Assembly: GCA_021613535.1 (NCBI GenBank)
Contig: CP075492.1
Span: 9,238,001 to 9,302,000, forward strand
Origin: Adineta vaga
Taxonomy: Eukaryota > Animalia > Rotifera
DNA: 64,000 nucleotides
Direction: 5' to 3'
In this document: in pieces, positions 1 to 64,000 of the stretch
Layout: every line of letters starts with the position of its first letter
How positions within the stretch are numbered: the stretch's first letter is position 1
Translations under genes and position numbers: made by a program
Notes under the pieces: model-generated
The model's database searches: none
Told to the model about the DNA's origin: nothing
Seen by the model: the letters and a program-made list of their open reading frames with translations, nothing else

Positions 1-2
1 AT

Positions 3-101
3 CCATTTGGTGGATTTGGTGGAGGTTATGGAATGCCATATGGCGGATTTGGTGGTGGATATGGATATCCATATGGTGGATATGGATATGGTTGGTACTG
101 A
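3..101 (+). CDS. 3' end of a Gly/Tyr-rich (GGYG-repeat) protein, truncated by the window start
   Basis: Frame from 3 reads PFGGFGGGYGMPYGGFGGGYGYPYGGYGYGWY* (TGA 99-101); AATAAA at 140-145. Confidence 0.75.
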   Translation, partial: PFGGFGGGYGMPYGGFGGGYGYPYGGYGYGWY

Positions 102-3100
102 AAATGAACATTCTGATATGCTCTGTAATTTACTGTTTAAATAAATATACAATCGATTAAAAAACTCTGACCGATGTCATATAATCCTTTCAAATAAATA
201 GTTTAATGACTGAATACATTCAGTCAAGTTGAATTAAGTCTCGATCACTTTGAAATCATTTCATATCCAATAGGGGAAACAAAAGAATCAGATTTGATTT
301 TCATCATTAGACTCGAGTATGCATCTGTGCTTCTGTCTAATCAGCAATTGTTTAATAAGTGCAAAATAAGATATTTATTGATTATGTCTTAAAACGATCT
401 TCTTTTTTTGTCTTTCTCTTGTACATTTTCAGTTAATCAAATTTGCCTTATTCGGTATTCTAGTGATCGATGGCACTGCTGTTTCTACTTCTCATTCTGT
501 AGAATTCACGCAACAAGATTATCACATTAACAACATAGAAGGAAAGAGAGAGAGAGAGAGAAAGAAACTTGTCTCTCATGAGAATATTGCGTCTTGGTCT
601 TTTTATTCTTTTCTTATGTGCGTTCAAACAATCGTCTTACTATTCTTCGTCTACCATGTCTAAGTGTATATACATGTGTTCTATATATGTTATCACTTGA
701 TAACTATGGAATCGGAGGGTATGATGGTAGTAGACATTTATCCGACTAGTGAGTATAACAAACGGAAATTAAATTCAGTCGATGTTCGGTAAAACTTCAA
801 ACGATTGATCACATACATTCATTCTAGAATAAATATTGATCTATTGCTTCTAGGCTACAAGACTGACTAGTTATTATTCCTTTGTCCAGTCAGCCTAGAG
901 GAGAGAAAAAGTATGATGTATATTGTCTCGCATATGTAAATTGAATTAAACAATAAATGATGGAGAAAACGTTGCTTTTCTTTCTTTTTTTGACTTTCAC
1001 TTGTTCGGGTGGAACTTCCATACAGTCATGTCCGGTTGTTCAATGGATAGAAATAGTTCAACGGAAATTACGAGTTGCAACGATTACGACATAACAACTA
1101 GAATTAGTTAAGTGTTTCAAGAAAACGAGTCTAATAATGTCGACTTCTTTTCCACTTCAATAGCAACTCAAAGTTTGGCACGATAACGAAAAGAAAACTA
1201 ACTTCGCCGTAATCAGATTCGTTAATTGAGTAAGAGGAATTGTTCATTCGTTACAACTTAGATTGGTTGATTATAGTAATAATTATCCCTGCTGTTGTTT
1301 CGGTCTTATTTTTATCAATCATCCGTTTGGGGGGTAGGAGGAGAGGAAAATGACAAAGGCGGAGCGCGGGCACACTTATTAAATTAGAAAAGACATTTTC
1401 TATTGTCTGTGTGATGCTCATCATCGTTAGTTGATTTCAATGCAAATTTATCATTATTCAAATGATTTTGTCAGATGACTATGTGTGAAAGTAAAAGCGT
1501 TCTCGTCTATTCCGATTGATTGTCCAGATCACTATTTGACAAGAAAAAAGAGAGAAAAGAAAAAATTGTTCGAAGACATTCAAAGCTTCAGATAACATCA
1601 TGATTCGAATGAGAAAAAATATAAGCATGAGACAGCTGCAGATGGACATTCACACATCATCATTTATCGCCTCAAGGTTAGTTAACGACACTCAGAACAG
1701 GAAATGATAGTATTTCAATCAATATCTTTCGCATTGTTGATTAACTTGATCTCTTTCCTCTCGTTGACAAAGAAAAAGTATTCAAGCAAAAAAACTAACA
1801 CAATGACATCAGTTGTTGTATTCATGTAATATGTTCACCTGAAAAGATTAAGATCAGACACAGTAAGAAGTTTTACTATTATCTAACTCTAGTAATCGAG
1901 TTTTTTTTTAGCTAAACAAGAAATGACCGGTTAGTTTCAATCACGAATGCCACTGTTTAACATCACCTTGATGTATACATAAAGATAAACGCTTCGAACG
2001 TATAAATTTATGCATATATGCAAAAATTGATCATATATATCGCGCGAGACGAACGACATCGTCTGTTCAAATAAACTATCTCTACCGATACATGCAAAGC
2101 GAAAGTCTCACATCGCACACACTCTTGGTCTGATTGGCATTCTTTACATTCACTCGGTCATTCTTTTTTCTTGCTCTTCTCTTCCTCCCCTCCCTCCCTC
2201 TCTCTCTCTCCTTCTCTCTCCTTCTCTCTTTTCGTCTCGATGGTCAATTTTGAGAAGTGTAATGAAATGAAAATAGTAGAGAGAAAAAAAAGAATGTGTC
2301 AGTCGCCATCATCACAGCAGTGTATATGAACAAGTCAAACGATATGAACGACGACACGTTGTGAAGGTAAGAACGCGAATCATGATTATCTTCTTTTTTT
2401 TTCGTTGACAAGTAGTCACAGCTGGACTATGAAAAGACCTTCGAGTAACAAAGACACTGCCGCTCATTTAAACGAGAGAAAAAAAAACACTTTCTCTTAG
2501 ATCTAGTCAAAGCTGTTTCTCATCATCCGCCTTTGATCCAAAAATCTTCCTCACTGTTTCGCTGTATGAGATGAACTGTTGGTGCCACTATCAATAAATA
2601 ATTATGACTTTTTGTGTTATTGTCCACAAATATTATAAGTGGTCATGTTCACGTGTTCATAGTTCGAATAAAAGTTATTGTTTTTATTTTGATTATCTCT
2701 CTTTCATTGATTTGCCTTGGGAATGCGGCGTATAATGTCTTTCATTCTCGTTTTTTTTCCTTAACTCTCAATAGAAACGAACAATGAACATTTGCTACTT
2801 GATACTTCTTCATGAGGTACCGCCTCAAAGAATAACATTATGAATAGAAACATGAAAAAATGATTGACCGCACAGCTGTACCTTCAGGGTCAACTGGAAA
2901 ATCGTCAGGAGTCAATCAGTAGTTCGTTTTATCTCTTCTTTTTCTATTTCTTCTTTCTTGCTTTACTAGAACTACAGTCAAGAGTTAATGGATAATGATG
3001 ATAGTATTATTCTAAGGAAGAAAAGACAGACAAGGATAAAAAGCATACAAATTATAGTTGCCTGCCGAACGGATGTAGATAATAGTATAGATATACAATT

Positions 3101-3459
3101 ATCTATTGCTAAGCAACTTTGATAGAAGAGATAAACGAATTGATAGAATAACTAAGACAATTCTATTTTCATCGAAAATTTTACAATTATTTTATATGAC
3201 CTTTGTTCTCCATTTCGTTTTCTCTGATGTCAAAATATAGAAGTGTAAAGTAATAGGCGGAGTTTATTTCTATTGCTATGCAAAACGAACATCTCATCTT
3301 TCAAATACACAGCAGGACACGTACGTGAGAAAACACTCTTTTCTGATAAGGATCATCATGTTACATTAAATTACTTTTGTCATGCATGCATTATACCGCC
3401 ATAAAACATATGTAGAATTTTAAATTTCTCTATAGAAAAATTTTTCAATTCAATTTTAG

Positions 3460-5299
3460 ATGATTATCAGATACATTTTTTTCTTCATCTATGTTTTTCA
3501 ATGGCATATCTCATCAATATCTTGTGAAACAGTTCATGGTTGTACGATAAATAACAATAATCGACAGACAATATCAACCAATAAAACGTCTGTCATACTT
3601 TCTTGTGCAAATAACGAATATATTCTCGTACGAAATTTAACATTCGGTGTACATAAAACAGCATCATCAACATGTTCATATCAACCAGGAGATTGTACGA
3701 CGCGAACAACATATATTGGAATGGAATGTAATGGATTGACCAAATGTCATCTTGATTTAAATCCACAATATTTACATATATGTAAGTGAAAGAAAAATAA
3801 TCAATCAAGCAATCAATGATTTACATTTGCTATATGCATTCTAATACTTCCGTTATTCATTATGTTGTTTTGAAAACGAAGAGAACGTGGTTAAGTGCAT
3901 AGAACAATATTGATTTTTTATTTGCTAAGCTATACAAATGTTCAATTTGCATCGATATACATTAAGTGTGATTATGATGAGTGAGAGATTTAGAAAGAAA
4001 ACGTATCAATTTCAAATTTATAAATAGAAGAAAAAAATATAGTTAAGATATTGATTGTCATTCGTGTATTTTTCTATTTCAGGTAGTCAATATAGTGATT
4101 ACATGGTACTTGATTATCTATGTTTACGAGGTGAAAGTTTATCTGTATGTGACAATCGTTTAATACTTACAAAACCAAATGATTTACAACATCGTGTATT
4201 GATTCGTAGTCCAAATTATCCGAATGAATATGAAAATTCTCTCAATTGTTCATGTAAAATTGAAACGAAGAAATCAACAATTGAATTTCTTGATTTTTCA
4301 CTTGAAGAACGTGATGAAATGAATTTATGTTCACGTGATTATTTAAAAATCGATAATCAATCGTATTGTGATTCGATGATGGATAGTAAAATTCAACTTA
4401 ATTCATTGACACAATTAACATTTAAAACCAATGATGTCATTACGAGAAAAGGTTTTTGGTTAATGATTCAAAGTGATGACGAATCAATTCAAATATCATG
4501 TCGAAATTCTTTTGAATCACCTTTTCCAACTACTTCGCCATCAAAAACCACAACAGCAACAACAACAACAGTGCCGTCGATTCCATTCAAATCAACTTCT
4601 TTAATTACGATTACGAATTCAACATATTTACAATCGACAAGTTCTCCTTCAACTCTTTCGATGATTCTTCTCTTAACTATTATTTTTGTCATTGTACTTC
4701 TTATTTTAAATCTTATTTTAATTATTCTTTGTTGTCGACAAAAACAATCGAAAGAAAGAATGAATCCGAAAATTAATCACACACATCGACCATTTGCTTG
4801 TTCGAAACGTTTATCATCATCATCATCGTCATCTATAACATACGGAGAAACACCCGTCTTGACTTCACTCGATACGCAAAAACGACAAACAACATCAACA
4901 ACTACAACAGCAACTGGTACTTATGAAGATCCAAATGAATTACTTATCATGCAACAACAACAACATAATCATCCACTTTATTTACAACATCGTCCTGAAC
5001 CAAAAACATTTTGCCCAATTATTTTACCACCATGTTCAACGAATACGGGTTACAATCGAATGATTCATTGTCATCAAACACTTTATCCACATTATTCAGT
5101 AGATTCTCAACATATCTATGAAACAATTCAAGATGGTTATTGTGCATATCAACGATTGGCAGCAACACTTCGTCGTCAGCAGCAGCAACAACAACAATGT
5201 ACATGTTCTTGTTCGTATAATGAACAGAAACTACCGATACAAATTGATGAAATTGAAAAAGATAAAACGATTGAATTGAATCCTGAAACACTAGTCTGA
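3460..5299 (+). CDS. Single-pass receptor-like protein: signal peptide, SUEL/galactose-lectin-like domain, CUB domain, Ser/Thr stalk, TM helix, Tyr-motif tail
   Basis: Exons 3460-3781 and 4083-5299 (GT-AG, phase 1). Lectin-like LSCANNEYILV...CNGLTKC...YMVLDYLC; CUB signature IRSPNYPNEYENSLNC...CSRDYLKI...FKTNDVITRKGF; TM MILLLTIIFVIVLLILNLILIILCC; C-terminus ETLV. Confidence 0.8.
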
Positions 5300-7399
5300 T
5301 AGTAGAAAAAGAAAACCTGTAATTTTCTTGCCATGTTCTTTTTTTTTTAATATTTTTGTTTTGTTAATGTCGCTATTTGTGTTATATAACTTAAAATAAG
5401 AAATCTTACAGAAAATATAATAGCTTATGCTTGAATCGAATATAGATGACCGTTTTCATATACTATTCTAATTGTGATCTCCAGTTAATCTTCCTGTTGA
5501 CACAACGAAAAATTATTAATCGAACGAAAATGTTAGATTCTATATATTCTAGTTTTTACATAATACACTATTTGATTGACGAGAATGTTTTATTTTAGTT
5601 GAAAGTAAAGTAAATCTAGATCATATGAATAAAAATATTTAGTCATTTATTTCGATATTTTGATCTCTGTATATTAATGAAGGTTGCATACGTAAATTTA
5701 TTAAAAATATGGAAGTTGTATTATCTTGAAAGAAAGAATGTGGCTCCTGGTTTTCTTCTACATCCATGATCAAACTGAGTTTAAATTGATCTTTAGAGTT
5801 ATGGAGAGAAAGAGTACTGATAGATCTTATTAGATGCTAGAATTCGTATTCAACAAAAACTGCAATAGTTGTCCATCGATAGTGTCTTTTATCGAAGGAT
5901 TTAGTATGGATATCAATATATACAAAGATTGCCTCACTGGTTTTAGCCTTTATCTCCTCAAATTTCTACAATTAGTTATATCAGAATTTTGTTACTATTA
6001 TTTTAGTATTTATATCAATTAAATCACTATAGATTCGAAACATCAATGAAGTTCGTAAAAATAAATTGATATTTCACTGATCTATTCAAGTATAAATGAA
6101 AATTTGTTTTTTTCAATAGTGAAAATATTATTCTAATCGAATAAATACAACAAACAGAACTCTTGATACAGTCATAATGATGAAAGTAGTATTATTTTAT
6201 ATATAGAAAAAGGCCACGAGTTATGAAAATGCAAGGCAGTGATTTTAGATGTCATTTACTACGTTCAAATATTGCGTGATCATCTTTTGTTTTGCTTGAA
6301 CAAAGTAAAGATTGAAATCATAGAGAAAATGTTTTAAAACTGAGTTTGATTTTTGTGCATGAAATTTTAGTCTTTCCTTCTATATTACTTGTACGATCAA
6401 AGACAAAACGGACTTGGAGAATTGTTTCTCTGAAGAACAGTACTATACGCTTGATTAGGATTCTGCAATAATATAAAAATGTTACTCAATCGATTAATTC
6501 TACTCTGTCCTAATGAAAGTCCATTTCTTTTTGTATTCAGTTGACATTAGCCTATTTCTAATGTTGTTAAAACAAAGTTCATGTCTGCTTTCATTCTTGT
6601 TATGTTGATTTTCTCTTTATTCTGACCTCCTCCCTCCATTTCCTGATCCTATTGTTTCATCTCTATGACCAATTGTCATGCGTGACTTCAGCATAAAACT
6701 GCGCATCTGGGCTCGAAAAGATTGGATTACCATGATTGAAATCTTATATTTTATATACTTTAATATGTAACAGATGAATAATATGAGTTAATTTTTATCG
6801 TAAGAGAAAGAAAGAAGTCAATCCAAACTTTGTCATCATCATCATCTCGAAATGAATTAATGTGACAGTCCGAACACATTATTGCGTCATTCTAATAGAC
6901 ATCAAAAAAAAGAAATTCTTAAGTATCACTGTCAATCACAATTATAGAAGCAAGCAAAGAGAAATCGAATCTACTTAATAAATCCATTCATTATACAATA
7001 TATTACAAAAAAATGCAAATATAATGAAGAAAAAAGAAACTATTGATCGATCAAGACATTCCATTCCATTCCTTCTTTTCTTTGTCTGCTTGCTTATCAC
7101 CTACTATTGTTTAATTAAGATGAAAAGTAAAATGATGATTAACGCTTAAATTGAGCCTTCATTCTTTAGTTCAGACATATAAAAAAAAAGGTACCCCTAG
7201 AGCGATAATTGTCGATAACAAGCACTAGTCTCGACAACTTCTTTTATTAATTGTTCGTGATGATTTTCTTTTTTTTACATATACACATACATTTATATAT
7301 TAAAGATGAAGACGAAAACATTGTCATATGAAATGTCGATCTGACTGATTGTTGTTCGATACTGTTCATTGATGGTCGAGAATATCAAGTGTGTACGTG

Positions 7400-8654
7400 T
7401 TAAATTCGTCGAGTTATATGATGGCCAAGGAGAAGTGCAAATAAGATCAGACTCATTGTACATTGTACATTAGAAGTTGAACGATTGTTTGATAACAAAC
7501 GTTGCATAGCGCCTAAAATGAGATAGACAGACAGACATGACATATAAACAGGTGTAATTTCATCTTAGTGTACAAACAAAATACGTAATTGTACTAAGTC
7601 TGATAAAAAAATAGTGACCTATTTTAAACAAAATATATTTCTACTAGGTAATTATTTGAAAAATAGCAATTTTTCCTACATTCTTTCATTCAGAATCCTA
7701 CTGGTTTACTAATTTGTCTATTATAACAGATCGAGTGAATTGGCGTGCATGAAGAGGATGTACTCAATGATCAATAATGATTCCTTTTTTTTGAATCAGT
7801 ATTTCCGTAATATAACGTCATAATAAAAGACAGGATATGTCATCAATGAAGGTCGTTTTCTTTTGATTTATTAAAGAAAATATTTCGTTCAAGGTGAAAA
7901 CCTTGAGACACTAGAAACAAAACTAACCTTTAACAACTACTATTCTTGCACTACGACGTTGTCTTCGATATGTACATGTCCATAATCCAGAATGATATGG
8001 TTGAGCATGCCGAATAATTAATTGTGATGTGGAAATATTCTTTTCATGTTGATATTTTTCATGTATATCATAGAGATAATCATTATAATGATATGTTTGA
8101 TTCGAACTAGAAAAATGCCATGTAATCGATGATGTATTTATATTATATATCATGCAATCTAATTCAACTTCAGAACCAGGTTCAACATATAATCGTGAAG
8201 GTTGAATACTCATAGGTATTTGCACATGTAAATGTATTTTTATTGATACACTACGACGACGATTGGAAATTTTACATTCATAAGTACCATCATCGGCCAA
8301 TTGAGTATTGTAAATTTCAAGATTCCAATAGGAATGTACCGAAGAAATGGAATATGATGATACGGAGTAACGTTTTTCGGAAAGAAACACTTCTTCACCC
8401 ACAGTTAATGGTAAAAATATTGAAGTGTTTCGATCATATTTAAGCCATGTCACATGATGATTACCCAAATTAGTGACATGACAAGTTAAAATAGCTGTAT
8501 CCGATACATTTATTGTTTGATTATGTGTACGAGTTAAAATTCGAGGAAAATCATTGATTTGAACGGTTGCTGTCAATTCATGGATGATTGTCAATAGGAG
8601 AAAAACTAGAATAAGCATTGAAATAGAATGATGATGACGATGATTGTCTTGCAT
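7400..8654 (-). CDS. Two-Ig-domain cell-surface protein (Dpr/Zig/IgLON-like), probably GPI-anchored
   Basis: Exon 8654-7928: signal peptide, AILTCHVTNLGNHHVTWLK, WNLEI..TQLADDGTYEC, second Ig domain HSGLWTC. Exon 7512-7400 adds GAMQRLLSNNRSTSNVQCTMSLILFALLLGHHITRRI* (hydrophobic C-terminus). Confidence 0.8.
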
Positions 8655-10785
8655 TTAATAACTAGTGATGACAAGGATCAATCGTACTAAACAAATATTT
8701 CTGACATTCTCAGCAGTTTCTCTTCACAATCAAATGATCTTTTTTTTTTCATGAGAATTCAAAGGATTAATTAACTTCGAACATAGGTGTGAAATTAGAA
8801 TTAAATACTTGATAAAGAATAAGAAAATAAAAACTTACCTGCTAAAGATACTTGTCTTGAAGTCATAATTAAATAAAATCAATACTATTGTGTAGCACAA
8901 TATTACCTTTTTACTAATCGTTGCATGTCGTTTACTCTAGAATGAATAGATGATAGAGAAAGAAAAGGATTATGACAGACTGAGCAGCTTGTTCTCTTTC
9001 TCCCTATCCTTCTCTCTCTCTCTCTCTCTCTCTTCTCTCTGTCTCGTTTGTTCAAGAATAAATAAACGTTTGGCTAATGGCATTACTCACTAAAAGAAGA
9101 AAAAGAGATTATTCACTTTTTTAACGTAAGCAGGTGTCGATCTTTTCCTATCAGATTTAAATAAGAATTTTGACACTTCTCTCGTTTTTCTTTTCACTTG
9201 GAAAGAAAGATGATTATTGAAGTAAGAAAAGGAAATCAATTCTTTTAGATTGCATAGATTCTTCTCGATGATTGAGCAATCAATATTCGTCGTTTTCCTC
9301 TTTTTCTTTGATTGACCTTTCATTTACGTCCATACATGCTTAGTTAAAGATCTATGAATTTCTTTGTCTTTTCTGACTTGTTAAATATAGATATAAATCA
9401 AGTGACTACTTCTTATTTTGTTTTACTTTTTTTGGACAATCAACGCACATTTGGTATCGATCGTTTTTTGTTATTCTTGTTTTATGTTCAATCTGGAATG
9501 CATTGATCATCATCAGTATTGTTGACTAGAGATTAATGTTCTAACTTAAACAAGCTGTAGACGATGTGCCATCGAGCACAGTTTGAACATAATGCGATAA
9601 GTGAAACATCGACCGTGCATACCCTCTCGGCAAGATGATGGCGGCGGCAAGATGATATACATAAACTAAACATATGTATATATACAACAGGCAATTTATT
9701 GTTATTCAGAACAAATATTGCATCAGGTTGTCTGTCTAATACAAATATATTTTAGTTTAATAGCGACTGGTTACCACAAAATTCAAATAGACAAAAGAAA
9801 AGAATGAATGAGACGAGTATCTATTTAGTGATACTAATATAACAAAGAATGATACATATGAGCGGAAGTATTGCGCGAGTTTATCTAGTCAAGAATTAGA
9901 CTTTTTGTTATGTATGGATACTCGAATAGAAACGATCTATATCTTTCAAGATTTTCAAAAACGATTTCAAGTATTGAACATTCTCCATATCTTCAATTTT
10001 TAATTATTTGCACTACTCACGTTTCGATCATTCAGTATATCAATTCACTGTAGCTTCTATGTGATTAACTACATCATTTTTATTTATATGCTCATATGAA
10101 TGTTACAAACAAAAGCAAAATTCGAGAATTTGAACACAATTTATTGAAGTGTATGAACTTAGACGAGTCTGTCTGAGATCATATTTATGACAATAAGAAT
10201 TATAAACAACTCATACTATTACAAAACAGAATTGGCAAAAAAAAATAGAAAAGAAAATAAGAAAACAAGTTAAGAATTATATATCATACTTCGAGACTAT
10301 TCATTCGGACAAAGCGAACACATATGAAGTGTACTGATCATGTGTACGGTTGGTCGTTTTCAGACCAAAAGAAAACTAAGTGTAGAAAACAGAATATCGA
10401 ACAATTATCGACGACAGAGAGAATACAGATATATGAATGGATGACACCTCTACCGAACATTTAGTAAAATGGTCTAATTTTCAATCTTTCATTATGATTT
10501 TATTGTTGTTAAACTGAGAACAGTTATAATAACTCAATATAATTACCAATAACCAATGTATTTGTTTTACCGAAGAGAAAATATCTATCGGAATATAAAA
10601 TAAATGTATATTTCAACCAACCAAACAAAAGCATAAGCAAAGTATTGGACTGTATTGACATTTTTCTCATCCATATTGCTTTGTACGATCTTTTATTTTC
10701 GGTCTATATATGTAAAGTCGATAAAACAGAGTGAAAATCTGAATTTCATTTCATTCTTATATTCGTAAGAAGTAAACAAGTAACA

Positions 10786-12171
10786 ATGTTTAGTTGTACT
10801 TCATTTCTTTGGATACTGGTTAGTTTATGGATGGTATCAACTTTTTCAATAATTCCACCGGAAGAGGATCCGTTGGTAACAACATTGGAATCAGCAACAA
10901 CTGCAGGAACGTTAGATATTGAAGGAGGTTAGTGAAAAATCATTCTTTTTGATTATCAAAAAATAATTTTTCTTTTTCATAGCTGTGTATGAATTTGGAG
11001 TGGACCGTGGAAATCCAAATGGTGGCATTCCATTCAACGATAAAACGGATTTGCAACTTCCTTATTTGACGCCTTGCATTGGTGTTGAATTAATCTGGTA
11101 TCCTGAGTATCTCTTTTCTCTTCGATTTATCTATACAGCTGATGATGAATCTGGCTCGAGTGCTTCTCATGGAAATGCCACTGGATTTTCTTCTCTTTTG
11201 AAAGAGAAATTCATGTTGCGCGATGGAGAAAGAATTACAAATGTAACAACATATGTGGGAACACATGAATGGACAGTTGATGACAAAGTGATTCCTTTCG
11301 TATTGGGTATTCAATTTGACACGAATAAAGGACGATTGAGTCAACTTTATGGTTCCAACGAAGGAGAAAAAATCAGCGAATCCTATGATGGTTTCACGTT
11401 TGGCTATGCACTTGGCAGATCAGCCACTCTAGTCGATCTACTTCAAATTATTTGGCGAAATCAAGGTACGCATAGATGATTTTTCTACGCTTAACTGTTG
11501 TATGATCAGATAAATCTTTTCTGCTTTTTTTTTATATAGAAATAGTGAAAACCGATGAGGGAAAACGTTTTGCAGCATTCTGTCCTGAAATTCCCAAATC
11601 ATTAACACTTAATATTATTACTGCTATGTATCGAAACAAAAATGAACCCTCGTCTGATGTAGAAGATGTAACAAAACTTGTTCGAAATCTATGTGGTGAC
11701 GGAAACTCTTGTGCATTCATGGTCAATGATAAGGTTTTGCCAAACAATCTATGCTCTGAATGTCCAAAAGAATTAGAAGTAACATATACTTGTAGCAATC
11801 ATCAAAGTAAGTTTTTGAAAAATGTGTCAAAATCTTTCTGTACTACGTATTTGTCTTTGTAAGGTATATTTGGTCCTGAATTAGAAGATTGTGCATATAC
11901 TGGCAATGATATTGTGATCAGTAAGTTTATACTTAACAATTGTTTATAAGATTTGCATATAAAATTATATATTCATCTAGATGATCGAGACTATATTTCC
12001 GACGTCGATAATTATCTCGACTGTGGAAAGCGTTGTCTAGAAGTTCCACAATGCGTAGGTATACAATATAAAACAAATCATCAATGCTATCTGAAGTCTG
12101 CAATGGTAGCATATACTAAGGAAACTGGATGGCTCTCAATGGCAGTGGTCAATCGTACTCGATATTTCTGA
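10786..12171 (+). CDS. Secreted multi-lectin: jacalin-like + SUEL-like + PAN/Apple domain
   Basis: Exons 10786-10927 (signal peptide MFSCTSFLWILVSLWMV), 10983-11465 (GGIPFND...GERITNV...GIQFDTNKGR...GRSATLVDLLQIIW), 11540-11806 (DVTKLVRNLC...C...CPKELEVTYTC), 11864-~11920, 11981-12171 (DCAYTGND...CGKRC...C...Y...CYLKS). An alternative terminal exon ending ~12261 is possible. Confidence 0.75.
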
Positions 12172-12576
12172 TTATGTCGCAAAACTACAAAATGTAATTC
12201 TAACTTGTTGATTAATACTTCTTCTTCTTTTTTCTGTGTAGTATCTATTGTTGCAGTCTAATAAAATGAATAAATACGGTTGTTCTTGTAAATAACATCT
12301 CATAAACTGATTAACGTACGGGAAAAGATTTCTTATAATTACTTTTATGGGGATGGTATTTCTGAGTGGATATTCAAGTTTTTGATAGTGATGATATATT
12401 ACAAATTCGAGTGTTTTTTCTACCAACTGTCGTAAAATTTGATGGTTGCAACATTATATTCTCGTCTATTTTATTCCAAAAGATACCATATACTTTAAGT
12501 CATTTTGCAGAAAATCAGATCTTGTTCATTTTTTCGATACATTATAGCTAATAGTGAGATTAGTACTAACTACTTT

Positions 12577-12604
12577 CCACCCACACCCACACCCTCACCC
12601 ACCC
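12577..12604. repeat. Short telomere-like tract (CCCACA/CCCTCA = TGTGGG/TGAGGG on the minus strand)
   Basis: ccacccacacccacaccctcacccaccc, a GC-rich island in AT-rich DNA; TGTGGG and TGAGGG are the described bdelloid telomere units. Confidence 0.55.
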
Positions 12605-12692
12605 TTTGTTTGTTTGTCCAAGCCAATCAGGTGAAAGCAGCTTATAAATCGATGAAAACTTACCCTAGGTCATCAGACAATGATTCATCACA

Positions 12693-13071
12693 GGTAATCG
12701 AGGTCGGGGATCTCGAATCTGACGTTAGTTTTTCAAAGTTCTAATTAATTAATTACCTAATTAACCAATGAGAAATTATTTTACTATCAGTTAAGGGTTG
12801 ACCGAACGGTAATCGGGGGCGAGGATCACGATTCTGGTATTAGTTTTTCGAAATTCTAATTAACTAATTATAAGTTATTATACTACCATGTAAGAGTTGA
12901 TGAAAGGGTAATCGAAATCGAGGATCTCGAAAGCGATGCTAGTTTTTGATGAATTATTTATCTGAGACCTGTTTTGATCTTTCCCTCCCAGAAAACTCAA
13001 TATTTCATGAGTGTTTGTTCAAGTTCTATCGAAAACTAACGAGAGTAATGAATTTGAATCTGATGTCAGTT
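12693..13071 (+). repeat. Degenerate tandem repeat, three units of ~100-115 bp plus a partial fourth
   Basis: Core ggtaatcg-r-nn-cg-r-ggatc-w-cga-n-tctg-nnn-ttagttttt starts at 12693, 12808 and 12907; partial gaatctgatgtcagtt near 13056. Confidence 0.7.
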
Positions 13072-14002
13072 CTACCTAATCGACTCCACCATTGTCTTTT
13101 GTCTTTCTCTCCAAGATAGATATGCCAGTGTATAGCTCTTTTTAAAATGGTGATAGAAACTAATGAATGGGCTGGTGTTCGTGGGCTGTGTGTGCCATTG
13201 GCATCATTTACAAATTCTAAGTATAGAATTCAGTAAGAAATTGATAAAAAAAACTGCACTCCAGGCAATTAACAGAATAGGTGCGATACTTATGCGATCT
13301 TTCTTTAAACATCTTTGCGTAGTCGACTATAATACATCAGATCATCTGATAGAATTTTTACAAGAAATGTGTATAAAATCCAGATGGATGTTTGCAGTTG
13401 TTTTGATGGATCTAGCTGTGCGTCAAAAATGGAAATAACATTTCAAAACATGGAAAAACTATTCTAGTCAAACATTCTCTGATTCTAGCTACTCATGAAA
13501 TAGTACCTGGCCTTTCTATCTTCTTTCCGAGAATCATAGTAATACAAAGCATGTGCCTTTTCAAAAGGAGAACAAAAGGAATTCACTTATTCATTTGAGA
13601 AATGAATCAAAAGCAGACGAAACAATAAAGGCGTCTATGGTAACGGCTAGCCGTAAGTGGCCGACCAGAGGGAGGCCGATGAGCGATTAGACGTTTGTTT
13701 AAGAGCTTTATAGGAAGGAAAATAAGCACGGGTGATGCAGTTTTGAGAAATATAAAGCAATCAATTCCATGAATGTTTACAAACAGTATTTGTCTTTTCT
13801 TTTCTCTTTCTATGAACGATTTGATGATATTTTGAAAGAATGAAAAGATGAAAACACTTTTAAAAGCCTGTTATGTATAAAGTTTGGTTGGATCCTGATT
13901 CGGTCAGGTCCAGGTTCCGCTTTATGGCTTTGCTGAGGACTCTTATCATTCTTTCAGAAAAGGGTCAGTGAATCCAGAGGATGAGCGTTACTTGTTAATA
14001 TA

Positions 14003-14860
14003 ATTAAAGAAAAACATTTTCTCGATGATTTAAATGAAAGATTAAATGAATGGAAACGATTATTTATTGAAAATTATAAAAATAATCAATTAATTTATCA
14101 AAAATCTTTAAATCAAAGAAATTCTTCAGAAAATTATTTTATTCAACTTAAGAAAATATTCTAATGACTGAAAAAAGTCGTTTATCATCAAAAAATCAAT
14201 CAGAGAATCGACAAACAATTCAGTTCGTATCTTCTTCTTCTTCTTTTCTTTTAGTAAATTAATACTAAATAATGAATTTTTAAAATCACTTCTTGGTTTA
14301 TGTTTATTATTAGTTTTATATTCACACGGTAATTCCTATCATGATTTTCAATGGGTATTTCATCTCTATTCATTACATCTTCAATTAATATTAAAAGAAA
14401 ATTATTTGATTCAAATTCATCTTTATCAATAATTCGAAGTCAATCAGATCCATTAGTTGAAAATGTAAATAAAATTCCACAAAAAGAATCTCCATATATA
14501 ATGTTTTATCGAAAATATTATCAATTAGTATTAACAAGATTTGATTTATTATGTTCACGTTTATTTGGAATAAATTGTTTAGAAATAAAGAAAATAATTC
14601 GGAATTTTATTTATATTTATTTGAAAATTATACGAAAATATTATTTTGTCAAAAAGATTTAGATCAAATTTTATTATCATCAATTTATTTTATATCAAAT
14701 TCAGAAAGTGTTAATTTAACATGCATAACACTTCTTCAAATGTGTAAATCAATTCAAACTTGAAATTTGAAAACAATTCGAACTCGTACAGAAGATGGAA
14801 AACTCATTGATAACAATATCAACAGTACAAGAAAATTTTATTGAACCAAATGAAAACAAT
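14003..14860 (+). pseudogene. Retinoblastoma-family (RB/p107/p130) pocket-domain pseudogene fragment
   Basis: RB_A-like KLFYST*ENILMTEKSRL and KLILNNEFLKSLLGLCLLLVLYSH...FQWVF; RB_B-like PYIMFYRKYYQLVLTRFDLLCSRL and LFCQKDLDQILLSSIYF. The pieces lie in different frames, with a stop codon and much of the A-B region missing. Confidence 0.7.
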
Positions 14861-15114
14861 TCGAACTGACAAGAAAAAGAAAAACATTTTGTTTTTGGTC
14901 AATCATCAATTAATTGAATGAAAAGAAATTTTCAAGATTATCCAAATTCAAATTCAGATTGTTTAATTAAAGAATTCTACAAACTGAAAATAATCGACAA
15001 TTAAATTCATCAAACAATTGAAATTATTCGATTTTTTTGTTTTTGATATTCAATCGAATTTGTTTTGCTTGTTGTAAATCTTTATTAGATTTCGATCTGA
15101 AATAGAAAGAGAAG

Positions 15115-15286
<172 letters not shown>

Positions 15287-15649
15287 AGTTTCGAAAATTA
15301 AAGATACAAATAATGCCAATCAAATTTTGTAGCCGAATACTTTAATTCAATCGTCATCAATATTAGATAACGAAAAAAAACTATGAAGATGACAGGAAGA
15401 TAATGATAAAGTATATTATTTTCTTCCATAAGCAGCAGTAGAACTTTCAGGTTCTAGTCAATATTCTCATCGTTTTCTCGATTTAATTGTTAAGCTTGAT
15501 AGTTGAGACAATTGTATGGATTTCGTTCATAATTTCAATCAACTGACTCGAACAATTTGAGAAATGATCGTCTACAATTATATTGTACATATATAAACTG
15601 TCCAGTCATGGTCACTCATCGACAGTGACATCTTTTTGTTCTTTCGAAC

Positions 15650-15824
15650 TAGCGGCGGCGCCAGAATTTCCACTCAGGGTGGGCTAAGCCTATTCAAAAA
15701 ATATTCAGGGTGGGCTCTACTATAGAAGTTGTGCCTTTTTGTAATATAAAAATCAGTTTTTTCAGAAGTTTTTTAAATCAGGGTGGGCTCAGCCCACCCT
15801 AGCCCACCCTTGGCGCCGCCAGTA
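15650..15824. mobile_element. hAT-like MITE (175 bp)
   Basis: TIRs tagcggcggcgcca / tggcgccgccagta (12/14 match); 8-bp TSD tttcgaac at 15642-15649 and 15825-15832; internal cagggtgggct x3 and inverted agcccaccct x2. Confidence 0.85.
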
Positions 15825-15938
15825 TTTCGAACGTTGGTCATCCAATGGTTCATCCATCATGAACAAATGAAAGAACATACAAAATGAAGGAAGAATTACT
15901 ATTGTTTGTTATTATCATTTTGTATCTGACTTGAAAGA

Positions 15939-17110
15939 AATGCAGAACTATGCTGATTTTCGAAAATGTATTCGAGATTTTATTCTTTCGAATCCGTCAC
16001 CATCACCAGCTGATACATTTGCTATTCTCGATCAATTAGAAAATCAAGTATTCGATATTTGTTCGTCTTTAGGCTCAAAGATAGATGAAAAAAATAACGA
16101 TCTGATCAAAACTCTCAAAGAACGTATTGATATTGGTGACCAATTAAATACAACGAAAGAATCAACAAATAAAATCATTAAATGTTACAATATGTCTATG
16201 AAAGCTGCATCGTGTACAATTGCACGAACAATCATAGAAATGACTGCACGTGAACATGCTCAAGAAATTTATTTGTCTGTAGAAAAACTTATGAATCAAT
16301 TTCGTCTCGAGAAGAAGTATTCGGTAAGTGATTGATCTTTATCTTATTTTGATTGAAATTATATACTTTCTTTTGAAAGAATAATTGGAAAATAACTGAT
16401 TTGATTCAAGATGCAAAGACACGTTCATTTTGGGATAAACTTACATCAGCTGAACAACAAAATCTTGATCTTTGTCTTAAATGGTCTCACCAAAGTTTAC
16501 ATAAAAAGAATTTTGTTCCAACGAATGATGTATTGAAACAATTGTGGAGTAAATCGAAATCGACTGATTTAGTAACAAGTCTCCCGCATCCGAAATTTGG
16601 TTCATTTTCAGATAAAATCGAACATATTGAAGTAAGTGTTGCGTTAAAAAATGTTCCAAAAAACTTATTATTGTTGAAGCTTTTTTTATTGAATTAATCT
16701 TGATAATTCTTTTGCTTATAGAAATCATTTATAAATCTCTATCATACATTATCTGAAAAGATTCACAATTCTATTCTTCCATACGAAGATGATAAATTAC
16801 CAATTCCAGATATTATTGAAGGGCAATTCGATCGACCTGATGCTTTAGCTCTTGGTAAGTTACAAAATATTCCTTCATCATTTTTCTTTTCTTTTCTGAT
16901 CTAGCTTCATTCTACAAAATGACATTACCGAATATAGAATATGAATTCGCCAAAAATATCGTCCATTTCTCTTCTAATTCAACAAATTTATTTGATTGTA
17001 TAGATTTAAACAATAGTATGAATGTGTGCACTACCACGATGATTGGAACAAATGAACAATCGCTCAAAAGAAAATTGTCGGATGAAAATCTGGAAAATAA
17101 AATTCAATGA
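15939..17110 (+). CDS. Hypothetical protein with four spliceable exons; 5' end unclear and possibly damaged
   Basis: Exons ~15939-16323, 16380-16631, 16722-16854, 16905-17110 join in frame through GT-AG introns. No recognisable domain. The candidate upstream exon contains a TGA, lacks a GT donor and lies next to the MITE. Confidence 0.55.
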
Positions 17111-18195
17111 GAGAGAATTTTTATGTCATGGTCAGAGTGTCTTCATTCCTTTGTCTATCTCAACTGTTTTCTTTTATTTTTTAACTTTTTCATGTTGAAT
17201 CTTTTCTTCTTTTTGAATTTACCTGTTTCTTCTATGATCTTATCTATGCGCAAATATGTACTTGTACAAACATATTTATATTTGTGCTCGTCAGTTAGAT
17301 ATTGCTCTTTTTTCTGATAATAAATTTATTATGACTAAAGAATTTGAAACACAAATCCTTTTAGTAAGAATATGATATTCAGTTTAGTTGACAATGACCT
17401 TTAGATTTAGATATTTTGTTTTCTACTTTGTGTGAGCAGTAACACAATTTTCGTATTCAACATATTTTGCCAAAAAATGCATAAAAGCAAATGAACTACA
17501 TCTATTATCGTAGTATTTTATTTTCATTTCTTATATATTCGCCAACATTCCAAAAACAAACCAATTGAACGAAAAGTAAAGTATAATTGCTACATTGTAT
17601 CTCTACTCATTTTTGCGCATAAGCGCGGTCAGTACGCATCTATAAATATCGCTCATTTTTGACAAACAAAATATTTAACAAATGTTTTCAAACGAGGCAA
17701 GACAACATTTTTTATGCCATTGAGGACGGTAGCTCCTGTAGTAAGTCATATTAATCATCATTTGTCCTCTGCAAGGAATACATGTTATTATTTCAACTGT
17801 ATTTCGTTTTGATTTCCAAACGAAATGAATCAATTTTAGGACAAACTTAGGCAATGTTCTGAGAGATATCATTGGTAAAAGAAGTGAAACGAAATAGACA
17901 ACAAATAGAATTGTATCAAAATGCTCGTTGAAAAGATAATTACAATAATATACAACTCCGATAAGTTATTCTTTTTCTTATCTGTAAAAGAAAGAAGGAA
18001 TTACTCATGATTAGATTATGTAAATCAATATAAAATTCTAATACATTCTTCTTGAAGAGACATTATTTATTTCAAGAAAGTCGCTCACTAATGAAAATAA
18101 AAATTTTATCTCATAACTTTTTCTAAGAAAAAGAATCAAAGTTCTTATTCATTTAATAACTAAACTTTGATAGAAAAAGCAGAGAGAAATAAATG

Positions 18196-19645
18196 TTAGT
18201 ATAGTTTACATTGTTGAGATAAAAGATAAGTAAAATTCTTCTGATAATAAGATTGTTGAATTAAATGAATTGATTCAATAAAAACCATAGCCATACCAAT
18301 TTGTAGATGCCAATCATTATGACAATGTAACATCCAAATTCCAGGATTATTTGTTTGAAAACGAAAAATAATATATGAATATGGATTAACTGTAAATGTA
18401 TCACGATAAACAGGATTAATTTCATTATAAATTGTATTTTTATATGTTGTTTCATTTAAGTATCCATCATTTGTTTTTCCCTGTGCTAAAATCCAAACAT
18501 GATGACCATGTAAATGAAATGGATGTGATGAATAATCAATATTATTTATAATAATATCAATAATTTGATTATTTTCAATTTGAATTGTTGAAGGCCATGC
18601 GATTTTTGATGAATTTCCTTGAAGAAGAATTAATGATAATAATGTAAAATTTTCTGGATGAATAAATGTTTGATTATTAAAAATAAAACCTGAATTATCT
18701 TGAAATTTAGGATTAATAATAAACTGATTATTATTTAATGAATTAATTGATGGTAAAAATGAATTATTTTCATATTGAAGAATTGCTAAAACAAAAGAAT
18801 TATTTGAAATATTATATTGATGATTAAAATTAATAAATGGATGAATTATTGCTTTTATCCAATAGTTTTCCGAAGAATTTTGATTTCCATTTAATAAAAA
18901 TGAATATCTTTGTCCTGGATTTAAACGAAGTGTTTCAACAATTTGATTTCCATTTAAATAAATTCCATCCATTTCAATTAATTTCATTTGATGTTTATCA
19001 ATTGTTAATGTTATTCTTGCATAAATTGATTTATTTATTATTCGATATCTTTTTGTTAAATTTTTCTTAATAAAGGAACGATAAAATTGACATGTTTTAT
19101 TTAAAATACAATTAAATTGTCCAATACCATTGAAAAGTAATGTATCAGGTAATGGTTCTGATATTCGTAAATTTAAATATTCTTTTAATAAAATATAAAC
19201 AGGTTTATGATACCAATCAGTTATTTGAAAAATGTCTTCATTTTTATAAAAAGATTTAAATGGATCATTTTTATCTTGAATTATTAAAATACCTTTAAGA
19301 CACTCACCATATTGAATTGATTTATGTGAATGATACCAATATGTTCCTGTTTGATTATTTGTTTTATAAATATAATTAAATGTTTTATTTGATAATATTG
19401 AACATTGTGTTATACCAGGAACACCATCCATATCAAATATATTAATTTGATATAAACCATGTCAATGTATTGTTATATCTTCATTTGATTCATTTATTAT
19501 TGTTATATTTATTAAATCACCTTCATTTACAATTATTTTTGGACATAATATTTCATTATTTATACTTAATATTGGCCTTTCATAACCATCTGGAGATGAA
19601 TTAAATCATCGAATATAAAATGTATTTTTATAAATTGTTGGTTTT
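18196..19645 (-). pseudogene. Intronless multicopper oxidase (laccase/Fet3-like) pseudogene
   Basis: Cu motifs YWYHSH, HPFHLHGH and WMLHCHNDWHLQIGM are intact. In frame upstream of the ORF: IR*FNSSPDGYERP...EGDLINI...ITIH*HG, with TGA at 19608-19606 and at 19464-19462, the latter destroying HWHG. Confidence 0.85.
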
Positions 19646-20458
19646 TCTAGGAAATTACATATTTTTTTTAAGATTAAATTAAATCAATTGGGCTGTTGTA
19701 AAAAACATCGGGCAAAAAGAAACGAAATATTCTAGTTTAATTATCAGCGAAATAATAAAAATCTTTTTTTCATACTTGCATCGATAAAGTAACAGATCAT
19801 AAAAGAAAAGAGATTTATTTAAATAAAACTTCGAACGAAAAAATATAGAGAAAAAATACCAAACTTAATTAGTTTATAAAATAAATTCAATATTATTGTT
19901 TAATGATTAATAATCATTGATTTTTTTCTTTATTTTCTATTAGATGATTGATTTGAACATGTAACATTGTATATGAAAATAATTTTTCTTTTTCATAATC
20001 ACTTAAATAGCGAAATCCATCATGTCTTCCACAACAAGATGGCATTTGACAATAACATTTTTCAAAGAATCTTATTAAAAAATAAAAATAATTCTAAAGA
20101 CAATCATTATCTCATTCTAAGTTTAACATTACTTTAAATTTCAATATAGAATTTTTTTTTCCTAAACTCGTCATGTAAACAAACTTCGCACTTGTACCAT
20201 TCGATAGAGAAAATATTTCTCTACAATTCCATAGAAATTTCTGTCTCAGAGTGCTGTTTGTCTCTGCGCGCGTCATATTGTTCGAACGGTACTTAGAAAA
20301 AAATGTGTACTTTTTTATACCATTAGAGACAATTAAGCACGCACACGTATGTATGCGGGGTAAAGAGGCATTTCTAGTTATTTTAGTTGTATGCTTTAAC
20401 ACCTAGTTTTCAAGAGTTCTATACATTATATTCAACCCATCTTGTTAGCACGAATGCT

Positions 20459-20540
20459 CGTCTTGAGGGTGTGGGTGTGGGTGTGAGGGTATAGATAAAG
20501 AAAGATAACACCCACACCCACACCCACACTCTCAAGATGG
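20459..20540. repeat. Inverted repeat built from telomere-like TGTGGG units
   Basis: tcttgagggtgtgggtgtgggtgt ... acacccacacccacacccacactctcaaga; the arms pair across a ~20-nt A-rich spacer. Confidence 0.75.
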
Positions 20541-20847
20541 ATGAAAAATCTCGCAACCTAATATACATCTTGTTTTTTTACATATACATATACCTTCTTT
20601 ATTATTTACAAGTGTTCTCGCTAAATAAAAATATTATTTAACAAATAGAAAAGTTTGAATTACATTATGTCCAAAAAATAAGAAGAAGAAAAAACATAAA
20701 ATACTTAATTTCTATAATTAACTATACACTTACTAAAAGAAGAAACTAAAATAACTCAATGATAAATCACACATACACGTAGTAACATAAATGAAAAAAT
20801 ATATAATATACAGAAAACTATTCAAGTAATGATCTGATAGAGATTAG

Positions 20848-22591
20848 TTAAAAAATGTCATCGATACCATCTTCATTTAGTCTTTCTTCGTCAAATGATA
20901 GAAAAAGTGATTCTGTATCATTGATCATCGATGCTTCCCAATCCTCTGGGTTCTCATTTCCAATCAAGAAATCAATTGATTCATCTATTATCAAAAATAA
21001 ATTTTAGTTTTTAATAAAAATCTCAAATTTTCACTTCTTACTTTTTGTTTCTGACTTTATATTATTTAAATCCATATGATCTAAAAATGAAAAACTTCGA
21101 ATAACTGTCTTCTTTATAAAATATAAGAATGTTTACTTATTGATATCGTTTTTTCACAATTATTTGATAATTTCTAAAAATTTAAAATAATTTCTACAAA
21201 ACAAACACATTCTTTAATTGAATCTTACAGGTAATTTCGTTCGTTTTCTTGTTGTAACAGAACTTTTTGATTCAACTTGATTACTATCAATTGACACTTC
21301 AGATTTGACTATTGTTTTACTAAGCATTACTGTTCGCGTAATATCTTTCGCATGTTGTAAATCAACTTTATGATAATTTCGTAAATGTCGATAAAGATTC
21401 ACTGGACATGGACGATCACAGGGAATATTTCTAACAAATCGAGAAAATTTTCTTAATAAAGTTGATTTTGCGCTGTTCAATGTTGTCGAATACGGACATA
21501 AACATTTATATGGTACAATATCAATTTCTTCTGTTACTGTTGTTGCTTGTTTATTATTGTTATTATTATTAGGTGAACCCTCGTTTATATCTGGTAATTC
21601 GGTAGTAGTTGTTCGAATTGATCGAATTAAACGAAGTGCAAGTTCACCACTCATTTGATGATAATGTCTATGCAAAAAAATAAAGACAAGAATAATTAGA
21701 TATTTTTAATAAATAACTTACTGAAGATGTGCGAAAAGAATAAATTTTTCATTAGTTTTATTACATGGTACATTTAATAAAGATTGTTCTTGAATATCTT
21801 CGCCCGATATTACTAATGGATTTGTTAATGGACAATAATGTCGAAATCTTCGATCATCATTATAAATATTTCTAAAATGAAGAAAGGCAAAGGTCTTTTT
21901 CGAGGAATTCTATTCAATACATACGGATTTGTATTTAGAACGGCATCATCTTTTTGAAATAAGATTATTTCTCGAATATCATTTTCAATCGATGATTTCT
22001 GTTTGGATTCAATTGATGATGACATCATTGTTTTTACAATCTTCTTTGCCGATTTTATATTTAAATTATGTGAAACACGTAAATGTGAAAGAAGTAAACA
22101 TTGTTTTGTATGGCGACAGTTGTAATTTTTAATATGATGATTTGTTAATGTTAAATTAAATACATTGGAATATCCATAAGAAAATGGACAACGACCTTTA
22201 TGCCAATGAACTGAATGAGAAAATAATTCTTGAGTATTATTAAAGGTTAATTCATTTTTTCGATTCGATTTTTGCCCATCAATACGAGTATTCATACGAT
22301 CTAGTACAATTTTGTTTGCTAAAAGAGAATGCTTAGATAAAATCAAATGCATAAATCGATTTTACCAGCTGTATTTGAAAGATTGTGTTTGTACATGAGA
22401 TGTTTTTTTAATGATAACTGTTCGTTTGAATCTGTACACGGAAAATTTGGCATATTGAAACTAAAAATAACCAGAAAACTAATTAGGAGTTCGTAAAAAG
22501 AAAATTTTTCTTACTTTTTTTTAATGCCATAAATTCCAAATGATGTTAATGGACAAATACCTTCAAAACTATGAAGAACTTTTTCGTTCAT
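20848..22591 (-). CDS. Protein with four atypical C2H2-like repeats and an acidic C-terminal tail
   Basis: Hand-spliced from ATG 22591 to TAA 20850-20848 (about 8 exons). Repeats: GICPLTSFG...FPCTDSNEQLSLKKHLMYKHNL; GRCPFSYG...NCRHTKQCLLLSHLRVSHNL; HYCPLTNP...VPCNKTNEKFILFAHLQHYHQM; CLCPYSTT...IPCDRPCPVNLYRHLRNYHKV. Tail DESIDFLIGNENPEDWEASMINDTESLFLSFDEERLNEDGIDDIF. Confidence 0.7.
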
Positions 22592-22847
22592 GATTATATG
22601 ATAAATGGGTAAATATGCCAAAAATATTTGATACTCTTGTCATGAGAATCAGAAAACCAATTGAATACTGAAGGTTAAGACAGAATTTTCATTGGTTGAA
22701 AATATTCACCAATGAAAAATATCGTATCAATGAAAACGGGAATCTTACTCAATATCTGTAAAAGATTGAGCAATAACCTGTGATGTTTTCTATTTAATAT
22801 AACGACAGTACTGGGAAATAAAGAAACGATTCTGCTTTATTTGAACA
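22592..22847. promoter_or_regulatory. Probable bidirectional promoter
   Basis: Only 256 bp separate the divergent ATGs at 22591 (-) and 22848 (+). Confidence 0.5.
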
Positions 22848-25514
22848 ATGTCAACACCTGTTGCTAAAAAAGCTAAAGTAGAAGACCTACCACTATGCCC
22901 CTATGGTATTCACTATCTTTATATATTTTTATATTTCTGTTACATTCCTATTATCTAGGCAGCAAATGTTATCGTAAAAATCCAGCTCATTTTAAAGAAT
23001 GTTCACATTCCGATCCTATTGCGAAAGTGATCACAACTGGTTTGCTACTATTATATTCATTCTGTTTAATTTTTATTTTAACTTTTTCTATAGATACAGA
23101 TAAAACATTACCAGTATGTCCTTTTGGTGCCACATGTTATAGAAAAAATCTTTTACATTTTGCACAATATACTCATCCATTTGATTTGTTAAATCCTGAT
23201 GTCGATAGTAGTGATGAAGAAGACGAAGAAGAAAAAAACCATCGGTCAGATAAAAGTAAAACAGTGATCAATGAAGGAAAAAAACGTAAACTAGAAATTG
23301 AAAAAGAAGAAGATGATGATGGCGATAAAACGGAAGAATATGATTCAGATGATGTGAGTTTATGATAATTGATTTTATTGGGATGTGTATATAATCTTAA
23401 TATTATAGGAAACTGTATATGATGTAAAATTAGAAAAAACATTTTCGAAAATGACAGACGATGAAAAACGTTTGATGATTGAAAGAGTAAGTATTGAATG
23501 AAAATAGAAATTTGATAAAAAAAACGAATTTTATTTCAGGCATTCGAATTAAAAGACAAATTACAAGAAAAGTTAAAAAAAACACGTGAAGAAGCAGAAA
23601 ATAGTAAAAAAGAAATCGAACAACTTCAAAGCAAGGTAAATTCATCCTCTTTCCATCGATTCGTACGAATGATAATAAAATCGTTTTCTTTCAGATTACT
23701 GAAGGAATATTATTAATGGAAGGTGAAACTGAAGTTCTTAAAGGTACTGAAGTCAAATATTTCGAATTATTTCCAGAACGAAATTACAAACAAGGTAATG
23801 AAATGACTATTTTTTCGATTGCAATTAAAAATGATTGAATTATGAAACAGGTTCAGCTGCTGAAGTGCATTTTCGTCTGGCCGAATCACAATTCTATCGT
23901 TTATTAAGTGGATATGCGACGTAATTACATTCAATTAAAAAAAAAGATTTCTTCGCAATGTTTTTAATATTCAGAGCACAAGTTAATAAAGTCGAATATG
24001 TTTGTAATCCAATTTTAATCGATAGATTCAAGTAGACACGAAAAAAATATTGTTTGTTTCAATTATATCTTCGTTATGTTTAGTAAAGCAAGAGAAGAAT
24101 TGAAGAAAAAACGTGGTGAACAATGTTCGTATCCAGTATTAGCTTTTCATGGAACAGCTGTGAAGAACATTCAACCAATATGTGAAAAAGGTTTTAAAGT
24201 ACCTGGTAAATGACGATTAAAAATATGTTTTTCAAATCGATGTGTAGAATCTTGTAGGACAAGCTGGATTTCAACATGCAACTGATAATGGTTTCTGGGG
24301 ACGAGGAACTTATTTTAGTGTAAGTTGTATTAGATGAGAAGAACTTTAGTTTTGATCTTTTTCATTCGAGTGATCTATTCATATTTTTTTATGTAGGAAT
24401 ATCCTAACTATTCGATGAGTTATATTAAAGGTGCTACAAAATTATTATTATGTCAAATATTACAAGGAAAGGTACAGAAACTAAAAACTAATGAGATATG
24501 AAATGATGGCTTCTTTTGTTGCAGATATTTCAATGTACGCAGCTCATTGATGGTGCTGATCTCCAAGATGTAAGAAACGATTGGAACTCCCTCTTCTAAA
24601 AGTATGATCAATGTTATTTAGGGTTTTGATTCGCATTGTTCACCTGACAAAAAAGAATTAATCATCTTTCGTAGTGATTATATTCTTCCTCAATACATCG
24701 TGCATTATAAGATCAACACTGGTGAATTTAAATATGCAGTATGTTGAACTAATTCTTGTTTCATTGATTTTATTTATCTGTACAGACTAGTCTTGCAACA
24801 AAAGAAGCACTCAAGAAAAAATTAGCCAAAATTGGAAAATTTTATAAAAAAGCAGTTGGAACAAAAGATCAAAAGTACATGTAAAAAGAATTCTTAATCA
24901 ATGGATTAATTCAAGGTCTGACCTCGGTCCCGTATCTTGATCTAACACTTAGATACGGGACCGAGGTCAGACTAAAGAAGTATCTATTTTTCTTCACAAT
25001 AACAATTCTCTTTAAAACAAGAGCTAGACAATACACATATCTCTCTCTGTTTTCGAAGGATATTTACTGGTTATAAATTTGCAATCATTGGTCAAATGAT
25101 TGATACACCATTAGCTATGGAAGCATTAATTAAACGATTTGGTGGACATGTTTGCAGTTAGTTCTTCTCTAGATAGAAATTTCATTCTTCATTTATTTTA
25201 AATATAGAGAATACAGTTCCATTTGGTACAATACCAATGTATACTAGTTTATTTGTCAATGGATATCCTGCAACTGTACCATTTGATGCACCTACGATAA
25301 TCATTTGTTCACTAGCTGAATATGAGGCAACAACGTCATCAACTGAACTACAAGGTTACAAAAATATGGGTGTAAGTATAAAATTTCCTTTGATTGATCA
25401 TATCGAATTTTTCTCCAATTGTTTCAGTATCAACAATTTTATCGCGAAGATTTTCTTTACGATTCAATTATTGAAGGTACAATCAAAACATTAAGTGATT
25501 ATCTACATGAATGA
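22848..25514 (+). CDS. PARP-family ADP-ribosyltransferase with two N-terminal PBZ zinc fingers and a C-terminal BRCT-like domain
   Basis: About 17 short exons. PBZ1 LCPYGSKCYRKNPAHFKECSH; PBZ2 VCPFGATCYRKNLLHFAQYTHP; acidic/NLS stretch; coiled coil; ART motifs LAFHGT, GFWGRGTYFS, YSMSY, LLLCQILQG, FDSH..PDKKELIIF...ILPQYIVHY; BRCT-like IFTGYKFAIIG...LIKRFGG...EDFLYDSIIEG; TGA 25512-25514. Confidence 0.85.
24916..24972. repeat. Perfect 22-bp-stem hairpin inside a PARP-gene intron
   Basis: gtctgacctcggtcccgtatct (24916-24937), 13-nt loop, agatacgggaccgaggtcagac (24951-24972). Confidence 0.9.
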
Positions 25515-25937
25515 ATGTTAATGTGATCTATTTTTAAAAATTGTTTTGAAATATAATTCAGTTTCATTTTATATCAAGAAATTAAAAACACGTCATAGAA
25601 GGATAATCTCACGCGAATATTTCAAGTCAAACACACACACACACACACACACACGCTCACACATGTATAAAGAAATAATAGGCACCTATGAACTTATATA
25701 TTGCACAATGCCCTTAAAGAAGAATAAAAGAATGAAAATCTGACGTTGAAAAAAAGCACGCATAAAATGTAAAGAGAATTGAAGCAAATAATATTTATCT
25801 TTTTTCACAAAACACTGTTATATAAAAGAAAACGAAAAAATTGACTTAAATAAAAAAGAAAACATCATAAAAATGATTTTGTGCAAATTAGAATATCGAC
25901 CGGTGATGTATGTATGTATGTAGAATTCGACTAAACA

Positions 25938-28900
25938 CTATTCGGTATTTTCATGACCCATTAAAATATGTAAATCGGATGGGATTGTACTTAATGCACT
26001 AGATGATGACGATGAATTTGTTGGACGACTTTGTAAGACAACCAATCTTTAGAAAGAAAAAAAAAACAATGTACACAAAATTATTTGAAAATAATTTTAT
26101 CATTACCGATCATTGCCAATAACTCGAAATGAACGAGTTTGATCAAAAACTTCTTGTGTAACTTCATTATCTTTTAAACTTCGACCTTGCATACCATGTT
26201 GATGAAAAGCAAGAATACTATCAGGTAAACAAACTAAAGTAGAAGATAAAGTTTAACATAACAAGAAGGAAAAGGTTAACTCTTCATACCTAATGATTGA
26301 ACTTCACAATCAAAATATAGTTCCGACATAGTTTGTCGATTTGTACGAGGTTTACCTTGCCAATTAACAATATTGATATGATCTAAATTGAGAAATATAT
26401 TCCATCACATTATTCAATGTAATTATCTTACTTTCATGACAAATAAGTATCGTATCAGCATCTTTGTCATGTTGTATGACATGAGAAACATCCGGAAGAA
26501 GAGAAACTAGAAAGAAAAAAAATCTTTCGAATTTTCTCTTAAAAAGCAGTTCGTTTACCATCATCATAATTTTCCACTTTTTCTGTTTCAAAATTAACTC
26601 CAGCAAATTTATACGAATTCGTTGATGATTTGCTAAGAACATACAATTAAACAAGTTCTTCAATACTACAATCATCAATTTACCTTTTACTGACGCCAAC
26701 ACATACAAAAGCATATTGATTTTCTGGTGTAAAGATCGTTTGAAATATTCGTGGCTCCTTCGTGAGTGTCAGTGGAACAGTCTAAAAACTCCTCTCATTA
26801 ATGAAACGCAAACAACGAACTTTGAATCATTACTTTTAGATGCATAAATTTTTTCAATGGTTCATAATATTGCATCAGAAAGATTTCATTAGTTAGTATA
26901 CCCGCAAGATAAATAAATCCATTAAATTGATTTCGACCAACACAGCAACGAACACATCCACGAGTATTATTAATCTTAACAGATGTTGCTAATTTCCTAG
27001 AAAACAAAAAACAAAAGAATATATCAAATAACAAGTTTTTCTCTTCTGTACTTTGGTATGAATTTTTCAATTTTCTGTTGAATTTGCATTTTATTCAATT
27101 GTAATGATAATTTTGCTGAACTTTTATTTTGTATGAATAGAGATAAGTCATGTCGATATAAACTATTCGATTTTCCTATAGCAAAAAAAGAGAATGTAAG
27201 ACAATGAATTTTTTTTTCGTAAAATCTTTTTATATTACCTGATATTGACCAAAGAATATTATCTTTCACAAATAACCATGTCGTTCGTCTCGGATATAAC
27301 TAAATGAAAAGATCATATCGAAATTTTACGAAGAAAAAAAGACGTTAATTACCAATTCTAATGTTGCATCGTGTAATTCGTTCAAATTCAATGAATAAAC
27401 ACCTTCTTCCGTAGCAATTAAAACGAATTGTTCTAAAAATGTATTGATTACAATCGATTGTTGACATAAGTAATGTATTATCCTCGGTATTAATAAGGAA
27501 GAAGAAAAAAGAAAACTTGATTATTATTATTATTATTGTATTTCGATGTTATTTTCTCGTTCTTCTCTATTTTCGAAAAATAATCAATATTGAGATTGTT
27601 TTACTTTCGCATGATTAGTTATTGGTCATTGAGACGAATTGACGAATGAAGAAAAATAATAATAAATAAGAGAAAAGGACTGATAAATGACGACATTCTA
27701 TGAGAAACGAAGGACAGAAACTCGATCTACTAATAAATAGCGATAAATATACTGAGAGTACTTTCTCAAAGTCAATTCGTTCCAAAGGACAATCATCGAA
27801 TAATTACCTTTGGTTTCACTATTTGTCCAACAATAACTTGCATGAATTTCTAATGGACATTGATTAAATATTTTCATAAAACCAGCACCCATATGAACTC
27901 GTGGAACACTTGGAATTCCATTCGATGATATTGTAGCATTCTTTTTCAATGTACAACTACTATTATCTGAATTTTGTGATAGATTATCAAGATCAGTATT
28001 TCGTTTTAAGGTATTATTATTTGGATCTAAATCATTTTCAAAGTTTGATTGTGGTAGTTGTGGTTGTGGTTGTTCTTTCTTTTTCGATTTTGGAAATTTT
28101 AATTTCGGTGCTCGTTTGATTGTATTATTATTTGATAAATCTTCTTTTTCTTCAATATCTGCTTCACGCATAACTTCAACAATATGTTGAACTTCATTCA
28201 AAGCTAATTTCTCACAAGCATTCAAGAGTGATTTATCAATTAGAAGCTAAAAATACGTAAGAATGAATTCATTTCATGATATTAATCAATAAACTTTACT
28301 TGTATATCACTCTGAGCTAAACCTAACGATCTTAATCGTTGAATAAGTTCGCTATTATCAGTATCTTTCGTTTTGTTTACCAATGATACATTATCACTAT
28401 TTGAATTATTTCCTGATTGATTTGTTTCGTTGATAATTGAACTACGAATTAAAGGTGGTTGATTGATATTTGCTACCAAAGGTCGAACACCTAAATGAAG
28501 AAATTTTACGATGATATCTTTAATACAAACATTCGTTTCTTTTTTTACTTGATGATGAAATCACAGGTGCCTCTTTACTTGATGTGATTTTCTTTGGTGC
28601 TTGGCAATTACTCTAAACAAATCAATAACGTTGAGAATATCATTGATAAAATGAAAACATCATTTACTCGATCATCTTCATCATCATCTCGATCATCGAC
28701 CATATTATTATTCGTTGCACCATTCCGTAATCGATCTAATAAATCTCTTGCAATACTTGCCGATAAATTTCCTTGCAAAAATGGATGCTAAAATAGAAAC
28801 ATGATGATTTGTGACATTTTCATGTAGATATTTACATCAAGTAATCTTTCAGCTGATGGTCGTTTCTTTGGATTTTTAATTAAAGCATATTTAATGAAAT

Positions 28901-29972
28901 TTTGAAATGTAACGGACCATTTCATTCTATCTCGTAATGTCGGTGGTTTAAACCCTGATTTCGACATGAGAAAAAGAGCACGCATTGGATGAAGATCAAA
29001 TAATGGTGGTTGTAATTCAGCAAATTCTATTCCAGTTATACCAACAGCCCATATATCACATAAATGATTATAGCCACCTTTACGTTCAACAGCTGCAACT
29101 TCCGGTGCCATCCTAAATTCAAAGATAATTCATCAGCAAAGAAATTTTCTCAATTTTCATACCAATAAGGTGTACCAATAAATGATTTTCGTTTACAAAT
29201 AGTTGCAGTAATACTTGCTGCGACACCAAAATCCGCTAAAAGTAATATCGAAATTAGATTCATCGAGATTAGGCATTAAAAGATAATTACCTAATTTAAC
29301 ATAACCATCATCAGTAAGTAGAATATTAGCACCCTATTCATACAAAATCAAATATTATCTATTTGAATAGCAAACATTAAACAGAATCGTTACTTTTATA
29401 TCACGATGCATTTTACCATTTTTATGTAGATAATCTAATCCTCTTAAAGTTTCTTTTAATACATAGGCAATTTGTAATTCATTCAGTGGTCCATAAGCTA
29501 ATGAAAAGGATCGATTGTTTTTTGAAAATAAATCGAATGATTCTAACTCACTATGATAAATATCTTGCATCGATCCTCCTGAACATAATTCCATTGCAAT
29601 CCACAATTTATCTCGTCTAATCAATTCAAAAAGTTGATCTAATTATCCAATCAATTGGTTCTTACTTTAAATAACTACCGAAATACGCAATAATATTCGG
29701 ATGACTACATTCTAACATCATAAGAATTTCTTGTTGAATAACATTAATATCATCTCCTGCTTCAAGTTTAATAACTTTCAAAGCTCGCATCGATGCTGTA
29801 GGGATATGTCTCGTCTAAATGACATGATAGAGATTTTATTTTTTTAAAAGATTCAACAAACTTTATAAACATCGCCATATGTTCCTGAACCAATACGTTG
29901 GATAAGTTCATATTCATCGTGTGGACTGGATGAGGAAAGAAAATCATATGTGGGTTTACGACAGCTACTCAT
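25938..29972 (-). CDS. MAP4K3: MAP4K3/5-type (GCK-I, happyhour-like) STE20 kinase with C-terminal CNH domain
   Basis: [69 protein letters not shown] exons ending ILMGHENTE*; multi-exon. The paralogue-level symbol is nominal. Confidence 0.93.
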
Positions 29973-32734
29973 TGTTATATTTGGAAGAGCTTAAGGAAGA
30001 CTCTATGATAAGATGTAATCATGGCATATAAAAGAAAATGATAACAATTGTTATTTATTTAAAAGAAAGAATAGATTATCTGAGAAGTCATGATGAGAAA
30101 AGAAGAAGAAGAAGAAGAAGAAGAATACTTGTCGTAGAAAATGACTCATCAAATATGACAGTTCCATTACAGAACAAAATGTGCCTTTATACATATTTGT
30201 ATCTAATTCATACATTAAATAGAAGTATAATATGAATACAATGAAATATATTCAAATAAATCGAGTAAAATTTCAATTGAAAATATCACACTTATTGACA
30301 ACGAACGACCTCTATTGAGTATTCAAAACAGATAAAGAGATATGATCAACGAAATCTTGGAAACTCCTTTCATCAACATTCGTATGTCTATTTTCATAGC
30401 AAATATTCATACATCTATAGATAATACTTTCATTTTTATCCTTTATAATCATAACTAATGTTTGAACTTTTCGAACTAAATCACCATCAAAATAATACCT
30501 TCTAGAATGTCGATCTTTCTAATCCTTTCTATCTTTTTTTTAGCTAAATCACATTAATAAATGGATTTACTTGTTTTCACAGATGTTTTATTTACGTAAT
30601 CATTGTTCTTTTCCAGTTCTTCTGAGAAAATGTTATACCACCTGGCGATTCATCCAGTCAGTCAGTTTTTTGGTTCTAGGCTGTCGTTTCTCTCTCTCCC
30701 TCTCTTCTAATCAGATATTGAAATCGATTTGCTCATTGAACGAATGTATACACAAATACACGTGTTTGATTTTTCGATTGCGCCAAAAAAGAATATAAGA
30801 AAAGAAACATATAACGAATTGACAGACATCGTTTATGCATTCAAATATTAGCAACTTCTTATATCGTAAGTTGAAAATTTAGATATATGCATAATGATCA
30901 TGTTTGTTCATACATGATTTTCCTATCGACTAGATCTCTTCGTAGTTAACCAGTTGGATTGACGCGCGTCTTCTAATCTTTTTTTCTTCTTCTTTTTCTC
31001 TTGATATATATATATATATATATACAACGCGAGAAAAAATCTTGTTGTGTATGTTATTACATATATATAGGTCTGATAAGATTATTATTTTTTAGATTCT
31101 ATTCCAAATACTTCTTACAAAATAAATCTTATTAGACAAAAAAAATAATCAGGTATGTTTGTAATTTTTCTTCGATAGAAGAACAAAATTGTGTGACACC
31201 AGATGGTTTCAATTTTTAATGTATATTTAATTTCTTCTCATATGTATATGAGTCCTTTTTTTTCTTTTTGTTACTAAATGGATATTGATCAGAGTGGGTG
31301 TATAGATGCTTTTTAAATAGCTATTTAGCATATTTCAACGTTTATTAATCGTCTATGAAATGAAATGATTCGCTATTCTCTCTTTTCTTCTAGATCACTT
31401 TCTATTTTTCTTAGATATGTTAATGGTGATGTTGTTACTTGCTTGACAATGTCATGTTCTTTTTCTATCGATTGATCTCTCCATCATCTAAACTGTTATT
31501 ATGATTACTACATCATCATGATCGTCAATGCTATATCTCTCTCTTCTATCTTATTTATCGCAGATTACTGATACAACGCGTCTTGTACAAGAGCAAGAAC
31601 ACTATCGTCGACGACAACCATATTAGTATAAGAGAGACAGAGAAAGAGAGAGAGAGAGAAGTGGTGCCGCCGAAGGACGCATGATCAATGTGTTTATCGA
31701 GAAATCAGTTTTGGTGTACTGCATTTTTCTCTTGTCTTCATCGTTGTTTTTCTATTAACGGATTTATTCTTACGTACTACAAGTATTATCATTTGGTTTA
31801 GCGTAAGAAATGAGAATGCTCCAGGTAATTGAATTGATTACTAGATTTTTTACTTATTCAATCGAGATTATATATCCTGTTTGAGGAAATCATCATCACA
31901 TTTTGATTGAATTATTGAACATAGTAATGAAGAAATAATCTCTTTTCTTTTCTTTTTTTCGTGATAATGTACAGATTCGAGACATTTGCTTTTCTCATCG
32001 ATTTATTCATCTAGATGGAAGAAATACTATTATCAGTGACATAAACAAAAGGACAGAAGAAAAATGAAGTTGGTCAAAATAGTTGTGTGTGTATGTTGCT
32101 GAAAGGCAAACAGCTGAAGTCAATGAGGCGAATATTGGCACTAAAAGAGAAAGTTCGTCGGACAAATGCTAATCATTGCATGTGTATATGTTCAGTTCTT
32201 TTTTCTTCTTTTTTTTCTCGACGAAGGAAAAAAAACTGACGATAGCGTCACAAATGTCAAGCAAAAAATAAACGAAATATCTGTTTCCTGTCGTCTTCTC
32301 CCGGTCGAGCATTGATCAACAAGCTTGTCGTCGTCCGATGAACTGATTTACTTCCTCTTCTTATTCTAGATGAGCGAGTGTCTAATAGGATTTATGCAAA
32401 TCAACTAGTACTTCTTCTTCTTCTTCTACATCATCATCATCATCATCATTATGCTTTCTCATTTCTTCGAATAGAATTAGAAAGATACATCTACTATTAA
32501 CTATACACTTAGCAATGAAATATCGATTGTAATCATTAATCACTTTTCTTGTTCTGTTCGATGATTTTTTTCAATCAAAGTTTTTTTTTTCTTAAATTAT
32601 CGAATATGATAGAGAAACGATATAATGAGAATTAAAGAGAAAAAAGAGACAAAAGCGTCAGCTCGGCATGGCATCAGCCGGTTCCGGTCGTCGACTTTTT
32701 TTTCTCTTCTTATTGTTCTCATACAGACAACACG

Positions 32735-34802
<2,068 letters not shown>

Positions 34803-35966
34803 TCCATTCAAGTAGCTTCATTCGTTTTTTTCTCTTCTTCTCTGTATTATCTTTATCTATGTGTGTGTGTGTTATAACTTCAATTGTGTGCTCAGTTTGT
34901 GTCTTTCTTTATGCTGTTGAACAAAACACAAGAGAGAGAGAGACACTGATCTCAATACGAAAAAAACAACAGATTGTGTTTTTGTTATTTTATTTTCGTT
35001 ATCGTACATGATTATGATGAACCATCGGCTAAAACATTCTAGTTCTTTTTCTATTTCCTCATTCTTTTCCCTTCTTTCAACAAGAAAAATAATCCAAACC
35101 ATCTGGCAAAGCAGGAAAATATCCACCATCTGCATATCATTAGAATATGCTGACGAACAAGAGTTCTTGGGTTAAAACATCTTGTCTGTATTATTTCTTT
35201 TCACTTGATTTTTTTACATTCTTTTTATTGTATAAAAGATTTAGTTTGAGAGAGAGATCAGCTGCAAGATCGAATACACTTCATTACTCGTTTGTATCAT
35301 CATAAATATCAATGACAGATGTAAATTGCTCTCACAAGAAAACAAGGCACCATAATCGAATGTTCGTTTCAGACATTTTTTTCTTTTTTCTTTTGAGGAA
35401 ATGCTCAAAAAACAAAATAACCATCTGCATTTATTTTCTGCTTTTCTCCCCCAATCCGTTTTCTACGATAAAAATTCAAGTAAGAGATAAAAATAGATTC
35501 TTTTTAATCATTATTATTAAAATTTATATCCCACACAGATATAAATATTAATCAATTCTCTTTTGAAAGGACGTACAAACACCAGATCTATATCTGTTTC
35601 ATATAAATAACATGTATATTCTCAAGTTCTTTCAATATTCTCACTGGCAACATCTTGTACCCTAGTAGCAGCTGTTTATGATGAAGAGTTGACTAAAAAT
35701 GAAAATCGAAATAAAGTTGATGAAAATCATCACTATGCACATACGTGGAACGGAATGGTGCATATATTGTTATTCCTGTTCTTCGTCTTTAGTTCTCTCT
35801 CTCTCTCTCTCTAGCTGTCTCGACCTTCCTATAAATATCTCACTCTATATATATACATAAAGTACATGCTGGCATGACACCACATTGCTAGGGAAAAATG
35901 GTGCAATCTGTTGCACCTTCACCAACTGTTTTCTCTTTTCTTTCCTTTCTTTCTTTCAGATTATCT

Positions 35967-38158
35967 ATGCCAACTGATTCAAACGAAAGTTTCATTTCAT
36001 CATCATCATCATCATCATTGACAAGAACATTAATTATACCATCGATGACTACAAATACAACAAATAACAATGGTGGATCATTGTCATTAAATCATTCTCG
36101 TATACCAACGCCAACTCGATCGATTTCTCCTTCACAATCATTGAACAAATTAAAACGTTTTCTTAGTACACTCTATGACTTTGGTTCTGATATATCAAGT
36201 GAATTAGGCGAACGTGTACGAACATTGATATTAGCACTCGTAGTAAGTATCAGACCTTCTTTTTCTTTGATACACAAGTTTGAATTTGACTGAGAACGAA
36301 TCCAGATGACTTCCTTGAAAACGAAAGCCTTGAGAATCATAGAGAAAGAATAATGCAGTGAACAGATAACTATGAAACAAGTCAGGTGGATGATATTTCA
36401 ATATGAAAACGAATGTTATCTCTATCTATTTAGAATGATGCTCTATCACCTGAAGAATTTCATGCTAAAATACAAGCAGTGACTAATTTTCCATTACGAC
36501 CATTTGCATTACCATTTTTAAAAGTAATATGACGCTTGATTTTTAGACATTGAAATTCTTTTCTCATTTTACAATTTCAGTCAACATTACCTCTATTACA
36601 AAAAGATTTATCTCGATTAGCACAGCAATCGAAACAATCCTTAAGTCAATTTCTTGCTCAGAATGAAAATCTTATCCTCTTACCACGAGACGCATCTGCT
36701 GAAAAAAGTCGTAGTTCATTGACTAGTACATTTAAAGAACAAATACATGAAAATGTAAAACGAAAACTATCGGATGAGTATGAGTTTTTCTTTTTCTCTT
36801 GATTTCGATTATCTAAATAAATATTTTAGATTGGATGAACGATCCTATGCAACAAAACGTTCATCTGCAGGTCTGAATCATCGATCATTCATTTCGTCAA
36901 GTATAAGTAATAGTTCGATTACATCCACATCTATTCGACGTGATATTCGGGAAAAAGAACGAGCATTCACCACATGTAAATACAGAATTCTTTGTATTAA
37001 AAAAAGTAAAATACTCATGTTTGTCTATCAAAGATCTCCGTGAATATGGATCTGATTTAAAAGATATGAACAATAAAACTATGGAAGATGATTGGAAAAG
37101 TGTTGAAAATGTATGTGGATTTGTTTTCATAAAGTTTTTCTTATGAAACTAATTTAGATGCTTAATTATATTCATGAAATGGTAACAAAAACAAAACGTG
37201 TCATATATATGTTACAACAGAAAGATAATCATGTTTGCCGTTTACTTGAAACATGTGATCTCGAATGGCGGCGTAAACATACAGAATTATTAACACAAAC
37301 AGAAGCTCGTGTTAGTGATGTTCGACGAAAAGCAGGTAGTCTAACAGTTACTCATATTCGACATTAGAACATTTTTGAGTTCACTATGACCGTAGAAATG
37401 ACATGATAATAATAGCAGATTGTTATCAATATGAGTGTACCGTGTTTGAATTTATACGGATATGAAATAAAGTCATTTGTCAGTAATTTATAAAGGTCGA
37501 CTTGCCTTTTAGAAGAAGCTGTTCTTGAAATCAAACGTCAATCCATAATTGATTTACAAAAAGCTGTTTCTCAAACAGAACAAAAATCCAATGAAGTTTT
37601 ACTTCGTGAACGTGAACAATATCAAAGATTAAATCAAGAATTAAAATCACAAACTTTTGAAGAAGCATATACTGTATTCACTCGACAAGAAGATGGACCT
37701 GAGGTATGTTTGTTCATGAGAGAACAATTACATTAGAAGTCTTCTATTTTATTTAGCAATGTTGGCATTGTGGTCGAAAAGCAGTAGAAACATGTTCAGG
37801 TTGTAATACCGCGCGTTATTGTGGTCAATATTGTCAACATCGTGATTGGGAATTACATCAAAGATTATGTGGAACTGATTTAAAAAGAAAACTTAGTGAT
37901 AATCCACTCTTATATCGACATTCACTTTCGAAATATAACATAAATCGTTCTCCAAATGCTCAAAAAGAAACATTATCAGCTCGTATAACACGAAAAAACA
38001 GTGATACAACAACAACAGCAACAACAACACCCTCATATTTTAATGTATCTTCACCGAATATTGCTGAAGCAATAATAAATAGAATCACAAATACTAATGA
38101 TGATAAATCTGATACAGAAAAAGAAGAATCAAGTTCATTAAAAGATGAAAATATTTAA
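35967..38158 (+). CDS. nvy: MTG/ETO/CBFA2T (nervy) transcriptional corepressor
   Basis: [16 protein letters not shown]...TNFPLRPF; NHR2 [23 protein letters not shown]; NHR3 [19 protein letters not shown]; [41 protein letters not shown]. Confidence 0.93.
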
Positions 38159-38970
38159 TTTTTTTGATTCTATTATATTTTCTATCTACGTATATGTATT
38201 GTAGAGGTGTAAGAATATCAAATAGATGCTTTTGGTTTCTTTGTTTGTTTTGTTGTACAATATATTTTAATTTTTCTTCTGTATATGTAGATCTCGAATA
38301 AAAGTAATATGATTATTTAGACAAAAAAATAATCAGAAAGATCTTGTGTATCTATCATGGAATGGTTATACTGAAATACGACTATGATTCATTTAAGATC
38401 TGTGTAAAACTTCTTCTTTGTTTGCTATTTTATGATATTTTCATCAAAAACTAACAGTCGGCACAGCACAGTACATCATATTTTACAAATGACGAATAGT
38501 CAGACAATAAAAGATCTAATAACGCCCTCTAACAACGATCTCCATAGATATAGATGGCGGTAATAGTCAATTAATAAATTAGTAAGAAAATCTTGTGTTC
38601 AAATCTGTATTTGACTATTATTTTTGGTTATTATTTGAATGATTTTCTATGATTATAAATGACTAGGATAGAGAAGGGTGATGTGCCAACAATGGTGTAA
38701 TTTGATCCAATCATTGATTTGACGCCTACAGATGATGTGATGTATGAATGAATATGAGTATATATAAATACAAATAATGATGCATATATCTGATCGGTCA
38801 AAAGTTTCTTTTGTGTTCTTTTCAATAGAAGTGACATTTTTCTTGTCAATCATATGAACAAAATATTATTTCATTGATGAAAGAAAGATAGCATACAATC
38901 ATTTATTTTGTTTACATTTTATTATTTTCGATCAATTATCTAGAAAACAAAATCCTTGGATGATTTTGCA

Positions 38971-40592
<1,622 letters not shown>

Positions 40593-41996
40593 TAATGGGA
40601 AATTTGTCCATACATGTACGAAGCAAAATCATAATCTCGGTGATTTAATTCCGTATTGACCATTAAGATCTGAACACAAGAAGAAGAAGAAGAAGAAAAT
40701 TATTTTTCTATATCCCTTTTATTTATATCAATATTCAACATATATATCCATTGATTGACCCATCATATTTTCACATTTTAGTTGTTTTTAAATCAGATAG
40801 TTTTATGTTCTTTTTCCTTTCGAATTAGTTTCTTCTCACGAATGACAGACAAATCTGTTCAAAAACACATTTACTAAATAGATATATTAATTTCTTGTAA
40901 GACGTTTGTTTTTCTTTTCAAAGAATTGTTATTTATGGATGATGATGATGTTGATGATAAGCGTCAGCTGTAGGTCAATTGAAACATAGCGATTTAAATA
41001 AAACGAAAAACCACTGATTAGTTGCATGAATCTATTTCACATACTTGATATTTAATTTTATGAAGACAACTTTTTCTTATAGATAATTCTAGTTCTTTAA
41101 TTGTAATTTTGATGAAAACTTATAAGAAGGTCATATGCTATTTAAATCCAAAGATTCGTGAGCTCCGTCAGATATTCTTTTTTTTCTGCTTAATAACTTC
41201 TATGTTAAATTAAACGAGAGATAATTTAGGTAATCTATGTTTTAAAACAGAAGAATAATGATGTTTTTCTATCTTTGCCTTCATTCGTACTTTGTCAAGA
41301 GAATAATCATTTTCAAAATATGTTATACTTCTATAAAACTTCATGAGTAGATTTCTTCGCATTTTTTCTCTATTTGTCATTGTCTCTATGCTCTTTTTAT
41401 TGCAACCAAAACGAACGATCTGTTTTTTTAATAGTATGTCACGTTATGCATCATTCTAGAACATGTTTAATTATCGAATTTCTATCTGTAATTATGTATT
41501 CATGATGATAATTATTCTTTCTTTTTAAACTAAAATATCTCTGTGGAATACATTATTGGTAGGACAAAATAAGTTTATCTTATCAAGTAAAGTATATCCG
41601 TAAATAAACAAAAATAAGACGAATGATCTTTTTGTTTTCCCATTGTAGAGAACCTTTACACGTATGTCAGGTTTCTTGGTAAGATATGGTAAATATCTAA
41701 TTAATTATAAAAAAAAAAGGAAATTCTCTAGGTTCACTGGATACATTAAATAAAAGTTCGAAATGCATCAGTGTTGACAAATGAATTTTGAAAGAACAGC
41801 AAAAAGTTTTTTTTTCTATTCTGTCCTTTGACAATCTTCATTGACATCACGTTACGAGAAACGAGCAAACAAGCAAATAGTGAAAAACTGTTTTGATTAT
41901 GACATCTATCTACAAATGGAAAGAAAACAGCATGGATTGATGTGTAACCTGTAAAAAACATTTTTTTCTTTTCTTCTAGATTGATGATCAGTTTCG

Positions 41997-43202
41997 ATGG
42001 AATGTCAGTCACAAATTTTAGAACATGTACAGCATACAAGTCTCATTTGTCGTATATGTGGTGATGTTGCACGTGGAATGAATTTTGGTGTAATTACTTG
42101 TATGTCATGTAAAGCTTTTTTTCGAAGACATGCATTAAAAAACTTAGTAAGTGTAATTACAAAAAAATGGAAGATCTATGAAATAGAAATTTTGATTTGA
42201 AAAATTATTCAGAAAAAACTTCAATGTCCACTTGATGACAATTGTGATGTATCAAAACGATCACGTAGTGGTTGTTCGGCGTGTCGATTGAAGAAATGTT
42301 TTATACTTGGAATGAATTCAAAATTAATTCGTTCTCCTCACAAACAAATAATCAAACAGCAAAAGACAATAGCCTTACCACAGGTTAATTGACCTAGTTT
42401 ATTTCATAAAATATAATGTTGTTGTTCTACTTTTCTATAGCCGAAACCACTTAGTCTATTGAATAATGATCGTTCAACGTTAACCTTTGATGAATGGGGT
42501 CTTCTATCAAATATAATTCATGCGTACGATGAACAAGAACTTCTTGTACGAACTCAATGTTCTCTTCGTGAACAATCTTCTTTACCACCAAAATTACGTG
42601 TGAAAAAACATAATACACTTGATCTTATTGGCTCATTTTATGCAGCAGTTCAACCATTTATCGAACGTTCGACTTATTTTCATAATTTACCGTCAAGTTT
42701 ACGTCGAGTTATTATTGAAAATAATTTGTGTGGTACAGGTGCCTTTAATTCATTCATGACAGCTACTGAAGCAAATGTGTATGATAATGAAGATTATATA
42801 TCTATTTGTAATGAAATCTATGGGGTTGAGTACGTTCAAGTTAGTTACAATATTATAAAAAGAATTGAAAGTAATCGAACCTTGTTGAAACTTATGCTGA
42901 TAGTTTTAGCATTTTCAAGTAATGCTTCGCTTGTCTCATTTGATCAGTCAATAAAATTGACGAACAGATCAACTATTCAATCAATTTATCTTATTCGAAT
43001 TCAAAATGTCTTCGTTACCATGTTATGGAAATATATTGTTTATCAATATGGATTTGTTGAAGCCGTTCGACGATTTAGTTGTCTTGTTAAAAGTTTTCTC
43101 GATACATTAAGTCAAATCGAACGAAATGTGAGTACACAACATATGAAAATGGTTGATGATATCGTCGAAAAAACTTTATATTCACTCAAATTAGAAGATT
43201 AG
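41997..43202 (+). CDS. Divergent nuclear receptor (NR1I/J-like DBD, divergent LBD)
   Basis: Exons 41997-42146, 42213-42383, 42441-43202; CRICGDVARGMNFGVITCMSCKAFFRR; C.LDDNC.....RSGCSACRLKKCFILGM; helical LBD-like C-terminus. Confidence 0.88.
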
Positions 43203-44078
43203 CAAGAAAAAAACGAATTCTGTTTATTTTAGTATTGATTCTTCTATCTCTATTTTTTTGATATCAATAAATTGTTGTCATCCGCAAACAATAGAAGATA
43301 CCAATCTATTTTTAAGCTAATTGTTTCCAAGAATAAAAGCATAGATTCTGATTGGTTGTTAGGAGACAGACGATGAACACGTTTTTTTGACCTTTCACAA
43401 CAGTAAAACTTGTTTATCATGAAAGTAATCATTTATATTCATATCTTTTCTTTAAAAAATGACAAAATATATAAGATTAGTCAGATATGAGGAGACGTGG
43501 TCTAATTAATTTGCTATAATTATGGATGATATACTGATGTCTACATAATTGATCTTGAATGATCCATTTTCTCCTCTCAACTTGTATCAAGGTCAGCAAC
43601 TAATCTCATTTATTAAAGAAGAGTTTTTTGTATTCGTTCTCAGCGCTTAAACACAATTAATCTTTATTTTTACAGTGAGTATAAATATAAATTGTTATTA
43701 CATGGATATAAAAAGTGCGTATTTCTCGAAAAGATTCTAACAATTAGATCAAATGTCAGCTGTAGTAATTATATCTTCCTCTAAGATTTCTTAACAAATC
43801 TATATATATATTTTTGGAATACCAATTCTTCTTTTTTGGTTTAATTGGTAATCTACTGAATATTATCGTATTTCATGTGCATTTTATTTGAATGTTATGG
43901 CATTTATTAATATTGAACAATTGATTACTGATCAACCTATACCATAAATATTGTGTGCAAAAAACTCATAGAGGTTTCAGTGAACTGTTAATGGGCTGTA
44001 AATGAGTCATATGTTGAGTATTTCAATTTGGTTTTGAAATTTTGCAAAAAATGAACAAATCTGAATATTTTTTATAGA

Positions 44079-45561
44079 ATGGCCGACAACAATGATAATT
44101 CACAAATGGATATCGACAATCTGTTAGAACGACTTCTTACAGGTCTTTTGAGATTGTAATTATATACGAAAGTGATTTTTCTTTGTAACTTCCTTTTTTA
44201 GTACGTAAATCGGAATCTCAAGGCACATCCGTTTCGTTAACCGAACAAGAAATCGATTTTTTATGTGGAAGATCAAAAGAGATCTTTTTGAGTCAACCTA
44301 TGCTTCTTGAATTGAAAGCTCCTATCAAAATTTTTGGTAATATTACTTATCATTTACGTTCTTATACTATAAACTGTCTTTGAATAGGAAATCTTCACGG
44401 ATACTATGATAGTCTTCTTCATTTTCTTGAACAGGGTGGCTGGCCCCCTGAATCGAACTACTTATTTCTCGGTAATTATGTAGACCGAGGCAAACAATCC
44501 ATCGAAGTCATATGTCTTCTCTTAGCTTATAAGGTTCGTCGATTGTTAGTAGCACTAAGATCATGTATCATATTTTTCACTTGTGCGTTAGATTAAATAT
44601 CCAAATAACATTTTCTTACTACGAGGAAATCATGAGTGTTCTTCGATCAATCGCATTTATGGATTTTATGATCAATGTAAATATGAACTAAATGATTTTT
44701 AGTCATCATCTAAGTTGATCCATCTTTATCTCTAGGTAAAAGGCAATATAATGTGAAATTATGGAAAACCTTTAATCATGTAAGACTGATTACTCTATTC
44801 TTAGAAAAATAAGACTTTTTCATTTATTATATAAGTGTTTTAACTGTCTTCCGGCGGCTGCGATCATTGGTGAAAAGATATTTTGTTGTCAAGGAGGTAC
44901 AACTCCAAGAATATTACTCACATTTGCTAGTTACTTTATCACTTTTTTCATTGAAGGCTTATCACCTGATTTTCAGAGTTTCGATCAAATTCGACAAATT
45001 CAACGACCTACTGATGTACCTGATCACGGTTAGAAACATATCTATTTCTAGTCTATTTCATTTAGTATTGTTTAGGTGTTTTGCACGCTTTGCTGTGGTC
45101 CGATCCTGATAAAGACATCAAACGTTGGAATGAAAATGATGCTTCTGTTTCCTATTGCTTTGGTGTTGAAATAGTATACGAAGTAGATAAATGAACATTT
45201 AATTGGCCTATAGTTTGTTACTCTATTCTATTATTTCAGTTTTTAAATCAACATAATTTAGACTTGATCTGTCGATCGCATCAAGTACGAAGAATCTACA
45301 ATTGCTTGAACGATCTTTGTGTTTTTTAAGATTGTCGAAAATGGTTATGAATTTTTTGCCGATCACCATCTTGTTACAATCTTTTCAGCTCCTGATTATT
45401 GTGAAGAGTATGATAACGATGGTGCAATTATGTCAGTGAATGAAAACTTAACATACTCATTTATGGTATGGGTTGCTTGATTTTTCAATTTTTTATTCTG
45501 TTAGTACGTTTTCGTTTAGGTTCTTCATTCGAAAGTGAGACGATCAAATCACATACTGTAA
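44079..45561 (+). CDS. PP1 catalytic-subunit-like protein with substituted metal ligands (candidate pseudophosphatase)
   Basis: 11 exons splice into an open frame: [107 protein letters not shown]; TAA 45559-45561. Confidence 0.9.
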
Positions 45562-45781
45562 GCTGTGGATAAGCAATAATCTTTGTTTCTTTTTTTCTTA
45601 TGATTATGATCTACAATAAATTCATATGTAAAGAGAGTAACACGTTTTTCTTATCAATTCAAACATTAGTATTGCGAAAGATGTGCGTCAATTCTTTCAC
45701 AACTCTTACGAGAAATTTCGACATAATCATTTAGACGTATATACACGAATAACATTTGCACTTTTCAATCTATCGTAAGCA

Positions 45782-46919
45782 ATGAACATTCCATATAGTC
45801 ATGACAATCATGGTATACGTATCGATCACACCACATTAACACCACGCTTTTCAGTAACTAATGAGAGTAGTCTAACTGATGGTATTACATATTTAACTGA
45901 ACACGGTTATGCAGTGTTTAGTGATGTACTTTCAACGGATGAAGTAAATAATGGTAAGGAATTATTATGGCAGTTTTTGGAAAATATTCCCGGATATGCT
46001 ATTCGACGTGATAATCCTTCATCATGGTCATCATCTTGGTAAGAACATACAAACGATTTTTTTGTTTTCAAAGTCCCCGTTTTTCTTTCTGCTATAGGCC
46101 AGGTTATAAATCTCACGGTGTTGTCAATGGTGATGGTATTGGTCAATCGGAGTTTATGTGGACTATTCGTTCTAATCGAAATGTTAAACAAGTTTATTCT
46201 CGTATATGGAATACAAATCAATTATTAGTTTCATTCGATGGTTGTGGTATCTATCGTGATTGGCGTTATAATTCGCAATGGAAAACCAAAGCAGGATGGT
46301 ATCATGTTGATCAAAATCCGGTACTCAAACCAAATCTATGTTGTTTTCAAGGTTTCGTTTCATTAACTGATCAAAATGAAACAACAGGTGGTCTCATTGT
46401 TTTTCCTCGTACACATCAACGTTTTCATCAATTGAATGGGATCAGTAATCGGCCAAGAGATTTTGTCATGGTTCCTGGTACTCATCCCATTTTAATCGAG
46501 CTCAAGCAATTGGTAAACTTGTTCAATGTCAAGCTGGTGATCTTGTTGTATGGGATAGTCGTCTTGTTCATTGTAATGCACCAGCATTTCAAACGACGGA
46601 ACTCATTGAAGATCAACCAATTGATCTGTTAAGAGCCGTAGCCTATATTAGTATGGGTCCAACGATATTCATACGTGAACATACATTAGATGAATTTCGA
46701 AAGAAACGAAAAGCATTGGTTCAAAATAATTGTACATTAAATCATTGGAGTACAGAATTAAATGAAGCTAGTAAGTTATATTTTCATCGATTATGTTACT
46801 AACTAATTCACATTTTCTCTTCCTATTCTTTAGGTTCAAGTGATGGTTTACCCAAGATATCCATGAAAAAATTCGATGCATATCAACGTGCATTAATATT
46901 AGGGACCGACATTGATTGA
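45782..46919 (+). CDS. Phytanoyl-CoA dioxygenase (PhyH)-family Fe/2OG enzyme with a one-base frameshift near 46495
   Basis: LTEHGYAV, LLVSFDG, WYHVDQN, QGFVSLTD, TGGLIVFP; continues in the -1 frame as QAGDLVVWDSRLVHCN. Introns ~46039-46097 and ~46772-46833. Confidence 0.82.
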
Positions 46920-47541
46920 AATAAAATAAAATAAAACTAATTCGTGAATATTTTGTTGTTCGTTCTAAAATAACAACGCATCCATACTGAAGAAGTGTTA
47001 GAAAAGATATTTATTCAAACTGTAGTGCCCTTTTCGACTCATTCACTAAAGAATATTTCTTGATGTTTGTTACTCTTCATAATGGAGGGTGTGATAATGT
47101 TGTACTTAGTCGAATGAAGTCAACAAAGAGAAGTAAGATATCTCGATAAGTTATTCAAAAACATATCCGACTTTAACCGCATGATTCCGCAGATTGATTT
47201 ATATTTAAGCATTTTTTACATAAGATAATAACAAATACAGGTTAGAACTAATGTCGTATGAAAAGTAGTGAAAGAATGATAAAGACGTATAGCGTATCAA
47301 CAAAACTTTTATAATTTTTGACATTTCGTAAGATTTTTCGGTTAAAATATAGAACGAACTGCGTGAAAACATTTCAAAAATATATCTTAACATTTAGATC
47401 AATTCATATACAAATTTGTTTAAATGTTTGTATTTCTCGTGCTCTAGTGTTTCAACCGGTGACGATCAGTTGTAACTTATTAGAATAGCTGATGAGACAT
47501 CGGAACAATGTAAAATGATAGATAATATATGAATTTTTTAA

Positions 47542-47795
47542 CCCTTTGTTGGCGGGCATAGTATATATACCACCTTGAATGTTTTCTCAAAATTGAAGAA
47601 TGGTATATATTCCAAATCAATCAGAAGTGAGTAGAAACAGCCTGTAGAGTACTTTCCCTGTATTGACAAAGTAATCCAGCCGGTCAAAGTTTATTATACT
47701 ATAAAACACTTTTGGTGATGCTTTTTGATTGAATAAACGTCTGTTTTCACTATTTTAAAAAACTGAACTATTTCAAAAAAACCTCCAACGAAGGG
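47542..47795. mobile_element. piggyBac-like MITE (254 bp)
   Basis: TTAA on both sides (47538-47541, 47796-47799); TIRs ccctttgttggcgg / cctccaacgaaggg (12/14 match), with CCC...GGG ends. Confidence 0.8.
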
Positions 47796-48852
47796 TTAAT
47801 AAAAAGAAGTAAAAGAAATAACTCTAACAAAGGACTTTACTATTTATTAATCGGCAGTCTTCTATATAATTTCATGATAATAGAAGGAAGTCTTTATATA
47901 GATATGAACCAGTTTCGTTTCAATAAGGTAAGAAGGGTCACATACGATGTATACACAGATGTTTTTATGTCAATACCCTAGTTGCAGTACCGGAGAAATT
48001 CTCAAATAAAATAATCTAAATTTGAAAATCTGTATGATCTACCAACCAGTAACACACTACAATAATAATAAAACTCCAGATGTTTAGATCAAAGTGATGA
48101 TTATAAAGCACCGTCTGTTTTGTCGTCAAATGATTCCAATAATCTTTAGTAAGCAACTTTCATAGAAAAATTATTTGTTGTATGTCGAGTGATGTATTAA
48201 GGTGCATATTTTCTCTTTGGTACACCACTGCCCATTGTCATCATAAAATCTATCCTAACTAACAATACAAAACCATCGTGCCAAAATTTTCTGGAGAATA
48301 CAAAAGCGTCACATGGCTATCGATACCAAGCAACTAGAAGTCGTTGCTTAGCTGTTCTTAATTCCAAACCATCAATAAACGATATTCGGTCAACAATAAA
48401 ACTATTCCTTCAGAGAAATTAGCATGTTTAGATAAAATAATACATCGAAAATAATTTTCTAGCAAATTTTCTCTCATAAGAATTCTAGAAACAATCACTA
48501 TAAAAGCCGTACTTTATTCATAAAACTAAAATTTGCGCTTGTAGTTCACTCTGTGAAAAAAAATCGATGATAAATATCTATCATTTTCAACTTAGAGCGA
48601 TTGTCGTCACTTTCGCACAAAACACCTTGTTTGTATATTTTATTGGCATTGCGTACTAATGAGAAATTCTTCCAATTAACTGCGACAATATCAGTAATGA
48701 ATAGTTCTCACGAATGTTCTGTTCACTTGTTTTTGCGAGTTGGAAGCAAAGGTAGAGAGTTAGTCATCTCATTCAACCTCTCATATTATATAAGTCATAC
48801 TTTGATAACAGTTTTGTGCATGATGTATGTTCGCCAAAAGGCTATATTCATA

Positions 48853-49787
48853 ACGGGTGTTTCATAAAGAATGGCCACATTCTGCTTTTTTGATTGCTCC
48901 ATCAATATTCATTCAATTGCGATAAACTTTTTTTTTAAAAGAAGCGCCATTTAATGTTGTACGAAATCGTGTGGAAACAAATTTTCGAAAGCGAAAGCCG
49001 AGGGTAAAACAAACGGTGAAGCAATGCCGTGTAAAAGTGTCAACTTTCCAAGCAAAATCAATTAAATTTCTACAGTGTTTTGTACTAGTGATAGCTCTAT
49101 TTCTTTCTTTCAGTTTCGTGTCTTCTCGCATTATAACGAGTACTCTTTCTGGTGCGCGTCACAAAATATGCTTCTGAGCAAGACTGGTAGAGAGCAAAAA
49201 GTAGCTTTACTTGCAGTGTTGTAAAGCTACACTAGTTTGATGTTTTACTATTAAGAAAGCCGATGTAAGTTGTGACAGAATTTAAAAAGCATGAGCATTC
49301 AATAGATGAGAGTACATGCTTCGAAATATAATAGAAGCTCACCAAAAATAAACAATTTTTAGCTGAATAAGGGGGTATGTCGTAAAGGAACAAAGACGCG
49401 AAGAATAAGTGTTAGCTTATTGAAAAACCTCCCGAAATAAAGCTCTTCACATTCTGTTCAGACGATATCCAAAAAAAAACATTCTATAAAATTTTCGATT
49501 CAGAATTTTGTGCTCTTTCTAATGATATCGTCAACATTTCCCTTAGTTGAAAGTGGGACTATGAAAATACGATCAAAGTACTTTTTTTCTTGGAAAGTTG
49601 ACACTTTTAAACGGCATTGCTTACCGTTTGTTTTACCCTCGGCTTTCGCTTTCGAAAATTTGTTTCCACACGATTTCGTACAACATTAAATGGCGCTTCT
49701 TTTAAAAAAAAAGTTTATCGCAATTGAATGAATATTGATGGAGCAATCAAAAAAGCAGAATGTGGCCATTCTTTATGAAACACCCGT
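48853..49787. mobile_element. Non-autonomous Tc1/mariner-like element with ~200-bp TIRs
   Basis: 48853-49052 is a near-perfect reverse complement of 49589-49787 (acgggtgtttcataaagaatggccaca...); TA on both flanks; no transposase in the interior. Confidence 0.9.
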
Positions 49788-51162
49788 TATTATAAAGATC
49801 AACATTCATTTTTTTTTGGATAATTAGCTTTTATTATCACAATACTTGATACTGATGAGAATGTTCAATTATGAATGTAAGATAACAACTCGACGATTGT
49901 TGATGAATTGTATATATGATAAGATTGTGTTATTCTGTTAATGACGAATTTCTTTTACCATCCTATATTTGTATCATAAAAAATAACATTGACCGGTGAT
50001 ATATACATATAAATCATATGGATTCTTTCTTTCCTTGATGTTCTAAATCAATCTTATTAGAAATGATCACTCCTCTTCGACATGTTGTACTTATTATATA
50101 ATGGATAACACAATGATGAAGTTTCTTGAGGCGATACATTTCTTGCAAAAGGCCGATCGAATATTCCAGCTGTCAATCATCGCTACTATTCTCCTATAAT
50201 GGTCTTGTTCATTTGATTCATTTGATTGCCGGTAGGCAAAATAGATCGAGAGAAAAAACAGATGTGTACATATTCAATTGTCAGAACAGGTAGAGAGAAA
50301 AAAAAGTGAATTAGCATCGTTTTTTTTTATCTCATACTATGCAGTAGTAAAGAAGAAGAAGAAGAAGAAGAGAAAAAAAAGAGTATAATCCTCTACGTGT
50401 ATATATGTATCACTAAGTGATTAGCTGTCATAGGATTTGTACAAACAAGACATTGTACGTAAGAGAGCGAGAGAAAGTTGCTTCCGCTCTTTGTGTACGT
50501 ATGAATGTATGTGTGATGTAAACGTCGAAGAATATAATGGATGAGAAGAACGCGGAAATTCGAGACGATTATCTAGATACCATCGATGGTCTATAGTAGC
50601 AGGTTTGAATTGTCTTTTTTTGACACATGAAGAGAGTAATTTCAATTGACAATCGTTTCATTTTTCTCTATTGAATAACATCAATAGGTTTTCATATTAA
50701 CTAATTGAACTTGAAAAGTATAATTTTTCGAGTGCACTTTTGATCAATTGATCATTTATATATATATATATATGTTAAAGAAATGGTGTAAGCGAAAGTC
50801 TATTATACACATATATGGCATTAAATAGGATAAATTGTATGTCTGTCTCAACGATAGAAGAGAGAAAAAAGAATTCAATCGTCTGATTCTCATCCTGTAT
50901 ACTTATACGTTCACTTGATGTGAAACAGTCACCACGTCATTGTCCAACAGAGTAACGCCCCACATACTGTTACAATTCTACGAACGGTTCTTTTTCTAAT
51001 CGTACTATTCGATCTAAACTATATCTACACAATAGAATTTTTAGATGTCGGTATGATTGACAATGACCACCTAGGCAGAGTAGATTATTCAATCGATAAA
51101 ATATATTTGTTTTATTCTAGATAATAATGTAGAGATATCAAACCGTTCCTACATGTCATGCC

Positions 51163-52838
51163 ATGTTTATTCGATTATTTTTTGTTTATTTTTTCATTCT
51201 TATCAATTCGATTCGGGCAACTTGTCCTTATATTCGTACATCAGTAATATTAGCTGAATGTGTACTTGATACAAGTCTTTATATTTCACTTGGTGCACAT
51301 ATTCTTAATTCAAGTACAATTGATTTTATTGGTCATTATTCGTTTAATAATAATCGTACAGACGATTTTCTTACTAATACACTTATTTATAATCTTAGTA
51401 ATCGTTGGGTATTACTCTTACCTTTGTTACTCAAATGTTCACATCAACCTGTTAATTTGACATTTACAGAATGTCAATACACGATGCGACAAAATAAACA
51501 TATGGGTAGATCATCTTTAATTACAGAATACATGACAACTCAATTGAGTGTTGTTAATATTACTAATCTCGGCATGCAATCTGTTCTTTATTTGCAACCA
51601 GGTTGGTATAAATCAATTGTATCAATTAAACTAATAAGCATCTGTTTCTAGGCGAAATAACTCTTCGTTCATGTAAAGCATATGATTGTTCAAAACAACT
51701 TGTCTATTTAACAGCATCGAATGAAACATTTAATTTCAATATTGATTATGAAAAACCCATCGGTCAAAAATGTCAATCAGATGAACATTGTAATAATCCA
51801 TATTCTCTAACAAATCTTATACAATGTGATTATACATTACAAACATGTCAATGTCATGATGAAAATATTACGACCATCGATATTTCAGGTGTCGGACGAG
51901 TATGTACAGATTCAATCGATCGAACTAATTGTACAAAATTTCCACAACGATGTTTACGATGGTGTAATGAAAGTAAAACATCTTATTGTATTTGTCCAAA
52001 ATATACACGTAAAGTGAGAAAAATCAATGGTATCTATGATTGTGAATTAGAACCAACAGGTATCTGTCGATTTGATGATGATTATGAAATTGGTTTTAAT
52101 ATTCGAAAATGTCCAACGGGTAGATAAAAATCTTCTTTTTTTTTCCTCGTTTGTTCATCTGATGAGAGATTTTCTTTAGGAACATTTTGTAATGGAAATC
52201 AATGTCGACCATTATCTATCGCTCGTCAAATATATGAATATTCACCGAATGAATTTATTCTTAATTCAACTTCTACTGAATTTGATTTCTCTTCTTCATC
52301 ACTAAAACCAGTTCAAGAAACAACGACAAAAAATTTCGTTCGAATTTTAGTACTTATAGCTATTGCTAGTCTTCTCTTTTTCATATTAATTATGTTTATT
52401 ATTGCAATACTTATTAAAACTCATCGTTTTCGTCTATCATCATTTTCTGAAGATAAAGTTTCTTCATCATCATTTGCACCATCAATATCGACTGCTATTT
52501 CTACTGATCTTTCGAATGAAATCTATCAATTTAAACAACCATCATCATTATCAATGGATTATTCTCGACGTTATGAACAAAATTTAACTATGAAACCAAC
52601 ATTTATTCATGGACTTGTTCCACAAGCAAATCTTTCACCACGATTCTATCGACAATATCAAGGTTTTGATCAACGACGACGTGTACCAATACAAATCGAA
52701 TCACCATCATTATCATCCATGAATCCATTCGTTGATCAAGAATTTTTAACATCGAATCGATATAATAACATGAAAACACGAACTCATCTACCGATCGTGA
52801 CACATTTACAAAATGGAGATGTTCTCATTTCAGCATAA
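51163..52838 (+). CDS. Single-pass membrane protein with Cys-rich (EGF/EB-like) extracellular modules
   Basis: Exons 51163-51601, 51652-52119, 52181-52838; signal peptide; CQSDEHC...C....KTCQC, C...C...YCIC, CPTGTFCNGNQC; TM ILVLIAIASLLFFILIMFIIAILI. Confidence 0.7.
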
Positions 52839-53038
52839 AAATAATCTCTTTGTTTTTAGTATTGTTTATTTATCAAGTTATTTACCTAATAAATCATCTC
52901 TTCAATTGTTTTAATTCACGAAAAGCAATACACACACATAGAGTCAAGGACAAAGAATGACACGAAAACACTTTTCGTTCTTTTTATGTAGTCGTTTATA
53001 TGAGTTGAGAGAAGGAAGAAAAATATATTGAAGCACAC

Positions 53039-54236
53039 ATGGACTATTCACATTACCTGAATGATTTCATATTTTTCATTATAAATGATATAAAATATAT
53101 CTTTTTACCAACAGGTTTAGCATCATTAGCTCTCTATATTCCAATTTTTCTTCTTTCCATATTTAATCGTTCAATTTTTAAAATTTCAAAATGGATTTTA
53201 ACAAGTTCAATTGTACTCTATCTTCTTCTTCTTCCGACATATTCATTCATTCGTTCTGTACCAGTATTCAACGCATGTATAGCTGGTCTTGCGATTTATT
53301 ATGCACAAAAAGTATGTGAATGGATTTTAATACGACGAAATGAATTTTCTCAATGGTCATTTTTTGATATTCAACATGAATTATTCTATTATCGTGTTTA
53401 TATTCAAGCTGTTCCTATTAAAAAATTGAAAAAAAAAGAAATCTTCTTTTCTGGACCTATACAATTCGATCAACATCTTTATTCATTAATATATCTATCA
53501 AGAAATATCATTAAATATTATCTTCTATTAGATTTGACTATTTTTCTGATCAATGAAGTTGTTCGTACCGAATTCTATGAAAAATATCTATCAATACAAA
53601 TGTTTGTTAATCTTTTAAGTGGTTGTATAGTGTATTTTTATCTTTCAATGAATTATGAAATGTTTCGACATTCACTTTGTTTACTATTCAATCGTCCATT
53701 AGCATTGATACCAGATTTGTTTCATAAACCCTATCTAGCGGTATCACCGATCGATTTCTGGTCAAGATGGCATCAAATGTAAGTATTTAGAAGAAAATAA
53801 AGTTTGTCATTTCTCGTTATTTAGCTTTAAGAATACTTGGCTTGAATTAATCTTCAAACCAACTTCAACTTTCATTCGTTATCACTTTCCTCATCTACCA
53901 AAATCTATTATTTATGGTATTTCATCAATGTGTGTTTTCTTATTTTCTGGACTTATACATGAATATTTTGTCTATATCACTTTCAATAAATTCTCTGGTG
54001 ATCAAATCAAATTTTTTCTTTATCAAGGCTTTGCAGTTGTGATTGAACATGCCTTCAAACAACAATTTCCTCATTTGTACATATGGAAACCATTCGGATT
54101 TATTCTAACATTTGTTTTTAATGGTATTATTGCTAGTTATTTTCTACAACCATGGATACCTTTTTTTCAAAGAAAACATGCATTTAAATATTCTTTAATT
54201 AACCTCGTTATACGAAATATACTTAATAAATATTGA
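53039..54236 (+). CDS. Wax-synthase-type membrane-bound O-acyltransferase (MBOAT_2)
   Basis: Multi-pass hydrophobic protein; PYLAVSPIDFWSRWHQ and FLFSGLIHEY (catalytic His), FFLYQG; one intron at 53779-53824. Confidence 0.85.
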
Positions 54237-54800
54237 TATCTCTTTATTCGATAGTTTTTATAATAATAAATACAATTCAATCTAATCTGACTTCTTTTCA
54301 TATATGTTTTAGTAACTTGTATTGATTAAATCTATTGGAAAACGACCGATTAGACAATGATCCTTGTTATAGTAATGTCGGTATTTCATCTTATCGTTAG
54401 TGGGTTTTTTTTACAGTCGACTCGAATTATGTCTGAGAAGAAGTAGAAAGGAAAAATACAACGATTGTAAATGATAAAACCAAAGATGAATCATTGATCT
54501 CGTAGGAATAGAAAGCACACATATATTTACTAGTTTCTCATGACGCGACAGAAATTATATTTAACGGTGTACATCGTATAAAAAATAAAAAATATAAATG
54601 CGTTTTATTTGTCGACCGAAAAAAACAAAGTTGAGACAGAATATCTCGAAAACACAGCAGGTAAATAAATAATGTTTTTACCTCTCTCGTTCCTCCTATG
54701 AAAACTTATTTATTCGCTGTACTGTAATTTCACCACTGAGTGACAGATAACAATAATACATTGCTTTGTTATACATTTTATTTTGGAAGAAACTTTCGAT

Positions 54801-57648
54801 ATGGCACAATGTTCGCCTGACATTTTAGGCATCGATGATCGAGAAAAACAGATGGAAATTATCAAAAATATACGCAATGAGATTAGCAAATTAGAACAGA
54901 ATAAAGAAGTAGTTGATGATAGTTTACAAGAGTTATTAAATCAACAATCTCAATTCATTGATGACGAACAACAATTTTTAACGAATTTATCCGATTTAAA
55001 AGAGGAATTTGCAACGAAAAAAACACAAACAAAATTATTGAACAAAGAAATCGATGAAGCACGAAAACAACAAGAGGAACTTTATGATCAACTATATCAA
55101 TATAACGAACTTCCTAAAGAAAAAAGTTCAACGAATGAATTTAATGTAGATTTAACTCGCAACACTATTGATGAAAGTTGTCTCGATGAACAACATCAAC
55201 TATTCCTCGAACAAGAAGAAGATATTGAAAAACAAATTGAAAACTATGAATACAAAATCAATATCTATCAAGATGATTTTGAAAATAACAAAGAAAGAAT
55301 CAAAATTCTTCAATCAAATATGGAACATCTTGAACAAGATTTAAAAGATTGTCAAAAAAAGAAAGAATTAAAAGAAAAAGAACTTTCAAAATCACGAGAA
55401 AATCTAATTGCAAAACAAAATGATCAAGAAGAACTTCGAATTCTTCGAGAAAAATTTGCTCAATTAAGTTATTCAAAAACATTACTGACAGAATTAAGTA
55501 ATGGTGAACAAAAAGATGTAGATCAAATATCAACACGTTTTAAAAGTGAATCGGAAGAAATCGATAGTCGACGAAAACTTATTGCAAATGAAATTCAATC
55601 TAAAGAAAAGGAGATTAAGAGTTTAGAAAAAGATTCGGAAAGTAGTACAACAACAACAATTGATTTTACAACAAATTTAACGGTGTTATCGTGAGTTTTG
55701 ATAGTTTGAGATGAAAAATTGAAATCTTTTCTATGATTTTAGAATTGAAGACTATCAAGATTCTCTATTAACACAAAATGAACAAGATATTCAATCTGAT
55801 TTGAATTTGATGAAAGGTGAAAAGGGCGAAATGGATGAAAGAATGAAAACAGATCAAACTAAATATAATGATCTTCAGAATGAATTGAAAAGAATTGAAA
55901 ATGCTTTGGAAAAATCAGGAAATGATCTTCAAAAACAATTAAAAACTAATCGAGACAAATTGAAAAGTCTTTCAAATGATCATCAAAAACTTTTAAAAAC
56001 TTCAGCTGAAGATACAACAAAACTACGACAAGCTATCGAAGAACCTGTAAAAGCACATTTGGACTTATGTAATTTATTAAAAAAAGAAAAAGAATCGTAT
56101 CAACAACAAGAAAAGGTTAAACATGCTGCACAAATTGCTGAACAAAATTTAAAAGCAGCAAAAGATGCCTTAGCTTCGGCTCAAGAAGCTTCTGATACAA
56201 TGGATCGATTTGTTAAAGCAAATCGAGAAGCCCAAGTTGTTGGTGATAGTACAAAAAAACGAATGCTTGTAGCACGAAAAGTTGATGTGGATAAAACCGA
56301 AAGTGATCTTAAAAGAAACCGAGAACTAGTTGAAAAACTAGAAAAAGATAATGAAACGGCAAAATCCATACGAATTCAAGCAGAAAAAAACTTGAAAGAC
56401 TTAGAAAAACAAATTCCAATTGAACAACAGAATGTTGTAAATAGCAAATCAAAATTAAATAGTAAGGAACAAGAAATCAAACAAGTTGAAGAAGAAATCA
56501 GCAAAAACCTTGTTGATATTGAAACAGCTGAACAAAATCGTGAGAAACTGAATGATGAAAAATCAGATCAATCCAATCAAATGTATTTGCATAGACGAGA
56601 AATGGAACTTGATCAACACAGATTAGGTTTTCTTTCGAACAAAATCGCACAATATGAAGACGAATTAAAAGATTTAAAGAACTTAAAAGAAGATTTGAGT
56701 ACGCAACGAAATAAAAAGCAAAAACAATATGAACAATTTATTCAATCAAAGAACACATCTACAAAGAATAAAATACGAACAATCGATTGGAGTAAAAAAA
56801 CAGAGATTCGTCGTATTGAAAATGAAATTTTCAAATTAAAAGCAAAAGATAATAAATTAAATGGAAGAAAAGAAACATTACAAAGATTATCTCGAATCAT
56901 TTTGGATAAAAATAATGATCTTAAAAAAGCTTTGCAAGATGATACGCTAGAGTTTGCAAAAATTGATAATCAAATGCAAACTCTTGAAAAGAAATTTCCA
57001 TTAATGAATATCGATATTAAATTTGCTGAGAAAAATATCGAAGCTGAAGCAGAAAACCAAACAGAACTGGAAACATATCAACGAACTCAAACAATGGAAC
57101 TCGTTTTTCGATACTATGAACTTTTAAATGCTGAATTGACTGAATATCAACTTAAAAATCTAATCGAATCAGCCAAATCTCAACTAAACAAACGCCAAGC
57201 TGATGTCGAACAATTCAAAGGCAAACTGAATAAAAATGAAGAAGAAAGTCAAAATGTTCGAACTAAAATTCGCGAACTTACACAAAACATTGATCAAGAA
57301 AATCAACCAATCAATGATATAAAGTATACAAAAGCTGAAATTGAATTTACTAAAGAAAGAATTTCAGCAATGAACAAATATATTGACCAATTGCAGGAGG
57401 AATTTATGAAAATTAAACCTGAATTGGATAAAATTTTAACTGGTCTGAAAGATATTTATGGAAAATTATGCGATTGTGCACGACAATTAGCTGATATTCT
57501 ACCAACAATCTTAGATAAACAACTTGAGATTAGTGATTTCCATCATAAAATAGCTGGAAAACAAGATAGTTATCGAAATTTTATGGAAGAACTATCGAAA
57601 TTTACAACTGATGTACACATTCATTTCTATCCAGAACCCACGTCATAG
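54801..57648 (+). CDS. Long coiled-coil protein (~930 aa) with no globular domain recognised
   Basis: Exons 54801-55690 and 55743-57648 (gtgagt...ag, phase 2); E/K/Q/L-rich heptad pattern throughout. Confidence 0.8.
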
Positions 57649-57845
57649 ACCATCGAAAACAAATAACTGACTTTGAATTTTCCTCGCACTAAAAGATATT
57701 TGTTCTACCTTCTTTCTTCTAAAATTTTATTTTTATTTTAAAAGAAAAAAGAATCTCTGTGTCTTTTTATTTGATCAAAGAAAGCTTCTTGATTAATACA
57801 AAACTAAAAGAAACACACGAATTAAAACGAAATAGTTCTGTTTGA

Positions 57846-60800
57846 TCACATAAATTCAGCTGCAATGATTGTGTTAACATGTTGTGAAATTTGATTGAGA
57901 AATGATGATGTATCTGCGGGATTCAATGGAATACGCCTCACTTGACTGTCTTTTTTATCGTCTTTAAAGATTTGTTCGATATTTGTAAACATGAAGTCAA
58001 CGTAATCTGTAAATTTGGTTAATAAAAGAAAAATATCACGTTCCTTTATCTCCATGATTATCTCTTTCATCGGTCGAACATCACGTAAACCATCTAAATG
58101 TTTATCCCAAACACTACCTTTATCATGACAAAATGCCGTATGTCCAGGACAATCACCAACCCAAATAATCATTTGTGCTGCGCGCGAAGGTTTATCTTTA
58201 TTTCGAATCGACGAAGGGTTTTTCTAAAATATCAAATAGTTATTTATTTTTCTCATACAAGTTAAAATCTTTCAGTTCTTACTGGAATCGGTGTCCAACT
58301 TAATCGTAATGCTTTTTCTAAACCACCTTGTACATCTTCGCATATGTCATCATTGGCAATTGGTTTTTGACTTTCTATTTTCTTTCGAACTAGTTCAAGA
58401 TTTTCTGCTTGATGAAAATCAATCACATCAAAACGTTCAGCATTTGTATAATCACGATAGGCAACAAATGCCATTCGTAAAATTGAATTTTTACCAAATT
58501 TATCTTTCATATCTTTCTGAATATTTTCTGCAATTGTTAATATATGAGTTTTACCAGCTTCAATCCATGGTCCCATTGAACCCGTACAATCCATAACAAA
58601 ACAGATTTCAACAATTAATGGATTATTAAATGCATTATCAGAAAATGTCAATTCAATTGCATCATGTGCATTTTTTGTTATTGAATCAAAATATCTTTGC
58701 ATTGTTTCATCTTTCCAAATGTCATCAGGAGATGAATAATTTTGTTGATTTTCTCCAAGAATTTTTGTTAAATTTTCTTCATGAAATAAAAGATCATTAG
58801 GTGTTTGTCCATCAGTTTGTTCATTTGACCATTGAATTAAAGCATCAGAAATTAAAGATGGATTTTGTGCAATAATCCAATCATTGAATGCTAAACTAAC
58901 TCCATTTGATTCAAAACCAAAACCTAAACCAAGAATATTTATTGAACGTTCTTCAGCATAAGAAATAATTTGATGAATAAAAGCTCCACGTGTATCATAA
59001 CCATCGGTAAAGACAAAAATCATCATTGGACCATTATTACTATTTGCAGCTGATTGTTGTTGTAATAATTCACTTGCTGCAAATATAGCATCACTTAATA
59101 ATGTTAATTCTCCATCAACTTTTAATGCATTTTGAAAATGATGTAGAAATAATCGATCATATGTTTGTTTATAACTTTTTATCAATTGAATATGTTGTCC
59201 ACATGTTAAAACATTAAAATCTTCGATACCAATTCGATTTAATGCTGCACAAAATGATAAGAAAATATCGACAGCAGCAAAATAACTTGGTCCTGTCATT
59301 GAAACTGATTGATCAAGAATCAAAGCAATACGATATTCAGGTTTTGGTGCACCAATTTGATTTAAATAAATTCGATTATATTGTCCTTGTGTACAAATAA
59401 ATCGAACAATACCTGGAATAAATAAACGATTTCCTCGTGTATCAGGTAAAGATTGTGTTGGTTTATATGCTGGAAGAATATTATCTTCTAATGCTCGAAC
59501 TATATCATTTATATACGATTCAAATTGTTGTTCAAGTTGTTGTAAAATTTTGTCAGTATTAACAAGAATTGCATCATGAGTTTCTAAATCTGAATAACTT
59601 TTTTCTAATGCATTCATTATCTCAGTATAATGATCATGCAATTCTTTTGATGCATGTGATAAATCAATATGAAATTGTGATTGACTTGTTTGTCGTTCAA
59701 GTTTTCGTCTAGAATCACTAATATATGATCGACCTGTATAATGCATATTGGGATGTTTCCAACTAGTAATATTTGTAAAATGAGATAGAGTAAATGGAAT
59801 TAATCGATGTATTTTAGTAAGATTTGTCGAAGGAGATGTTTTGATATTACTAATATTTGGTTTTAAATGAGTTAATATTGATTCTTCAATAAGATTAACT
59901 AAATCATTAACGACTGTTTTTGTTAACATATTTAACTGACCAATTTCAATCAATTGATTTCGTCCAGGTGCAACACTAGTAATAAATTCTTTTGTTTTAA
60001 GTTCATGTTCAAGAATCTGTTTTTCAAAATCCGTCATATGTTCGACATCTTTACCTTTGGATGGTAATGGAGGTATAATACAAACGATATAAAGTTTTGC
60101 ATCGGCTCGATCTAATTCGTTATGAAATAATTTCGGATCTGTTTGCGCTGAAATACCATCGGTTATCATTATAATAAAACGTTTCACATTCGATTTTTTC
60201 TGTCCACCAAAAAGTTTATCATTTTCTGCGATTTGTTTTAAAGCTGTTGCTGGTAAAGTTTTTTCATCCGTAGTAAATGATTCGAGAATAAATTGTCCTT
60301 GTGCTAAATATTTTTGTTGAAGATTTGATGTTTGTTCATCGGATGAAATTTCAATATTTTCCTGCATTGATGTATATGAAAGTGGTTTAAGAATTTTCTG
60401 TTCACCACCAAATCTTAACACAGCAAATTTCCATTCAAGTCGATGAAATGTTTCCATAAGTATAACTAATGTATTTAAAGCTTCTTGAATCTTTTTTCCA
60501 CTCATACTTCCACTATTATCAACACAAAAGATAAATTCAAATTGTAAATCACTCTGTTGTTGATTGTAAAGACGTGTTAAAGCTGAACGTAATCGTGTCA
60601 ATAACATCGTTTGAATATTTCGTGTTAAACGAGCTAATAGAGCATAACGTGGTTTATTTAATTGAATATCTGGTAATTGTTCTGGATCACAAATTTCTGT
60701 GATTTGTCCAATATCATATTTGTTAACCGATTTCAATAAACTATTGAATGTATTGTTTGCTTGTTCTTTTAAATCTTTTCTACTTGCTATTACTCGATAG

Positions 60801-63800
60801 TTTTTCACTTCCGAACTATTTGATTTCACATCATCTTCATCAACAATTTTCACATGCATCTTTTTACTTAAAAGTGCTTGATTGATTTCAATTGATGGAT
60901 GATTACCGTTAATATTGGATCGAACATAACCTCGATCATCAATTTCTAAAGTAATATCTCGATTTACAATGGAAATATCTTCTGTTTTTGATAATGTTGT
61001 TCCAGTTAAATTTGATATATCCTTAATTTCTTCATCATCATCATCATCATTTGTACTGACATTTTTATCATAATTTGAAAGTAAATTTTCCAGTTGAATA
61101 CCAAATCGATTTGATGTGAAATTTTCCGACAGTGTTCCTTCTCTAAATTTTGATTCTTCAAAATTTTGCATTAATTGTTGAATTTGATCGAGAACAATAC
61201 GTTCTTGTGCTTGTTGACTACGATCGGAATGTTTAATCTCGGATATTTCTCCATCCTCAGGCACATCATAATCTTCCAATGATTCATTTTTCTTATTTGA
61301 TTTCCATATTCGACGTAATTCTTCTGATTCACAAAGTTTATCTAATACTTGAGTTAAATCAATTTGAATTTCATGACATTTATCTTTGATATGACCACTG
61401 ATATCAGATGTTGATCGATCAATCCATTCTAAATATTTATATAATTGTAATGATACACAAAATACTTGTGGAAGATCTGTTTTAGCTAATTTTTCAATTT
61501 CTTCACGCATTTTATTTGCTGCCATTTGTTGTAAAGCATTGATTGTTAATTGAATAGTTTTATTTAATTGACTTGCTGATGATAAATATGTTATTGTTTG
61601 TGAAAGATCTAAATCGTCATTTCCAATTATATTTAAGACTTGTTCTTCAGATTGTTGATTTAAAAGAACAATTTCATGTGTTAATATTTGAATTTCTTTT
61701 TCAGCGACTAATCGATTCTCTAAAGAAATATTAGTTGGTAACGGTGATTCGGGAATGATTGGATCATTTAGAATATCATGTGAAATGGAAACACGACGTA
61801 TTTGATCAGGTTGATTCAGTTCTATTTGAGTGAAAAAAGAACGAGTTGCGGTCGTCGTGTTAACAATTGATGGTTTGATAATTTCTTCTTTTTTATCAAG
61901 TACAGGACGAATTTTCGATGGATTCGTTTCGATTCGAGTGACACTTGGTGTTGCATCATTCAAAAGATTTTCCTGTGTTCCATTGATTGCTAATCCAATA
62001 GCTTCTAAAACCAATGTGATCGTATTATTTGCTTTAAGAAACATGGCAATGCCAGAAATTGTAGAAAAAGCTGCTTGAATTGAATCGGAGTTATTTGGAT
62101 GACTGCAAAGAATCAAATCTAATGTTGTTCGAACAAGAAAATAAAGTTGTTCCACTTGTTTATTTCTCATTGTTGATTGTTGAAATATTTGAATCATTCT
62201 AGTTAAGTTCATAACAATATTTCTTATCCTTTTACCTGTTTCGAATAAATCAATTTGTATAGTTGAAATGCCAAATAGAGACATTAGTTCAATAGTAATC
62301 GACAAATATTCATCAAAAGAAAGTATTCTTTCACTGGTAAATCTTTTGATAATTGGACTCATTTTTCTTAAGATTTGCTTTTCTCTATCATTAACAAATG
62401 AATTAGCAATGGATAGAATCGATTCATAAGTGATTGATTGACGATTAAGTTTCTTATGTAACAATTCCAATATTGATTGAAGGTTATCATGAAAATCTGA
62501 TGGAAGATAAAGTTGAATAGTTATTTGAAATTGATTTAATATTTGTTGACTATCGTTTGATTCGATCGATTCAATGAAATTATAAACTACGATAAGTCTT
62601 TTTCTCAAATTTCCGTTTGATAAACAAGATGAAACAATTTTTAATGTAGTTTTCAATAAATCAATCTTTGTTTTATCGGTACTCTTTTTTGCGCGTTGTA
62701 ATTCTTTTCCTAGAGAGCAAATCGAAGGTAAATAAGATGGTAAATGTGTTTTTAATTCATCTGTAAGAGATAATGTTTTAAGAATTTCAAAAGGATCACT
62801 TGTTTGAGAGAAAACTTTTGATAGATTACTAACAATTGATACAGCTTGCGTTGGTGAGTTTTGAAAAAATTCACATGCGACTAAATGAACAGCTGCTTCT
62901 GAATCATAATTTTGAATATGTTGAATTAATTGTAAAATAGAAGTTAAAGATCGACCAGTTTTGACATCATTTAATAGAATAATCATTTCGAAAGCAAATT
63001 CAAGAGAATCTTTTGTTGCTATTGATTGTGTTAATAGACCATCTAAAACATTGACAATTTGACAAATTTCTTTTTTCATCGAAGGAAAAAGTGCAGTAGT
63101 TTGTGAAATAGCTAGTATCTTTTCATCATCTTGTAAATTTACGTAAATATTTGATATAACTTGAAGTGTAGGAGATAATTTCTCCGATGCCATGATCGAT
63201 GCTACGGATAAGATAACTGGAATAAGAAGTTTTCGTTCGATAGCTTGTGTATAATCTAATCTTTCTACTAATTCGAATATATGTTTATATCTTTCTTGAT
63301 TTGGTAATAAAGTAGAAAGTTTTTTCAATGCATGATATTTATCTATTTTAAGTAGATTTAATACTTGGAATGATATTGAAAATGCTCTACTAGTTTCTAT
63401 ATTATAATTGTCACGCATGTTTTTCAGAAACATTTTCTCTTCTTGTTGTTCGTTAGTAGTCCATAATTTAATTCCTTCATTGAAACCTATTCGAACACTA
63501 TCAGGTAAGAAAAGTGCAATGGATTTCAAAGCTGTAATTGGTTCATTTAAGCCACGCTTAATTATGGTACCTAAACTAACTTTATCATTGTTAACAAGTT
63601 CAGGCTCAATAATTTGTTGACTCCATTCACAAATGTGTTGTCTTGAAACTCTAGAATTTGTCAAAGGTAGAGAGAAAAATATTTGACGAGCCTTATCAGA
63701 AACTTTGTTATTCGATACTAGAGATAACATTTTATCCACTATGAATATATCTTGATTTTCCATTATATTCGACGATTGCATTGCTTTGACAATAGGTTGA

Positions 63801-64000
63801 AGAGATTCTTTTAATTGAATATTAGGAATACATTCAATTATTTCTGGAATTATTATATGCATATTTAATTCTGAAAGTTTTTCCTTGGATATTGTTCGAA
63901 GATTTTCAATTGAATCGATAATAGAATCTGATTGATGTCGAGATAATCGTGTACTTCTATTCATCCACATGGCCAATTCGTTGAAAGATAAATCGTTCAT
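57846..64000 (-). CDS. Giant protein (5' end outside the window): helical region followed by three vWA/MIDAS domains
   Basis: Open from 64000 to 58283, intron 58282-58224, last exon 58223-57846. vWA1 FIFCVDNSGSM...ITDG; vWA2 YRIALILDQSVSM...FTDG; vWA3 EICFVMDCTGSM...AFVAYRDY...EDVQGGL...WVGDCPGH. Confidence 0.88.

Follow-up and report, generated by a model that had tools for sequence, protein, structure and literature searches.

A transcribed Adineta vaga gene for a predicted PBZ–PARP–BRCT protein of an invertebrate ADP-ribosyltransferase family

Gene structure and transcription

The window, by which we mean the whole 64,000-nucleotide stretch of Adineta vaga DNA that was analyzed, contains an intact, transcribed gene that is expressed as one mRNA. 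A preliminary description of this DNA had read about 17 small exons at the locus and guessed at a bdelloid host; RNA-like contigs confirm 17 exons and 16 introns, and the host is indeed the bdelloid Adineta vaga. The coding sequence was delimited from the sequence reading, splice joints and protein identity.

22768..25618, + strand: minimum transcribed span (RNA-like contigs X3, 22768-25526, and X1/X5, reaching 25618)
22848..25514, + strand: coding sequence (CDS), 17 exons, 1659 nt, product of 552 aa
22848-22905, 22959-23039, 23094-23353, 23409-23486, 23540-23635, 23695-23794, + strand: CDS exons 1-6
23851-23920, 23975-24031, 24084-24205, 24258-24319, 24397-24471, 24525-24569, + strand: CDS exons 7-12
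24622-24738, 24786-24874, 25059-25156, 25208-25371, 25428-25514, + strand: CDS exons 13-17
24916..24972, no strand assigned: imperfect palindrome in intron 14 (long, 24875-25058), an opposite-strand self-match of 84% identity

The start codon is the ATG at 22848 and the TGA stop codon ends at 25514, with a 5' UTR from ~22768 and a 3' UTR to at least 25618, the contigs ending at a CA repeat. All introns are of the GT..AG type and all are seen in RNA-like contigs. When three RNA-like runs are mapped onto the locus, GT..AG joints are listed for 15 introns. The intron at 23487-23539 has no listed joint and appears in X1 as loose ends at 23487/23540; the length of contig X3 (22768-25526) fits its removal. 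Intron 15 lies at 25157-25207. The DNA-type run X10 shows no splice joints at the same locus. The single contig X3 covers the PBZ exons through the last exon, so that the PBZ and PARP exons belong to one gene, as had been proposed, and a fused-gene artefact is ruled out because all domains fall within one RNA-like contig. The palindrome of intron 14 was considered as a MITE and rejected, as no second copy is present anywhere in the genome.

The spliced translation is exactly database entry P0196, the NCBI "hypothetical protein I4U23_013696 [Adineta vaga]", and this entry was used for the full-length protein analyses. Its features are placed on the window as follows.

22890..23011, + strand: PBZ finger 1 (aa 15-37), split by intron 1
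23111..23179, + strand: PBZ finger 2 (aa 53-75)
23183..23447, + strand: D/E-rich tract, predicted disordered and bearing KKRK (aa 77-146), from the end of exon 3 into exon 4
23457..23700, + strand: long helix, putative coiled coil (aa 150-193, 44 residues), exons 4-6, from AlphaFold2
23713..24732, + strand: PARP-type ADP-ribosyltransferase (ART) domain (aa ~198-405), exons 6-13, from Pfam PF00644, Foldseek and profile search
24148-24150, 24311-24313 and 24655-24657, + strand: codons of the triad residues H289, Y326 and E380
24786..24872, + strand: basic helical linker (aa 408-436)
24873..25502, + strand: predicted BRCT domain (aa 437-549), end of exon 14 to exon 17

PBZ fingers, acidic tract and long helix

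The N-terminal fingers had been described as a tandem, APLF-like PBZ pair, and this reading holds: the full-length protein matches PF10283 at 2.9e-22 with 78.7 bits against a cut-off of 22.7, and both fingers exceed the Pfam gathering score even in an exon-by-exon scan (3.7e-7 for finger 1 from exon 2 alone, 4.3e-12 for finger 2). The pair aligns to both fingers of APLF (PBZ1-PBZ2) at 5e-12, with the Cys/His ligands and the Tyr/Arg positions retained. The key residues are C17, Y19, C23, Y24, R25, H30 and H36 in finger 1, which are kept in 41-43 of 44 homologues, and C55, F57, C61, Y62, R63, H68 and H74 in finger 2, whose Cys and His residues are kept in all 44. Both fingers thus present the C-x5-C-x6-H-x5-H ligands together with the Tyr/Arg residues that contact ADP-ribose (residue roles as given in Hecox-Lea & Mark Welch 2018), and PAR binding is predicted.

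The D/E-rich tract with its KKRK patch was likewise correctly noted in the preliminary description. Across aa 77-146, 28 of the 70 residues are D/E and 12 are K/R; the tract has a pLDDT below 50 in AlphaFold2, consistent with predicted disorder, and its sequence is poorly conserved among homologues in the family alignment. The coiled coil described downstream corresponds to the modelled helix at aa 150-193, which has a heptad pattern with an a/d hydrophobic fraction of 0.62; 51 of 5000 shuffles attain this value, and 43 homologues show a similar one. The full-length AlphaFold2 model has a low pTM (0.45), which permits no inference on inter-domain contacts.

The ADP-ribosyltransferase domain

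The ART fold with its HGT motif, YFS-type Tyr and KELIIF Glu is recovered in the full-length protein and its model. P0196 matches PF00644 with 40.3 bits (cut-off 26.7, E 3.2e-10), the match being fragmentary (7.4e-4) in the exon-by-exon scan, and Foldseek retrieves tankyrase, PARP13 and PARP12 at E ~1e-12 with probability 1.00 and target TM of 0.7-0.83. In the AlphaFold2 model, the pLDDT across most of aa 250-400 is ~85-93, apart from local dips, and aa 198-245 form a family-specific, highly conserved N-terminal segment of the domain. The triad residues lie in the motifs HGT (H289), TYFS (Y326) and KELIIF (E380). Residues H289, G290, T291, Y326, S328 and Y337 are invariant in 44/44 homologues across phyla and E380 is present in 43/44. 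With a mean column identity of 73% in the family alignment, this is the best-conserved part of the protein, which indicates strong purifying selection on what is predicted to be an active enzyme.

In an ART profile search, the closest solved catalytic domains are those of PARP13 and PARP12 (3e-12 to 5e-12), followed by PARP10 (1e-9), and no PARP1-3 chain is found at E < 0.001; the domain lies nearest to PARP12/13 and the tankyrases rather than to PARP1-3. The residue aligned with E380, at position three of the triad, is Val in PARP13 and Ile in PARP12. In agreement with the earlier statement that WGR, regulatory and PARP1-type zinc-finger domains are missing, the full-length Pfam scan gives no match at E <= 1 for PF05406, PF02877 or PF00645. 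Ankyrin, SAM, WWE, macro and RRM domains were not found in the same scan, and the sole CCCH-finger match (PF25585) is weak, sub-threshold and overlaps the PBZ fingers.

The preliminary description had taken the H-Y-E triad as that of a polymerizing enzyme. The triad itself is present, but it is no proof of polymerization, and the domain most resembles those of PARP12/13 and the tankyrases. H-Y-E is required yet insufficient for polymer synthesis: PARP3 and PARP4 carry the triad yet are mono-transferases. PARP12 and PARP10 are also mono-transferases and PARP13 is inactive, while the tankyrases polymerize without a regulatory domain. The function of Clade-3-like PARPs often concerns RNA or antiviral defense rather than repair.

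Linker and predicted C-terminal BRCT domain

The ART domain is followed by a basic linker with 9 K/R versus 2 D/E and modelled helices at 413-431, and then by a tail that had been called BRCT-like. Profile and model evidence support its identification as a BRCT domain. The A. vaga protein itself matches BRCT_2 at 4.7e-5, covering positions 1-85 of the 86 in the profile, and its 24.0 bits remain slightly below the 27.3 cut-off because of an insertion of ~25 aa; the exon-by-exon scan gives a BRCT hint only (0.15). In the alignment, this insertion is bdelloid-specific and lies at ~aa 470-495, between helix alpha1 and the next core strand, and its residues 473-491 have a pLDDT below 50. The orthologues of Ptychodera, Mercenaria and Seison pass PF00533, and a family profile of the tail best matches the PARP1 BRCT (5.9e-13), with the BRCTs of TopBP1 and REV1 also among the closest. 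The AlphaFold2 model of the tail has a mean pLDDT of 80 (~90 in the core), and its best 50 Foldseek matches are nearly all BRCT domains (BRCA1, PTIP, REV1, MDC1, PARP4, PARP1), with a best E of 8e-5. Distant orthologues run against the window by tblastn gave no BRCT match, and support for the domain comes from profile and predicted fold instead. Mean column identity in the BRCT is 29%. By eye, an Ile precedes the conserved BRCT Gly, which would argue against a phosphopeptide pocket.

Distribution of the family and a retained ohnolog

The preliminary description had stated that no vertebrate PARP has this domain order. The architecture is no unique or rotifer-specific invention: by sequence, the gene belongs to a conserved, biochemically uncharacterized invertebrate PARP family, and Perina et al. 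2014 had earlier pointed out PBZ and PARP combined in a metazoan, a lancelet. We find 82 relatives sharing the Pfam architecture, from hemichordates to rotifers. The layout is present in hemichordates, lancelets, molluscs, one nemertean, one annelid, Seison and every bdelloid sampled, and all of these proteins are unnamed. Identity of the A. vaga protein to members from hemichordates, lancelets and molluscs is 39-48% across >90% of its length, and 55-67% in the ART domain. A representative search with the open frame of exon 2, intron 2 and exon 3 returned mostly short eukaryotic exon fragments, together with three full-length PBZ-PARP proteins (P0025, P0045 and P0074).

The bdelloid sequences form one clade inside the PBZ-PARP-BRCT family. 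An ohnolog of the gene is retained on chromosome 6 (C6 ~7.16 Mb; the window locus is at C3 ~9.26 Mb), and both ohnolog lineages are found in Adineta and Rotaria.

Induction by radiation

A role in DNA damage, as had been suggested for this protein, gains support from the radiation induction published for A. vaga PBZ-PARP genes. The supplementary tables of Moris et al. 2024 contain two A. vaga genes with PF00644 and PF10283 that are over-expressed 2.5 h after X-rays, with log2FC of 6.74 (mean count 7941) and 4.64 (mean count 1239). In that study the two genes rise in parallel with Ku80, APLF, ligase E and Pol beta, and the literature also records their induction by desiccation. Both genes have the same Lottia and Branchiostoma proteins as best matches, and the induced pair is most likely the window gene and its chromosome-6 ohnolog. 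Gene-number interpolation (PCNA positions) is the one line by which we tentatively equate the window locus with FUN_012246 rather than FUN_026804; BLAST to Lottia cannot separate the two (411 vs 412 bits), and the IDs neighboring them in the supplement are all "unknown". The gene is not discussed in the bdelloid repair literature examined, nor in a 2026 in-situ preprint. The gene, its relatives and its induction are already public in databases and supplementary tables, and no new type of system is involved.

Proposed function

Overall, what the preliminary description had observed is confirmed, and its interpretation is partly supported. We consider it reasonably probable that the protein, with its order of two PBZ fingers, acidic tract, coiled coil, ART domain, linker and BRCT, is a nuclear ADP-ribosyltransferase recruited by PAR at DNA damage; its mode of recruitment, its targets and its mono- or poly-ADP-ribose product are inferred. 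Upon DNA damage, transcription of the gene would be induced. The tandem PBZ, in which the ADP-ribose-contact residues of APLF are kept, would bind PAR made at breaks by DNA-dependent PARPs and so bring the enzyme there, where helix 150-193 may dimerize the protein and the PARP1-like BRCT with the basic linker would provide a tether to DNA, chromatin or a BRCT partner. With its catalytic residues complete, the ART domain would then modify the enzyme itself or nearby targets with ADP-ribose. Feed-forward amplification, and a histone-chaperone role of the acidic tract like that in APLF, can be suggested only tentatively.

In the nearest competing reading, a PAR-recruited mono-ADP-ribosyltransferase of the PARP3/PARP10 type marks proteins or nucleic-acid ends near PAR with no feed-forward synthesis. 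We regard this as possible but doubtful. The nearest profiles (PARP13 and PARP12 at 3e-12 to 5e-12, PARP10 at 1e-9) all belong to non-polymerizing proteins, the helical regulatory domain and WGR are absent, and PARP3/PARP4 are known to make only mono-ADP-ribose despite H-Y-E. However, the catalytic Glu that is lost in vertebrate Clade-3 mono-transferases is retained in 43/44 homologues, and the tankyrases, which polymerize and have no regulatory domain, match structurally just as well. Another idea is that of a mainly non-catalytic scaffold, in which PBZ as PAR reader and BRCT as adaptor assemble repair factors and ART activity is dispensable. Tandem PBZ and BRCT domains are typical of repair scaffolds (APLF, XRCC1, the PARP1 BRCT), but a column identity of 73% in the ART domain, with all NAD+-site residues invariant, versus 29% in the BRCT is hard to explain without catalysis, and we judge this idea very improbable.

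We hold it to be equally far-fetched that the protein acts outside DNA repair, in stress, RNA or antiviral functions like the vertebrate Clade-3 PARPs, with radiation induction as part of a general stress response. The proximity of the ART domain to PARP12/PARP13 would fit such a role, as would the co-induction of many stress genes by desiccation and radiation (Moris et al.). Yet the protein has no CCCH, WWE, macro or RRM domain, its BRCT is closest to those of PARP1, TopBP1 and REV1, PBZ occurs chiefly in DNA-damage-response proteins (Perina et al. 2014), and the induction runs parallel to that of the repair genes named above.

An extension of the PAR-recruited ADP-ribosyltransferase that we consider unlikely, and put forward as speculation, is that the family represents an ancestral animal "second-wave" PARP, which PAR would recruit through PBZ and which would extend, branch or re-seed chains on chromatin with its intact H-Y-E site, and which would have been lost in the sampled vertebrates, arthropods and nematodes. 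If true, it would be a real reader-writer amplifier, whose duplication and very strong radiation induction in bdelloids would substantially help their extreme tolerance of DNA breakage.

The layout of an APLF-type PBZ pair, a tankyrase/PARP12-like ART domain with Glu and a C-terminal PARP1-like BRCT is not known to have been studied biochemically; conservation is high all the way from hemichordates to rotifers, and both A. vaga copies appear among the strongly radiation-induced repair genes. The protein is therefore a clonable candidate for asking how PAR signalling propagates without DNA sensing of the PARP1 type, and which induced factors underlie the radiation and desiccation tolerance of bdelloids.

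Comparison with known systems

PARPs with their own ADP-ribose reader are already known, among them macro-domain PARPs, WWE PARPs and the PBZ-PARPs of Dictyostelium. Perina et al. 2014, citing Ahel et al. 2008, mention PBZ-bearing PARPs in Dictyostelium, Entamoeba and Capsaspora, which on this account resemble the A. vaga protein in joining a PBZ reader and a PARP writer in one polypeptide. A Capsaspora relative found in our search has 992 aa, aligns to only 47% of the query and shows no PBZ among its precomputed Pfam domains.

Human APLF (2KQB-2KQE, 2KUO) has two PBZ fingers with equal spacing and equal Cys/His/Tyr/Arg positions, and its acidic tract and basic patch also have counterparts in the A. 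vaga protein. Unlike APLF, the latter has no FHA match and no detected Ku-binding motif, and its acidic tract adjoins the fingers and precedes an enzyme domain, whereas APLF lacks ART and BRCT domains. PARP12/PARP13 (ZAP) and tankyrase 1/2 share with it an ART fold lacking a helical regulatory domain. H-Y-E is common to it and the tankyrases, while PARP12/PARP13 have Ile/Val at the third position. Identity to all of these catalytic domains is only ~20%, and the CCCH/WWE domains of PARP12/13 and the ankyrin/SAM domains of the tankyrases are missing. PARP1 (BRCT 2COK, 2LE0, 7SCY) is similar in having a single BRCT in a damage-linked ADP-ribosyltransferase, but its BRCT is N-terminal to the ART domain rather than C-terminal, and its zinc fingers, WGR and regulatory domain have no counterpart here.

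The closest comparison is with the unnamed invertebrate PBZ-PARP-BRCT proteins, such as Ptychodera flava XP_070565989.1, Mercenaria XP_045169852.2, Lottia LOTGIDRAFT_171695 and those of Branchiostoma, which have the same domain order, ~500-580 aa, and the same H-Y-E and PBZ residues; a Crassostrea member, A0A8B8BUY0, is labelled "Poly [ADP-ribose] polymerase". The bdelloid copies differ from the other invertebrate members in their ~25-aa BRCT insertion and in being duplicated as ohnologs.

Gene structure and transcript

The window gene (22848-25514, + strand) consists of AT-rich eukaryotic DNA without a visible long ORF. Reading the short open pieces in the three forward frames and joining them through GT..AG sites gives 17 exons, and for the splice check, three small RNA-like contig runs and one DNA-like run were aligned over 22700-25700. 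GT..AG joints are present in the RNA-like contigs at 15 listed introns (47-184 nt). At the intron 23487-23539, run X1 has loose ends (23487/23540), and the length of the contig in run X3 is consistent with removal of this intron. The DNA-like run, X10, has no splice joint over 22700-25700. The roughly 17 small exons, nearly hidden in the ORF track, that the preliminary description had proposed are thus borne out by both the frames and the RNA-like joints.

A single X3 contig (record 11, 1751 nt) corresponds to 22768-25526: it begins upstream of the ATG and takes in the exons of the PBZ fingers, the PARP domain, and the tail. The fingers and the PARP domain, which might have been encoded by separate genes, are therefore carried by one mRNA. 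The coding sequence of 1659 nt encodes 552 aa, and in a local comparison the spliced translation is exactly identical to P0196, annotated at NCBI as "hypothetical protein I4U23_013696 [Adineta vaga]". [quoted passage not shown]

Introns in the 3' part of the gene (window positions)
24875-25058, + strand: intron 14, the gene's only long intron, missing from all RNA-like contigs
25157-25207, + strand: intron 15, from the RNA-like contigs

Several smaller features accompany the gene. Intron 14 contains an imperfect palindrome of ~57 nt (24916-24972, arms 84% complementary), for which a repeated MITE was ruled out, as the genome holds no second copy. Intron 2 (23040-23093) is 54 nt long, in frame, and stop-free, such that the frame 22877-23362 is open across it; its retention would add 18 hydrophobic residues between the PBZ fingers, and no such form was seen in the contigs. 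The 5' UTR has a short uORF (22783-22797; ATG, three sense codons, and TAA) within the RNA-like contig coverage. Directly 3' of the gene lies a (CA)n microsatellite (25628-25655) at which every aligned contig stops, and one X1 contig has an extra 992 nt past it, possibly 3' UTR or a neighbouring transcript. X10 differs from the window at ~30 single bases in exons and introns (22892-25232), with those at 23557, 23563, and 23572 recurring in the RNA-like runs; these look like allelic or strain variation and not editing.

PBZ fingers and ART catalytic domain

With the full P0196 as query, Pfam recovers two PBZ fingers (2.9e-22, 78.7 bits versus a cut-off of 22.7) and a PARP catalytic domain (3.2e-10, 40.3 bits versus 26.7). 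The tandem, APLF-like character read from the sequence holds: among solved structures, human APLF's tandem PBZ gives the best match overall (5e-12), with both fingers and their spacing aligned. Across 44 homologues, the zinc ligands and the ADP-ribose-contact positions (Y19, Y24, R25; F57, Y62, R63) are invariant or nearly so. The contact tyrosines and arginines of APLF are kept with the exception of one Tyr-to-Phe change (F57), which occurs in other metazoan PBZ (Hecox-Lea and Mark Welch).

Conservation within the protein is highest in the ART, where column identity averages 73% across phyla, and a segment specific to the family and nearly invariant (aa 198-245) lies N-terminal to it. AlphaFold2 confidence is high across most of aa 250-400, and Foldseek matches the model to tankyrase, PARP13, and PARP12 (E about 1e-12). 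By family profile, the nearest ARTs are PARP13 and PARP12 (3e-12 to 5e-12), followed by tankyrases (4e-10) and PARP10 (1e-9), with no match to PARP1-3 at E < 0.001. H289, G290, T291, Y326, S328, and Y337 are invariant among the 44 homologues, and E380, where PARP13 instead has Val and PARP12 has Ile, is found in 43, the lone exception being a Capitella sequence that looks like a faulty gene model. As H289 and Y326 are invariant and the nearly invariant E380 aligns with the third triad position, the proposed H-Y-E reading (HGT, the YFS tyrosine, and the KELIIF glutamate) is correct. These columns show that the NAD+ site is complete and strongly constrained by purifying selection. No WGR, PARP regulatory domain, or PARP1-type zinc finger, all three described as missing in the preliminary reading, and no FHA, WWE, macro, ankyrin, or SAM domain was matched by Pfam in P0196.

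BRCT tail and inter-domain regions

Regions of P0196 outside the PBZ fingers and ART
aa 77-146: acidic disordered tract (28/70 D/E, with KKRK), between PBZ2 and the ART
aa 150-193: helix of 44 residues with a heptad hydrophobic pattern, between PBZ2 and the ART
directly before the BRCT: basic helical linker (9/29 K/R)
aa 437-549: BRCT tail, from orthologue Pfam matches, family profile, and predicted fold

The BRCT-like tail had been the least certain claim of the preliminary description. In P0196, BRCT_2 scores just below threshold (4.7e-5, 24.0 bits versus 27.3) over the whole profile length, a shortfall attributable to a ~25-residue insertion in the bdelloid copies (roughly aa 470-495, with low confidence at 473-491). 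Orthologues of other phyla score above the Pfam threshold, and a profile built from 40 family tails matches the PARP1 BRCT (5.9e-13), then TopBP1, REV1, and bacterial ligase BRCTs. Modelled separately with AlphaFold2, the A. vaga tail has a mean pLDDT of 80 (core about 90), and its Foldseek matches are almost exclusively BRCT domains. Together, the orthologue matches, profile, and fold settle its identity, and the profile indicates a relationship to the PARP1 BRCT. The acidic tract with its basic patch is present as described, and the suggested coiled coil corresponds to the 44-residue helix, whose heptad pattern was equalled in 51 of 5000 shuffles.

Family distribution and the ohnolog pair

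When the PBZ exons were searched exhaustively, full-length PBZ-PBZ-PARP-BRCT proteins of Ptychodera (a hemichordate) and Mercenaria (a clam) were recovered, as was a PBZ-PBZ-PARP protein of the stramenopile Cantina. Queried with the Ptychodera protein, a word-based search yielded 82 relatives; their sources are hemichordates, lancelets, many gastropods and bivalves, a chiton, a nemertean, Capitella, sea anemones, corals, Macrostomum, Seison, and every sampled bdelloid genus, nearly all named "uncharacterized protein" or, automatically, "Poly [ADP-ribose] polymerase". None of the 82 is from a vertebrate, arthropod, or nematode, an absence within the reach of the word search and not proof. Perina et al. 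2014 (PMC4245714) mention, in one sentence, that Entamoeba, Capsaspora, and a lancelet have PBZ together with a PARP catalytic domain. Bdelloid repair papers take up PBZ only for ligase E/K and APLF. Our literature search found no description of the full architecture or of any activity of the family. The architecture given in the preliminary description stands as anatomy and not as a singular invention, the same layout occurring in other phyla: it is a conserved invertebrate PARP subfamily, already catalogued and unstudied.

Catalytic domains of P0205, P0207, P0209-P0213, P0215, P0216, P0228, and P0229 are 34-57% identical to the Ptychodera query. These ARTs occur without PBZ (corals, scallop, and oyster) and joined to a macro, WWE, or cold-shock domain; the ART has thus been recombined with several different readers.

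The A. vaga genome comprises six contigs (100.8 Mb), with the window on contig 3. A genome DNA search yields a second copy:

C6:7157386-7160014: ohnolog on contig 6, ~67% DNA identity

Its protein (P0182, I4U23_029477) is ~70% identical to the window product. In the family tree, the bdelloids are a single clade (SH-aLRT 99). Within it, the contig 6 copy belongs to a well-supported lineage (96) and the window copy to a second group, and Adineta and Rotaria sequences are present in both. This topology fits an old ohnolog pair kept since before the Adineta/Rotaria split. Genome-wide, we observe at least 29 PBZ (PF10283) matches at about 17 loci, frequently paired and with every one of the six contigs represented, a repertoire far larger than the three mammalian PBZ proteins of Perina et al. 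2014 (PMC4245714).

Radiation induction

Two A. vaga genes that combine PF00644 and PF10283 are given in the supplementary tables of Moris et al. 2024 (PMC10809525), where each is classed "DNA repair, PARP": FUN_026804 (mean count 7941, log2 fold change 6.74, FDR 0, 2.5 h after X-rays) and FUN_012246 (mean count 1239, log2 fold change 4.64). The Lottia and Branchiostoma proteins that they match best are also members of our family list. Because the DNA search finds only two such loci and the family search only two A. vaga proteins, these two genes very probably correspond to the window gene and its ohnolog. BLAST scores and neighbouring gene IDs do not discriminate which of the two is the window gene. 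PCNA (FUN_027556) is present at C6:4.36 Mb and at C3:11.3 Mb; if gene numbers follow contigs, FUN_026804 is likely the copy at C6:7.16 Mb and FUN_012246 that at C3:9.26 Mb. A later in-situ study chose other PARPs, and Nicolas et al. 2023 report 'alpha-protein kinase vwka' as over-represented after irradiation.

Proposed mechanism

The earlier idea of a PAR-recruited amplifier or scaffold is reasonable. The PBZ pair would bring the enzyme to PAR made by DNA-dependent PARPs, the helix at 150-193 may pair two molecules, and the ART would modify itself or neighbouring proteins. Binding of DNA, nucleosomes, or a partner may fall to the BRCT and basic linker; nucleic-acid or PAR binding is reported for the BRCTs of PARP1, PARP4, and fungal PARPs. 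Conservation does not back a histone-chaperone role of the APLF kind for the acidic tract, which is speculative.

The PBZ-PARP-BRCT gene is a good and clearly delimited candidate for experiments on PAR signalling and on bdelloid radiation tolerance. As to its product, H-Y-E alone cannot tell polymer from mono-ADP-ribose; PARP3 and PARP4 are H-Y-E mono-transferases. Compared with known systems, the putative PAR-reader fingers keep, by alignment, the contact residues of APLF, and the nearest solved relatives of the ART include mono-transferases as well as the polymerising tankyrases.
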